Assembly: GCA_015233405.1 (NCBI GenBank)
Contig: JADFXT010000011.1
Location: 490 to 64,489 of the forward strand
Origin: Candidatus Omnitrophota bacterium
GTDB taxonomy: Bacteria; Omnitrophota; Gorgyraeia; Zapsychrales; Zapsychraceae
Reading direction: 5' to 3'
Length of the DNA stretch: 64,000 nt
Shown here: piece by piece, positions 1-64,000 of the stretch
How positions within the stretch are numbered: position 1 is the stretch's first letter
Layout: each line of letters opens with the position of its first letter
Translations under genes and position numbers: made by a program
Notes under the pieces: generated by a model
What the model saw: the letters and a program-made list of their open reading frames with translations, nothing else
Told to the model about the DNA's origin: nothing
The model's database searches: none

Positions 1-408
1 CCGCTGGTGCCGGCCGCCTTCAAAATCAGCCTCGAGCCACGTTTTAACAATCTTATGCAGATCTGCCTTTTTGGTAAACTTAGCGCCTAAAACGAGAATG
101 TTGGCATTATTATGCTCTCGAGACAAACGGGCCGCCTCGGCGTTATAACACAATGCAGCATATGCTCCCGGCACTTTATTAGCGGTAATGGCCTGGCCAA
201 TGCCTGTCATGCACACAAGAATACCCCGATGGTCCTTGGACTTTGCCACTTCGCGGGCGACGTTATAACCGATCAGAGGATAATCGCACGACTCTTTGTC
301 CGTCGAGGTTCCCATATCCACAACATCCAAACCTCGCTTCGTTAGGACCTTGATGATTTCTTGTTTAAGTTTAAACCCTCTGTGATCCGCGCCGATGAAT
401 ACTTTCAT
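1..408 (-). CDS. rpiB: ribose-5-phosphate isomerase B (RpiB/LacA family); 3' end runs off the window
   Basis: My reverse translation from the ATG at 406-408 gives MKVFIGADHRGFKLKQEIIKVLTKRGLDVVDMGTSTDKESCDYPLIGYNVAREVAK..., a typical RpiB N-terminus. The frame stays open to position 1. It is absent from the ORF track because no stop lies in the window. Confidence 0.85.
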   Translation of the reverse strand, partial: MKVFIGADHRGFKLKQEIIKVLTKRGLDVVDMGTSTDKESCDYPLIGYNVAREVAKSKDHRGILVCMTGIGQAITANKVPGAYAALCYNAEAARLSREHNNANILVLGAKFTKKADLHKIVKTWLEADFEGGRHQR

Positions 409-454
409 AGATGTACCTTTCTTAACACTTATCCCGAGCCTTATAGGCTTTGGG

Positions 455-502
455 ATGAACCATCGGGTTAAGGAATCCTAAAAAAACTGCCCGCTGGTTC
501 AA
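455..502 (-). repeat. 48-nt conserved stem-loop element, copy A, overlapping the TGA stop of the tsaC-phosphatase gene
   Basis: The minus strand reads TTGAACCAGCGGGCAGTTTTTTTAGGATTCCTTAACCCGATGGTTCAT. It is 41/48 identical to 1642-1689, with outer stem GAACCA/TGGTTC. Confidence 0.6.
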
Positions 503-1569
503 ATAATTTCAACGATCTTTTTCACTGCTTCTTTAATAACACCTAAACATTGCCGGTAGGATTCATGCGATGTGCCTATCGGATCCGGAATATCCAGGTC
601 TTCCTTCATACCTTCCGGTGAATGCACAAATTCTTTTAAAAGATAAATCCGCTGTTCAACCTCGGGAACACGCTCAAGGACTTGATGGCGATGCTCGCGG
701 GTCATGACAAAAATCAGGTCAGCTTTTTTGATCATCATGCCCGTCAAAGGCTGCGACTGATGCCCGGAGGCGTTCATCCCTTGTTCTTTCAAAACAGCGA
801 CAGTCTCCAAACTTGCTGCAGTATGAAAAAAGACCCCTGTTCCGGCGGACAACACTTCCACGTCTTCACGACCTTTGACCGCCTGCTTTAAAAGATATTC
901 CGCCATAACGGAGCGACAGCTATTTCCCGTACAAACAAAAAGGATCACCTTCTTTTTAACAAGCTTATCAATATCTTTTTGCGTTATGACCCCATCCCGT
1001 AAAACCTTAGGATGGTCAGAGCACAAATCCACAACCGTTGAGCCTTTGCCGATCTCAGATTTGCCACCGTCAATGGCCACCTCAACAAGCCCGTCTAAAT
1101 CCTTAAGCGCTTCCGCGCAGGTCGACGGAGGAGGATTGCCTTCAAAATTTGCCGACGGAGCAGCCACCGGGCATTGGGCTTCCTCGACCAAAGACAAGGC
1201 TATTTTATTGTCCGGCATGCGGATCCCAATTGTTTTGCCCGCTTCTTTAGCCGGAACTACCACCGTCAACGGCCCAGGCCAATAGACATCAATCAACTTA
1301 TAAAGGATCGTTTTATCAAACGAAGTGTAATTTGAAATCAACCTGTGGTGCGCGATCAAGATGGAGAACGGCTTGTCTTCTGAGCGTTTCTTAACTTCTC
1401 TGAGCCTGTTCATCGCTTGTGGATTCGAAAAATCTGCCGCTACGCCGTACACTGTCTCCGTCGGAAAAACAACAAGGCCGCCTTGTCGAATAATCTTGGC
1501 GCAATACCTGATGTCATGAATATCCGGTTCTTGAGGATGGAGTTTTATGACTTTTGTTCTCAATGCCAT
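499..1569 (-). CDS. tsaC: fusion protein: L-threonylcarbamoyladenylate synthase (TsaC/YwlC, YrdC domain) + low-molecular-weight protein phosphatase (YwlE-like)
   Basis: 356-aa ORF. The N-terminal ~205 aa is YrdC-like (GGLVVFPTETVYGVAAD). The C-terminal ~150 aa carries the LMW-PTP P-loop VCTGNSCRS (CX5R-S) and a DIPDPIG Asp loop. Confidence 0.8.
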   Translation of the reverse strand: MALRTKVIKLHPQEPDIHDIRYCAKIIRQGGLVVFPTETVYGVAADFSNPQAMNRLREVKKRSEDKPFSILIAHHRLISNYTSFDKTILYKLIDVYWPGPLTVVVPAKEAGKTIGIRMPDNKIALSLVEEAQCPVAAPSANFEGNPPPSTCAEALKDLDGLVEVAIDGGKSEIGKGSTVVDLCSDHPKVLRDGVITQKDIDKLVKKKVILFVCTGNSCRSVMAEYLLKQAVKGREDVEVLSAGTGVFFHTAASLETVAVLKEQGMNASGHQSQPLTGMMIKKADLIFVMTREHRHQVLERVPEVEQRIYLLKEFVHSPEGMKEDLDIPDPIGTSHESYRQCLGVIKEAVKKIVEII

Positions 1570-1641
1570 TAAAGGGCCTAGGGATTTTGATATCGTTTTC
1601 TGAACATCAGCGCGTCATGCTCAGCTCTAACCTGAATATCC

Positions 1642-1689
1642 ATGAACCCTCGGATTAAAGAAGCCCAAAAAAACTGCCCGCGGGTTCAA
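1642..1689 (-). repeat. 48-nt conserved stem-loop element, copy B, overlapping the TGA stop of purE
   Basis: The minus strand reads TTGAACCCGCGGGCAGTTTTTTTGGGCTTCTTTAATCCGAGGGTTCAT. The outer stem GAACCC/GGGTTC is a compensatory change relative to copy A. Confidence 0.6.
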
Positions 1690-2171
1690 TTTAGGCTGAT
1701 ATCAAGGATTTTCTGACGCTGTTTTTGTTTATACTCTTCCAACTTTTTAGCTATCTCAGAATTTTCTGTGCCTAAAATCCGTAATGCCAATAATGCCGCA
1801 TTCTGCGCACCTGGTTTGCCGATAGCAACGGCCCCGACCGGGACTCCCGGAGGCATTTGAACCGTCGACAATAAAGCATCCATTCCATTGAGAGATGTCG
1901 CGTCAATCGGAACTCCGATCACCGGAAGCGTTGTATGCGCGGCCACAACTCCTGATAAAGCCGCAGACGCACCCGCCCCACAAATAACGACCTTAAAACC
2001 TCTTTTCCTTAAATCTTCAGCATATTCCGCGGTTTCCTTCGGCGTGCGGTGAGCAGACAAGACCTTCATTTCATAGCCGACACCAAAATCTTTAAGGATG
2101 TTGGCCGTCTCTTCCATAATAGGCAAATCCGACTTGCTCCCCATCATCACAGCTACTTTAAGGTCAGACAT
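1686..2171 (-). CDS. purE: N5-carboxyaminoimidazole ribonucleotide mutase / AIR carboxylase PurE
   Basis: MSDLKVAVMMGSKSDLPIMEE...SAHRTP is a PurE signature. I moved the start to the ATG at 2171, which has AGGAGG 6 nt upstream. The longer track ORF overlaps purD. Confidence 0.9.
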   Translation of the reverse strand: MSDLKVAVMMGSKSDLPIMEETANILKDFGVGYEMKVLSAHRTPKETAEYAEDLRKRGFKVVICGAGASAALSGVVAAHTTLPVIGVPIDATSLNGMDALLSTVQMPPGVPVGAVAIGKPGAQNAALLALRILGTENSEIAKKLEEYKQKQRQKILDISLN

Positions 2172-2199
2172 AAAATCCTCCTGTCTTTTTAAGCAATAA

Positions 2200-3492
2200 C
2201 TAAAGCCGCCCCACCACGTTGGTCTTTCGTAGCGCCTTCGCGCCGATGTCCCGACGGAAAAAGCACCGGTCAAAATGGATCTTTTCGACCATCTCATAGG
2301 CGTTCTTAATAGCGTCCTCGACATCATTTCCTAAGCTGGTCACGCCCAAGACACGACCGCCAGAGGTTAAAATTTTCTCACCTTCTTTTTTAGTCCCGGC
2401 ATGAAAAACAAATCCGCGCGAATCATGGTCAAATTGTTCTAACCCCGTGATCTCTTTTCCTGTTTCATATTTTCCCGGATAACCTCCCGAACTCATCACG
2501 ACACACACGCAAGGCCTTTTATCCCAGATCAGCTCGACATCATTGAGTTGTCCTTCACAGCTACCGTGCATTAATTCAACAAGATCATTTTTTAAACGCG
2601 GGATGATCGCCTGAGTTTCCGGGTCTCCGAAGCGCGTATTAAATTCCAGGACCATCGGGCCCATCGCCGTCATCATAATCCCGGCGTATAAAATCCCTTT
2701 AAAAGGCGTTCCTTCTTCTCTCATACCGGCAATGACCGGCTCGATCACTCGTTTCTCAACCTCGTCGATAACCTGCAACGTTGCGATCGGCGCCGGAGAA
2801 TAAGCCCCCATCCCGCCGGTATTCGGCCCTAAATCATCATCAAAGATACGCTTATGGTCTTGGGCCGATTCTAAAACAACATAATTTTCCCCGTCGCTCA
2901 TAGCTAAGATCGAAACCTCTTCCCCCAGCAAACAATCTTCAATAATGATCTTATCGCCGGCTTCCTTAAAAATTCTTTCTTGCATGATCTGGTCTACGGC
3001 ACAGTTCGCCTCTTCAAGGGTTTTACAAATCACAACGCCTTTGCCGGCAGCCAGGCCATCGGCCTTGACCACCAGAGGAAACCGCGATCGCGTCAAAAAA
3101 TCCTTCGCGGACTTGCTATCGCTAAAAATACGAAACGGTGCCGTCGGAATTCCGTATTTATGCATGAATTCCTTGGCAAAAACCTTGCTGCCTTCCAATT
3201 GTGCTGCGGCCTTTGCCGGCCCAAAGATCTTAAGCCCTTCTTTTTCAAACACGTCCACGATCCCTAAGACCAAAGGCGCTTCCGGCCCGACGACGGTTAG
3301 ATCAATCTTTTTTTCTTTAGCAAACTTAAGTAACCCCGGAATATCTGTATCTTTAAGATCAACGCATTCCGCGATTTGTGCCATGCCGCCGTTGCCTGGC
3401 GCGCAATAAATCTTTTTGACCAAGGAGCTCTGTTTGATCTTCCATGTCAAGACATGTTCCCGCCCGCCGGAACCAATGATCAAGATTTTCAT
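2200..3492 (-). CDS. purD: phosphoribosylamine--glycine ligase
   Basis: 430 aa starting MKILIIGSGGREHVLTWK, ATP-grasp PurD throughout. Its start overlaps the purM stop as ATGA. Confidence 0.95.
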   Translation of the reverse strand: MKILIIGSGGREHVLTWKIKQSSLVKKIYCAPGNGGMAQIAECVDLKDTDIPGLLKFAKEKKIDLTVVGPEAPLVLGIVDVFEKEGLKIFGPAKAAAQLEGSKVFAKEFMHKYGIPTAPFRIFSDSKSAKDFLTRSRFPLVVKADGLAAGKGVVICKTLEEANCAVDQIMQERIFKEAGDKIIIEDCLLGEEVSILAMSDGENYVVLESAQDHKRIFDDDLGPNTGGMGAYSPAPIATLQVIDEVEKRVIEPVIAGMREEGTPFKGILYAGIMMTAMGPMVLEFNTRFGDPETQAIIPRLKNDLVELMHGSCEGQLNDVELIWDKRPCVCVVMSSGGYPGKYETGKEITGLEQFDHDSRGFVFHAGTKKEGEKILTSGGRVLGVTSLGNDVEDAIKNAYEMVEKIHFDRCFFRRDIGAKALRKTNVVGRL

Positions 3493-4487
3493 AGCAAGAT
3501 CCTCTCGCTTCGATGTTCTATGACTTCCCCAATAAGGTAATGCTTGATTTTCCCTTTTTGAAGATAGACTCGCACCGCCGGGACATCCGCCTTGGCAAAG
3601 ACCATCACAAGCCCAATTCCCATATTAAAAGTCCGATACATTTCTGCGTCGTTTATTTTACCTCTTTTTTGCATGATTTGAAAAATTTCCGGAACCGGCC
3701 AGGAATTTTTATAAATCGAGAAACATTTTCCCTGAGGCAGGATCTTCGTGAGTTTTTCATAATAGGCGCCGCCGGTAATATGCGCGATGCCATGAACATC
3801 AAATTTCTCTATAATAGGCAAAACATCTTTAACATAAATCCTTGTGGGTGCTAAAAGCTCCTTGGCGCGCGTCTTTTGTTCCTTTAAAGAAAAAACCTTT
3901 CGCACCAATGAATAGCCGTTCGAATGAATACCACTCGACGGTAATCCGATCATCTGGTCGCCAGTAGAAATCTTAACGCCGTTAATGATCTTACTTTTCT
4001 CAACAACACCGACGGTAAAACCAGCCAAGTCATAATCATCTTTCTTATACATCCCCGGCATTTCCGCGGTCTCTCCACCGATCAAACTGCAACCGGCTTG
4101 GTTGCATCCGTCCGTGATGCCTTTGACCACATCTTTTAAAATTTTAGGATCCAGTTTGCCGCAAGCGATATAATCCAAGAAAAATAACGGTTTGGCTCCG
4201 GCACATAAGACGTCGTTAACGTTCATCGCGACCAAGTCAATCCCAACGGTGTCATGGATTCCAGCGGCCTTGGCCACCAAAAGTTTTGTTCCCACGCCAT
4301 CCGTTGAAGAAACAAGCACCGGCTCTTTATAATTCTTAGCGTCCAATGCGAAGAGGCTTCCAAACGCCCCGCGAAATTTTAAAACATTCGGGCTTTCCGT
4401 GCTTTTCATATACCCTTGAATGCTGTCGACAAACACATTTGCCTTGGCAATATCCACACCGCTAGTTTTATAAGTCACTTTCTTCAT
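3489..4487 (-). CDS. purM: phosphoribosylformylglycinamidine cyclo-ligase (AIR synthetase)
   Basis: MKKVTYKTSGVDIAKAN...DGVGTK is a PurM pattern. I chose the start at the ATG at 4487 rather than the 33-codon upstream extension. Confidence 0.9.
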   Translation of the reverse strand: MKKVTYKTSGVDIAKANVFVDSIQGYMKSTESPNVLKFRGAFGSLFALDAKNYKEPVLVSSTDGVGTKLLVAKAAGIHDTVGIDLVAMNVNDVLCAGAKPLFFLDYIACGKLDPKILKDVVKGITDGCNQAGCSLIGGETAEMPGMYKKDDYDLAGFTVGVVEKSKIINGVKISTGDQMIGLPSSGIHSNGYSLVRKVFSLKEQKTRAKELLAPTRIYVKDVLPIIEKFDVHGIAHITGGAYYEKLTKILPQGKCFSIYKNSWPVPEIFQIMQKRGKINDAEMYRTFNMGIGLVMVFAKADVPAVRVYLQKGKIKHYLIGEVIEHRSERILL

Positions 4488-4489
4488 GA

Positions 4490-5317
4490 TTATCCTCGCA
4501 ATAAATGTTTCTTTACATACTCGACGCCGTTTTGGAAAATCTTTGCCCCATCGCCAAGGTCGCTGTTCTTCTCTAATCGCGTCCAAAACGGATGCTGGGT
4601 GAAAAGAAAATGGCGCTCGGGGTGCGGCATCAAGCCTAAAATGCGACCCGTCGTATCCGTAATCCCGGCGATATAATCAGTCGAACCATTCGGACACTCC
4701 GGATAAACCGGCTCTCTCCCGTCGGAAGAACAATACCTAAAGATGATTTGTTTATTTTCTTTTAATTTCCGTAACGTCTCGTCGTCTTTGGGGATAAATT
4801 TCCCTTCGGCATGCGCCACCGGAAAATAAACAAGATTCTTTAACCCTTCCGTCCACACACATGAGCCCTCCGCCTTTAAATGGACCCAGCGGTCCTCAAA
4901 TTTCCCCGAGTCATTATAAGTTAAAGTCGCATCCTGGACTACATCTTTCGGCGTGTTTTGGGTGAACGAAAATCCCGGTAAGAATCCGGCCTTCACTAAT
5001 ATCTGAAACCCGTTACAAATGCCGATGGCCAACTTTCCATCAGCCATAAATTGTTTAAATGCGCCTCCCAGATGCAAACGCAATTCATTCGCGAGAATGC
5101 GGCCTGAGGCGATGTCATCCCCATAGGTAAACCCGCCGGGAATGGCCAGAATGTGATAATTTCTTAAAGAAACTTCCCCGGACAGAAGCTTATTGATATG
5201 CACAAGCTCGACACTGGCGCCACAGCTTTGAAAAGCAAACGCCGTTTCGCGGTCGCAATTGGTCCCGGCACTGCGCAATATCAATACGTTAGCTTGTTGA
5301 GACGTCATTTTACTCAT
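4490..5317 (-). CDS. purQ: FGAM synthase glutamine amidotransferase subunit PurQ
   Basis: Contains the GICNGFQ nucleophile elbow and the HAEG and MPHPER motifs. The start is ambiguous between 5317 (MSKM) and 5308 (MTSQQ). Confidence 0.85.
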   Translation of the reverse strand: MSKMTSQQANVLILRSAGTNCDRETAFAFQSCGASVELVHINKLLSGEVSLRNYHILAIPGGFTYGDDIASGRILANELRLHLGGAFKQFMADGKLAIGICNGFQILVKAGFLPGFSFTQNTPKDVVQDATLTYNDSGKFEDRWVHLKAEGSCVWTEGLKNLVYFPVAHAEGKFIPKDDETLRKLKENKQIIFRYCSSDGREPVYPECPNGSTDYIAGITDTTGRILGLMPHPERHFLFTQHPFWTRLEKNSDLGDGAKIFQNGVEYVKKHLLRG

Positions 5318-6035
5318 CGATAGCCACAACCTCATTCATCACGATTCTTTTCTTTTTATAAAAATCTTTAATGACCTTAACCACATCTTCCGGCTTGTCG
5401 ACAACTTTAAAAATATCCAAGTCTTCCTCATTGATGTATTTTTCTTTGACTAAAACTGTTTGCTTGATCCACGCCATCAACCCCGCCCAATAGTCGCTGC
5501 CGAAAAAGACCACCGGAAATCCGGGAATACGCTTGGTCTGGATCAACGTCAAACTTTCAAAAAGCTCGTCGAAAGTTCCAAATCCGCCTGGAAAAATCAC
5601 GAAGGCCTTGGCATATTTTAGAAACATCACCTTCCGGCAAAAGAAATAATGGAAATTGATCATCTTGTTAATGTAGGGATTCGGCTTTTGCTCAAAAGGA
5701 AGTTCAATATTAAGCCCAACAGACAGTCCACCTGCACGACCAGCGCCTTTATTTCCAGCCTCCATGATGCCGGGCCCGCCACCGGTGATGATGGCATAGC
5801 CTTCTTTCGACAAAAGATACGCGGTTTTTTCCGCCATCTGGTAATGTTTATGCGCAGCCGGGGTTCGTGCCGAGCCGAAGATCGTGACCGCATCGCCAAT
5901 CTTAGAAAGAGAATCAAACCCTTCGACAAATTCCGCCATGATCCGGAAAACACGCCACGGATCCTCCATATAAAGATCTGAAACATATCTGTCTTCCCGT
6001 CGACGATTCATTTTAACGATCTTTTTCTTTGCCAT
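5310..6035 (-). CDS. LOG-family (TIGR00730-type) nucleotide 5'-monophosphate nucleosidase-like protein
   Basis: Contains the GGGPGIMEA and PGGFGTFDELFE motifs. The ATG at 6035 is preceded by GAGGTGG. Confidence 0.8.
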   Translation of the reverse strand: MAKKKIVKMNRRREDRYVSDLYMEDPWRVFRIMAEFVEGFDSLSKIGDAVTIFGSARTPAAHKHYQMAEKTAYLLSKEGYAIITGGGPGIMEAGNKGAGRAGGLSVGLNIELPFEQKPNPYINKMINFHYFFCRKVMFLKYAKAFVIFPGGFGTFDELFESLTLIQTKRIPGFPVVFFGSDYWAGLMAWIKQTVLVKEKYINEEDLDIFKVVDKPEDVVKVIKDFYKKKRIVMNEVVAIDE

Positions 6036-6072
6036 ATCCACCTCTTTTTAGGATAAAATTGAAAAAGAAAAA

Positions 6073-8976
6073 CTAAAATTTTAAAGGTTTCTGCCAAGCC
6101 TGCTTTAAATCCATCGTCGAAACCTGAAGACAAGATTCGCCGTTTAATCCTATCACGCTCAGTTCTTTCTCTTGAGAAACTTGACCGATCAATCCCCATG
6201 GCAAACCAGATAAAAGCTTTTCAAACCGCTTTTGGTTCTTCGGCTCCACTTCGACGACAAAACGAGAATTCGATTCCGCAAAAAGAACCATGTCATTTCT
6301 TTTTTGTTTGCCGGTAAAACGCACATTCTTAAGAGAAATTTCTGCGCCAACATTTCCGCTAAACGCCATCTCGGCGAGCGCCACGGCAAGTCCGCCTTCG
6401 GAACAATCGTGCATGGAACGGATAACGCCGCTGTGCGTAGCCTTAGATAACGCCTCAAATATTTTGACCGCCTGTTTGGGATCAGGTTTGGGAACAGCAC
6501 TGCCCAGCAATCCATACGTATCGAGATAAATCGACCCGCCCCACTCATCATCAGTCTTCCCGACGGCATAAATAAGATTTCCGGGGCATTTAAAATCCAT
6601 CGTGACCATTTTTGTCACATCCGGGACAATTCCCATCGCTGAAATCAAAATAGCGCCAGGAATCGCAATGGATTGGTTTCCTTGGGCGTATTCATTATAT
6701 AAACTGTCTTTGCCGGAAATAAACGGAACGCCGTACTTGACCGCCGCATCATAACATCCTAAAGCGCAACGGACCAACCCGCCTAAACGGTCGGGCTTAT
6801 CCGGATTGCCCCAGCAAAAATTATCCAGAATAGCGATTTTATCTAAGGTTCCTCCGACGGAAATAATCTGACGGATCGCCTCGTCAACACAGGACATGGC
6901 CATCCAGTAAGGGTCTATTTTCCCATACTGAACATTGATACCATTGGAGATCGCAATTCCTTTTTTCGAATCAAGTTTTGGCGCAATGACACTCGCGTCC
7001 GACGGACCATCGCAAGTAATACCGACGAGCGGTTTAATCACGCTCGCGCCCTGGACCTCATGATCATACTGACGGATGACCCATTCTTTCGAGCAGACAT
7101 TATAATGAGAAAAAACCTCGAGGAGTTTCTGGTTTAAATCCGACGGACACGGAATTTTTGTGTCTTTAAGTTTTGGTTCTGCCCATCTAGCCTCCTTGAC
7201 AATCTTCGGCGTCCCGTCATGCAAAAATGCCATATCCAAATCGCAGACCTTGCTTACGTGATAAAAAAGTTCCAACCTTCCACTGCCGGTAAATTCCCCA
7301 ATAACCGTGGCCTCGACGTTTTCATTCGTGAACACGGACAAAAGCTCTTTTAAGTCCTTGGACTCGACGGATAAAACCATCCTCTCCTGCGATTCCGAGA
7401 TCCAAATTTCATCATAATTAAGCCCCGCATATTTAAGCGGAACCTTGTCCAAATCAATACGCGCGCCCAATTCTTTTCCCATTTCCCCAACCGCCGACGA
7501 CAACCCGCCGGCACCGCAGTCCGTAATCGCCGTGTATAAATCCAGATCCCTCGCCTTTAAAAGCGCATCCAAAACCTTCTTTTCCTGAATCGGGTCTCCA
7601 ATTTGCACCGCCCCGGAAGACACGGTTTCGGATTCCGTGGTCAATTCTCCGGAGGAAAATGTCGCGCCATGGATCCCGTCACGCCCTGTTTTTCCGCCGA
7701 CGACAACCACATAATCGCCTTTATAAGTCTTCTTATACACTTTATCCTTAGGCATAATGCCGACCGTGCCGCAATAGACCAAAGGATTGCCGACAAATTT
7801 TTTATCGAACAAGATCGCGCCATTGACCGTCGGAATCCCCATTTTATTGCCGTAATCCCGGACTCCGCTGACGACACCTTTCATCACGCGCTTAGGATGC
7901 AAAGCCCCTTCGGGCAAGTCTTCAAACGCCATGTCCGGCGGAGCAAAACAAAACACATCTGTATTACAAATCGGCTTAGCACCCAGCCCCGTGCCTAAAA
8001 TATCCCGGATGACCCCGCCGATCCCGGTATTCGCGCCGCCAAAAGGCTCCAAGGCAGAAGGATGATTATGCGTTTCCACTTTAAAACAAACATTATCTTT
8101 CTCGTCGAACTTAATGACACCGGCATTATCATGAAACACCGATACGCACCACGGTTTGTTGAGTTTCTTCGTAGCCTTGACAATCGTGGACTTCAACAGA
8201 CTATGGATAAGTTTTGTCTTCTTCTTTCCCTTGTCTGTATACTGGTAACGGATATCACCACGGAATGTCTTATGATAACAATGTTCGCTCCATGTCTGGG
8301 CAATGGTCTCAAGCTCGCAGTCCGTCGGATTGCGGCCGAGTTTCTTAAAATATTTTTGAATGGTCTGCATTTCCTTCAAATTAAGGAATAACTGCCCATC
8401 GCGACTAAGCTTAAGGAGCTCCTTATCGCTACAATCCAACAGATCAACATGGGCAAGTTTAAATGAAAGTTCATGGGCAGGAAGAGACAGGGTTTTCTCT
8501 AAGGCATTATAATCCACAACATGCTGGATCAATTTATTGCTAAGGACTTTATCGACGACGATCCCACGTTCTAACGAGGAAAGAGCCCCGTTTAAACGAT
8601 ATTGCCGTGCGGCCCTGACCGACCGGATCCCTGAAATCCCTAGGTCTTTAATCCCTTTAATGGCAGAATGCTCGACGGGATCCATAACGCCGGGATTGTG
8701 GGCGATCTCGATCACATGGAAATTTTCAGTCTCGGAAATTTTTAGAGGGCCTTCAATGATACGGCAGGAATACTGCTGGGTGACAGAATCGACTAGAAGT
8801 TCTCGAGAAATCTTTTCGGCATCTGCCTGATTGATTTCACCTTCGAGATGATAGACCTGGACCAGCTCAACCTTAGTGATCGTTTGGATGCCAAGGTCTA
8901 GAATGGATTTTCGAACACCTTCGCCGTCGGGATCTGAAATCCCAGGCTTATTATAGATTTCAATTCGCCAAATCAT
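6073..8976 (-). CDS. purL: FGAM synthase PurL with two N-terminal PurS-like repeats (PurS-PurS-PurL fusion)
   Basis: 967 aa. Residues ~1-80 and ~85-165 each resemble PurS (KPGISDPDGEGV...LDLGI and NPGVMDPVEHSA...KDLGI). The rest is small-type PurL (HNHPSALEPFGGA, two AIRS-like halves). Confidence 0.85.
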   Translation of the reverse strand: MIWRIEIYNKPGISDPDGEGVRKSILDLGIQTITKVELVQVYHLEGEINQADAEKISRELLVDSVTQQYSCRIIEGPLKISETENFHVIEIAHNPGVMDPVEHSAIKGIKDLGISGIRSVRAARQYRLNGALSSLERGIVVDKVLSNKLIQHVVDYNALEKTLSLPAHELSFKLAHVDLLDCSDKELLKLSRDGQLFLNLKEMQTIQKYFKKLGRNPTDCELETIAQTWSEHCYHKTFRGDIRYQYTDKGKKKTKLIHSLLKSTIVKATKKLNKPWCVSVFHDNAGVIKFDEKDNVCFKVETHNHPSALEPFGGANTGIGGVIRDILGTGLGAKPICNTDVFCFAPPDMAFEDLPEGALHPKRVMKGVVSGVRDYGNKMGIPTVNGAILFDKKFVGNPLVYCGTVGIMPKDKVYKKTYKGDYVVVVGGKTGRDGIHGATFSSGELTTESETVSSGAVQIGDPIQEKKVLDALLKARDLDLYTAITDCGAGGLSSAVGEMGKELGARIDLDKVPLKYAGLNYDEIWISESQERMVLSVESKDLKELLSVFTNENVEATVIGEFTGSGRLELFYHVSKVCDLDMAFLHDGTPKIVKEARWAEPKLKDTKIPCPSDLNQKLLEVFSHYNVCSKEWVIRQYDHEVQGASVIKPLVGITCDGPSDASVIAPKLDSKKGIAISNGINVQYGKIDPYWMAMSCVDEAIRQIISVGGTLDKIAILDNFCWGNPDKPDRLGGLVRCALGCYDAAVKYGVPFISGKDSLYNEYAQGNQSIAIPGAILISAMGIVPDVTKMVTMDFKCPGNLIYAVGKTDDEWGGSIYLDTYGLLGSAVPKPDPKQAVKIFEALSKATHSGVIRSMHDCSEGGLAVALAEMAFSGNVGAEISLKNVRFTGKQKRNDMVLFAESNSRFVVEVEPKNQKRFEKLLSGLPWGLIGQVSQEKELSVIGLNGESCLQVSTMDLKQAWQKPLKF

Positions 8977-9052
8977 GGATTTAAACCAGCGCGGAATGTC
9001 AAAACTTTTAAACCGCCCAGCTTCCTGTTGCGGGGGAAGAAGAAATCCCGTT

Positions 9053-9757
9053 TTATTTAGTGACTCGTTTTAAAACTTCCTGGTAGGCCTCTTCGATGTT
9101 TCCCAAATCATGCCGGAAACGGTCTTTATCCATCTTTTTGCCCGTTCCTATTTCCCAAAGCCGGCAGGTATCCGGAGAAATTTCATCGGCAAGAATAATT
9201 TTGCCCTTATATCGCCCGAATTCCAGCTTAAAATCAATCAGCTCAAGATTCAAATTCTTGAAAAACTGTTTCATGATCTCATTGATCTGAAACGTGTATT
9301 TCTTAATGGTGTCAATTTCTTCTTGGGTCGCTAAACTGAGCGCCAACACATGATAATCATTGATCAACGGATCATTTAAGGCATCGCATTTATAAGAAAA
9401 TTCCATGACCGGATGCGCTAGCACTGTTCCCTCCTGAAGCCCATAATTGCGGCATAAAGACCCGGCAGCCTTGTTACGGACAATCACCTCGAGAGGCACA
9501 ATAGCGACTTTTCTGACAAGCATCTCGCGGTCGCTGAGCATCTTGACGAAATGGGTCGCAATGCCATGACCTTCCAAGAATTGAAAGATCTTCGACGAGA
9601 TTTTATTGTTCATGATCCCTTTTTCCTGGACCGTCCCTTTCTTGGCGGCATTAAAAGCCGTTGCGTCATCCTTAAAATACTGGATCACTAGATCTGGGTC
9701 GTTGGTCGCATAAAGGATCTTGGCCTTGCCTTCATATAAACGAGCACCTTTTTCCAT
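9053..9757 (-). CDS. purC: SAICAR synthetase
   Basis: 234 aa; LYEGKAKILY...PLEVIVRN...DTCRLW, PurC-like throughout. Confidence 0.95.
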   Translation of the reverse strand: MEKGARLYEGKAKILYATNDPDLVIQYFKDDATAFNAAKKGTVQEKGIMNNKISSKIFQFLEGHGIATHFVKMLSDREMLVRKVAIVPLEVIVRNKAAGSLCRNYGLQEGTVLAHPVMEFSYKCDALNDPLINDYHVLALSLATQEEIDTIKKYTFQINEIMKQFFKNLNLELIDFKLEFGRYKGKIILADEISPDTCRLWEIGTGKKMDKDRFRHDLGNIEEAYQEVLKRVTK

Positions 9758-9778
9758 AAAAAATTCTCCTTAAAGGTT

Positions 9779-11074
9779 TTATTTAATACCTACACGTTTA
9801 AAAATGAAATCTGCATACCGCGTATAATACTTAATATCAAAACACTGGTCAATTTCAGTGGTCTTAAGATATTTTCGAACATTTCTGTCGCGATAAAGGA
9901 CATCTTTGAAATTGGCCGTCTCCTGCCAAACCTGCATGGCACAATGCTGAATGATTTCGTAGGCCGCTTCACGCGTAAGCCCTTTCTTCATCAGCTCCAG
10001 AAGAACTCTCTGAGAATAAATCAATCCTTTGGTCTTACTTAAGCTTGCAACCATGTTCTTGGGATAGACCAATAGGTCGTCGATGATCGGGATCAATTTG
10101 TGGAACATGTAATTTAAAGCAATCGCGCTATCCGGAAGGATAATACGTTCGACAGCTGAATGGCTGATGTCCCGTTCATGCCACAAGGTGATATCTTCAA
10201 ACGCCGCCTGGGTATTGGCGCGCAAAATTCTTGATAACCCGGAGATCCGTTCACACGTTACAGGGTTTCTTTTATGAGGCATCGCGGACGACCCGATCTG
10301 ACCTTTAAAGAAAGGTTCTTCGACTTCCAAGACTTCTGTTTTCTGCAGCAACCGGATTTCGGTAGCGATCTTATTTAAGGTGCATCCGACCATCGCCAAG
10401 GTGTTGACGAACTGGCAATGCAGATCGCGCTGAATGATTTGGGTGGCGATATTGGCCGGTTTTAAGTTTAATTTTTCGCAAACATATTCTTCCACGGAAG
10501 GATCAATATTGGCATATGTTCCGACGGCGCCAGAAAGCTTCCCAACACGGATCATTTCTCGGGTTTGTTCCATGCGCTCTAGATTACGCTTCATTTCATC
10601 ATACCAAACAGCCAGTTTTAATCCAAAAGTCATCGGCTCGGCATGGACGCCATGGGTCCGGGCGATGCAAGGAGTGTCCTTATATTTTTTAGCTTTTTGC
10701 TTAAGGACCAAAATCATCTTCTTAACATCGGCAAGTAAAATATCGATCGCTTCCACGCATTGAACAGATAACGATGTATCCAAAAGATCAGAAGACGTTA
10801 GCCCCATGTGCAAATACCGCGCTTCAGGCCCTAAATATTGTCCGACATTATTAATGAAGGCCACGATATCATGTTTTGTCCGTTCTTCGAGCTTTTTGAC
10901 CTCTTCGATATCAAACCGCGCGTTCTTCTTTATTTTTTCCATGGATTTTTTGGGGATTTGGCCAAGCTTGCACATCGCCTCACAGGCCAAAACCTCGATC
11001 TTAAGCATGATTTCCATCTTATGCTCTTCCGACCAAATTCTTCCCATTTTGGATAACGTATAGCGATCAATCAT
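9779..11074 (-). CDS. purB: adenylosuccinate lyase
   Basis: 431 aa; MIDRYTLSKMGRIWSEE... and the fumarate-lyase signature GSSAMPHKRNP. Confidence 0.95.
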   Translation of the reverse strand: MIDRYTLSKMGRIWSEEHKMEIMLKIEVLACEAMCKLGQIPKKSMEKIKKNARFDIEEVKKLEERTKHDIVAFINNVGQYLGPEARYLHMGLTSSDLLDTSLSVQCVEAIDILLADVKKMILVLKQKAKKYKDTPCIARTHGVHAEPMTFGLKLAVWYDEMKRNLERMEQTREMIRVGKLSGAVGTYANIDPSVEEYVCEKLNLKPANIATQIIQRDLHCQFVNTLAMVGCTLNKIATEIRLLQKTEVLEVEEPFFKGQIGSSAMPHKRNPVTCERISGLSRILRANTQAAFEDITLWHERDISHSAVERIILPDSAIALNYMFHKLIPIIDDLLVYPKNMVASLSKTKGLIYSQRVLLELMKKGLTREAAYEIIQHCAMQVWQETANFKDVLYRDRNVRKYLKTTEIDQCFDIKYYTRYADFIFKRVGIK

Positions 11075-11141
11075 CTTTCCAACTCCTTTTTTTCTGTTCT
11101 GATATCAATTGGCGGGATAAAATCTATTATTAAGCCCACAT

Positions 11142-11170
11142 AATATAACAAAGAATATTTTTAAGGTCAA
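11142..11170 (-). promoter_or_regulatory. candidate sigma70 promoter of the purine operon
   Basis: The minus strand reads TTGACC-17 nt-TATATT, about 65 nt upstream of the purB ATG. Confidence 0.45.
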
Positions 11171-11292
11171 TTAAAAAAGCAAAGAAAATAACTAAATTTT
11201 CTTAAACCATTCATTTACAACAACTTACAATCCATTAAAAAATGATTGGAATGGGAAAAATGAGCATTCTAGGCCATCAAAAAAGACTAGAA

Positions 11293-11862
11293 CTATTTTT
11301 TCGGCGGGGGTGGTATTTTTTTCTGGAAATAGTCAACACTAATTTTGACCGTATCATCTAAAATAAACGGCAAAACTTCCAACATATGCTTACCGGTGGG
11401 ACTCTGAAAAAAATCAATCATCTTTTGTAAATCTTCTTCAGAATAATATTTATCATAAACAGGAATATAACTTTTCATAATATCTTTAGCATTAAAAAGC
11501 CCTCTCAGCTCCTTCTCTCGACCTGGCATCTTTTTTATAATCTTTTCAATGTTCTTTTCCAAATTTGCCCGAACGCCATTGGCTTCCAGCAAAGTCATGA
11601 TCAACTGCGCTTTCTTGAGAGAAACATTTTCAACCCCAGAAAGGTCAACAGGAGCAGACACTTGATCTTCTTCAATACGATCAATCTGAGCCATATAATA
11701 TTTCTGAGGAATAGGGCCGACCTGAACCACAACATAATAGGAGGTCTTACTTAAAATCTGTCCTTCAACAACATTACCGCCTTTTAAATGAATTTTTGCC
11801 GCATAACTCAACGTCGACATCAAAAAACAAAAGATCACCGCTAAAAAAATTATTTTTTTCAT
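11293..11862 (-). CDS. secreted protein with DUF2059-like C-terminal domain
   Basis: Signal peptide MKKIIFLAVIFCFLMSTLSYA. The C-terminal pattern YSEEDLQKMIDFFQSPTGKH is typical of DUF2059. I set the start at the second ATG, which follows an AAGGA RBS. Confidence 0.6.
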   Translation of the reverse strand: MKKIIFLAVIFCFLMSTLSYAAKIHLKGGNVVEGQILSKTSYYVVVQVGPIPQKYYMAQIDRIEEDQVSAPVDLSGVENVSLKKAQLIMTLLEANGVRANLEKNIEKIIKKMPGREKELRGLFNAKDIMKSYIPVYDKYYSEEDLQKMIDFFQSPTGKHMLEVLPFILDDTVKISVDYFQKKIPPPPKK

Positions 11863-11978
11863 ATCGATTCCTTTCATTTAAGTTAACGTGTATTTTACTC
11901 TAAGACGCCTGCAGTCAAAAGCCCTTTATCATATTTTTAACATTGAAGGATCTAAGAGCCTATGTTACTATAAAACCC

Positions 11979-13061
11979 ATGTTTAACTCAATTAAAAAAC
12001 AAATTGACCAAAATTTGGTGAAATTTTTAAATCAGACCCGACGAGATTACAACCTTGACCGGCTATGCCCAGATCTTTACCGGGATATTGAAGAGTATGC
12101 TCTGCGTGACGGCAAGCGCATCCGCCCAGCGCTGTTTATCCTAAGCTATTTAGGATATCAACCCGCTTCAAAAGTATCTTCCTCGATTTACCGGGCTTCG
12201 GTCGGGATTGAGCTGTTGCATAATTTTATGCTCATTCACGACGACATCATTGACAAATCAGACTTACGGCGCGGCAAGCCTACGCTGCACAGGCTTTTGG
12301 CCAAAACCCTTCCAACAAAAGACCCGAAGAAACTCGGGAATGACTTAGGCATTGTGGCCGGCGACATTGTTTATGCATTCGCCATTGAAGCCTTTCTGTC
12401 CATGGAAGCACCGGAAAAACAAAAACACCAGGCGTTAAAATATTTCATGCAAACAACGGCTTTTACTGCTATCGGCGAATATATCGACACCATTAATGGT
12501 CTTAAAGATCTTTCCCAAGTCACAGAAAAAGATGTGTTCCTCAATTACACGCTTAAGACCGCACGCTACACCTTTGCCAGCCCCTTGGTCATGGGAGCCA
12601 TTTTGGCAAGTGCGCCTAAAGAAGAGCTAGATAAACTGTTTGAGTTCGGGATCATCGTCGGGCAGGCATTCCAGATCCAGGATGACATTATCGGAATTTT
12701 CGGGTCTGAAAAATTGATCGGTAAATCCATTTTAAGCGATCTTGCCGAATCCAAAAAAACAATCCTTGTCTGTCATGCGCATAAAAACCTGACACCCCAA
12801 AAACGCCGGAAATTTGAAACGCTTTTTAATAAGCCGAAAAAAACTTATGCCGACCTTCTTAAGGTGCGGAAAATATTTCTTGAAACAGGAAGTCTCGAAT
12901 ACAGTTTGAAAGAAGTCCAAACGCGTGTTCAAAAAGCTTCGCAAAGGATTACAAAGCTTTCCATGAACAAAAAGTATCTTCATTTGATCCAAACCGCCAC
13001 ATTTGAATTCTTCAAACAAACTCGCCAGATCGCTCAAAAAAACCATATCACGCTGTCATAA
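11979..13061 (+). CDS. polyprenyl diphosphate synthase (trans-isoprenyl diphosphate synthase family)
   Basis: Two Asp-rich motifs, LIHDDIIDKSD and FQIQDDIIG. I preferred the ATG at 11979 over the TTG at 11943. Confidence 0.85.
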   Translation: MFNSIKKQIDQNLVKFLNQTRRDYNLDRLCPDLYRDIEEYALRDGKRIRPALFILSYLGYQPASKVSSSIYRASVGIELLHNFMLIHDDIIDKSDLRRGKPTLHRLLAKTLPTKDPKKLGNDLGIVAGDIVYAFAIEAFLSMEAPEKQKHQALKYFMQTTAFTAIGEYIDTINGLKDLSQVTEKDVFLNYTLKTARYTFASPLVMGAILASAPKEELDKLFEFGIIVGQAFQIQDDIIGIFGSEKLIGKSILSDLAESKKTILVCHAHKNLTPQKRRKFETLFNKPKKTYADLLKVRKIFLETGSLEYSLKEVQTRVQKASQRITKLSMNKKYLHLIQTATFEFFKQTRQIAQKNHITLS

Positions 13062-13064
13062 GCT

Positions 13065-14177
13065 CTAAATCAGATACGCGCACAATTCATCCAAGATCAG
13101 ACGCCCTTTATCTGTTGCTTTTAAATATCCCTTTTCTCTAACAAGGAAACCAGCATCCTTAAGCCGCTTTATCATGACAGAATCCTGTTCGATAAAGACT
13201 GCCGCATATTTTTCTTGTAAATTTTTTATATTCACACCCCGATTCATTCTTAATCCGAATACAAAGGATTCTTTCATCCGCTCGTATGGATTTAACTGTT
13301 CAAAACCTTCCTCGCCTAAGCCTTTTTCCAAAATCAATTTCATATAAGTCTTTAAAAAAGAATTGTTCCAACTACGCCGGCCGTCTTTATGGGAATGCGC
13401 CGCAACTCCTAAGCCGATATAATTTCCGCCAACCCAATAATTTAAATTATGCAGGGATTCTCTGCCGCGCTTTGCAAAATTACTGACCTCATATTGCTTA
13501 AGCCCTTTTTTCTCCAAAGCCTCTTTAACATAAGAATAATATTGCGCCTGAATATCCTCAGAAGGAAGTTTCTCTTTTTGAACAAATAATCGGCTGTTCG
13601 GCTCTAAGGTCAAGGTATACAAAGAAACATGTTCACTCTCAAATCCCGTGAGCTGCTTAACATCTTCTTTCAATTCTTGAAACGTCTGCCCCGGAAATAG
13701 ATACATCAAATCCACACTAATATTTTTCATCCCTCCTTCTCTTAATAACTCAAAAGCTTTTAACGCAGCATCAGCATCATGATTCCGTCCTAAATAGTTT
13801 AAATATTTGTTATGGAAAGATTGCACGCCTAAACTTAAACGATTGACGCCCGCATTTTTCATGATTGAAATCTTTTCTTTATCCAGCGATTCAGGATTCG
13901 CCTCTATCGTAAACTCCACAGAAGAAGCCACATGAAAATTCTTACGGATCATAGAGAACAAAAATCCCAACTGATGACCCGTTAAATACGTCGGCGTTCC
14001 TCCACCGATATAAATACTCTGAACATTTTGGCCCTTATAGACCTCGGATTCTTTGGATAAACATTTTAAATAAGGATCAATATGCTGTTGCTGCGCCACA
14101 CAAACGGTGAAGGAGCAATAGAGGCACTTTTTAGCGCAAAATGGGATATGGATGTAAAGGCTTGATTTAGGAATCAT
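13065..14177 (-). CDS. hemW: radical SAM heme chaperone HemW / HemN-like
   Basis: LYIHIPFCAKKCLYCSF (CX3CX2C) followed by GGGTPTYL. Confidence 0.85.
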   Translation of the reverse strand: MIPKSSLYIHIPFCAKKCLYCSFTVCVAQQQHIDPYLKCLSKESEVYKGQNVQSIYIGGGTPTYLTGHQLGFLFSMIRKNFHVASSVEFTIEANPESLDKEKISIMKNAGVNRLSLGVQSFHNKYLNYLGRNHDADAALKAFELLREGGMKNISVDLMYLFPGQTFQELKEDVKQLTGFESEHVSLYTLTLEPNSRLFVQKEKLPSEDIQAQYYSYVKEALEKKGLKQYEVSNFAKRGRESLHNLNYWVGGNYIGLGVAAHSHKDGRRSWNNSFLKTYMKLILEKGLGEEGFEQLNPYERMKESFVFGLRMNRGVNIKNLQEKYAAVFIEQDSVMIKRLKDAGFLVREKGYLKATDKGRLILDELCAYLI

Positions 14178-14260
14178 TTTCTTTTTTATTTGTATAAGAA
14201 GAACTGTATGTTATTATAACTGTAAGGTTAAATCAAGACTTCTTAATCAAGGAGGAACGA

Positions 14261-14323
14261 ATGGTAGTCAAGAAAAAAGCTGTGAAGAAGGCAAGCTGCA
14301 AAACGGCCTGCAAAAAGAAATAA
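14261..14323 (+). CDS. 20-aa lysine-rich micro-ORF (MVVKKKAVKKASCKTACKKK)
   Basis: Not in the ORF track. AAGGAGG lies 6 nt upstream of the ATG. A possible TTGTAT-17-ATTATA promoter lies upstream, and an intrinsic terminator lies 25 nt downstream. Confidence 0.45.
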   Translation: MVVKKKAVKKASCKTACKKK

Positions 14324-14348
14324 TCTCACGCACCCGTAATGGATAAAG

Positions 14349-14381
14349 AAAAAACCCTCTGGAAATTTCAGAGGGTTTTTT
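14349..14381. terminator. bidirectional intrinsic terminator between convergent genes
   Basis: AAAAAA-CCCTCTG-gaaattt-CAGAGGG-TTTTTT: a 7-bp GC-rich stem flanked by an A-run and a T-run. Confidence 0.75.
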
Positions 14382-14405
14382 CTTGAGATCAAAATTAAAA
14401 AAATA

Positions 14406-14612
14406 TTAGTTCTTTCGCGTCTTCATCTTCTCAAACTGTTCCGGCATATTATATTTCATCCAATCCATTGCATAGAGGCGCAGCCACTCATCCGTCGCTT
14501 TCTCAATACCGATATTATAACCGGCTTTCTGACTTTCAATCCAAAGGTGTTTGTTGATTTCTTCCATGACACGCTTGTCTTTGAGCAGCAATCTTAAATC
14601 GTTGATTTTCAT
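14406..14612 (-). CDS. small conserved-looking hypothetical protein (68 aa)
   Basis: The ORF carries an HLWIESQKAGYNIG motif and GGAGG upstream of the ATG. I cannot name the family with confidence. Confidence 0.5.
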   Translation of the reverse strand: MKINDLRLLLKDKRVMEEINKHLWIESQKAGYNIGIEKATDEWLRLYAMDWMKYNMPEQFEKMKTRKN

Positions 14613-14724
14613 CTTGCCTCCTTCAGCTAAAATAAATTTAACCTAATCTTGCGGTAGTGATTATAATCAAAAATCGAATTTATACAACGAAAATCTTCCT
14701 CATTCCCACTAGGCCTCTTACCGC

Positions 14725-15438
14725 TTACATTTCCCGAGGGTGGACAAATTTTGACGCAAAAATACTCATTTCATAAAGAATGAATAACGGCACCGACATT
14801 ACCGCCTGCGTGACAATATCGGTCGTGGGCGTAATGACAGCGCTTATGATCAAGATTCCGATGATCGCATGCCGGCGTTTTTCAGCCAAGAATTGCGGCG
14901 TTACCAAACCAATTTTTGTTAAAAAAAGGACGGCCAACGGCACTTCAAAGGCCAGCCCGCAAGCTAAAATAAAAGTTCCGACGAACGACAAATAATCATT
15001 GACGGTCAACAGCGGTAAGAGATACGCCGACTGGAAACTTAAAAGAAATCGCACGGTCACCGGGATCATGACCCAAAAGGCGAACACGCCGCCACAAATA
15101 AAAAGCCCCAGTGACGATAAGCCAAATAATAAAACATATTTTTGCTCGTGGGTTTTTAACCCTAAAGCAACGAACTGCCATATCTGATAAAGAATGAACG
15201 GGATGGTCAGGAAAAATCCGCCCCACATCGCCAGAGAAAATCGGGCCATAAAGGCCGCCGGAGGAGAGGTGAAGAAAAGCTTACCGACAGGCTTTGTCAC
15301 ACAAAATAAAATCCTGTCCACAAAAAACGCATACACCAGACAGGAAAAAAGGCAAAACACAACGATCATTTTAATCAGCCGGGACCGCAGCTCTTCCAGA
15401 TGGTCCCAAAAAGAAAAATCATTAAGATTTTTTGTCAT
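14725..15438 (-). CDS. tatC: twin-arginine translocase subunit TatC
   Basis: 237 aa with six predicted TM segments; the N-terminus FWDHLEELRSRLIK is typical of TatC. Confidence 0.9.
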   Translation of the reverse strand: MTKNLNDFSFWDHLEELRSRLIKMIVVFCLFSCLVYAFFVDRILFCVTKPVGKLFFTSPPAAFMARFSLAMWGGFFLTIPFILYQIWQFVALGLKTHEQKYVLLFGLSSLGLFICGGVFAFWVMIPVTVRFLLSFQSAYLLPLLTVNDYLSFVGTFILACGLAFEVPLAVLFLTKIGLVTPQFLAEKRRHAIIGILIISAVITPTTDIVTQAVMSVPLFILYEMSIFASKFVHPREM

Positions 15439-15610
15439 TTTTATCGTCGGAAGGTTCTTTAAGGTCCTTCTCTACATCTTTGCTGGCCTTACGAAACTCT
15501 TTAATGGCCTCCCCTAAGGACCGGCCAATTTCAGGAAGTTTCTTGGCACCGAACAAAAGAATGAATATTAGTGCGATAAATAAAATTTCCGGCAATCCAA
15601 TATTACCCAT
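15422..15610 (-). CDS. tatA: twin-arginine translocase subunit TatA/E
   Basis: MGNIGLPEILFIALIFILLFGAKKLPEIGRSLGEAIKEFRKA. Confidence 0.9.
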   Translation of the reverse strand: MGNIGLPEILFIALIFILLFGAKKLPEIGRSLGEAIKEFRKASKDVEKDLKEPSDDKNDKKS

Positions 15611-15626
15611 AATATCCTCCTTGAAT

Positions 15627-16661
15627 TTATTTTCTTATTTTTAAAGCCAGGATTCCTAAGCACAACAACGTTATCATACCACTTGTTAACGAAAGCGGAA
15701 GCTGCTTTATGCTTAATCCATAAACAACCCAAAAAAGAAAACCAAGACCTAAAAGTGCATAAGAAATAATATTGCTTTCTTCCGGGTTCTTGGCTTTGAG
15801 TGCAAACATTTGAAAAACAAATCCGGTGAAAACTAAAAATCCTCCCAAGAAACCAAAAACATTCCGGTAAGGAACATCCTCTCTGTCCTCTTTCTTTAAC
15901 GGCTCTAGGGCGGGATGAGATTCAACTTTCTGAGGCTCATTACTCTCGACGACAAGAGAAATGTGTTTGGCTTCTAAAAGCTTAGGCGGATTGACGGTTT
16001 CTTGCCCGCTTACAGGAGGCATACTTGTACTAGGGCTTGCCGAAATCCCTGTCGAGCTTTCCTTCATCTTATAATATCCTTGGTGAAACCCTTTTTGAAC
16101 GGGCCTTCCCCAAAATATTAGAACTAGAAAAAACGTCAGACAAATCAATAAAAAAGAAATGACTTTCTTTCCCCCCATCCGCTCGCCGAGATCTGTCAGC
16201 GGGTAGAGGCCGCTATCAACGCCTTTGATAAAAGAACTGACAAGCGTGTAATCAAAAATAATCACGCCCAAATAAATAAAAACATGCGGCCAGATAAGGG
16301 CTTCTGAAAAATTGCTGATAAGCCCTCGTTCAACCCAGCTTTGAGATAAATTATAGATTAACCCAAACGTTATTATGCCAACCAACGGCCAGCCATAGAT
16401 AATAAAAAGCCTCACCCAGCTTTTCAGACTGGCGATCCCCATTCCCTCTACCACATGAAAAATGCCTCTCAAAAGCACGACGAGACAAATCAGCGCCACC
16501 ATTTCTTCATTGACGACATACAACGATGACTGGGCCGGATAACGTAAAAGCCATTCGAGAAGAAAATATCCGCAGAACAATCCTACGATTTGTCCGACGC
16601 CCAAAGCCATCCGGAAAATACCATACAACTCAAGACACAATTTTTTCGTTTTAATATTCAT
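15627..16661 (-). CDS. polytopic membrane protein, unknown function
   Basis: 344 aa, multiple hydrophobic segments, no motif I recognise. Confidence 0.5.
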   Translation of the reverse strand: MNIKTKKLCLELYGIFRMALGVGQIVGLFCGYFLLEWLLRYPAQSSLYVVNEEMVALICLVVLLRGIFHVVEGMGIASLKSWVRLFIIYGWPLVGIITFGLIYNLSQSWVERGLISNFSEALIWPHVFIYLGVIIFDYTLVSSFIKGVDSGLYPLTDLGERMGGKKVISFLLICLTFFLVLIFWGRPVQKGFHQGYYKMKESSTGISASPSTSMPPVSGQETVNPPKLLEAKHISLVVESNEPQKVESHPALEPLKKEDREDVPYRNVFGFLGGFLVFTGFVFQMFALKAKNPEESNIISYALLGLGFLFWVVYGLSIKQLPLSLTSGMITLLCLGILALKIRK

Positions 16662-16686
16662 ATCGGTCTGCTAAACAGAAAGCGCG

Positions 16687-17172
16687 TTATTCTTTGACGA
16701 CTCGATAATAATCTTTAGGGAAGGAATTCGGGGCTTGGTCGACGGGCTTAACATATGAAATCACATCAAAAGAATTCTCGACGACAACCTCGCCGATCTT
16801 CTGGTCGTTCTCATAGACAGATAACCGTGCGCCAGGCAAAACACCTTGTACAGCCCCCAGAGTGGCAACTAGTCTCGAAGCTTTTTTGTCGACCCACAAA
16901 AACCCTTCTCTTCGACTCTTCTCAGAGTCTGGGTAAGCATTGAGTGTTTTATTTTCCAGAGATTTTGAAATAGGTGTTTCTTGTTGCGGGACAGGGGCTT
17001 GCGTGTTTGCTAAAACCCCAGCTTGAGCGGAAGGGGCTTGGGCTTCTTGCTTAGCCCGCCGATCCATTTCAGGCTTGACTTCCAAATAATAAAACGCCAT
17101 CAAGGCGGTCAAAAGCGCCACGACGATAAGAGCAAGTCCTACAAAAATTTTTTTAATGTTCTTTTTGGGCAT
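16687..17172 (-). CDS. membrane-anchored hypothetical protein
   Basis: 161 aa with one N-terminal TM segment (IFVGLALIVVALLTALMAFYY), a Q/A/P-rich linker and a small C-terminal domain. Confidence 0.5.
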   Translation of the reverse strand: MPKKNIKKIFVGLALIVVALLTALMAFYYLEVKPEMDRRAKQEAQAPSAQAGVLANTQAPVPQQETPISKSLENKTLNAYPDSEKSRREGFLWVDKKASRLVATLGAVQGVLPGARLSVYENDQKIGEVVVENSFDVISYVKPVDQAPNSFPKDYYRVVKE

Positions 17173-17256
17173 AAGAATTTTTTCTGATGACTACGTTGTC
17201 ATCATTTTTCTATCATAACCCCCTAAGCTTGTCAACAGGTTCGCCGGCTATATTGC

Positions 17257-18531
17257 TTACGCCTTTCCCAGCAGCGCAAACATTTTCTTTTTATACGCCT
17301 CAACGCCGGGCTGGTCGAATGGATTAACACCCAGCAAATACCCGGAAATCGCCACGGCCCGTTCATAGAAATAGTACAGCTTCCCTAAATGATATTCATC
17401 CGCTTTCATAAGACGAAGCGTCATATTCGGAACACCGCCTTCAAAATGGGCTGCAGCTGTGGCTTTATACGCCTGTTTATTAACGTAATCCAAATCCTTA
17501 TCGCTGACGATATTAAAACCATCCAAATCCTCGTCTTCTTTGGGGATCACAACAGAATGCTCAGAGCGTTCAATATCAAGGAACGTTTCAAAAAGGTTCC
17601 GCACGCCATCCTGCATCAATTGGCCCATGGAATGAAGGTCGGTCGACATGATCAACGACGCCGGAAAAATTCCTTGTCCGCCCTTAGCTTCGCTTTCGCC
17701 ATAAAGCTGCTTCCACCATTCCAGAACAAAAGACATATTGTCATAAAACGAGGACGAGACTTCAATCAGCTTACCTTTTTTATAAAGCAGATACCGCAGT
17801 CCCGCGTATTGATAAGCAATATTCTTCTCAAGATCTGCGTTAGAATATTCCTTCTGTCCGTCACGAGCGCCTTGAACGAGCGCGCGAATGTCCACCCCGG
17901 CAATCGCAAGCGGCACGAGCCCGACGGGTGTCAAAATCGAGAACCGACCACCCACGTCATCCGGGATCACAAACGAACGATAGCCATTTTTATCCGCGAT
18001 CTTGCGTAAAGCGCCTTTCTTGGCGTCGGTCACGCAAATGATTCTTTTCTTTAATTCCTCACCTGAATATTTTCCTTTAAGGAACTGCTTGGCGAGGCGA
18101 AACGCCAGCGCCGGCTCGGTCGTTGTCCCGGATTTCGAAATAACGACGACGGTGACCCGTTTGTCCTTAAGACAATTAAAAAGCTTATAGTGATAATCCA
18201 CGCTCATATTATGCCCGGCATAGTAAACCGGAAATCCGTCTTTGCCGCGCAAGAATTCCATGGTCGCACGAATGCCTAAATACGAGCCGCCAATGCCGAT
18301 AGAAACCAGACAATCAGAGTTTTGACGAACATCTTTTCCTAACTTCTCAAGCTCAGCGACAAAAGAGTCCTCAATCCTCGACGGTAAATCTGTCCATCCG
18401 GTAAATTCACTTCCTTTGCCTGTTTTCTTCTCCAAGGCTTCATGGGCTTTTTCAATGTCCTTAGCAATGAGCTTTAAATCCTCGCTGGAAACAAATCCTT
18501 TTAAATATTCTTTATCTAACGTCAGACTCAT
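17257..18531 (-). CDS. pgi: glucose-6-phosphate isomerase (short bacterial type)
   Basis: 424 aa; GIGGSYLG, SKSGTTTEP and GGRFS motifs. Confidence 0.9.
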   Translation of the reverse strand: MSLTLDKEYLKGFVSSEDLKLIAKDIEKAHEALEKKTGKGSEFTGWTDLPSRIEDSFVAELEKLGKDVRQNSDCLVSIGIGGSYLGIRATMEFLRGKDGFPVYYAGHNMSVDYHYKLFNCLKDKRVTVVVISKSGTTTEPALAFRLAKQFLKGKYSGEELKKRIICVTDAKKGALRKIADKNGYRSFVIPDDVGGRFSILTPVGLVPLAIAGVDIRALVQGARDGQKEYSNADLEKNIAYQYAGLRYLLYKKGKLIEVSSSFYDNMSFVLEWWKQLYGESEAKGGQGIFPASLIMSTDLHSMGQLMQDGVRNLFETFLDIERSEHSVVIPKEDEDLDGFNIVSDKDLDYVNKQAYKATAAAHFEGGVPNMTLRLMKADEYHLGKLYYFYERAVAISGYLLGVNPFDQPGVEAYKKKMFALLGKA

Positions 18532-18545
18532 AACCTTTCCTTTCT

Positions 18546-19637
18546 TTATAAGATCGCCTCATCAATCACCGCCCCGCCTAAAACAATATCACGATCATAA
18601 AAGACCACTGACTGGCCCGGCGTGACGGATTTCTGAGGCTCTTTAAATTCAATTTTGACTTTATCGCCTGTTAAATACATTAAAGACGCTTTTACTTCGC
18701 GAGCATTATAGCGAATACGTGCCTGGACCTCCAATATTTCTTTAGGAAATTCTTCGGCCAACCAATTCAACTGGCTTGCCAAAAGCCCTCGGGCATAAAG
18801 ATTGTCCTGCCGCCCGACATGAACCGTATTCGTTACCTTATCGATTTTAAAAACATAAACCGGGAAACCCAAGGCGATCCCTAACTTCTCTCGCTGGCCA
18901 ATGGTATAATGAGCGATTCCCTTATGTTTTCCGACGACCTTTCCCTGTTCATTAACAAAATCGCCCGGGACAAACGTATCTTTTCCGACGATCTCCTCAA
19001 CAAAGGCTTGATATCCGCCGTCTGAAACGAAACAGATGTCCTGACTTTCCTTTTTCTCCGCCGTATTCAGCTGATAGTGACGGGCAAGCTCGCGGACTTC
19101 GTCTTTACGCTTATCGCCTAAAGGAAATAATATTTTCGGCAAGAATTCTTTTTTAATACCATAAAGAAAATACGATTGGTCTTTTAAAGAATCGTCGGCT
19201 TTTTGAAGCTCGTAAGCTCCGTCGGTATAAATGACCTTAGCATAATGGCCCGTGGCCAAATAATCCGCACCGGACTCAGCCGCAACTTTTAAAAGGCTTC
19301 CGAACTTTAACAGCTGATTACACCGCACACACGGATTAGGGGTCCGGCCGGCTAGATATTCCTTCACGAAATCGTCGACGACAAAATTTTTCAAATCAGC
19401 CTCAAAATCCAGCACATGATGAGAAATTCCAAGAATTTTAGCCGCCTGCCGCGCGTCCTGAATCCCGTCCGCCCCACAGCACGAAGGCTTCTTACTGCCG
19501 GGGTAATGGACATTAAAACACATGGTAATGCCTTCCACATCATACCCTTGGGTTTTAAGCAGTGCGGCAGCGACGGAGGAATCCACTCCGCCACTCATAG
19601 CGACGAAAACTTTTTTATTTTTTATATTGTTCATCAT
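18546..19637 (-). CDS. mnmA: tRNA 2-thiouridine(34) synthase
   Basis: PP-loop VAMSGGVDSSVAA; C-terminal MnmA pattern. Confidence 0.9.
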   Translation of the reverse strand: MMNNIKNKKVFVAMSGGVDSSVAAALLKTQGYDVEGITMCFNVHYPGSKKPSCCGADGIQDARQAAKILGISHHVLDFEADLKNFVVDDFVKEYLAGRTPNPCVRCNQLLKFGSLLKVAAESGADYLATGHYAKVIYTDGAYELQKADDSLKDQSYFLYGIKKEFLPKILFPLGDKRKDEVRELARHYQLNTAEKKESQDICFVSDGGYQAFVEEIVGKDTFVPGDFVNEQGKVVGKHKGIAHYTIGQREKLGIALGFPVYVFKIDKVTNTVHVGRQDNLYARGLLASQLNWLAEEFPKEILEVQARIRYNAREVKASLMYLTGDKVKIEFKEPQKSVTPGQSVVFYDRDIVLGGAVIDEAIL

Positions 19638-21664
19638 TATTCCGAAATATGTTTAATCGATAAATAAGTCGCATCCAGAAGTTCCTTCAACTCCTTGATG
19701 CTCATCGACAAAGGCGGCATGAGAACGATGACATTGCCTAACGGTCTTAAAATCACACCGTGCTCCCGTGCCTTTTGGCAGACTTTAACACCTATCCGCT
19801 CTTCCCACGGGAATGGTTCTTTCGCCTCTCGATTCTTCACCAGCTCTATTCCTATCATAAATCCTCGCTGGCGCACATCTCCGACGTATTTTAGGTTATA
19901 AAATGACTTCAACTTCTTCTCTAAAAATTTAATTTTCGGCTGAAGCTTTTGAAGCGTTTTTTCTTCTTTAAAAACCTTCAGACTCGCCAACGCAGCAGCA
20001 GAACAAATCGGATTACCCGTATACGTATGCCCATGGAAAAACGTCTTCTGGTCTTTATAATCAAATAAAAAACCCTGATAAATTTTATCCGTCGTCAACG
20101 TTGCCGCTAGCGGCAGATATCCGCCGGTGATGCCTTTCGCCAAACACAAGATATCCGGATGAACATCCTCATGCTCACAGGCGAACATCTTTCCGGTACG
20201 CCCAAAACCTGTTGCGACCTCATCAACAATAAAAATAACGTTATATTTTTTACAAAGCTCTTCCATGCGCTTTAGAACTCCGTCGGGCCACATGATCATG
20301 CCTGCAGCGCCTTGAACAATGGGCTCCACAATTAAAGCGGCAATCTCGTCGTGTTTTTCACGCAATGTCGCTTCAAATTTATCTAAACATTCAAAGGCAT
20401 AATCCGGGTATGTCTTGCCAACGGGCGCACGGTAACAATCCGGAAAATCAAGCTGCATGGTTTTAAATACCAAATCGCGGTACACTCGATGAAATAGCCC
20501 AATTCCGCCGACACTCACACTACCCAAGGTGTCACCATGATACGAATTCGCGAGATGAACCAGCGTACGCTTTTGAGTCTTTCCGATATTCTGCCAATAT
20601 TGATAAGCGATCTTGATAGCAACCTCGACGGATGTCGAGCCGCTGTCCGAATAAAAAACCTTGGCCAGACCTTTTGGTACGATCTCAACCAACCTTTTAG
20701 CCAATTCGATTGACGGAGTATTGGCCAGCCCTAAAAGGGTCGAATGGTCCAACTTATTTAATTGTCGCTCAATCGCTTCATTGATCTTAGGATGCCGATG
20801 ACCATGAACATTGACCCACAAGCTGGACACGCCGTCCAAATAACGATTCCCATCAGAATCAGTTAAATAACTTCCCTTGGCCTCGTCGATCACCAGCGGC
20901 CTCTCGCCAAGCCAATCTTTCATCTGGGTAAACGGATGCCAAACATATTCCTTGTCCCAATCAACCAGTTGTTGAGTCCTAGACTCTTTCGACTCTTTCA
21001 AAATAGCATTGATATTAATAGTCCGTCGGCATTTCTGATAAACATGCCTTCTGTCAAAATTTTTCAAAAAAGGAACGATACCCAAAACAGGAACATCGCC
21101 AAGCTTTTTGATAATCTCCGGATTCATTTTCTCCGGTAAACCTTTAACAGACTTTTTGCTTTCACTGAAAACAACGCCTTTGACCTTAAGCCCATAGTGC
21201 CGGATCTGTTTGATCGTCAACAGCGTGTGATTGATCGTGCCCAATCCTAGACGGGCAACAACAATAATCTCTAAATCCAGATCTCTGGCCAAGTCGGCCA
21301 TAAGATACTTGTCTTTAATGGGCACCAGAAACCCGCCAGCGCCTTCGACGAGTAAAAGGTCATGCTTTTGAGAAAGCGCCCGGAATTCCTTTTGAATTTT
21401 CTCAATATTAAATTTTATCTTAGCTCGAGCCAGCGCCAAATGCGGAGATAATGGCTCTTTGGCAAAATAAGGATTAATAGATCTGACATCATCGTCGAGA
21501 TGAAGCGACTTTTTTAAGAACTGCGCATCCTCGCCAGCGCACTGGACCGGCTTCATGACGCCAACATTGATACCCTTTTGCTGGGCCAAGAGCCCCAAAA
21601 CATACGTCGTCATTGTCTTCCCGACGCCGGTATCTGTTCCTGTTATAAAAAAAGCTTTGGTCAT
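19637..21664 (-). CDS. bioA: fusion: dethiobiotin synthetase (BioD) + adenosylmethionine-8-amino-7-oxononanoate aminotransferase (BioA)
   Basis: The N-terminus has the BioD P-loop FITGTDTGVGKT. The C-terminal ~450 aa is a class-III aminotransferase (WHPFTQ...). The ATG at 21664 overlaps the bioC stop as ATGA. Confidence 0.85.
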   Translation of the reverse strand: MTKAFFITGTDTGVGKTMTTYVLGLLAQQKGINVGVMKPVQCAGEDAQFLKKSLHLDDDVRSINPYFAKEPLSPHLALARAKIKFNIEKIQKEFRALSQKHDLLLVEGAGGFLVPIKDKYLMADLARDLDLEIIVVARLGLGTINHTLLTIKQIRHYGLKVKGVVFSESKKSVKGLPEKMNPEIIKKLGDVPVLGIVPFLKNFDRRHVYQKCRRTININAILKESKESRTQQLVDWDKEYVWHPFTQMKDWLGERPLVIDEAKGSYLTDSDGNRYLDGVSSLWVNVHGHRHPKINEAIERQLNKLDHSTLLGLANTPSIELAKRLVEIVPKGLAKVFYSDSGSTSVEVAIKIAYQYWQNIGKTQKRTLVHLANSYHGDTLGSVSVGGIGLFHRVYRDLVFKTMQLDFPDCYRAPVGKTYPDYAFECLDKFEATLREKHDEIAALIVEPIVQGAAGMIMWPDGVLKRMEELCKKYNVIFIVDEVATGFGRTGKMFACEHEDVHPDILCLAKGITGGYLPLAATLTTDKIYQGFLFDYKDQKTFFHGHTYTGNPICSAAALASLKVFKEEKTLQKLQPKIKFLEKKLKSFYNLKYVGDVRQRGFMIGIELVKNREAKEPFPWEERIGVKVCQKAREHGVILRPLGNVIVLMPPLSMSIKELKELLDATYLSIKHISE

Positions 21665-22449
21665 TTTTCCGCCTCGGTCCAAATCACTTCCAAGGTCGCA
21701 TAAATCCCATCGACAGACTTAAAACGGCTATCATAATAGTCGCCCACCCGCTTAAGAAGGTCTTTCCCGACGTAAAAATTGCGATCTAAGGCATTAGCCC
21801 CAATATCTTTGATCCACTTAAGCAATGCCATCATATTAGGGAAATATAATTTTTTTTCTTCAGCCCTCATCTTCACATCCTTAAACCCGGCTGTTAAAAG
21901 TGCTTGATAAACGTCTTTATCCGTCGCAAGACGGGTAAAGGAACAGCCTTTCCTTCCGTCGAACATCTCTTCAAAGGAAAAGAACAGCTCTTTAAATGTT
22001 TGATGACCAAACATAGTGACGACCATCTTCCCGCCAGGCTTTAGAACTCGCTCGTTCTCTTTAAACGCCTGCGCCAAATTACCGACCCATTGGTATGCTA
22101 AATTAGATGTAATCAAATCAAAACAGGATTGCTTAAATGGCAATTCCTGCGCCTGGGCTTGGACCATCGCAAAACCCTTTTTATGCCGTCGGGCCGACTG
22201 GATCATTCCGTCAGCAAAATCAAGGCCGATAACCTGTGCCTGGGGAAATGTTCGGCCCAATTGTTCCGTTAACCAGCCCGTCCCCATGCCAATATCCAAC
22301 ACCGAACTCGGAGCGGAAAAGCTTTTCAGCGTCGATAAAATTCCAGACCCGATTTCCTGATGGAATTTGGTCAAACCCTCATATCTCGCTGATGAGGCTG
22401 AAAAAGCTTGACGGATTTTCTTGTCTAAAGAAGTGTTATTTGAAATCAC
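21661..22449 (-). CDS. bioC: malonyl-ACP O-methyltransferase
   Basis: SAM motif VLDIGMGTGWLT and bio-operon context. GTG start overlapping the upstream stop. Confidence 0.75.
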   Translation of the reverse strand: MISNNTSLDKKIRQAFSASSARYEGLTKFHQEIGSGILSTLKSFSAPSSVLDIGMGTGWLTEQLGRTFPQAQVIGLDFADGMIQSARRHKKGFAMVQAQAQELPFKQSCFDLITSNLAYQWVGNLAQAFKENERVLKPGGKMVVTMFGHQTFKELFFSFEEMFDGRKGCSFTRLATDKDVYQALLTAGFKDVKMRAEEKKLYFPNMMALLKWIKDIGANALDRNFYVGKDLLKRVGDYYDSRFKSVDGIYATLEVIWTEAEK

Positions 22450-23261
22450 GAGTTCTTGGCGTCCTGTAGAAATTTTTCTAACATATCATTAAATTCATAG
22501 GGCTTGCTTAAGAAAGGAAAATGTCCGCATCCCTCGAAGAATTCAAATCGCGCCTGCGGGCAAATGCTTTTAAGAAAGTCCACGGTCTTGCTGTCACAGA
22601 TGGCATCTTCGCGGCCGTTAATAAACTGCGTCGGGACCGAAACACGTTTTAAGACATCCCGCAGATCTTCATGTTCTAAAACTTCCAGATATTCCCGTAA
22701 CGCCTGTTTGACAGGAAAGCCTTCGGTGCGACGGAAACGCTGAAGCCAACGAAACCGACGGGTCTGGCGTTCCGCTTTTGTAAACAGCGACCTAAAAAAA
22801 ACGTTGACGATGTCCGGATAGTCCGCCTGGACCTGCCCGTCGAGCTTTCTAATCTTTTCCACATCAAGGCCATATGGATAATCCGCGGCCTTGGAGAACC
22901 GTGGCATGGACCCGACAAACACAAGCCGCTTGATCTTTTGCGGAGCCAGTTCATAAATTTTTAAGCCCAATAATCCGCCTAAAGAACTTCCCACCAAACT
23001 GATATTGCTGATTTGTAAATATTCCAACAGGCCATTTAAATCTTCCGCCATAACTTTTAGCGGGACTTTTTTCCAAGAGCTTTCGCCATGGCCTGGAAGG
23101 TCGACGGACAAGACCTGATAAGTGTCCGAAAAATGTTTGGTTTGCTGACGCCAAATCCGCTGATCCACCCCCCAGCCATGCAAAAACAACAGCGTATGGC
23201 CTTCGCCTTCGAGACAATAATTCCACTCGATCCCACTTTTTATTTTTATCCGATCAGACAT
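22446..23261 (-). CDS. bioH: alpha/beta hydrolase, BioH-like pimeloyl-ACP methyl ester esterase
   Basis: LLFLHGWG, nucleophile elbow GSSLGG and a C-terminal GHFPF motif, located between bioF and bioC. Confidence 0.65.
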   Translation of the reverse strand: MSDRIKIKSGIEWNYCLEGEGHTLLFLHGWGVDQRIWRQQTKHFSDTYQVLSVDLPGHGESSWKKVPLKVMAEDLNGLLEYLQISNISLVGSSLGGLLGLKIYELAPQKIKRLVFVGSMPRFSKAADYPYGLDVEKIRKLDGQVQADYPDIVNVFFRSLFTKAERQTRRFRWLQRFRRTEGFPVKQALREYLEVLEHEDLRDVLKRVSVPTQFINGREDAICDSKTVDFLKSICPQARFEFFEGCGHFPFLSKPYEFNDMLEKFLQDAKNS

Positions 23262-24433
23262 AATTCTTTTCCGATCCTTTCTAAGACGGACAATAACTGC
23301 ATCATATCCTCTTTCGCGTGTCCAGCGGTCACGGTCAAACGCAGCCTCGAGGTATTTTGCGGAACGGTTGGCGGACGGATCGCAGAAATAAGAATGCCCG
23401 CCTCAAATAATTTCTTCGAGAAATGGATCGCCTCCACAGCATCCCCGACGAAAATCGGCGTGATCGGCGTTTCGGTATTCATAATATTAAAACCCAGCCG
23501 CTTTAATTCCTGATGAAGCATTTTGGTATTGTCCCAGAGCTTTTGTCGTAACGCCAAATCCTGACGAATAATATCTATGCCCATTTTAGAAGCAGCAGCA
23601 ACCGACGGAGGCAAGGCTGTCGTATAAATAAAGCTCCGCGCCTTGTTCACCAGAAATGTCTTTAACTTTGACGAACCACAGACATACGCCCCAAAGGACC
23701 CGACCGCCTTGGATAATGTGCCCATTTGGATATCAATTTCCTTCTCTACCCCAAAATGTTCGACAAGGCCTTTGCCATTCTTTCCCATGATGCCAAACGC
23801 ATGCGCCTCGTCAATCATGACAAGGCAGTCATACTTCTTAGCTAATTCCACGATCTTATCGAGCGGCGCAAGGTCGCCGTCCATGCTAAAGACACTATCG
23901 GTAATGATCACGCGCTTCTTGCCGGTCTCTGTCTTTAACAATTCTTCCAGAGCTCCCATATCGTTATGAGGATAGCGCTTAAACTTCGCCTGGCTTAATA
24001 AAATCCCGTCGACAATTGAAGCATGGTTCAGTTTATCCGCAAAGATCATATCCTGCCGGTCAAACAAGGCGGAAATAATTCCGACGTTCGCCATATAACC
24101 CGTATTAAACACAAGCGCACTTTCCGTCCCCTTAAACTCAGCTAGCGACTTCTCTAATTCCACATGCGCGGACAAATTTCCACACACAAGACGGGAAGCG
24201 CCGCTGCCTAGCCCTTCTTTCGTGATACATTCCTTCGCGGCATCTTTTAAACGCTTATCATTGGCCAAACCCAAATAATCATTGGAACAAAAATTCAGAT
24301 ATTCTTTCCCGTCGATCATGACCTTAGGGCCTTGAGGGCTTTGAAGGGTGCGTAAATGGCGTTTAATTCCGCGGTCCTCAACTTTTTTTAATTCATCAGT
24401 CAAAAATAAATCGAAAGATTTATTCATTTTCAT
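23246..24433 (-). CDS. bioF: 8-amino-7-oxononanoate synthase
   Basis: 395 aa, alpha-oxoamine synthase pattern (NFCSNDYLGL, DEAHAFG, GTLSKA). Confidence 0.9.
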   Translation of the reverse strand: MKMNKSFDLFLTDELKKVEDRGIKRHLRTLQSPQGPKVMIDGKEYLNFCSNDYLGLANDKRLKDAAKECITKEGLGSGASRLVCGNLSAHVELEKSLAEFKGTESALVFNTGYMANVGIISALFDRQDMIFADKLNHASIVDGILLSQAKFKRYPHNDMGALEELLKTETGKKRVIITDSVFSMDGDLAPLDKIVELAKKYDCLVMIDEAHAFGIMGKNGKGLVEHFGVEKEIDIQMGTLSKAVGSFGAYVCGSSKLKTFLVNKARSFIYTTALPPSVAAASKMGIDIIRQDLALRQKLWDNTKMLHQELKRLGFNIMNTETPITPIFVGDAVEAIHFSKKLFEAGILISAIRPPTVPQNTSRLRLTVTAGHAKEDMMQLLSVLERIGKELCLIG

Positions 24434-24453
24434 TCACCCTTTATCAAAAGCTT

Positions 24454-24551
24454 GTCATTCCCGCGGAACCTGCCTGCCGGTAGGCAGGGCGGGAATCCAG
24501 GATGCGAATTCACGAAACTCTGGATCCCCGCTTAAGAATTGCGGGGATGAC
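24454..24551. repeat. MITE/REP-like palindromic element, copy 1 (98 bp)
   Basis: GTCATTCCCGCG...GCGGGAATCC...ATCCCCGCTTAAGAATTGCGGGGATGAC, with near-perfect terminal inverted repeats. A second copy lies at 61798-61873. Confidence 0.7.
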
Positions 24552-24555
24552 AATA

Positions 24556-25509
24556 TTATTGTTCAATGACATCACCGGACATGCGCTTGACGACAACGCC
24601 AGATTTTGTCTGGATCATTAAGCCACCATATTCATCTAAATCAACAGCTTTTCCCTCGAGCTCATTCTGCTGGTCCTTTAAACGGACCAGCCGTCCCAGG
24701 GTCGAGGAAAGTGTTTTCCATCGTTCAATCACCGGCGGGAAACCTTGCATTTTTAAAATATCATACCAAACATCCAGCCGCCTTAAAACTTCCTGCGCCA
24801 ACCCAATGCGCGAATGCATTTTTCCGGTTTCCTGCTTGAGCGACGTCGCATTTTCCGGTAACTGCCGTAACGGCGTATTGACATTAATACCGATGCCAAT
24901 AACACAAAACCGCACGCGGTCCGACTCAGCGTTAAGCTCCGTCAAAATCCCCACGGCCTTCTTTCCCTTAATTAATACATCATTCGGCCATTTGATTTTT
25001 GCATCGACCGCCGCTACCTGGCGTATGGCTTCGCAAACCGCTACTCCGGCTAAAAGCGTGAGCCTAGCAATATCGGACGGCGATAAGGCTGGACGTAAAA
25101 TGACGGAAAAATAAATGCCTTGCCCCTTAGGCGAGGTCCACACGCGTCCCATACGCCCCCGGCCTTTGGTCTGCGTTTCAGCAGCAATGACCGTTCCCTC
25201 TTTCTCCCCTTTGACCGCCAGCTCAAAGGCCTTATCCATCGTCGAGGAAACAGTTTCTTCGTAAAAAACCTTTCGGCCGACGACTTTCGTATTTAACCGG
25301 TGCTCCAGCTCATGCGAAAAAAGCTTGTCTGGAGAGCTCACGATGCGATAGCCCAAACGCGGCGCAGCCTCGATCTTATACCCCAATCCGCGCAGCTCAT
25401 TGATAGATTTCCAGACCGCAGCCCGGCTGATGTGAAGTTTCTGGCTCATTTCTTCGCCAGAAACATAGCCGTCGCAACTCTTTAACAAATTGATCACTTC
25501 ATTGGTCAT
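24556..25509 (-). CDS. birA: bifunctional biotin--[acetyl-CoA-carboxylase] ligase / biotin operon repressor
   Basis: N-terminal winged-HTH region (LHISRAAVWKSINELRGLGY) followed by the ligase core (GRGRMGR.W). I set the start at the ATG at 25509. Confidence 0.9.
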   Translation of the reverse strand: MTNEVINLLKSCDGYVSGEEMSQKLHISRAAVWKSINELRGLGYKIEAAPRLGYRIVSSPDKLFSHELEHRLNTKVVGRKVFYEETVSSTMDKAFELAVKGEKEGTVIAAETQTKGRGRMGRVWTSPKGQGIYFSVILRPALSPSDIARLTLLAGVAVCEAIRQVAAVDAKIKWPNDVLIKGKKAVGILTELNAESDRVRFCVIGIGINVNTPLRQLPENATSLKQETGKMHSRIGLAQEVLRRLDVWYDILKMQGFPPVIERWKTLSSTLGRLVRLKDQQNELEGKAVDLDEYGGLMIQTKSGVVVKRMSGDVIEQ

Positions 25510-25517
25510 AAGCAATG

Positions 25518-25546
25518 ATATTACTTAACCAAAAGCCTATTGTCAA
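25518..25546 (-). promoter_or_regulatory. candidate sigma70 promoter of birA-bio operon (predicts a leaderless or near-leaderless mRNA)
   Basis: The minus strand reads TTGACA-17 nt-TAATAT. The -10 box ends 8 nt before the birA ATG, and no SD is present. Confidence 0.5.
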
Positions 25547-25572
25547 CCGATATGTAAAACATGGTTTACAAT
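25539..25572. promoter_or_regulatory. BirA operator (bioO-like inverted repeat)
   Basis: ATTGTCAACC-N14-GGTTTACAAT, with 9/10 complementary arms. It resembles the E. coli bioO half-sites TTGTAAACC/GGTTTACAA and overlaps the -35 box of the birA promoter. Confidence 0.65.
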
Positions 25573-25608
25573 GAAATCCTAGGGAAGGATTAACGATAAA
25601 ATGGGGAA

Positions 25609-25637
25609 TTGACAACAAGAAAAGTCGATGTTATATT
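25609..25637 (+). promoter_or_regulatory. candidate sigma70 promoter driving the repeat array and the tRNA-Ala/tRNA-Leu genes
   Basis: TTGACA-17 nt-TATATT on the plus strand. No other plus-strand gene lies downstream before the tRNAs. Confidence 0.55.
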
Positions 25638-25655
25638 GAGGGACATTTAATTTGG

Positions 25656-26110
25656 AATTTGGGGCACGCGCCCTATTTTTGTTCTGTGAAAAAAACTTAG
25701 AGATGATCTTTTTGGGGCTGCCCCGACTAAATGCGTCGGGACAACTTCCCATATTCTTTAAAATATTATAGATTTTTTGGGGGCTGTCCCAACTAAAACC
25801 GTCGAGACTGCTTCCCATGTTCTTTAAAATATTATAGATTTTTGGGGGGGCTGTCCCGACTAAATTCGTCGGGACTGCTTCCCATGTTCTTTAAAATATT
25901 ATAGATTTTTTGGGGGCGGCCCCGACTAAAACCGTCGAGACTGCTTCCCATGTTCTTTAAAATATTATAGATTTTTTGGGGGCTGTCCCGACTAAAACCG
26001 TCGAGACTGCTTCCCATGTTCTTTAAAATATTAAAGATTTTTTGGGGGCTGTCCCAACAAAAAACGTTGGGACATGCTCCCAGTTTTCTTCTGAAAAACA
26101 TTTAGTTGTA
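25656..26110 (+). repeat. tandem array of ~7 units (65-66 bp) resembling internally deleted tRNA-Ala genes (minihelix-like)
   Basis: Units: U1 25709-25773, U2 25774-25839, U3 25840-25905, U4 25906-25971, U5 25972-26037, U6 26038-~26110, plus degenerate U0 ~25656-25708. Consensus: TTTTTGGGGGCTGTCCCGACTAAAACCGTCGAGACTGCTTCCCATGTTCTTTAAAATATTATAGAT. Confidence 0.85.
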
Positions 26111-26115
26111 AAACT

Positions 26116-26188
26116 GGGGCTGTAGCTCAGCTGGGAGAGCGCCTGAATGGCATTCAGGAGGCCAGGGGTTCGATCCCCCTCAGCTCCA
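26116..26188 (+). tRNA. tRNA-Ala (anticodon GGC)
   Basis: Folded by hand. Acceptor stem GGGGCTG/CAGCTCC with G3:U70; D stem GCTC/GAGC; anticodon stem CCTGA/TCAGG with loop ATGGCAT; T arm AGGGG-TTCGATC-CCCCT. CCA is not encoded. Confidence 0.9.
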
Positions 26189-26241
26189 TTGAATATTTTC
26201 TAGATTATCCTGTTTCCTTTTTAAATCACAGAAGAACAGGG

Positions 26242-26259
26242 TCAGCTCCACCATTGAAT
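26242..26259 (+). repeat. duplicate of the tRNA-Ala 3' end plus trailer (TCAGCTCCA-CCA-TTGAAT)
   Basis: It matches 26180-26194 (TCAGCTCCA|TTGAAT) with an extra CCA, and is preceded by the hairpin CCTGTT...AACAGG (26209-26240). Confidence 0.6.
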
Positions 26260-26298
26260 TTAAAAAATCCATTCGTTCTTTTTATTAAAATCTATCTT

Positions 26299-26381
26299 GC
26301 TGGAGTGGCGGAATGGCATACGCGCCGGTCTCAAAAACCGGTGTCCTCACGGGCGTAAGGGTTCGACTCCCTTCTCCAGCA
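26299..26381 (+). tRNA. tRNA-Leu (anticodon CAA)
   Basis: 83 nt. Acceptor stem GCTGGAG/CTCCAGC; anticodon stem CCGGT/ACCGG with loop CTCAAAA; 15-nt variable arm; T arm AAGGG-TTCGACT-CCCTT. Confidence 0.9.
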
Positions 26382-26420
26382 TAATTTTTTCCAGAAATGT
26401 CCCGCGTTTTCTAAGCGGGG

Positions 26421-26435
26421 CTCCAGCACTTAATT
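26421..26435 (+). repeat. duplicate of the tRNA-Leu 3' end plus trailer (CTCCAGCA-CT-TAATT)
   Basis: It matches 26374-26386 (CTCCAGCA|TAATT), and is preceded by the hairpin CCCGC-gttttctaa-GCGGG (26401-26419). Confidence 0.5.
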
Positions 26436-26570
26436 GACAAGTTCCTCGTCGATAAACAATCCTCCTCACCCGCTTTTGGCACATTCTTGGCACACAATAT
26501 CATAAAAATTCGTTTTCCAGCTCCCACTTTTTATGGCAGCTGAAAGCAGTGGTCGGTTATACATCCTGAT

Positions 26571-28433
26571 TTATTTTATATTCCCGGAAAAAAACTGCTG
26601 AAAATTGCGCAAAACTTTTGAAGGGGCGGTCTCGACCGGCGTTAAAAACAGGCCGCGCTTACGGAAGAACAACCCTAAGGAAGGATAACTACAGAACATG
26701 GATATCGGTACGGCAAAAAGAAGCGGGATCACAATAACGGAGACCCACCAAAACAAAGTTTTATTGACGGCAAAAGCAATTATTCCCCAAACCAAGGCCC
26801 CCATCATCCCCGGCCAATAAGCCTTAAACGCCTCGGCAAACGACGTCTTGTGTGACCGTCGGGACTGACTTTTCCAGACCAATTTTTGGCCGACCAGATT
26901 TAAGACCACATACCACATGTGGAATATCATCCTTAGCGGCGCCAAGATCGTCGAGAATATCGTCTCAAGAAGAACGCTTAACGATAACCGCATCACTCCG
27001 CCGAATCGCTGTACCTTTTTTGGAGACACGGCGATAAGAATAACACTTAAAATTTTAGGGATAAAAAGGAACAAAGCCGTGACCACCAAAAGATGAATGG
27101 ATAATTCACGATATTGGACCGGCCAATGAGGAAAGAGCGTACGCTCCGCCGAGAAATATACCGTCGTATGAAAAAAGTTCGCGATGGCATGCGCTGTCAT
27201 CAACGCCAGAAGCAGGAACCACATAAACGACGAGAAATAAAAAAGGTTGCCGTTTAAAAAAAGCAACCGATGCCCGAAGGTAAACCCCTTCATGAACATA
27301 AGCCGTAAGTGCTGGATGTTCCCCTGACACCAGCGTCGGTCGCGCTCAAGCTCCTCTAAAAGATTCGGCGGCAACTCTTCATAACTTCCTTCCAGTTCAT
27401 AGGCGAGCCACACGCCCCATCCGGCGCGGCGCATCAAGGCCGCCTCGACGAAATCATGACTAAGGATTTCTCCGCCGAACGGAGGCCCGCCGGGAAGTTT
27501 CGGCAGGGCGCAATATTTCATGAACGGCTCCATGCGGATAATCGCGTTATGCCCCCAGAAAGCGGATTCATCCAGCTGCCAAAACCTTAACCCTGAAAAA
27601 AACAGTGGCCCATACACATGGCTTGCGAACTGCTGCAATCGTGAAACCAAACTTGTCTGGTTCATGGCCGCCGGTGCTGTCTGCAAGATTCCGATATCGT
27701 CTCGGCTTTCCATCATGTTGGCCATTTTGACCAACAGCTCGCCCTCCATCAGGCTGTCGGCATCAAAAATAATCATATATTTATACTGGCTTCCCCATCG
27801 CCGACAAAAGTCGCTAACATTCCCGCTTTTCTTATGAATACGTAGTTTGCGCCGACGATAAAAGACCCGGCCGAACCCGTCGACATCCCTGCACAATTCT
27901 GACCAGGCTGTCTCCTCCATCAGGACATATGCGTTCTCAACCGAATCGCTTAAAATAAAAATATCGAACCGATCCAGTTGTCCCGTTTCTTTGAGTGACT
28001 CGTATGTCGCCCGTAACGATGAATAAATTCGCGCCATTTCCTCGTTATAAACGGGCATGATAAGTGCGATACGGGTTTTGGGGTCAATCGGCTTAGGCTG
28101 CTCGGGAAGCGGCAGGGCATCGTCTTTTCCTCGAAGCGCTACCCAAAATCCGAAAATAACCGTCCAGAAATTAAAAGAGATCCAGCCGAACAAAAAAAGA
28201 TAAGTTCCGATAATGACCCAAGTTAACGGCGTGAACCCTTGCGCACCCATAATGGTGGTGAATTTAGAGCCGGCGATAAAAATAGAAACAGCGACGAGGA
28301 TAAAAAAAATGGTACGACGAACTGCTAGGACCCTATCTTGCCGCTTATTACTGCGAGGCAATGCCACAGCGGTGAACGGCCGATAGGCCATGGGAGTTCG
28401 ACATAAGGAAGGTTGTAGACGAGCGCGTATCAT
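26571..28433 (-). CDS. opgH: osmoregulated periplasmic glucan glucosyltransferase H (GT2, membrane)
   Basis: 620 aa, GT2 core with ILSDS, FDADS and QGNIQH(R)W-like (RWCQGNIQHLR) motifs flanked by TM segments. The ATG overlaps the opgG stop as ATGA. Confidence 0.85.
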   Translation of the reverse strand: MIRARLQPSLCRTPMAYRPFTAVALPRSNKRQDRVLAVRRTIFFILVAVSIFIAGSKFTTIMGAQGFTPLTWVIIGTYLFLFGWISFNFWTVIFGFWVALRGKDDALPLPEQPKPIDPKTRIALIMPVYNEEMARIYSSLRATYESLKETGQLDRFDIFILSDSVENAYVLMEETAWSELCRDVDGFGRVFYRRRKLRIHKKSGNVSDFCRRWGSQYKYMIIFDADSLMEGELLVKMANMMESRDDIGILQTAPAAMNQTSLVSRLQQFASHVYGPLFFSGLRFWQLDESAFWGHNAIIRMEPFMKYCALPKLPGGPPFGGEILSHDFVEAALMRRAGWGVWLAYELEGSYEELPPNLLEELERDRRWCQGNIQHLRLMFMKGFTFGHRLLFLNGNLFYFSSFMWFLLLALMTAHAIANFFHTTVYFSAERTLFPHWPVQYRELSIHLLVVTALFLFIPKILSVILIAVSPKKVQRFGGVMRLSLSVLLETIFSTILAPLRMIFHMWYVVLNLVGQKLVWKSQSRRSHKTSFAEAFKAYWPGMMGALVWGIIAFAVNKTLFWWVSVIVIPLLFAVPISMFCSYPSLGLFFRKRGLFLTPVETAPSKVLRNFQQFFSGNIK

Positions 28434-30040
28434 GGAAGATAAGTGTAGCTCCAGGTCTCGGTCACGGGGAGGTCCTTACTCTTGAGAAAAGCGCGCATTT
28501 CAATGGACGGTTTCTGAGTAGGCAAAAGCCCTTCAATGAGCCCGGGATTATCTAACTGGATATGAATCACCAACCGCCACCCGCCGGTGGCGGTGTTTTT
28601 GATAAGCTGAGAGCTAGTAATCCTCGCGCCTTGGCTCACCCAAACATCCGGATCAATCGTCCTATTTGCGAGGACAGTCTTAAATTCATCCCCCAGAAAA
28701 TCAATAAGAAACATGGCCCCGTCGGACTTTTTAACTATTCTTGTCGATTCTACAAAACCTTGCGAGGACCGCGGCTTCTGGGCAGCGTGCCAGGAAAGAG
28801 TGTAGGCAAATTGCAGCGTGTCCCCATGCTCCAGCGCCCGTTCCGGGACCCAGTAAGCCCCGATATTGTCATTATACTCAGTTTCCGTCGGAAGCTGTAT
28901 CAATTCAAGATGTCCCTTGCCCCAATCGCCCTTGGGAGTGACCCACACACTCGGGCGCTTTTCATACCGGGCCTCGAGGTCCTGGTAATGGTCGAATTTG
29001 ATATCGCGCTGGATGAGCCCAAAACCCATCGGCATCCCAGCAAAGGCATTGATCAAAAGTTTCTGAGGATTGACCAACGGATGCCAAAGCCATTCTCCTG
29101 ATTGGGTGCGCAACAAAAGCCCGTCGGAGTCATGCACCTCAGGACGAAAATCGCTGCTCCCTTTAAAACCGGTATTTTCACCGTAACAAAACATAGAGGT
29201 CAAGGGCGCAAGTCCAAGCTTCTCAATATGTCCACGGACATAAAGCACGCTACTGACCTTCATCAACGTCTCTTCGCCGGGAGTCACTATAAATTCATAC
29301 GCTCCGGTCACACTCTCACTATCAAGAAGCGCATAGAACGTAATTGACTTTGCCCCGGACGAAGGATGCACAAGCCAAAATTCGCGGAACAAAGGAAATT
29401 CCTCCCCCGTGTCCTCGGCGGTGTTGATGGCCAGGCCCCGCGCCGACATCCCATAGGCCAAGCCGCGACCCAGGGCCCTAAAATAACTGGCGCCTAAGAA
29501 TGCCACGAGCTCGTCGGCATATTGAGGAGTGTTCAAAGGATAATGGATACGAAAACCGGCAAAACCGTAATCACCCAAGAGCGCCCCTTTAAGGTCCGTG
29601 CCGGCATATTGAAAAAAATTAGGAGAGAAGGAAACTAAATGTGTACCGGCCTGATCGACATAATGGACGGTCACGGGATGCTGATACAAGAAGCCCGGAT
29701 GAAAAAACTGGACGCTAAAAGGTTCATTGAACCAAAGGCTGTTGGCTGGCTTAAAATGGATGTCCCGCCACTGGTCATAACCCATCTTTTTAAGAACATC
29801 GGGCAGGTCCTGTCCAGGCGGCTGAAAAGACCCTTCCGCCAAAGCCTTGGCTTTAGCGACCACATCCTGAAAACGCACATAGGGATCCGCTTTATTCTTT
29901 CCAGAAGCTATGGCAAACGATGGAGCCATCAAAAACAGAAAGAGAAACAATCCAAAAATAACCAACCATGAACGGAAAACCGTTCTTTGAAAAAGGACAT
30001 CTTCGTTATTCATAAAAGGAAAAATAGTACGCTTCTCCAT
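28430..30040 (-). CDS. opgG: periplasmic glucan biosynthesis protein OpgG/OpgD family
   Basis: MdoG-like sequence throughout (FHPGFLYQHPV, FREFWL...) with an N-terminal signal-like segment LVIFGLFLFLFLMAPSFAIA. The start is uncertain (30040, 30013 or 30097). Confidence 0.8.
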   Translation of the reverse strand: MEKRTIFPFMNNEDVLFQRTVFRSWLVIFGLFLFLFLMAPSFAIASGKNKADPYVRFQDVVAKAKALAEGSFQPPGQDLPDVLKKMGYDQWRDIHFKPANSLWFNEPFSVQFFHPGFLYQHPVTVHYVDQAGTHLVSFSPNFFQYAGTDLKGALLGDYGFAGFRIHYPLNTPQYADELVAFLGASYFRALGRGLAYGMSARGLAINTAEDTGEEFPLFREFWLVHPSSGAKSITFYALLDSESVTGAYEFIVTPGEETLMKVSSVLYVRGHIEKLGLAPLTSMFCYGENTGFKGSSDFRPEVHDSDGLLLRTQSGEWLWHPLVNPQKLLINAFAGMPMGFGLIQRDIKFDHYQDLEARYEKRPSVWVTPKGDWGKGHLELIQLPTETEYNDNIGAYWVPERALEHGDTLQFAYTLSWHAAQKPRSSQGFVESTRIVKKSDGAMFLIDFLGDEFKTVLANRTIDPDVWVSQGARITSSQLIKNTATGGWRLVIHIQLDNPGLIEGLLPTQKPSIEMRAFLKSKDLPVTETWSYTYLP

Positions 30041-30197
30041 AAGGATACTGTTAAAAAGATTAAGATAATATATACTACAAAAACAACCGAAATACACTGT
30101 TTTTCTGAAGAAACCTCAATAACATGGAGCCCCTTGTGCCAAAGCAGATAAAATATTTTAATTCCCAAGCACTTCTTTTTATGGTAATTTAAAACAT

Positions 30198-30767
30198 ATG
30201 AAAAAATATCTCTTTCTAGCAGTTGCCATCTTACTCTATACATCTCTCAGCACGTTCTCTCTTGCAGATGCCACCAAAACTTTTGTCTTAAAAGACGGAA
30301 CCGTCGTCAAAGGCGAAGTCATTGATTTCGTCAATAAAATCTATTTCGTTAAAACAGCCAATTTAGGTGAAATTCGGGTCAATGATGCAGATATTGTCAG
30401 CATGGTTGCCGGCGATGCCACAACCGCTTCGAACCCTCAAAACACTCAAGCACCTCAAGGCCAAGCGACAACATCGCCTGCTATGCAGCAACCAGCTGGA
30501 ATGACGCCTGAAAATCTTCAAACCAAGACCCAACAAGTCCAGGCCATGATTATGTCTGACCCGACGGCTATTCAGGAAATGCAAGCCCTGGCTCAAGATC
30601 CGGACGTCATGTCCATTCTTTCTGATAAAGACGCCATGAAAGATATTACAAGTTATAATCAGGAGAAAATTCAGACAAATCCCAAGATCAAAATGCTTTT
30701 GAATAACCCGAACGTCCAGAAACTCATCCAAAGAGTCGGGCAAAGAATGGCCCCGCCACAGCAATAA
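30198..30767 (+). CDS. secreted protein with Q/P-rich linker and STI1/Hop DP-like C-terminal repeats
   Basis: Signal peptide MKKYLFLAVAILLYTSLSTFSLA. The C-terminus reads IMSDPTAIQEMQALAQDPDVMSIL...NPKIKMLLNNPNVQKLIQRVG. Confidence 0.6.
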   Translation: MKKYLFLAVAILLYTSLSTFSLADATKTFVLKDGTVVKGEVIDFVNKIYFVKTANLGEIRVNDADIVSMVAGDATTASNPQNTQAPQGQATTSPAMQQPAGMTPENLQTKTQQVQAMIMSDPTAIQEMQALAQDPDVMSILSDKDAMKDITSYNQEKIQTNPKIKMLLNNPNVQKLIQRVGQRMAPPQQ

Positions 30768-30820
30768 AACCTCCGCGGCTCAAATTCTAAAACACTTACA
30801 CCAAAGAATCCAAAATTAAT

Positions 30821-32689
30821 TTAATAGGGAAATTTTATCCGCCACCAGTAAGAAATGTTCGGGATCGTCGGACGAAGAATAGAATTGACGTACGAGGGTT
30901 CAGCTGCGGCAGCCTCGATCTGCGACTGGTTTATCGATAAAAAGACACGCGCTTTATTCAAAACAAAAAGATCGGAAACAATCTCCCCATATTGAGGATC
31001 AGACGCTTGCTTTTCTTTCTTTAAAAAAATAAATTGATGTTCCTGATCCGTCATAAAACTCGATAATAAATGCTGAGCGATGGCCTCTTGGCCGTTCACT
31101 TCTTCTCGATGGATTCCAAACCCGTCGGCCCGTTCTTTTACAACAAGCTGATTCGAATCCCCAATAGCCTTACGCATCAACGCCAAGGCTTCGGGATTAT
31201 CTTGTTCCAATCGCGAAGTAAAAAAATGGATCGTCTGAAATCCTGCGGCTTTAAGTGTATGAAAATACATCTGCGCATCACTCTTGAGAAAATCTTTCTC
31301 GTCGGATAATGCCTTAAGCGATGCCGCGTCTAAGACCGCATATCCATCGTCCTTAAGACTTTTAAAAGCAAAAGAATAAAATTCCCGGCTGTATAATTTG
31401 CTTAAGTTATAATCAAACGGCGCCGGAAAATCCATATAAATAGCGTCGAACTTCTTTTGGTTATTCCTTAAAAAAGGATACGCGTCCGCGATAATGACCT
31501 TCACCCTGGAGTCTGCCATAACATTATTATTAAGCCATCGTAACAAAGGATGCACCCGGGCGAGCTCAACGATTGTCCGGTCGATATCCACCTGTGTAAT
31601 GGTCTTAATCCCCGGATATTTAACGAGTTCTCTCATAAGCATGCCGTCGCCAGCGCCGAGAACTAAGACATCCTGCGGAACTTTTCCATTTAAGGCCACC
31701 GGTACATGCGCGAAATATTCATGGTAGACTTCTTCAAAATCCGACCACAGCTGAAAAAATCCATCCAGGAATAAGATATATCCCGTCGGAGCATCAGGAT
31801 AAACATGGTATTTATTACTATAAACCCGAAGGATCTCCCAATAGGGTGATGCTATGGGCGGGACTTGAACAATATCAATCTTTTGATAGGGTGAGGCATA
31901 ACGCTCAATCGTCGGATATTTGTCCATGGGATCAAACAAAGACACAAAACTCTCCGACGTTTCCTTGTAGTAATAATATTTCTTCAGGAAAAACTGCTCA
32001 ATATTGCCGGCGTTTAAAAAGGCGATACTAAAAACAACCACTAATAACCCGCTCAACGCCTGCTCCATGAGGCCAACTTTTTTCTCAATACGCATAAACA
32101 AAATAAACAATGCGACCAGAAGATTGATAAACCCGACGGCAAGACCGATCTGGATAAGTTCAAAATGCGGCAATAAGACGAGTGGGAACAGGACGCCGCC
32201 TAAAAGGGAACCAAAATAATCAAAAGCCAAAATGCGATTAATGACCTGTGTCGTTCTCAGTTCTTGTCCGAGCCGCAATAATAACGGCACTTCCAAACCC
32301 GTCAAAAAACCAATCATGATGATCGTCAGCATGACCAATCCTAAAAACAGGATTGTCCCACCTAAGAAGAAAAATCTGATTTCACAAAACCCGGCGAGCA
32401 TATGGGCAAAATACACAATAAAAACCGACAAGCTGCCGATAATCGCCAACGCCATTTCCACCCGGAATAATAATTCCCACGTCCCTTGCCCTTTAAAATG
32501 CCGGTGAAAATAAAGCGCGCCTAAGCCCATAGAAATAAGATACAATCCGATAGTCAGGCTGTAGAAAACCACCATATTCGTCGCCAAAGACACAACGGCC
32601 TGCGCGATCAAAAGCTCATAGAGAATACTACAAGCCGACAATATGATCGTCATAACATAGATAGAACCTATTTTGTGCTGTTGCGGCAT
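30821..32689 (-). CDS. membrane-bound spermidine-synthase-like aminopropyltransferase (N-terminal polytopic domain + SpeE-like domain)
   Basis: 622 aa. About 7 TM segments are followed by VLVLGAGDGMLMRELVKYPGIKTITQVDID (SAM/dcSAM fold), with a ~150-aa C-terminal extension. Confidence 0.7.
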   Translation of the reverse strand: MPQQHKIGSIYVMTIILSACSILYELLIAQAVVSLATNMVVFYSLTIGLYLISMGLGALYFHRHFKGQGTWELLFRVEMALAIIGSLSVFIVYFAHMLAGFCEIRFFFLGGTILFLGLVMLTIIMIGFLTGLEVPLLLRLGQELRTTQVINRILAFDYFGSLLGGVLFPLVLLPHFELIQIGLAVGFINLLVALFILFMRIEKKVGLMEQALSGLLVVVFSIAFLNAGNIEQFFLKKYYYYKETSESFVSLFDPMDKYPTIERYASPYQKIDIVQVPPIASPYWEILRVYSNKYHVYPDAPTGYILFLDGFFQLWSDFEEVYHEYFAHVPVALNGKVPQDVLVLGAGDGMLMRELVKYPGIKTITQVDIDRTIVELARVHPLLRWLNNNVMADSRVKVIIADAYPFLRNNQKKFDAIYMDFPAPFDYNLSKLYSREFYSFAFKSLKDDGYAVLDAASLKALSDEKDFLKSDAQMYFHTLKAAGFQTIHFFTSRLEQDNPEALALMRKAIGDSNQLVVKERADGFGIHREEVNGQEAIAQHLLSSFMTDQEHQFIFLKKEKQASDPQYGEIVSDLFVLNKARVFLSINQSQIEAAAAEPSYVNSILRPTIPNISYWWRIKFPY

Positions 32690-32693
32690 CCGA

Positions 32694-33491
32694 TCACCTT
32701 AAATAAAGTTTAATAAAATAATCATTAATCGCCGACGCATTCAAAAGACAACAAACCATTAGAACCAAAAGTAGCGCCTGAAGAATGAAAAGACCCTTGG
32801 GCAATTTATCACCAGCGGCTTTAAACAATAAAATCCCGATAAGGGCATTCATCGTTCCAACTAATAAGCTCGACGGGATAAGCCCAAGCCTCGGATAAAA
32901 AATAAATGCGAAAGCAATCGTCCCTAAAAAAGCGCCTAAATAATTAAAACCCAGGATCAGACTTTCGCGGTTCGGTTGGTCCTTATCCATCAATGCAATT
33001 AATAACGGGACTTCAAAGCCGGACAAAATTCCGATAAGGATAATCAGGCCATGGGCTAGAAAACTAAAAACACCCCCGGAAAGCCGTAGCGCATCCGCGA
33101 CAAAGAGAAAAACAATGGAAAATCCGCCTAAAACAGCGAGAAGGATTTCAACAATGATCAGATAAAATGCAGGAGCGGTCAGGAAGGTCCCTTCGGCGAG
33201 CAAAGAGCCGATCCCTAAGGAAAACAGGTAAAGTCCGACGGTAACGCTATAACGCAAGACCGTGTCGGCCAGAAATGCAGATAATGTCTGGGCCAAAATG
33301 AGCTCATAGACAATACTACAAAACGACAGGACAAATGTAATAAGGTAAATACGGCTTAGAATTCTTTTCAATTGTCTTCCCTCGTAAAAATTTCTTATAT
33401 ATAATGACTCTATCTTATGAATACTTCTAAAAGAAATCTTGCCATCGAACTTTTTAAAGGCCTGGGCGTCGTTTATATGCTCATCGGCCAC
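32694..33491 (-). CDS. membrane protein paralogous to the TM domain of the adjacent spermidine-synthase-like protein
   Basis: SIVYELILAQTLSAFLADTVLRYSVTVGLYLFSLGIGSL aligns with SILYELLIAQAVVSLATNMVVFYSLTIGLYLISMGLGAL. There is no catalytic domain. The start is uncertain because it overlaps the divergent gene. Confidence 0.6.
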   Translation of the reverse strand: MADEHINDAQAFKKFDGKISFRSIHKIESLYIRNFYEGRQLKRILSRIYLITFVLSFCSIVYELILAQTLSAFLADTVLRYSVTVGLYLFSLGIGSLLAEGTFLTAPAFYLIIVEILLAVLGGFSIVFLFVADALRLSGGVFSFLAHGLIILIGILSGFEVPLLIALMDKDQPNRESLILGFNYLGAFLGTIAFAFIFYPRLGLIPSSLLVGTMNALIGILLFKAAGDKLPKGLFILQALLLVLMVCCLLNASAINDYFIKLYLR

Positions 33492-34478
33492 CAGATCGTC
33501 TGGCTTTTTACCAAATTTGACGGCAACGGACTTTTATATCCGGATTCCTATAAAGCCTTTGCTTTCTTTAGGACAGGACTTCATCCGCTAGTGCTCCAAT
33601 TTCCCGCCCTGGCCGGGGCATCGTTATTCTTCCTCATGAAATCAAGAGAGATATCTTTGAATGGAGCACTTAAAAGAGCCGGCATCCTGATCTTCATGGG
33701 ATTTTTGTTAAATCTCTTGGCCTGGGGCCCTTACGGCATGTTCGCCTGGGACGTCTTACCTTTCATCGGATTATGCACGGTCATTTCTTACCCTTTTATC
33801 AGAAACTTTGACAAAACCCAATATCAAATCATGCTTTTATTCATCGGCCTTTTTTGCTTAAGCCTCTCGAATATATTTCCTTGGGCCACTTACGGCGAAC
33901 TCTACTTATACAAAATATTTCTCGGCGACAGCACCGGACAAAACTATTGGCCGTTTTGTCCATGGTATTCCCTTTTTGTTTCCGGCATTTTTCTAGCGCA
34001 CGTCCTTAATTCCAAAAATGAAATCCTTTTAAAACGTACAATACTCATCGGCGCAGCGCTCCTTGCCTCTTACATTGTCTCTCTATTTATCCACCCTTCT
34101 ACCTATTTTACGGAAACTTATAATTTTAATAGCGCTTGGGGCGTTGCCATTTTTAAACCATCGCTTGTCTTTACCGTCGGAATCATCGGATTTGGATTAA
34201 CCTTTGTTCCTCTGACCAGCCTGTTATTGACCCGTTCCCATTTTTTTAAGAATATTCTTCAAAATTCATTCTTAACCGTCTATGCCCGAGGCGTTTTGTG
34301 GATCTATTTCATGACAATTATTCTAGGCTATCAAATCACGTCCTACATCAACACGAACTTTAACCTTAATTTTCAAAAAGCAAACACGCTACTTCCCTTT
34401 TTAATTCTCTTTCAGTTTCTTTTGGCCTATCTGATCGGGAAAATGGCTTCGTTTAAAAGAAAGATCCAATACGAATAA
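33417..34478 (+). CDS. polytopic membrane protein, acyltransferase-like (DUF1624/HGSNAT-like N-terminus)
   Basis: 353 aa. The N-terminus RNLAIELFKGLGVVYMLIGHQ resembles the R..D..(R/K)G....M...H start of that family. About 9 TM segments. Confidence 0.45.
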   Translation: MNTSKRNLAIELFKGLGVVYMLIGHQIVWLFTKFDGNGLLYPDSYKAFAFFRTGLHPLVLQFPALAGASLFFLMKSREISLNGALKRAGILIFMGFLLNLLAWGPYGMFAWDVLPFIGLCTVISYPFIRNFDKTQYQIMLLFIGLFCLSLSNIFPWATYGELYLYKIFLGDSTGQNYWPFCPWYSLFVSGIFLAHVLNSKNEILLKRTILIGAALLASYIVSLFIHPSTYFTETYNFNSAWGVAIFKPSLVFTVGIIGFGLTFVPLTSLLLTRSHFFKNILQNSFLTVYARGVLWIYFMTIILGYQITSYINTNFNLNFQKANTLLPFLILFQFLLAYLIGKMASFKRKIQYE

Positions 34479-35477
34479 TCATCTGCGTATAACCATCGAT
34501 ACATAACTACCGAAACTGTCCTGATTGACAAAGAGCACTTCTTTAATCGCCTTTTTCCCGTCGAGTAATAGACTTCCTAAAATAGCACCCAGAGCGCCCG
34601 AAGCACAAAATGTATTTCCTAAAAGATCATCCAAAGATATAAAATTCTTTTTCCCAGCCAGACCCTTAATAAACTTTTCATTATCGGAAAATTTTTCGCC
34701 AAAACTATTTCCCCTGTTAAGGATAACGCTTCGAGACTTTGTCTGATTCCCGCGGCCAAGAAAACTCTTAATGATTTTCTGCGGAACCTGCATGTCTTTA
34801 TCCGCACAAAACCCATGACGACCATCACCCAGGGTGGCGTGAATTTTCTTGCCGGCGGTACGAGCGCTTTTCTTTTTCTCCAAAACCACAAAAGCACAGC
34901 TTTCCTGTCTAAACCCACATTGATCAAACGCCTCTTCAAGATCATCACAAATAACGTTAATCCCACCGACAAAGACAATATCCGCTCTGCCGTCATTGAT
35001 CAAATCGCTACCCACGAGAATCGCTTCTGACGCAGAAACAGCGCCCGATGAGAAAGTAATGTCAGGCCCTTTGAAATTAAACATGATAGACATTTTGGCA
35101 GCCAGGGCATTCGTCGCGGAATATGGCACCAAAAAGATCTTGGCCGGCTCTTTTCTTTCGATACCCCTTAAACTGCTAGTCTTAAATTCCTCGCTGCCAT
35201 AAGTATTGCCCATCAAAATCGCGCACCGAGAAGAATTCTCGTCCGTGATCGAAATTTTCGCTGACTTTAAAGTTTTTTGTAACGTGGCGGCCACAATCTT
35301 TTCAATACGCGGTAACTCAAAAGGCCCTTGCGGGATAAAAGAAAGCTCGGACTTATAAACTGCCGGGTCTATCCGACGGGATGGCGAATGATCCGAAGGC
35401 TCCCGCAACCATCTCTCAAGAGACTCTTCTCCTCCAATCACACACCCAAAACCAGTTATGGCAATTTCGTTGTTCAT
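34479..35477 (-). CDS. beta-ketoacyl synthase-like protein lacking the Cys-His-His triad (CLF-like partner)
   Basis: Thiolase-fold KS similarity (ITGFGCV..., VFVGG). The active-site positions read SSGAVSAS, NRGNSFG and LGNTFCASG instead of C, H and H. The ATG at 35477 overlaps the upstream stop as ATGA. Confidence 0.65.
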   Translation of the reverse strand: MNNEIAITGFGCVIGGEESLERWLREPSDHSPSRRIDPAVYKSELSFIPQGPFELPRIEKIVAATLQKTLKSAKISITDENSSRCAILMGNTYGSEEFKTSSLRGIERKEPAKIFLVPYSATNALAAKMSIMFNFKGPDITFSSGAVSASEAILVGSDLINDGRADIVFVGGINVICDDLEEAFDQCGFRQESCAFVVLEKKKSARTAGKKIHATLGDGRHGFCADKDMQVPQKIIKSFLGRGNQTKSRSVILNRGNSFGEKFSDNEKFIKGLAGKKNFISLDDLLGNTFCASGALGAILGSLLLDGKKAIKEVLFVNQDSFGSYVSMVIRR

Positions 35478-36691
35478 GGACTTATTTTCTCCACGACAAT
35501 CGCGCAATTTTGTCCACCTAAGCCTGCGGATAAACACATTGCCCGACGGACTTTCTGGTGAATAGCTTTGTTGGGCACATAATCCAAATCACAGTCAGGG
35601 TCTGGCGTTTTATAATTGATCGTCGGCGGAATGATCCCCTCACAAAGGGTTTTTGCTGTAGCGATCACGTCAAGCCCCATCGAAGCGCCCATAGTATGCC
35701 CGATCATGGATTTGATTGAACTGATTTTCAGCTTCTTCGAATGCCCCCCAAACGATCTTTTGATGGCCCTTGTTTCTGATAAATCGTTATAAACCGTTCC
35801 GATGCCATGCGCGTTAATATAATCGATCGAATCAAAACTACTGCCCGAATCCTTGAGCGCCTCCTCAATGGCCCGTGACAATCCTTTTCCATCTTTATCC
35901 GGGCTAAACGGATGACAGGCATCTGACGTCGAGCCGTAACCGCTTAGCTGACAATAAATCTTAGCTCCGCGAGTCTTGGCATGATTAAGTTCTTCTAAAA
36001 TCACAACGCTCGCGCCTTCGGAAATACAAAACCCTTTTCGGTTTTTGTCAAAAGGCCTAACAACTCCGTCTTTGGCCGCAGCTTCCGTACCGGCAAACGC
36101 AACCGCCAGCATATCGCTCATCATATCTGCGCCTCCGGCGATCATTATATCCGCTCGGCTGTGTTCTATCTCTCTTAAAGCGAGCCCAATAGCATCCCCG
36201 CTCGACGAACAAGTTGTATTCACACAAAAACAAGGCCCAGACAATTTCAATTTACTTGCAAAATACGCCATCGAAGAATTTAGCGAATAATTTCTTAACA
36301 GAGCAATGTCTTTTTTTCCCTGCGCCATAAGCTTCTGAATATATTTCTGGCCAGAGCCTATTTCGCCTAAAATAGTCCCAAAGGCCATACCTGCCTTAGG
36401 AATATGTCGACGACAATTGGCATCATCTAAGGCCTGCTCTAAGGCATGATAAAAAAGCTCAGAGCATCGTCCTTGGGATTTTATCGGTTTTTCTTTAAGA
36501 AACTTTTCAAACCCCGCAGCTTCTCCGCCGAACTGGCAACAATAATCTTTCACGCCAATAAGCTTAAGCGGTTTAATGGTATTTCGCCCCTGGCAAAGCC
36601 CTTGCCAGAAAGCCTCCACGCCCGCGCCGCAATCCATCGGAGTGACGGCTCCTAAACCGGTTATCACAATTTGTCTTTTATTTTTTTTCAT
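35474..36691 (-). CDS. beta-ketoacyl-ACP synthase II-like (active KS)
   Basis: 405 aa with Cys in NTTCSSSGDAIG, His in INAHGIGT and His in KSMIGHTMGASMG. Confidence 0.85.
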   Translation of the reverse strand: MKKNKRQIVITGLGAVTPMDCGAGVEAFWQGLCQGRNTIKPLKLIGVKDYCCQFGGEAAGFEKFLKEKPIKSQGRCSELFYHALEQALDDANCRRHIPKAGMAFGTILGEIGSGQKYIQKLMAQGKKDIALLRNYSLNSSMAYFASKLKLSGPCFCVNTTCSSSGDAIGLALREIEHSRADIMIAGGADMMSDMLAVAFAGTEAAAKDGVVRPFDKNRKGFCISEGASVVILEELNHAKTRGAKIYCQLSGYGSTSDACHPFSPDKDGKGLSRAIEEALKDSGSSFDSIDYINAHGIGTVYNDLSETRAIKRSFGGHSKKLKISSIKSMIGHTMGASMGLDVIATAKTLCEGIIPPTINYKTPDPDCDLDYVPNKAIHQKVRRAMCLSAGLGGQNCAIVVEKISP

Positions 36692-36697
36692 TGTCCA

Positions 36698-37726
36698 TCA
36701 CTGATGCTGATGCCGTAATTGCCCGCAGGCGGCAGCGATGTCGCGTCCCCGAGGCTGACGCAGCGTTGCATGAATGCCAAATCGGTCCAAAGCGGCTTGA
36801 AAATTCCTGACCTCCTCTTTCGACGGAGATTTGTACGGGAACTCGCTGACTTCATTATAAACGATCAGGTTCAGCTTACATAAAAGGCCTTTAAGTAATT
36901 CCTTTAATCGACGGGCCGATTCTAACGTGCACGTTAAATCTTTGATCAGGATATATTCAAAAGTGATTTGCCGGTTGGTTGCTTTGACATAATCATGGCA
37001 AGCCTCGACGAGCTTAAGAAGCGGGAATCTTTGATTGACCGGCATCAACTCATTTCGTAAGGCATCCGTAGCGCCGTGAAGAGAAATAGATAATTCGATC
37101 TGAAGGCCTTCCTGGGTCAATTTCTTGATTTGAGGGATCAGGCCGCAGGTCGATATGGTTATCCGACGAGCCCCGATATTAAATCCTTCGGACGCATTAA
37201 GGATTCGGATCGCTTTCATCAAGTTCTCATAATTATCTAGCGGTTCTCCCACACCCATAAATACGATATGCGACAAATCCTGGTTCTTTAAGGAACGCTT
37301 AACAAAGCAAATCTGGCCTAAAATTTCCGCGCAGCTTAAATGTCTTTTAAATCCGCCTAAACCGCTCGCGCAGAACCGGCAGCCATATTTACAGCCGACC
37401 TGGGTCGACACACAAACCGTTACCCTGGACTTCGTCGGAATAATGACGGTTTCAATATGTTCTCGGTCGGAAAGTTCGAACAAAATTTTCTTGGTCCCAT
37501 CATAGGATTCTTGTTCACAACGACAAGCCGGTAGCTCAAGAACAAACTCCGTCTTTAAATATTCTTTAAGCCGTGGCGGCAGGTTCTTCATCTGCTCAAA
37601 ACTTGAAATATTTTTTTGATAGATCCACTCAAAGATTTGAGTGGCCCGGAATGGTTTTTCTTGGAAAGAAGCTAACTGTGTTACGAGGTCTTCGTAAGAA
37701 CAATCTAGGATATTTTTAAGGGCCAT
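36698..37726 (-). CDS. rlmN: 23S rRNA/tRNA adenine-C2 methyltransferase, radical SAM
   Basis: VSTQVGCKYGCRFCASG and the C-terminal GRDIAAACGQL motif. Confidence 0.9.
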   Translation of the reverse strand: MALKNILDCSYEDLVTQLASFQEKPFRATQIFEWIYQKNISSFEQMKNLPPRLKEYLKTEFVLELPACRCEQESYDGTKKILFELSDREHIETVIIPTKSRVTVCVSTQVGCKYGCRFCASGLGGFKRHLSCAEILGQICFVKRSLKNQDLSHIVFMGVGEPLDNYENLMKAIRILNASEGFNIGARRITISTCGLIPQIKKLTQEGLQIELSISLHGATDALRNELMPVNQRFPLLKLVEACHDYVKATNRQITFEYILIKDLTCTLESARRLKELLKGLLCKLNLIVYNEVSEFPYKSPSKEEVRNFQAALDRFGIHATLRQPRGRDIAAACGQLRHQHQ

Positions 37727-37729
37727 GGT

Positions 37730-38698
37730 TTAGGAGGCAGCGATATCGCCCTTGGAAAAAACACCGATCTTGCGGAATTTATCGTATCGATTTTCCAAAA
37801 GCTCTTCGGTCGACAACGGGGATAATTCCTGAATATATTTAATAAGAGATTTCTTGAGATTTGCCGCAGCGACCTCGGGGTCTTTATGCGCTCCGCCCAT
37901 CGGCTCTCGAATGATCTCCTCGACGATGCCAAATTTCAAAAGATCCTCTCCGGTCATTTTTAAGGCCTCTGCCGCTTCCGGCGCCTTGACGGCATTACGC
38001 CACAAAATAGAAGCACATCCTTCCGGAGAAATAACAGAATAATAGGCATGTTCGAGAATACAAACCTTATCCGCAACACCAATCCCCAGCGCCCCGCCGC
38101 TTCCGCCTTCGCCGATAACAGTGGCGATAATCGGAGTTTTGATTCGTGACATATTCTTAAGATTTTCCGCGATCGCCTGAGCCTGCCCGCGCTCTTCCGC
38201 ACCGACGCCGGGATAAGCCCCGGGCGTATCGATAAAAATAATTACGGGCAAATGGAATTTTGCTGCCAGCTCCATCAGGCGAATGGCTTTACGGTACCCT
38301 TCCGGGTGAGCACAACCAAAATTCCGCATAATATTTTCTTTGGTATCTCGTCCCTTTTGATGGCCCATCACCATGACCGGATAATTATCCAGCTTGGCAA
38401 AACCGGCTACGATCGCCGAATCATCGGCGAACAACCTATCGCCGTGAAGTTCCATAAAATGCGTCATCATCATACTGACATAATCCATGGTATACGGCCG
38501 ATCGGGATGACGCGCGATCTGTACCCGCTGCCACGTCGTCAGTTTGCCGTAAACCTCTTTTTTCATCTGATCCAATTTTTCCGTCAGTTTACGGATTTCC
38601 GGCGTCAGGGCAATCTTTTTCTCTGAACCAAAATTCCGTAATTCTTCGATCTTGGTCTCGAGTTCATAAATCGGTTTTTCAAAATTTAAAACACTCAT
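37730..38698 (-). CDS. accA: acetyl-CoA carboxylase carboxyltransferase alpha subunit
   Basis: 322 aa; LNFEKPIYELE..., FIDTPGAYPG and GEGGSGGALG. Confidence 0.95.
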   Translation of the reverse strand: MSVLNFEKPIYELETKIEELRNFGSEKKIALTPEIRKLTEKLDQMKKEVYGKLTTWQRVQIARHPDRPYTMDYVSMMMTHFMELHGDRLFADDSAIVAGFAKLDNYPVMVMGHQKGRDTKENIMRNFGCAHPEGYRKAIRLMELAAKFHLPVIIFIDTPGAYPGVGAEERGQAQAIAENLKNMSRIKTPIIATVIGEGGSGGALGIGVADKVCILEHAYYSVISPEGCASILWRNAVKAPEAAEALKMTGEDLLKFGIVEEIIREPMGGAHKDPEVAAANLKKSLIKYIQELSPLSTEELLENRYDKFRKIGVFSKGDIAAS

Positions 38699-38734
38699 GA
38701 GGCTTTAACCTTCTTTGGTTATCAATTTAAAAAA

Positions 38735-39544
38735 TTAATCTTGAATGTTTACTTTTGTTCCGACGGGGATAACCGTGTAAAGCTCTTCGACATCTTTGTT
38801 GATCATGCGCACACATCCGGCGGTCACTTGTTGGCCAATAGCCTCCGGCTGAACCGTGCCGTGAATCCCATAACCGGGATTATCAAACCCCATCCAACGG
38901 CTCCCTAAGACATTTTGCGGGCTCTCGGGTGGGACCACGATCCCCTTATTGAACCAAACGGGATTCGTAAGTTTCGAGGTGATGGTAAACGTCCCGACCG
39001 GCGTGCAATTGTTTTGGCCCGTCGACACAGAATACGTTTTAACCACATCATCCCCGTCTTTAAGAATCAGGATATTTTGCGATTTGTCGACAAAAATATT
39101 CAGACTCCCTTTCCAAATAGATAATTTCTGTCCTGCCCGAATGACGTTGGAGGTGATATTGTTACGAACCTTAATAAGGTCGATCGTCGTATTATATTTT
39201 TTGGCCACTTTGGCCAATGAATCACCGGGCTGGACTTCATAAATCACCGTACTCGGCGTCGTTGTATTGGAAAACAATATTTGCATATTAAGATTATCCA
39301 AATCTTTCTGAGCTGTGGCAATATTTTCATAATCCGGATAATCCGTCACAAGCTTCTGGTATGCCTGTTTAGCTTCATAAAGCTGCCCATTATGGACCAT
39401 CTCAAGCGCCTGGTCATAAAGTTGCTGGGCCTGTTTCGTCTGCGGAGAAGAAACCATATTAGGCACATGGACTTTCTTTGAAAAACCAAAAACGAGTGTC
39501 GTTAAGATAATAATGCCGACGACAATAAGAATATTCTTTCTCAC
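38735..39544 (-). CDS. L,D-transpeptidase with LysM domain
   Basis: TM/signal segment, LysM domain (YEVQPGDSLAKVAKKYNTTIDLI) and YkuD catalytic motif GIHGT...AGCVRM. Confidence 0.85.
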   Translation of the reverse strand: MRKNILIVVGIIILTTLVFGFSKKVHVPNMVSSPQTKQAQQLYDQALEMVHNGQLYEAKQAYQKLVTDYPDYENIATAQKDLDNLNMQILFSNTTTPSTVIYEVQPGDSLAKVAKKYNTTIDLIKVRNNITSNVIRAGQKLSIWKGSLNIFVDKSQNILILKDGDDVVKTYSVSTGQNNCTPVGTFTITSKLTNPVWFNKGIVVPPESPQNVLGSRWMGFDNPGYGIHGTVQPEAIGQQVTAGCVRMINKDVEELYTVIPVGTKVNIQD

Positions 39545-39572
39545 AACAATCCTCCTTTAAGAAGCTAACAAA

Positions 39573-40019
39573 TTACCAAATCTTATAAAAAATATAAGAT
39601 AAAATGATTCCTAAAATTGATCCGATAAGAACCTGTAAAGGGGTATGGCCAATAAGTTCGATTAAGCGGTTCGACTCAATCTTGCCCTTCCAGTACATAT
39701 CATCTAAAATCTGATTCAAAATCGCTGCTTGTTCCCCGGCAGAACGACGAACGCCTTGCGCATCAAACATAGTGACCAAGGCAAAAACGGTCGCCAAAGC
39801 AAAAATGATGGACGTAAACCCGGCCTCAAGACCGCACGTCAGAGCCAATGCTGATGCTCCCGCCGCATGGCTGGAAGGCATACCGCCCGTGCCAATCAAC
39901 CATTTAAAATTAAACCGCTTCTCCCTAATAACGCCTAAAATCACTTTGACGCTTTGGGCAATGCCCCAGACCAGAAGCGTGATCATTAATATTTTATTAT
40001 GAAAAATATTATTATCCAT
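39573..40019 (-). CDS. divergent PAP2-like membrane protein (DUF212 / YuiD family)
   Basis: 148 aa; GGMPSSHAA motif, 4 TM segments. Confidence 0.7.
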   Translation of the reverse strand: MDNNIFHNKILMITLLVWGIAQSVKVILGVIREKRFNFKWLIGTGGMPSSHAAGASALALTCGLEAGFTSIIFALATVFALVTMFDAQGVRRSAGEQAAILNQILDDMYWKGKIESNRLIELIGHTPLQVLIGSILGIILSYIFYKIW

Positions 40020-40112
40020 AGTAGGAAAGTTTTATTTAACCAATTCGCTAAACAGCGGAATTCTTTGATATTGACGAAAAAAATATTTTATGTTAGGTTA
40101 CATTATAATATC

Positions 40113-40137
40113 AGACCTTGAAAAAGCAAGGTCTTTT
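40113..40137 (+). promoter_or_regulatory. leader hairpin with short T-run upstream of comM/yifB (possible attenuator or 5' stabiliser)
   Basis: AGACCTTG-aaaaag-CAAGGTCT-TTT, located just downstream of a TATAAT box (40104-40109). Confidence 0.3.
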
Positions 40138-40198
40138 CCATACCAATACCCCCACTCGATTTTCCCCAACCAATGGCTGGCGTCCCTTCATATTTATT

Positions 40199-41734
40199 AT
40201 GCTTGCCAAATCTTATAGCTACGGAATCAATGGCCTTGACGGCTATTTAGTTACGATCGAAGTGGATGTTTCCAATGGCCTACCGCAGACCATTATTGTT
40301 GGCTTGCCGGATAATGCCATTAAAGAAAGCAAAGAACGCCTCAGGGCAGCTGTTAGAAATAGCGGCTACGAGTTCCCTTCTCGGCGTACAACCATTAATT
40401 TATCGCCGGCTGATGTCAAAAAAGAAGGCCCTTCCTTTGATTTAGCCATGTGCTTAGGATACTTGGCCGCTTCAGGGCAGATGAGCGCGTCAAGCCTGGA
40501 AAAATACGCTATTCTAGGAGAAGTATCTCTAGATGGCCACATTCAGCCTATCAATGGGGCATTGCCCGCAGCCTTATCTGCTCGAAACGGAAACTTTGAA
40601 GGAATCATTGTCCCAGAAGCCAACGCCAAAGAGTCGGCTTTGGGGAACAATATCCCTGTTTATCCAGCCAAAACACTGAGTGAAGTGGTACACTTTTTAA
40701 ATAATCCTTTGTCCTTAAGTCCATGCCATGCCCATATTAACCCTGAAAATGTCATTGAAACAGGAACTTATGATGTTGATTTTAATGAAGTTAAGGGACA
40801 ATCTCATGTCAAGCGCGGCCTCGAGATTGCCGCTGCTGGGAATCATAACGTCCTCATGATTGGTCCGCCCGGAAGCGGAAAGAGCATGCTGGCCAAAAGG
40901 ATCCCGACCATATTGCCCAATATGAACTTTGAAGAATGCCTTGAAACAACCAAGATCCATTCGATCATGGGGATATTGAGACAAAACCAGGGGATCATTA
41001 CAGCACGACCATTTCGCTCGCCGCATCATACAACATCCAGCGTTGCCATTGTAGGCGGCGGCTCTTATCCCAAACCAGGCGAAGTCACCTTAAGCCATAA
41101 TGGCGTTCTTTTTTTAGATGAGCTCCCGGAATTTAACCGTAATGTGCTCGAATCTTTGCGGCAACCTTTGGAAGACCACTGCGTGACGGTTTCTCGCGCC
41201 AGCAAATCTTTACAATTTCCGGCAAGATTTATGCTCATCTGCGCCATGAACCCTTGCCTTTGCGGATGGTACTCCGATCCCCAAAAAAAATGCCATTGTG
41301 CACCGCAGCAAATCCAGCGGTATTTGTCTAAAATTTCCGGTCCGCTTCTTGACCGCATTGACCTTCATCTGGAGGTACCGGCGGTCTCGCACTCGGCGTT
41401 ATTATCGACTCCATTGTCAGAAAGCTCGGCAGAAATCAAAAAGCGGACCGTGGCCGCACGCCAAATTCAACAAGAACGTTTTAAAAATTCTAGCATTCCC
41501 TGTAATGCCTATATGAATCACAAACAGATCCGGACATTTTGTCCTCTGTCCGACGAGAGTAAACAACTTTTACGCGCGGCCATTGAAGAGCTTGGGTTTT
41601 CTGCTCGCGCTTATAACAGAGTTCTTAAGGTGAGCCGAACTATTGCAGATTTAGCCCAGGAAGAAAATATCTTGCCTGAACACATGGCAGAGGCGATTCA
41701 ATACCGAAGCCTGGACAGGAATTGGTGGGGATAA
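40199..41734 (+). CDS. comM: Mg-chelatase-like AAA+ ATPase YifB/ComM
   Basis: MLAKSYSYGINGLDGYLVTIEVDVSNGLP..., Walker A GPPGSGKS and the C-terminal ChlI-like region. I set the start at the ATG at 40199; the TTG at 40118 lies inside the leader hairpin. Confidence 0.9.
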   Translation: MLAKSYSYGINGLDGYLVTIEVDVSNGLPQTIIVGLPDNAIKESKERLRAAVRNSGYEFPSRRTTINLSPADVKKEGPSFDLAMCLGYLAASGQMSASSLEKYAILGEVSLDGHIQPINGALPAALSARNGNFEGIIVPEANAKESALGNNIPVYPAKTLSEVVHFLNNPLSLSPCHAHINPENVIETGTYDVDFNEVKGQSHVKRGLEIAAAGNHNVLMIGPPGSGKSMLAKRIPTILPNMNFEECLETTKIHSIMGILRQNQGIITARPFRSPHHTTSSVAIVGGGSYPKPGEVTLSHNGVLFLDELPEFNRNVLESLRQPLEDHCVTVSRASKSLQFPARFMLICAMNPCLCGWYSDPQKKCHCAPQQIQRYLSKISGPLLDRIDLHLEVPAVSHSALLSTPLSESSAEIKKRTVAARQIQQERFKNSSIPCNAYMNHKQIRTFCPLSDESKQLLRAAIEELGFSARAYNRVLKVSRTIADLAQEENILPEHMAEAIQYRSLDRNWWG

Positions 41735-41761
41735 AATAGCAAAAAGACAAAAAAAGAAAAT

Positions 41762-42292
41762 CTATTTTCTATCAAAAAACGGGCTCTTAGATGTCGCGCT
41801 TAAAGGAATCCCGAACGCAAGCTTGATGTCGCTCGAGAAAATCCCAAGCTCCTGAACCGCTAACCCGACGCTGTACATAATACGATTATCAACGCGGCAA
41901 TCCGCGGCAATGCTGACCGCCGAGCCGATGGCGATCCCCAAGTCGCCGGTATTAAAAACACACGCCGACTCAGGATGTCTGGTTTTTTCTTCACAATCTT
42001 GATAGCCGCAAAGCCCGCATTTCTTTAAGCCGACCGCCGCATATTTTGTTCCCAAAAGGACCATGACTTCCGTCTGTAAAATATTATCCGCATCTCGCGC
42101 GAAACCGGCAAGCTGTTCTTTCTCGGCGATCTCTTTCATCTTTCCAGCGATTCTTTCAATATCCGATTTTTCCGCTATCATAAAAGTCATGTGGTCAATT
42201 CCCCGGCCTTTGGGAGCGGTGCGCGCAGCTACGACCATTTTCTTGGCGATATCGAGCAGTGTTTCTTTTTTAATGTCTTGTTCTTGTTTCAT
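41762..42292 (-). CDS. DUF2148-type ferredoxin-domain protein
   Basis: GLKKCGLCGYQDCEE Cys cluster and a TAPKGRG motif. The start at MKQEQD overlaps the upstream stop. Confidence 0.6.
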   Translation of the reverse strand: MKQEQDIKKETLLDIAKKMVVAARTAPKGRGIDHMTFMIAEKSDIERIAGKMKEIAEKEQLAGFARDADNILQTEVMVLLGTKYAAVGLKKCGLCGYQDCEEKTRHPESACVFNTGDLGIAIGSAVSIAADCRVDNRIMYSVGLAVQELGIFSSDIKLAFGIPLSATSKSPFFDRK

Positions 42293-43599
42293 AATTTTGT
42301 CCTCTCTGTGGGCTGACTTTCCATACACAAATACACCAAAACGGTCTTACTCTGACCGCGAATCCAATTGTGCATTTTCTTATAAATATCTTCCCTTACC
42401 CGCTCACTATAGCGCAGTTTATTGTCAAAGCCAAGAATCAATTCGCCGTTTAAAATCGCGTTATCCGGAAAACGATTCTCAATGGCTTCTTTCTGTTTCG
42501 GCGTCATGCGAAGACAACCTAAGCTGATCCAGGCGATTTTTGGCGCACTTATCCGTCGGAATATTTCTCCGACAAGATTCTGATAATCCTTTTTCCAGCC
42601 GTCATAAAAAATGATCGGATCAAAATGGAAGCCGACTTTATAACCATGTTGAACGCACTTTAAAGCGGCACTCAAACGTTCTTCTAAATTCGCGGTATAA
42701 AATTCCGTCGTCTCGATAATATTTTGCGGATTGACCGACCACGACACCACAATATTGTTGGCCGCCTTAACTGACAATAATTCATCGACATTGTCGCTCT
42801 TAGTCTTAAACTCAAACAAAGTTTGCGGATACTCTCGAAAGAAATCAACGAGCTTGGTGGAATAACCTGTGAGTGAATCAAAAATCAATGAATCCGTGAA
42901 CTGGCCTGTACCGATACGGATATTTTTATTCGGAAGCTTCTTAAAGGCCTCGAAGAAATCCTCGATGTTCGACGGTAAGACGATCCCCGGCGCATTGGTG
43001 TAGCTTTGCAGAAAACAATACGCGCACTCGAATCCGCAGCCGAAACCTAAATTGAGAATATAATACCCACAGCCAACTGCACCATTAGTGCACGGGCAGG
43101 AACACAAAAAATCATAACGTTCCGTGACGATAAATAAGTTTTCTGTCCGACGGTTATAAATGGATAAATCAAATCTTTTTTCCTTAATAAACCTCTGGTA
43201 ACTAGACATCATCTGGTATTTAGCTTTTGGAAAACGCACTTTTAAGGATAAGACTAATTCTGAATTCGCGACTTCTTTCTCAATAAAAATATTCTTTGGA
43301 ATGAATGGTTTATGGCCTGTAATACGAACTTTATATTTGGGATTCACTTCAAGCGGAGTGAAGTGCCAGCGGGCCCGTTCGTCATCGGTAAGCTGCGGGA
43401 ATCGTTTAACTAAAAGATCGCTCTTAATCTTATGAAAAGGTTGCTGGCGGGCGGATTTGATATTGAGAATATCTTCAATAAGCTTATGGTCGCGCTGGAC
43501 GATTTCATAAAGAAGCCTGACTAGCTGCGCTTTTTTATTGAGTCCAAAATGAGGGAAATGCTTAGTCACAGAACGCGTGATGGATTTTACATCAAGCAT
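42289..43599 (-). CDS. radical SAM protein of the spore-photoproduct-lyase (SplB-like) family with ~170-aa N-terminal extension
   Basis: GFGCGFECAYCFLQ (CX3CX2C) and the downstream SPL-like pattern FEFKTKS...VSWSVNP. Confidence 0.65.
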   Translation of the reverse strand: MLDVKSITRSVTKHFPHFGLNKKAQLVRLLYEIVQRDHKLIEDILNIKSARQQPFHKIKSDLLVKRFPQLTDDERARWHFTPLEVNPKYKVRITGHKPFIPKNIFIEKEVANSELVLSLKVRFPKAKYQMMSSYQRFIKEKRFDLSIYNRRTENLFIVTERYDFLCSCPCTNGAVGCGYYILNLGFGCGFECAYCFLQSYTNAPGIVLPSNIEDFFEAFKKLPNKNIRIGTGQFTDSLIFDSLTGYSTKLVDFFREYPQTLFEFKTKSDNVDELLSVKAANNIVVSWSVNPQNIIETTEFYTANLEERLSAALKCVQHGYKVGFHFDPIIFYDGWKKDYQNLVGEIFRRISAPKIAWISLGCLRMTPKQKEAIENRFPDNAILNGELILGFDNKLRYSERVREDIYKKMHNWIRGQSKTVLVYLCMESQPTERTKL

Positions 43600-44524
43600 G
43601 GGAGAATTTTTCCAAAATGTCGTCGATATATCTTAATTCATGCGAAGTCAATTTCCAGGTCAAAGCCTCAGCGTTTCCTTTGAGTTGGTCAACAGTCCGG
43701 CAGCCGACGATCACGCTGGCCACGCCTTTTTGCTGACGAACCCAGTTGATCGCCACTTGATTGAGCGGCCTTTTGAGCGCTTTCAAGGATTCCACAAACG
43801 CATGGACCTTAGGAAATTGGTCCATGGAATAATAATGATAAAAGAAATTCCGCACATCGGATTTGGATGGATGCGGCTGTTTCTTATATTTCCCGGAAAG
43901 AATTCCGCCGCCTAAGGATCCATACGTTAAAACACCAACGTTTTCTTTCAAGCATAACGGCAAAACTTTTTCTTCAATGGAGCGCTTAAGAAGCGAGTAC
44001 TGATTTTGTAACGTGACAATTTCTGCATATTCGCACGCTTGCTTTAACAATTCCTCGTCGAAATTGGAAACACCGATATATTTAATCTTACCGGCAGCTT
44101 TAATCTCGCAAAGTGTTTTTAATGTTTCCTCTAGTGGTGTATGGACGTCGGGCCAGTGAATTTGGTAAAGATCGATATAATCCGTCTGAAGCCGTTTTAA
44201 AGAATCATCGATCTCTTTGAGAATTCTTTCGGGCTTAAGATTATGCGAGATCCTTTTTTCTTTCCATTCAAACCCGCATTTGGTCGCAAGGACAAATTTC
44301 TTTCTCTGGCCCTTGATCGCTTTTCCGACGATTTCCTCTGCCCGGCCAAAACCATAAATCGGCGCGGTATCGATAAAATTAATGCCAGAATCCAATGCGG
44401 CCCGGACAGTATCGATACATTCCTTCTCGTCCGTCGGGCCCCAGACGTCGCCGCTAAAGACCCACGTGCCCAAACACACGCCGGAGGTCTTCAAAGACGT
44501 TTTAGGGATTTCATGATATTTCAA
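43592..44524 (-). CDS. aldo/keto reductase
   Basis: 310 aa; GINFIDTAPIYG, LATKCG and YQIHWPD motifs. Confidence 0.85.
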   Translation of the reverse strand: MKYHEIPKTSLKTSGVCLGTWVFSGDVWGPTDEKECIDTVRAALDSGINFIDTAPIYGFGRAEEIVGKAIKGQRKKFVLATKCGFEWKEKRISHNLKPERILKEIDDSLKRLQTDYIDLYQIHWPDVHTPLEETLKTLCEIKAAGKIKYIGVSNFDEELLKQACEYAEIVTLQNQYSLLKRSIEEKVLPLCLKENVGVLTYGSLGGGILSGKYKKQPHPSKSDVRNFFYHYYSMDQFPKVHAFVESLKALKRPLNQVAINWVRQQKGVASVIVGCRTVDQLKGNAEALTWKLTSHELRYIDDILEKFSHA

Positions 44525-44533
44525 AATCTCACC

Positions 44534-45346
44534 TTATTTCGTTTTCTTAGGAATGGTCACTTTAAGAACGCCTTTTTCATACTGAACGTCAAACTTCTGA
44601 GTTTCTGCGTTCTTCGGCAATGACCATGATCTTAAAAAATGCCCAAAATTCCGTTCCTCCCGATGCATTTGATTAGGCTTGTTTTCCTCAATCACGCTAT
44701 TGCGCTCGCCGGAAACAATCAACAAACCATTCTTGATCTCGACGTTAATGCTGTCTTTGTCCATGCCCGGAAGGTCCATCTGAAGAACATACGCTTTATC
44801 TGTTTCTTTTAAATCCGCTCTAGGGTCAAAAAACGCATTTTCATCAAGACCAGCCTTGCCCGGTGCCTGGCCAAAACCGGCGGCCAAACTCTCGTCGAAT
44901 AAGTCTTGCATCCTCTCCTGGACCGCCCTCATTTCTTGGAATGGATCTAAAAAATCATTGTGCAAGGCAACGGGTCGATGACGAACCGTTTGTCCAGCTA
45001 AAGGCATGGCCTGTCCAGGCAAGCCCTGTCTTTCCGAAGCCAAAATTCGAATAGACTTGGCGATACCTGTGTTGGAATCTGCAGCAATAACAACTTCTTC
45101 CCCTAAAGAAAGATTTCCCGGAATATTCCCGAGCACCACAAAAGTTCTTTCTTCGTTAGCGTTGTAATCAAAGATCGTCACTTCATTTTTACTAGCATTT
45201 AAGATCGTAATTTTCCCGACGTAATATTTACTACTGGAAGCTGCTACAGCAGATTGGGGCTGTATCGCGTTGGAAGATGAAAACCCTGCTGTGGCGACAC
45301 AACAAAGGAAGAGCATAAAGAGAAACAGTTCTTTATTTTTACGCAT
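44534..45346 (-). CDS. small heat-shock protein (alpha-crystallin domain) with N-terminal signal peptide and extra beta-rich domain
   Basis: MRKNKELFLFMLFLCCVATAGFSSS leader. C-terminal ACD: DLKETDKAYVLQMDLPGMDKDSINVEIKNGLLIVSGER...GVLKVTIPK. AGGAGG RBS before the ATG at 45346. Confidence 0.75.
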   Translation of the reverse strand: MRKNKELFLFMLFLCCVATAGFSSSNAIQPQSAVAASSSKYYVGKITILNASKNEVTIFDYNANEERTFVVLGNIPGNLSLGEEVVIAADSNTGIAKSIRILASERQGLPGQAMPLAGQTVRHRPVALHNDFLDPFQEMRAVQERMQDLFDESLAAGFGQAPGKAGLDENAFFDPRADLKETDKAYVLQMDLPGMDKDSINVEIKNGLLIVSGERNSVIEENKPNQMHREERNFGHFLRSWSLPKNAETQKFDVQYEKGVLKVTIPKKTK

Positions 45347-45381
45347 CTGGCACCTCCTTATTTTGATTAGGTTTAACAATA

Positions 45382-47520
<2,139 letters not shown>

Positions 47521-47549
47521 GATGTTTTTATCCTCCCATTAAATTATTT

Positions 47550-47594
47550 CCGGCGTGTTGTGAAGTTTTGCGCTCCACATGGGGGACACGCCGG
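47550..47594 (-). other. 9-bp perfect stem hairpin in the hsp20-clpB intergenic region
   Basis: CCGGCGTGT...(27 nt)...ACACGCCGG. On the mRNA strand it ends ~18 nt upstream of the clpB SD (GGGAGG). Confidence 0.5.
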
Positions 47595-47614
47595 GCACAA
47601 AACCCTACTAATCC

Positions 47615-48088
47615 CTACTTCACATGAATTGTAATCTGTTTTTGTCTTGATTCCTCCGTCTTAGGCAGCCGGACTTCGAGAACCCCATCTTTGTACTGCG
47701 CTTCTGCCTTCTTGGCATCTACGATAGACGGCAGAGCAATGCTACGATAAAAACTCCCATAATACCGCTCTCTGCGATGATAATTTCCTTCTTTGGTCTC
47801 ATGCTCTTTTTTCTTTTCTCCCTGTATGATCAACTGGCCTTCTTCAAAAGACACATGCATTTCTTCTTTCGTCAAGCCCGGGAGATCCGCCTTAATCAAA
47901 AGGCTGTCTTTAAGATCATGAATATCAATCGCAGGCATCCCTATATCAGCCAAGAAACCTCTGCCCGTCTCAAAAGGATCTCGCGTTAAAGAAAAATCAA
48001 ACAGGCTATTCATTTCCTTGTCAAAACCTTCTACTTCGGTTAATGGGTTCACTAACCAACTATCTGATTGTCTAGGTATAAGTTTCAT
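47615..48088 (-). CDS. small heat-shock protein Hsp20
   Basis: ACD: DIHDLKDSLLIKADLPGLTKEEMHVSFEEGQLIIQGEK...GVLEVRLPK. ATG at 48088 with AGGAGG upstream. Confidence 0.9.
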   Translation of the reverse strand: MKLIPRQSDSWLVNPLTEVEGFDKEMNSLFDFSLTRDPFETGRGFLADIGMPAIDIHDLKDSLLIKADLPGLTKEEMHVSFEEGQLIIQGEKKKEHETKEGNYHRRERYYGSFYRSIALPSIVDAKKAEAQYKDGVLEVRLPKTEESRQKQITIHVK

Positions 48089-48107
48089 ATCGAGCCTCCT
48101 TTTCTTC

Positions 48108-48134
48108 TTGGCACTCAAATAAAGTGAGTGCCAA
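48108..48134. promoter_or_regulatory. CIRCE-like operator variant TTGGCACTC-N9-GAGTGCCAA
   Basis: Perfect 9-bp inverted repeat with a 9-nt spacer, 20 nt upstream of the hsp20 ATG. It differs from consensus CIRCE (TTAGCACTC-N9-GAGTGCTAA) by one symmetric position. Confidence 0.65.
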
Positions 48135-48163
48135 ATAAAAATCAAAAAAATTTTGCCCACTTC

Positions 48164-48463
48164 TTATATCTCTAAATCCCCCTGCTCCATCCGGAGAATG
48201 ACCTTAAGCCCATGAATTTTCACTCGATGTTCGCTTAAATAATACCAGCAATGCTTTACCAAGCTCAACTCTTTTTTTGAGTAAAGCCGTGGCTGGTTTT
48301 CATTCTCCCGCCGGGGGCTGACAATTCCTTCACTGTCGAGTTGTTTTAAGACCCAAACCGGAACATCCAAAAGCCGGCACACCACGCCTGTCGTAAAAAC
48401 AGGCTCATTGGCGCCGATCTCAACCTCCGGGACATCTTTTATTTTTTTCACTTTTCCAGTCAT
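48164..48463 (-). CDS. MerR-family heat-shock regulator (HspR-like)
   Basis: The HTH region FTTGVVCRLLDVPVWVLKQLDSEGIVSPRR...RLYSKKELSLVK is MerR/HspR-like. I set the start at the second ATG (48463) because the predicted -10 box lies over the first. Confidence 0.7.
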   Translation of the reverse strand: MTGKVKKIKDVPEVEIGANEPVFTTGVVCRLLDVPVWVLKQLDSEGIVSPRRENENQPRLYSKKELSLVKHCWYYLSEHRVKIHGLKVILRMEQGDLEI

Positions 48464-48494
48464 ATTCAAAGATCCCTTCTTTCGTTCCAATTTA

Positions 48495-48522
48495 AATATA
48501 TCACAAATCGAAAATTTGTCAA
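48495..48522 (-). promoter_or_regulatory. candidate sigma70 promoter of the heat-shock operon, overlapped by a palindrome
   Basis: The minus strand reads TTGACA-16 nt-(TGa)TATATT. The palindrome ACAAAT-cgaaa-ATTTGT (48503-48519) spans the spacer and -35 box. A second palindrome ATTTCGAT-t-ATCGAAAT lies at 48540-48556. Confidence 0.5.
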
Positions 48523-48580
48523 CAGTTTCCGATATATTTATTTCGATTATCGAAATTATAAGGGCAAAAAAATATCCGCT

Positions 48581-49204
48581 TTAGCGGGCCTCACCCTCTC
48601 TCTGATTAATGGCGATCGTCTCCGGCCCGATGAGCCCGCCGGAAATGACCATGCGGATGCCTTCTTCCACCGTCCATGCGGAATCTCTCACCTGAGATTC
48701 CTTGACAATAACCAGAAATCCCGATGTCGGGCTCGGGACATGAGGAACAAAAACTTTCAGGAATTTTTCTTTGGTTGTTTTTTCTTCCAAGGATCCCGTG
48801 ACAAAACCAATGACCCAAACGTCCGGCTTAAAATAATCCACCAGAACAACGCGCTTAAAAACCTGGCCTTCCGGAAGGGACAACGTCGAGGACAGCTGTT
48901 TACCGACCTGATAAGTGGTTTTAATAATGGGAATCCGATTAGAAATGTTTTCCAAAAGGCTAAAGAATCTTCGGCCGATGACATTACTGGCCAAATACCC
49001 GATGATATATAAAGAGAAAAGGACCAACAAAATTCCCAATCCAGGAATGCGAAATCCGATAACCTTGTGGATAAGATTGACCACTTTACGGTCTACCATC
49101 ACATAAAAAAACCATATGACAAAGAACGACAAGCCCAAAGGAATTGCCGCCAAGATCCCTCGAAAAATATAGGTCTTACAATGTATCCACCAATCTTTTT
49201 GCAC
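48581..49204 (-). CDS. DUF502 family membrane protein
   Basis: 207 aa with two N-terminal TM segments; the pattern ...RIPIIKTTYQVGKQL... is typical of DUF502. Confidence 0.6.
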   Translation of the reverse strand: MQKDWWIHCKTYIFRGILAAIPLGLSFFVIWFFYVMVDRKVVNLIHKVIGFRIPGLGILLVLFSLYIIGYLASNVIGRRFFSLLENISNRIPIIKTTYQVGKQLSSTLSLPEGQVFKRVVLVDYFKPDVWVIGFVTGSLEEKTTKEKFLKVFVPHVPSPTSGFLVIVKESQVRDSAWTVEEGIRMVISGGLIGPETIAINQREGEAR

Positions 49205-49217
49205 AGACCAACCCTTT

Positions 49218-50978
49218 TTAATGGTGAAGAATCATATTTAAAAGTTCTTCTGCGGCTTTCTTGGGGCCTTCCATTTCAAACCCATGAATCCCTAAGCGCG
49301 TTCTCATTTGCCCGACAAATAATTTGCGGTCGAAGAATGCATTAAAAAATCGTTGAGCGATTTCGTCATGCAACGTTTTATATTGCGGTGGGCCAAACAC
49401 ATTAGCAAAATAGGAATGGACCAGCCCCGTCGTCGTTGTGGTACCTTTGCTCATGACCGTTCCTTCTTTAAAAATGCTGATGGCCTGTTGAGCATCCTCG
49501 AACTTTTCAATAATCGGATGTTCCTCGTCGATCGATTCATAGTTATTGGCATAAAGCACAAAATCAACCTTGTGCCCTTTGATGACATTCTCAAAGTTCG
49601 TGACCGGCAAGACAATACGCGCATTGATTTTATTGGGATTCATGATAATCGAGCGGTCCATCTGGCCAAAGGCATATCCGGGCTGGAGGTCATCAATCCT
49701 TAAAAATGCGCCGATCTCTGTACCATATCCGATAATGTCGCCGTGTTCATTGATGTCCAAAGACCCCATATCGTCGGCAACTACGATCAAATCCTGGATG
49801 ACATCTTTACCAATTTGACGAAAGGCCTCGAGCGTTTCCGATTTTCCGGCACCCGTATCGCCGATCAAAAGGATTGTCACATCTTTATTCCCTTTAAGGA
49901 TGATCCTCACCAGCGCCCCGTGAAACGGCATTTTCTTTTCTTTCATCATTTTAATATTATGCAAAGTCAACGTCATTTTCTTTAAATACCCGAAATATCC
50001 AAACTCATCTGAGGACGGAGACGCCGCGACCAAGACACCGTTCTTCTCGTCATCATAAAATACCGTCGGGAAAACTTCTAATTTAGAAAGCTGTTCGGGT
50101 CTAGCCCCAAATAAAAAGTACGCATCCGGCCGACGACCCTCTAAATCATGGCTGCTCGCCAGTTCAAAAAGATTGCTTAATGAAAATCCGAGCTCAAAAA
50201 ACTTCTCGTGAAAATAAATATAAATCAACAATGGGCCGACCTTAGCCGGATAACAAAGCCATTCTTCTTTGTCGACATCGAGGATATCAAGCGGATTGAC
50301 GGAAATCTTCTCAAATTTACCCGTGCGCTTGTTCATCGGTGGATTAATGACCAACGGCGGATAAAGCAAGATCTGCCGGATCATCAAGATATCATTTAAT
50401 TTCTGATAATTTCCTGTCTGCGCTATGGCTTTTGAAACGGCAATAGAGGCGACTTCCGCGCCCGCCCTGACTTGACGATAAATCCGCGGATGATCGCCGG
50501 TGATGTTTTCCTCAATCGTCCGGTATGTGAAACGGACCAAATGCATTAACTGTTCGATGGTTTCATTAAAAGTGCGGTAAGGCCGCTGATCGAGGGCATC
50601 GTCCTGCGAATCACAAATAATAAAACGATCAAACGAACGCCAGAAATTATAAAGCTGTTCAATAAATTCGCTAAAAAGACTTGGGTCCTTAAAAAACATC
50701 TCTGAATGAGGAACAACGCTCGGCACAAGATTCGCCGGGACTTTAATTAAGAATTGAAGTGTCTGCGTAAGAAGATCTGCATCTTTGTCGCTAATTTGAC
50801 CGTTGTTTTTATTCTCAAAAATATTAAGCAAAATAGAATTTCTTTGGCCTAAGCCTTTAAGAAAACGGGACAAAACCCAGCGAAACAGGTCGCTGCTAAG
50901 GAGCTCTTCCGGCGTTTCGCAAAGACGGTTCCGGATTTTAAGAATAATTTTTCGGTCGACAACTTTATAGGTGTACAT
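49218..50978 (-). CDS. uncharacterised P-loop protein with PEPCK/HPr-kinase-like C-terminal nucleotide-binding domain
   Basis: 586 aa. FHGALVRI...LLIGDTGAGKSETLEAF...VVADDMG...GTEIGAFLR resembles the HprK GxSGxGKSE / PEPCK kinase-1a-plus-DD arrangement. The N-terminal ~330 aa is unrecognised. Confidence 0.5.
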   Translation of the reverse strand: MYTYKVVDRKIILKIRNRLCETPEELLSSDLFRWVLSRFLKGLGQRNSILLNIFENKNNGQISDKDADLLTQTLQFLIKVPANLVPSVVPHSEMFFKDPSLFSEFIEQLYNFWRSFDRFIICDSQDDALDQRPYRTFNETIEQLMHLVRFTYRTIEENITGDHPRIYRQVRAGAEVASIAVSKAIAQTGNYQKLNDILMIRQILLYPPLVINPPMNKRTGKFEKISVNPLDILDVDKEEWLCYPAKVGPLLIYIYFHEKFFELGFSLSNLFELASSHDLEGRRPDAYFLFGARPEQLSKLEVFPTVFYDDEKNGVLVAASPSSDEFGYFGYLKKMTLTLHNIKMMKEKKMPFHGALVRIILKGNKDVTILLIGDTGAGKSETLEAFRQIGKDVIQDLIVVADDMGSLDINEHGDIIGYGTEIGAFLRIDDLQPGYAFGQMDRSIIMNPNKINARIVLPVTNFENVIKGHKVDFVLYANNYESIDEEHPIIEKFEDAQQAISIFKEGTVMSKGTTTTTGLVHSYFANVFGPPQYKTLHDEIAQRFFNAFFDRKLFVGQMRTRLGIHGFEMEGPKKAAEELLNMILHH

Positions 50979-51007
50979 GATCCTCTCCTAAAAACATGTT
51001 AAAAGCT

Positions 51008-51403
51008 TTATAAAATAGCTAATGCCTTGGCATTTTCCCAAAGCCCGTGAATATTACAGAAAGATGCAGCCAAGATCATGCCCGGCTTTCCTGTTTTAAA
51101 ACAGAGTCGGACCTCTGGCTCCGTTAAAATGGTGCTCGTATCAGGGCCTTTGGCGGAAGCGCCATGGGCGTTAAATTCAAAACGGCCAATCTCGACGGGA
51201 AATTTCTCGCCTTCAGGATGGAAATAAACCGCGATCCAAGTGATATGATGTGCGGTCGTATTAGGATGAGCGATTTCTTCCCCGACCTTGATTTTAAGTT
51301 CAACCGGTTCTCCTGCTTTGACGGCATCCGGTGCGCTAATCGACGGGACATGTTTTTCCGCCTTCCAATCCCCTGACTGATACAGATCTTTCATCATAAC
51401 CAT
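51008..51403 (-). CDS. superoxide reductase (neelaredoxin / desulfoferrodoxin centre-II type)
   Basis: EKHVPSI, HPNTTAHHITWI and CNIHGLWE ligand motifs. Confidence 0.85.
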   Translation of the reverse strand: MVMMKDLYQSGDWKAEKHVPSISAPDAVKAGEPVELKIKVGEEIAHPNTTAHHITWIAVYFHPEGEKFPVEIGRFEFNAHGASAKGPDTSTILTEPEVRLCFKTGKPGMILAASFCNIHGLWENAKALAIL

Positions 51404-51427
51404 ATTCGTTTCCTTTCGTTTGCTAAA

Positions 51428-52138
51428 TCAATATCCTAAGAAAGTTTCAGCATGTAGTTTGTCTTCACTAATCCCCAAACTTTGGCAAACACCTTTCATC
51501 GCCGTCACCATCGTCGGCGGGCCAAAGATATACCAAACGCGGTCCTGATAATCTAAGACCTTCTGCAAGACCAGGTCTTTTGTGATCATTCCTACAGAGA
51601 TATTCTCATCTTTCGGATTATCCATCACCACTGTATAAACCACTTGAATATGCGGGTTCTCGGCTTTCCACGCGTCCAACTCGCTCTTAAATGCGATATC
51701 GGCCGCCGTCCAATTAGAATAAAGAAGCATCACATCCGTCGACAATTTCTGGCCGACAATATGTTCGATCATGGAGATCGCCGGAGTCACCCCAATACCT
51801 CCGACCAGAAAACCGATCTTAGGCAAGCTCGCATCGTAAACACATTTTCCCATCGGGCCTTTAAATAAAACCTCTGTCCCGACTTTAAGACTATCCAGTT
51901 TTTCGGAAAACTTACTATCGGAAAGTTTTTTAGTAAACTCCATATAATCCTTACCCGGGGAAGAAGATATCGTCAGATATTTATTTAACGCGCCATTCTT
52001 GCGGTCTTTCTCGTCGAAGATGACCTGGATAAACTGCCCGGCCGCAAAATCCAATTTTTCTTTTAAGCCAAAACGGAAGCTCTCAACGCAACCGGTGCGC
52101 TTTATTCTTTCGATCAATTTTCCGTAAAATTCTGTCAT
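51428..52138 (-). CDS. FNR-like FAD/NAD(P)H oxidoreductase
   Basis: 236 aa; KYLTISS (RxYS-like FAD motif) and GGIGVTP NAD(P)-binding motif. No Fe-S Cys cluster. Confidence 0.7.
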   Translation of the reverse strand: MTEFYGKLIERIKRTGCVESFRFGLKEKLDFAAGQFIQVIFDEKDRKNGALNKYLTISSSPGKDYMEFTKKLSDSKFSEKLDSLKVGTEVLFKGPMGKCVYDASLPKIGFLVGGIGVTPAISMIEHIVGQKLSTDVMLLYSNWTAADIAFKSELDAWKAENPHIQVVYTVVMDNPKDENISVGMITKDLVLQKVLDYQDRVWYIFGPPTMVTAMKGVCQSLGISEDKLHAETFLGY

Positions 52139-52139
52139 A

Positions 52140-52634
52140 TTATTCCTTATCTGGTTTGCTCCCGTTAGTATGCGGAGGACTTAAATCAATAACGCTTTCG
52201 ACTTCAACCTCAATCAAATGTCGCGGCGTATTCGGTAAATGCACTTCAAAATGCCTCTTAGCGGTATGCCCGCGGTGAATGCTGTTAACGATCCGTTTGG
52301 AAATCCTTTGAGCGATGCGGGACTCCCAATCCTGTATGATTTTCTCGCTGATATCGGATTTGGGAACAATTTTCGCCCGGCCCTGCAAAGTGTATCCGAT
52401 AAACCGCTCTTCATCGACCGCCGTGATACTGACCTTGGAATTTTTAAGCAAATTCCTGTACGTTTTCCCCGAATAAAGATCAACAACAAAAGCCTTGCCT
52501 TGCTTCTCGATCCGCACAAGCCCTTTGACGGAACAATGGATCCTGCGCTTAGCGTCGATGGTCGATATAATCACCGCCCCTTGCTTAGTAAAAAATTTGA
52601 GAACCTCTTCGGGCAATTCCACTGGTATGATCAC
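52140..52634 (-). CDS. pyridoxamine-5'-phosphate-oxidase-like (split-barrel flavin-binding) protein
   Basis: 164 aa. The size and pattern are consistent with the PNPOx-like fold, but this is the weakest assignment in the operon. Confidence 0.45.
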   Translation of the reverse strand: MIIPVELPEEVLKFFTKQGAVIISTIDAKRRIHCSVKGLVRIEKQGKAFVVDLYSGKTYRNLLKNSKVSITAVDEERFIGYTLQGRAKIVPKSDISEKIIQDWESRIAQRISKRIVNSIHRGHTAKRHFEVHLPNTPRHLIEVEVESVIDLSPPHTNGSKPDKE

Positions 52635-52644
52635 GTTACAATTC

Positions 52645-61897: not shown

Positions 61898-62878
61898 TCA
61901 TTTCTTAACTGTTTCGTCCAACCATTGAACTAACCGTTTAAGCCCGTCGATCAAGTCCACCTGTGACTTAAACCCAAACATCTCGCGCGCCTTGGAGACA
62001 TCCGCCAGCCGTCGGGCGACTTCCACTTTTTTACGCTCGTCGGGCAAAGGAATATATTTTGGCTTTAGCGGAGAGTTCATTGCCTTTAAAATCGCGCAGG
62101 CTAATTGTTCCAAAGACGTTTCCATGCCGGAGGCGATATTAAAAACATCATTAGCGGCGTCGGACTTCATCGCAAGGATCGTAGCACGCGCCACTTCGCC
62201 AACGTAAATAAAGTCCATCGTCTGTTTACCGTCGCCATAAATCAACGGCTCTTTGCCTTCTTTGATCAAATGATACCAGCGGATAAACACCTCCGTATAT
62301 TTTCCGAAGGTGTCCATGCGCGGGCCGTAAATATTAAAATACCGTAGCGCATTAAATTGCAGGCCATACATCGCATGAAAAGACCGGCACATCAGTTCAT
62401 CCGCCATCTTAGCCGCGCCGTAAAGGGTGCGATTATTATACGGATGATGTGTTTCTTTGGTCGGAAATTCATCCGCTTGCCCGTAAATCGAGGCTGATGA
62501 TGCCAAAACCAATCTCTTGACCTTATGTTTTACGCAGCCCTCGAGGACATTAAAGCTGCCGTCATACATCGTCGTGAGCGCTTCCCGCGGATGCTCCGCG
62601 CAGTGCGTGATGCGAAGCGCAGCCAGATGAAAACAATAATCAATGCCGGTAAGGCACTCGTCCAAAGTTTTTAGTTCACGGATATCGCCAGCGATGAGTT
62701 TCACTTTACCAGACGCCAACGAACCCGCAATATTTTCTTTCGAGCCGCGAAAAAGATTATCCAGGACGATGATTTCTTGGGCGCCTTCTTGCAAAAGTTG
62801 TTCTAAAAGATACGAGCCAACAAATCCAGCTCCGCCCGTCACACAAATTCTAGAATTCTGTAGATTATTCATAGTCAA
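61898..62878 (-). CDS. NAD-dependent nucleotide-sugar epimerase/dehydratase (extended SDR; UDP-GlcA decarboxylase-like)
   Basis: VTGGAGFVGS Rossmann motif and YGAAK catalytic motif. Confidence 0.8.
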   Translation of the reverse strand: MTMNNLQNSRICVTGGAGFVGSYLLEQLLQEGAQEIIVLDNLFRGSKENIAGSLASGKVKLIAGDIRELKTLDECLTGIDYCFHLAALRITHCAEHPREALTTMYDGSFNVLEGCVKHKVKRLVLASSASIYGQADEFPTKETHHPYNNRTLYGAAKMADELMCRSFHAMYGLQFNALRYFNIYGPRMDTFGKYTEVFIRWYHLIKEGKEPLIYGDGKQTMDFIYVGEVARATILAMKSDAANDVFNIASGMETSLEQLACAILKAMNSPLKPKYIPLPDERKKVEVARRLADVSKAREMFGFKSQVDLIDGLKRLVQWLDETVKK

Positions 62879-62879
62879 T

Positions 62880-63884
62880 TTAAAATGTAACCAACTTCCC
62901 TTTCTGCTTTAAAGATTCGTCCGCCTTCTCGAGGATCTTGACCACACGTAAACCGGCCCTGCCGTCATTGATAGGTGTTTCATTTGTCTCGATACATTCA
63001 ACAAAATACGCCAGCTCACTTTTTAAAGCCTCGGCATGGTCTACCCGCGGTGAATACATATCCCCGGCACGATAATCGACCAATAGCTGGTACATTCCTT
63101 CTTTAGTATCCATCTGAACACCTTTATCGTAGATCTTGATTTTCTCGTCGGACTGAAGGTCGTCCCAGACCAGCATCTTTTTCTTCCCGCCGATCAGCGT
63201 GGTGCGGACCTTGACCGGTGAAAGCCAATTGACATTCACATGGACGATCAGATTGTTCGGATAATGTACTGTAATATAGGCAATATTTTCCTGCCCGCTT
63301 TTGACATGGTCTACGCCCTGCGCGGTTAAGGATTCCGGCTGGTGAGAGATCAAATAATCGATAATCGAAAAATCATGCGGCGCTAAGTCCCAAATGACAT
63401 TGACATCCTTTTGAAATAACCCTAAGCTCACGCGCGTCGAGTCATAATAGTACAGATCGCCTAAAACGCCGTCGTCAATCATCTCTTTGATCTTACGGAC
63501 CGCGCCGGTAAAAATAAACGTGTGGTCCACCATGATCTTTAAATTCTTTTTCTCGGCGAGCTCGACTAAATCCTGGGCTTGTTTGGACGTGGCTGTAAAA
63601 GGCTTCTCGATAAACACATGTTTCCCGCTTTCCAAAGCCGCTTTGGCCAGTTCATAATGCGAAGACACCGGAGTCACCACCGCCACGATATCAATCTTCG
63701 CAGAACGAAGGACTTCTTTATAATCCTGGGTCACTTCAATGGTGGGATAGAGACTTTTGACTTTCTTAAGGACCGCCGCATTTAGATCACAGACCATCCC
63801 AACATCTGTTTGGTCCAGAGCCATAAAATTACGGACAATATTCGGACCCCAATATCCATAACCAATAACGCCGACATTTAGCAC
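62880..63884 (-). CDS. Gfo/Idh/MocA-family nucleotide-sugar dehydrogenase (WbpB-like)
   Basis: MLNVGVIGYGYWGPN..., an EKP motif, and a GTG start with AGGAG upstream. Confidence 0.8.
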   Translation of the reverse strand: MLNVGVIGYGYWGPNIVRNFMALDQTDVGMVCDLNAAVLKKVKSLYPTIEVTQDYKEVLRSAKIDIVAVVTPVSSHYELAKAALESGKHVFIEKPFTATSKQAQDLVELAEKKNLKIMVDHTFIFTGAVRKIKEMIDDGVLGDLYYYDSTRVSLGLFQKDVNVIWDLAPHDFSIIDYLISHQPESLTAQGVDHVKSGQENIAYITVHYPNNLIVHVNVNWLSPVKVRTTLIGGKKKMLVWDDLQSDEKIKIYDKGVQMDTKEGMYQLLVDYRAGDMYSPRVDHAEALKSELAYFVECIETNETPINDGRAGLRVVKILEKADESLKQKGKLVTF

Positions 63885-63916
63885 TTTGCTCTCCTTTTTT
63901 AATAATATTGCCGTGT

Positions 63917-63945
63917 ATTTTACAAGGAAACCTTAAAATTCACAA
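63917..63945 (-). promoter_or_regulatory. candidate sigma70 promoter of the glycan-modification cluster
   Basis: The minus strand reads TTGTGA-17 nt-TAAAAT, ~30 nt upstream of the GTG at 63884. Confidence 0.35.
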
Positions 63946-63953
63946 GAAATCGT

Positions 63954-64000
63954 TTATTGATTCTTTTGAAGCGCTTTGATCAAATCCGGCACAACAATCC
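63954..64000 (-). CDS. 3' end of an unidentified CDS running in from beyond the window
   Basis: The reverse frame reads ...IVVPDLIKALQKNQ* with a stop at 63954-63956. It is too short to identify. Confidence 0.3.
   Translation of the reverse strand, partial: IVVPDLIKALQKNQ

What the first reader, a model, noticed from the sequence alone, without database searches (positions are those of the whole stretch)
25656..26110. Tandem array of ~7 tRNA-Ala-like 'minihelix' units in the predicted leader of the tRNA-Ala/tRNA-Leu operon
The units are U0 ~25656-25708 (degenerate), U1 25709-25773 (65 bp), U2 25774-25839, U3 25840-25905, U4 25906-25971, U5 25972-26037 (66 bp each) and U6 26038-~26110. The true tRNA-Ala follows at 26116. 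The consensus is TTTTTGGGGGCTGTCCCGACTAAAACCGTCGAGACTGCTTCCCATGTTCTTTAAAATATTATAGAT. Three things are seen directly. (1) GGGGCTGT at the 5' end of each unit equals the first 8 nt of the adjacent tRNA-Ala. (2) GCTTCCCA after the hairpin resembles the tRNA 3' acceptor strand GCTCCA. (3) The unit tail AATATT-a-TAGATT matches the genuine tRNA-Ala trailer AATATT-ttc-TAGATT (26192-26206). Each unit therefore looks like a tRNA-Ala gene plus trailer in which the D, anticodon and T arms are replaced by a single hairpin of 8 bp with a 7-nt loop. The acceptor-like strands can pair (G:C, G:C, G:U, G:U, G:C, C:G), which keeps G:U wobbles near the helix end. The inner hairpin shows a compensatory change: U3 is GTCCCGAC/GTCGGGAC and U6 is GTCCCAAC/GTTGGGAC, both perfect. 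U2, U4 and U5 carry C.A mismatches. A near-consensus sigma70 promoter (TTGACA-17-TATATT, 25609-25637) points into the array. The units are therefore predicted to be transcribed as the 5' leader of the tRNA precursor. It is established that acceptor/T-arm minihelices bearing G3:U70 are in vitro substrates of AlaRS and RNase P. My inference is that the array could yield ~40-nt tRNA-like RNAs that are chargeable, act as decoys, or serve as processing modules. The alternative is that it is a decaying tandem duplication of the tRNA gene.
Basis: partly seen in the sequence, partly recalled or inferred. Interest (0 to 1): 0.8.

Follow-up and report, generated by a model that had tools for sequence, protein, structure and literature searches.

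The report
Repeated hairpins in tRNA-Ala leader
Six to seven tandem copies of a 66-base hairpin module lie between the promoter and the tRNA-Ala gene of an uncultured Omnitrophota bacterium; the same hairpin occurs twice before tRNA-Ala in two other Omnitrophota genomes, so it looks like an undescribed leader element that was locally amplified, not a set of chargeable mini-tRNAs.

Summary
The array is real: period 66, 5.8 copies, 89% matches. It consists of a collapsed remnant U0, five young copies U1-U5 (85-95% alike) and one old tRNA-proximal copy U6 (67-71% to the others).

It sits inside the 5' leader of the tRNA-Ala(GGC)/tRNA-Leu(CAA) operon. The promoter at 25609-25637 is orthologous to the one that lies 36-48 nt upstream of tRNA-Ala in relatives that have no array.

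Each unit folds as 5 bp, an unpaired U6, then at least 5 bp and a variable tip. Its 5' arm repeats tRNA-Ala nt 1-8.

Two other Omnitrophota MAGs carry two such hairpins before tRNA-Ala(GGC). They share the 11-nt 5' arm and a GGGAC-GCCCC 3' arm, but their tips and linkers are unrelated. The hairpin therefore appears to be a conserved element absent from Rfam, and the long array a lineage-specific amplification with decaying copies.

The tRNA-mimic reading fails. The G3:U70-like pair and a CCA end are not conserved, the helix length is wrong, and tRNA models do not hit. The claimed trailer match is at chance level (p about 0.27).

Four linkers match the boxA consensus GYTCTTTAANA exactly, which suggests Nus-factor loading in this lineage only. 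What the hairpin does remains inferred.

The parts
25609..25637 (+). Promoter of the tRNA-Ala/tRNA-Leu operon (TTGACA-17-TATATT with an upstream TG)
   Evidence: It matches 11 of 12 consensus positions. It aligns with the ATTGACAA...(G/T)ATGTTATATTG promoter that sits 36-48 nt upstream of tRNA-Ala(GGC) in L001, L005 and L142.
25661..25713 (+). U0, a collapsed unit: a short hairpin GGGGC-ACGC-GCCC plus a T-run, then the boxA-like TGTTCTGTGAAAA (25680-25692) and a tail homologous to the other tails
   Evidence: The 6-bp hairpin has an energy of -9.1 kcal/mol. It was flagged as terminator-like. The boxA-like site has 1 mismatch to TGYTCTTTRAMAA.
25714..25779 (+). U1, a young copy; hairpin 25714-25751 with one C.A mismatch and an AA change in the 3' arm; boxA variant ATTCTTTAAAA at 25753-25763
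25780..25846 (+). U2, a young copy; the hairpin has two mismatches; exact boxA consensus at 25819-25829
25847..25912 (+). U3, a young copy with a perfect hairpin (5 bp, unpaired U6, 8 bp, 7-nt loop); exact boxA consensus at 25886-25896
   Evidence: Folding energy is -22.1 kcal/mol with z -6.0.
25913..25978 (+). U4, a young copy; 5' arm GGGGCGGC; two mismatches; exact boxA consensus at 25952-25962
25979..26044 (+). U5, a young copy; one C.A mismatch; exact boxA consensus at 26018-26028
26045..26115 (+). U6, the old tRNA-proximal copy (67-71% identical to U1-U5); the hairpin at 26045-26081 is perfect thanks to an A:U compensatory pair; the tail is degenerate (TTTTCTTCTGAAAAA at 26084-26098)
   Evidence: Identity values are. 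Folding energy is -23.5 kcal/mol with z -6.2. The compensatory pair is shown. A small alternative hairpin plus T-rich tail was flagged as terminator-like.
26116..26188 (+). tRNA-Ala(GGC), CCA not encoded; its first 8 nt are the sequence repeated in every unit
   Evidence: ARAGORN; Rfam RF00005 at 65 bits
26299..26381 (+). tRNA-Leu(CAA), the second gene of the operon
26242..26259 (+). Repeat of the tRNA-Ala 3' end plus the start of the trailer (TCAGCTCCA-CCA-TTGAAT), with CCA inserted relative to 26180-26194
   Evidence: Local alignment scores 22 against a shuffle mean of 10.4, p about 0.0006.

Best explanation
The segment is a lineage-specific amplification of a small cis-element that belongs to the 5' leader of tRNA-Ala(GGC) genes in some Omnitrophota.

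The element:
- It is a stem-loop of 5 bp (GGGGC/GCNCC), an unpaired U6, at least 5 bp (GUCCC/GGGAC), and a variable tip.
- Its 5' arm is a copy of tRNA-Ala nt 1-8.
- It is followed by an A/U-rich linker of 17-33 nt.
- The ancestral state was probably one or two copies, as in the two other genomes.

The amplification:
- In this genome, unequal recombination between the repeats expanded the element to U0 plus five young copies plus the old proximal copy U6.
- The young copies are drifting; their stem substitutions are uncompensated. U6 has kept a perfect stem.

How it most likely works (inferred, not shown):
- The whole array is transcribed from the conserved operon promoter as a leader of about 480 nt.
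- Each unit folds co-transcriptionally. This keeps its 3' arm, which is complementary to the tRNA's 5' acceptor strand, locked away from the tRNA.
- The leader is removed by RNase P at G+1 of tRNA-Ala, probably with extra cuts in the A/U-rich linkers.
- In this lineage each linker carries a boxA-consensus motif. The hairpin-plus-boxA modules may therefore load NusB/NusE and keep RNA polymerase termination-resistant across the long untranslated leader.

Status of the steps:
- Shown: the anatomy, the position in the leader, the conservation of the hairpin arms in three genomes, and the age structure of the copies.
- Inferred: transcription, processing, Nus binding, and any benefit of the hairpin.

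Position in the leader:
- The promoter is orthologous to that of relatives whose tRNA-Ala starts 36-48 nt after the -10 element. The array is therefore an insertion or expansion inside the leader.

Related loci:
- A scan of 185,579 species genomes for GGGGCTGT three times at 53-73-nt spacing was cut off at 120 loci.
- Only two of the 120 loci were tRNA-linked, and both are Omnitrophota MAGs (L078, L121).
- In each, two units start with GGGGCTGTCCC and carry a 3' arm GGGA(C/U)GCGCCCC or GGGACGCCCC. They lie directly upstream of tRNA-Ala(GGC).
- The extra CCC and the complementary 3' arm were not part of the search pattern. Their chance probability is below 1e-7.

Structure:
- All family hairpins fold as 5 bp, unpaired U6, then at least 5 bp, with z -2.6 to -6.2.
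- 87.9% of cells are paired in register, against at most 60% when partners are slid.
- Tips and linkers are unrelated between genomes while the arms are identical.
- U6 is about 30% diverged from U1-U5 yet keeps a perfect stem through a compensatory change.
- In L078 the only promoter-like site lies upstream of the first unit.

boxA:
- GYTCTTTAANA, the consensus of PMC5725501, matches exactly four times in the array. The expectation for the whole window is 0.45. U0 has 1 mismatch to the broader consensus.
- BoxA protecting long untranslated transcripts from Rho has a precedent in CRISPR arrays (PMC7665894).
Against: - Only three genomes carry the element. The nearest relatives by BirA (62-72%) and by tRNA-Ala (97% for L001) lack it, so the distribution is patchy.
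- The arms are invariant, so the outer stem gives no covariation. Only 4 cells in three apical pairs change on both sides.
- Four of the six window hairpins carry mismatches.
- boxA is absent from the L078 and L121 units. The four exact matches count as one evolutionary event. The boxA consensus of Omnitrophota is unknown.
- U0 and U6 look like weak intrinsic terminators. If they are efficient, they would argue against read-through from the upstream promoter.
- There are no expression data.
- The copy number in a short-read MAG assembly could be wrong.
Confidence: 0.5

Rival explanations
1. The array is a purely neutral minisatellite. A hairpin-prone piece of leader that happened to include the tRNA's first 8 nt was duplicated by slippage. 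Neither the array nor the hairpin has any function.
For: - Stem substitutions in U1-U5 are uncompensated, and four of six hairpins are imperfect.
- Variable sites are not significantly rarer in the hairpin than in the tail (8 of 37 against 3 of 29, p=0.32).
- The element is absent from the closest relatives.
- The exact unit was not found in GTDB species genomes or JGI metagenomes.
Against: - The same 11-nt 5' arm and GGGAC-GCCCC 3' arm lie at the same place in two other Omnitrophota genomes. Their tRNA-Ala is only 84-88% identical, and their tips and linkers are unrelated.
- U6 keeps a perfect 16-bp stem at about 30% overall divergence.
Confidence: 0.2
2. One reading: the units are tRNA-Ala-like minihelices. 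They are cut out by RNase P or RNase Z and are then charged by AlaRS, or act as decoys for it.
For: - The 5' arm equals the acceptor 5' strand.
- In L078 and L121 the helix begins exactly at G1 in three of four units.
- A G:U pair at the third position is possible in some registers in the window.
- It is established, from my own knowledge, that acceptor minihelices with G3:U70 are AlaRS substrates and that hairpins can be RNase P substrates.
Against: - The 3' arm is GCCCC in L078 and L121, which gives G3:C.
- There is no conserved discriminator A and no CCA. In the window the 'CCA' is base-paired to upstream G/U.
- The stem is 15-16 bp rather than 12 bp, and the loop is not UUCRANY.
- The Rfam tRNA and mascRNA models give no hit at E up to 10.
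Confidence: 0.08
3. The primary function is antitermination. Each unit is a nut-like boxB-boxA module, and the array is a multi-copy Nus-factor loading site for the tRNA operon.
For: - The boxA consensus matches exactly four times, against 0.45 expected in the whole window.
- U0 and U1 carry near matches.
- The order, hairpin then boxA, is that of rrn leaders (my own knowledge).
- BoxA upstream of long non-coding arrays is known (PMC7665894).
Against: - The conserved part of the family is the hairpin, not the linker. L078 and L121 units have no boxA.
- The boxA region is not better conserved than the rest of the tail between U0, U1-U5 and U6.
- SuhB ChIP in E. coli found Nus targets at rRNA and suhB, and no tRNA operons are reported in the text searched.
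Confidence: 0.15
4. The units are scars of site-specific recombination or of repeated insertion of a small element at the 5' end of tRNA-Ala. The 8-nt identity would then be a target-site duplication.
For: - The distribution is patchy.
- The locus is rearranged: the tRNA block is inverted relative to L001, and opgGH is inserted.
- A separate duplication of the tRNA 3' end with an added CCA lies downstream.
Against: - There are no terminal inverted repeats.
- No recombinase or transposase is among the neighbouring genes that were scanned.
- Units within one genome share only the arms.
- The 3' arm is complementary to the supposed target duplication, which a simple insertion does not explain.
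Confidence: 0.07
5. The units are tandem weak promoters, or terminator-promoter modules, that tune tRNA output.
For: - TCGAGA-17-TAAAAT matches 9 of 12 positions in U2, U4 and U5.
- L078 has T(C/T)GGGA...TAAAAT in both units.
- The G-to-A change that breaks the stem improves the -35 match.
Against: - The spacers are 15 nt in L078 and 17 nt in the window. The distance from the -10 element to the next G1 ranges from 4 to 19 nt.
- The scans of L078 and L121 report no such sites inside the units on the tRNA strand.
- Most units lack a U-tract next to the stem.
Confidence: 0.05

Closest known systems
tRNA-linked tandem repeats of E. coli tyrT (178-bp repeats, rtT RNA; from my own knowledge, not retrieved here)
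   Same: Both are tandem repeats next to a tRNA gene. Each repeat contains a piece of the tRNA, and the repeats are co-transcribed with the tRNA and processed. Both probably arose by unequal recombination.
   Different: The tyrT repeats lie downstream and carry the tRNA's 3' end (about 19 nt), with a 178-bp period. Here the repeats lie upstream, carry the 5' end (8 nt) and form a hairpin with a 66-bp period. The element recurs in other genomes. The Rfam scan that includes RtT gave no hit.
boxB-boxA (nut-like) antitermination signals of rRNA leaders and CRISPR leaders (PMC5725501, PMC7665894)
   Same: A hairpin is followed by a single-stranded GYTCTTTAANA motif in an untranslated transcript just after a strong promoter.
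   Different: There are four exact copies and about three near copies instead of one. The signal is in front of a tRNA operon, not an rRNA operon or a CRISPR array. The motif is missing from the homologous units of two other genomes.
tRNA-Ala acceptor minihelices or microhelices and hairpin substrates of RNase P (my own knowledge)
   Same: A G-C-rich helix begins with GGGGCUG, the acceptor 5' strand of tRNA-Ala.
   Different: There is no conserved G3:U70, no A73-CCA and no T-loop. The helix is longer and contains an unpaired U6.
Functional external transcribed spacers of tRNA precursors (3'ETS-leuZ sRNA sponge; my own knowledge)
   Same: A non-tRNA part of a tRNA precursor may have a role of its own after processing.
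   Different: No target or partner RNA is known here. This is a 5' leader, not a 3' spacer.
Type III toxin-antitoxin antitoxin RNAs (ToxI-like tandem repeats; my own knowledge)
   Same: Short tandem repeats are transcribed and could be cut into unit-length structured RNAs.
   Different: No toxin gene follows; tRNA genes follow instead. The repeat is about twice as long.

Membership tests
tRNA / tRNA-like RNA (Rfam RF00005, RF01684 mascRNA) | Match to the covariance model (cloverleaf, or acceptor plus T-arm) | tested here: not met
   Only the two true tRNAs hit. No unit hits even at E up to 10. The same holds for L078 and L121.
AlaRS-chargeable minihelix-Ala | G3:U70 wobble pair in the acceptor helix | tested here: not met
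   The pair is possible only in some registers in the window. The 3' arm is GCCCC (G3:C) in all four units of L078 and L121.
AlaRS-chargeable minihelix-Ala | Single-stranded discriminator A73 plus a CCA 3' end | tested here: not met
   The base after the helix is A, G, G or U in L078 and L121. In the window the CCCA is paired with upstream U/G. Whether processing would create a free 3' end cannot be tested here.
RNase P minihelix substrate | 12-bp acceptor/T-stem stack capped by a T-loop-like 7-nt loop | tested here: not met
   The window stems are 15-16 bp with the loop UAAAWYC. The other genomes have 10 bp plus variable tips of 18-32 nt. Cleavage itself cannot be tested.
boxA (Nus factor binding site) | Match to the consensus GYTCTTTAANA | tested here: met
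   There are exact matches at 25819, 25886, 25952 and 26018, against 0.45 expected per window. The consensus is from PMC5725501.
boxA (Nus factor binding site) | Conserved at the same place in related loci, and matching the organism's own rrn boxA | tested here: not met
   It is absent from the L078 and L121 units. Only weak T-rich resemblance is seen in the L001, L005 and L142 leaders. No rrn operon of this organism was available for comparison.
boxA (Nus factor binding site) | Binding of NusB/NusE and resistance to Rho | not testable with these tools
   This needs binding assays or reporter assays.
Intrinsic terminator | G+C-rich stem directly followed by a U-tract | tested here: inconclusive
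   U0 and a small alternative hairpin in U6 are flagged. U1-U5 are not. None of the full L078 or L121 unit hairpins is flagged. Within L121 unit 1 a small 6-bp hairpin with a weak T-rich tail was flagged.
CRISPR array | Conserved repeats separated by unique spacers of about 30 nt | tested here: not met
   The whole 66-bp period is repeated at 85-95% identity, with no variable spacers.
tRNA-linked tandem repeats | Tandem repeats next to a tRNA gene, each containing a segment of that tRNA | tested here: met
   The 8-nt 5' segment is present in every unit, next to the tRNA, on the same strand.
Dispersed palindromic elements (REP/BIME-like) | Many copies scattered in intergenic regions of the genome | tested here: not met
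   There is no copy outside the array in 64 kb. In the other loci the motif occurs only upstream of tRNA-Ala.
Protein-coding repeat (minus-strand ORF 25832-26101) | Known family, or a conserved reading frame in the homologous units | tested here: not met
   No Pfam family reaches its cut-off. The periods in L078 and L121 (61-72 nt) are mostly not multiples of 3. Substitutions between units change amino acids.

The most novel reading that the evidence does not exclude
The hairpin is a new class of cis-acting tRNA-leader riboregulator restricted to Omnitrophota. It is an acceptor-strand mimic whose 3' arm can pair either with its own 5' arm or with the identical 5' strand of the nascent tRNA-Ala. 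This would gate acceptor-stem formation and RNase P processing, or act as a pseudo-substrate that titrates a tRNA-Ala-binding factor. Copy number would tune the effect.
Probability: 0.2. Interest if true: 0.75.

Novelty: new variant of a known kind. Interest (0 to 1): 0.5.

Why it matters
Leaders of bacterial tRNA precursors are usually treated as short disposable sequences. A conserved leader hairpin that copies the tRNA's own 5' acceptor strand, that is specific to one isoacceptor, and that can be amplified to seven copies would be a new handle on how tRNA folding, 5' processing or transcription elongation is controlled in an uncultured phylum. It would also be a new candidate RNA motif for Rfam. 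If the boxA reading holds, it would extend Nus-factor antitermination to a tRNA operon. If the neutral reading holds, the locus is still a clean example of how a tandem array is born and decays next to a tRNA gene.

Tried and rejected
- Exact-unit pattern scans gave nothing useful. The scan of species genomes found nothing. The scan of JGI metagenomes found one hit in a high-GC organism after an RNase III gene, which I take to be chance.
- Three arm-pattern hits in viral contigs are chance hits in high-GC DNA with no tRNA nearby.
- Syntenic loci reached through BirA (L001-L010, L140-L143) carry the tRNA pair or nothing, and none has units.
- Loci reached through OpgH (L012-L016) and through L078's PstS (L144-L147) are not syntenic and hold no tRNA.
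- The other 118 loci of the triple-8-mer scan are unrelated repeats. I take many of them to be CRISPR arrays, judging from their spacing and variable flanks, but this was not verified. Four that looked similar (L105, L114, L048, L025) have periods of 28-60 nt and no linked tRNA-Ala.
- The minus-strand ORF with 22-aa repeats is a by-product of a period divisible by 3.
- The boxA-like match at 56462 lies antisense inside a coding region, so it is chance.
- The tail-trailer homology is rejected statistically.
- Whole-leader minimum-energy folds mix inter-unit pairings and were not used as evidence.
- Literature searches found no description of such an element.
Full report
**What is there**

Tandem Repeats Finder reports one array at 25705-26090 with period 66, 5.8 copies and 89% matches, plus a 133-bp higher-order period. 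ARAGORN and Rfam place tRNA-Ala(GGC) at 26116-26188 and tRNA-Leu(CAA) at 26299-26381 on the same strand. Nothing else in the window reaches an Rfam threshold. At E up to 10 no unit resembles tRNA, mascRNA or any other family.

In the GGGGC register the units are U1 25714-25779, U2 25780-25846, U3 25847-25912, U4 25913-25978, U5 25979-26044 and U6 26045-26115. They are preceded by a collapsed copy, U0, at 25661-25713. No further copy of either half of the unit exists in the 64-kb window.

**Structure of a unit**

Each unit folds into a long hairpin followed by an A/U-rich tail. U3 and U6 are perfect, with z-scores of -5.4 to -6.3 against shuffles. U1 and U5 have one C.A mismatch each, and U2 and U4 have two each. 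U2 and U4 fold no better than shuffles.

The shared architecture has four parts:
- 5 bp (GGGGC with GC..CCC),
- an unpaired U at position 6,
- 8 bp (GUCCCGAC with GUCGGGAC),
- a 7-nt loop.

In the 38-nt folds G1-G3 pair with C, and the two U's bulge out.

**Age structure**

U1-U5 are 85-95% identical to each other. U6 is only 67-71% identical to them, and U0 is more diverged still. Within U1-U5 every substitution in the stem is uncompensated. The G-to-A change in the 3' arm is shared by U2, U4 and U5 and is therefore a single inherited event.

Between U3 and U6 one G:C pair has become A:U, so the old tRNA-proximal copy has kept a perfect stem. The array therefore looks like two old copies (U0, collapsed; U6, intact) with a recent five-fold amplification between them.

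1. The 8-nt identity with tRNA-Ala nt 1-8 is real.
2. The resemblance of the 3' arm to the tRNA's 3' acceptor strand follows from its complementarity to that 8-mer. It adds nothing independent.
3. The similarity between the unit tail and the tRNA trailer is not significant. Shuffling gives p about 0.27, and 281 of 2433 other 52-nt window segments score as well.

The picture of 'a tRNA gene plus trailer with its arms replaced' is therefore not supported.

**Organism and context**

The gene upstream on the minus strand is BirA, followed by bioF, bioH-like, bioC-like and bioD-bioA genes. Downstream on the minus strand lie opgH and opgG. BirA is 100% identical to a protein of a Candidatus Omnitrophota MAG, and its nearest relatives are 72%, 66% and 62% identical.

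In those relatives tRNA-Ala(GGC) and tRNA-Leu(CAA) also lie next to birA, but without any array. Their promoter, ATTGACAA-N16-(G/T)ATGTTATATTG, aligns with the window's 25609-25637 promoter and lies 36-48 nt upstream of the tRNA. In the window it lies 478 nt upstream.

The array is therefore an expansion inside the operon's 5' leader.

The tRNA block is also inverted relative to the L001-type arrangement, and opgGH is inserted.

**Related sequences**

The exact unit is absent from 185,579 species genomes. In JGI metagenomes it has only a chance hit.

A structural pattern was more informative. I searched for GGGGCTGT three times at 53-73-nt spacing. The scan returned 120 loci and was cut off there. 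Only two of the 120 are tRNA-linked, and both are Omnitrophota MAGs:
- L078: JAUYCX010000015.1
- L121: JBAZLB010000006.1

In each, two units precede tRNA-Ala(GGC):
- L078: GGGGCTGTCCC-32 nt-GGGATGCGCCCC, a 17-nt linker, GGGGCTGTCCC-19 nt-GGGACGCCCC, a 21-nt linker, then the tRNA.
- L121: GGGGCTGTCCC-18 nt-GGGACGCCCC, a 21-nt linker, GGGGCTGTCCC-19 nt-GGGACGCCCC, a 23-nt linker, then the tRNA.

The CCC after the 8-mer and the complementary 3' arm were not demanded by the pattern. Their joint chance probability is far below 1e-7.

All four hairpins fold as 5 bp, unpaired U6, 5 bp and a tip, with z -2.6 to -5.0. Tips and linkers are unrelated between genomes and even within a genome.

On an alignment of nine hairpins, 87.9% of cells pair in register against at most 60% when partners are slid. 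The arms are invariant, however, so covariation is limited to four cells in the three apical pairs.

In L078 the only promoter-like site lies upstream of the first unit.

By tRNA-Ala identity the window is closest to L001 (97%), which has no units. It is more distant from L121 (88%) and L078 (84%). The distribution is therefore patchy.

**What this means**

The hairpin arms are conserved at a fixed place in three genomes whose surrounding non-coding sequence is not alignable. This argues that the hairpin is maintained rather than being a passing duplication.

The large array in the window is a local amplification, and most of its copies are decaying.

The features needed for the AlaRS or minihelix idea are not part of what is conserved:
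- The 3' arm is GCCCC in L078 and L121, which gives G3:C.
- There is no discriminator A or CCA.
- The stem length does not match the 12-bp acceptor/T stack.
- The loops are not T-loop-like.

**The boxA motif**

The tails of U2-U5 contain GTTCTTTAAAA. This is an exact match to GYTCTTTAANA, the functional boxA consensus derived for gamma-proteobacteria (PMC5725501). There are four matches in the array, one antisense match inside a gene elsewhere, and 0.45 expected per window.

U0 has TGTTCTGTGAAAA, one mismatch to the broader TGYTCTTTRAMAA (that broader consensus is from my own memory of rrn leaders). U1 has ATTCTTTAAAA.

A hairpin followed by boxA is the order found in rrn leaders. BoxA is also known to protect long untranslated CRISPR transcripts from Rho (PMC7665894). 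NusB/NusE loading on this 480-nt untranslated leader is therefore plausible.

Three cautions apply. The four matches are one evolutionary event. The motif is absent from the L078 and L121 units. The Omnitrophota boxA is unknown. I treat boxA as a lineage-specific addition, not as the reason the hairpin exists.

**Mechanism I commit to**

- The array is transcribed from the conserved promoter as part of the pre-tRNA (inferred).
- Each hairpin closes co-transcriptionally (inferred).
- The leader is removed by RNase P at G+1 of tRNA-Ala, with likely cuts in the A/U-rich linkers (inferred).

The 3' arm is complementary to the tRNA's own 5' acceptor strand, and without the G:U it would pair more strongly than the tRNA's 3' strand does. 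A whole-leader fold of L078 indeed pairs the last 3' arm with the tRNA 5' end. I do not use that fold as evidence of function.

The 5' arm is identical to the tRNA's first 8 nt and would normally keep that 3' arm occupied. Three readings remain open:
- a gate on acceptor-stem formation,
- a pseudo-substrate for an enzyme that reads the tRNA-Ala 5' end,
- a stable leader structure with no further role.

**Rivals**

- A fully neutral minisatellite fits U1-U5 but not the cross-genome conservation.
- Tandem promoters fit a few 9-of-12 matches, but the spacings are inconsistent.
- Insertion or recombination scars fit the patchy distribution and the rearranged locus. However, there are no element ends and no recombinase, and the model does not explain the complementary 3' arm.
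- A minus-strand ORF with 22-aa repeats is a by-product of a period divisible by three.

**Limits**

Only three genomes are known, and the informative scan was truncated. There are no expression data and no rrn operon from this organism. The copy number rests on a MAG assembly.

Noticed in passing
window 26180-26194 and 26242-26259: The last 9 nt of tRNA-Ala plus the start of its trailer (TCAGCTCCA TTGAAT) recur 62 nt downstream with CCA inserted (TCAGCTCCACCATTGAAT). The repeat is preceded by a CCTGTT...AACAGG hairpin at 26209-26240. The resident tRNA does not encode CCA, so the copy may come from another tRNA-Ala allele, for example as an integration scar. Alignment p is about 0.0006.
   Followed up: partly
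window 25540-25571: The inverted repeat TTGTCAACC-N14-GGTTTACAA overlaps the minus-strand promoter of birA (TTGACA-17-TAATAT, 25546-25518). It resembles the E. coli bio operator (from memory). It is conserved upstream of birA in L001, L009 and L142. This suggests BirA autoregulation of a birA-bioF-bioH-bioC-bioDA operon.
   Followed up: partly
window 25510-30100 compared with L001 5605-6001: Relative to the 66%-BirA relative, the promoter-tRNA-Ala-tRNA-Leu block is inverted. In addition, opgH and opgG are inserted between the tRNAs and the spermidine-synthase-like gene. The opgH relatives at about 80% identity sit in quite different neighbourhoods.
   Followed up: partly
window 25660-25685: Right after the predicted start site there is a 6-bp hairpin (GGGGC ACGC GCCC) followed by TTTTTG. 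It looks like a weak intrinsic terminator or attenuator about 20-40 nt into the transcript. I read it as a collapsed unit (U0), but it could limit read-through into the array.
   Followed up: partly
window 25832-26101 and 25579-25818, minus strand: Open reading frames of 89 and 79 aa run through the array because the period is 3 x 22. The 89-aa frame encodes repeats of MGSSLDGFSRDSPQKIYNILKN. It has no Pfam family and no ribosome-binding site upstream.
   Followed up: yes
window 25802-25807, 25935-25940, 26001-26006: The G-to-A change shared by U2, U4 and U5 breaks a stem pair. It also turns TCGGGA into TCGAGA, which improves a -35-like hexamer placed 17 nt upstream of TAAAAT (9 of 12).
   Followed up: no
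L009 1-86, L010 1-50, L004 1-189: Metagenome contigs of BirA relatives end inside or right at tRNA-Leu or tRNA-Ala. The region upstream of the tRNAs in the 72% relative could therefore not be read.
   Followed up: no
L121 4560-4684 (minus strand, downstream of tRNA-Ala): The CCA-encoding tRNA-Ala is followed by a long inverted repeat (CCAAAATTTTCCGACAAGGAAAATTTTGG). A second copy of TTCCGACAAGGAAAATT lies about 90 nt further on.
   Followed up: no
window 19637-21682, minus strand: A single 681-aa ORF combines a dethiobiotin-synthase-like AAA_26/CbiA domain with a class-III aminotransferase domain, a BioD-BioA fusion. The same fusion is present in the relatives.
   Followed up: no
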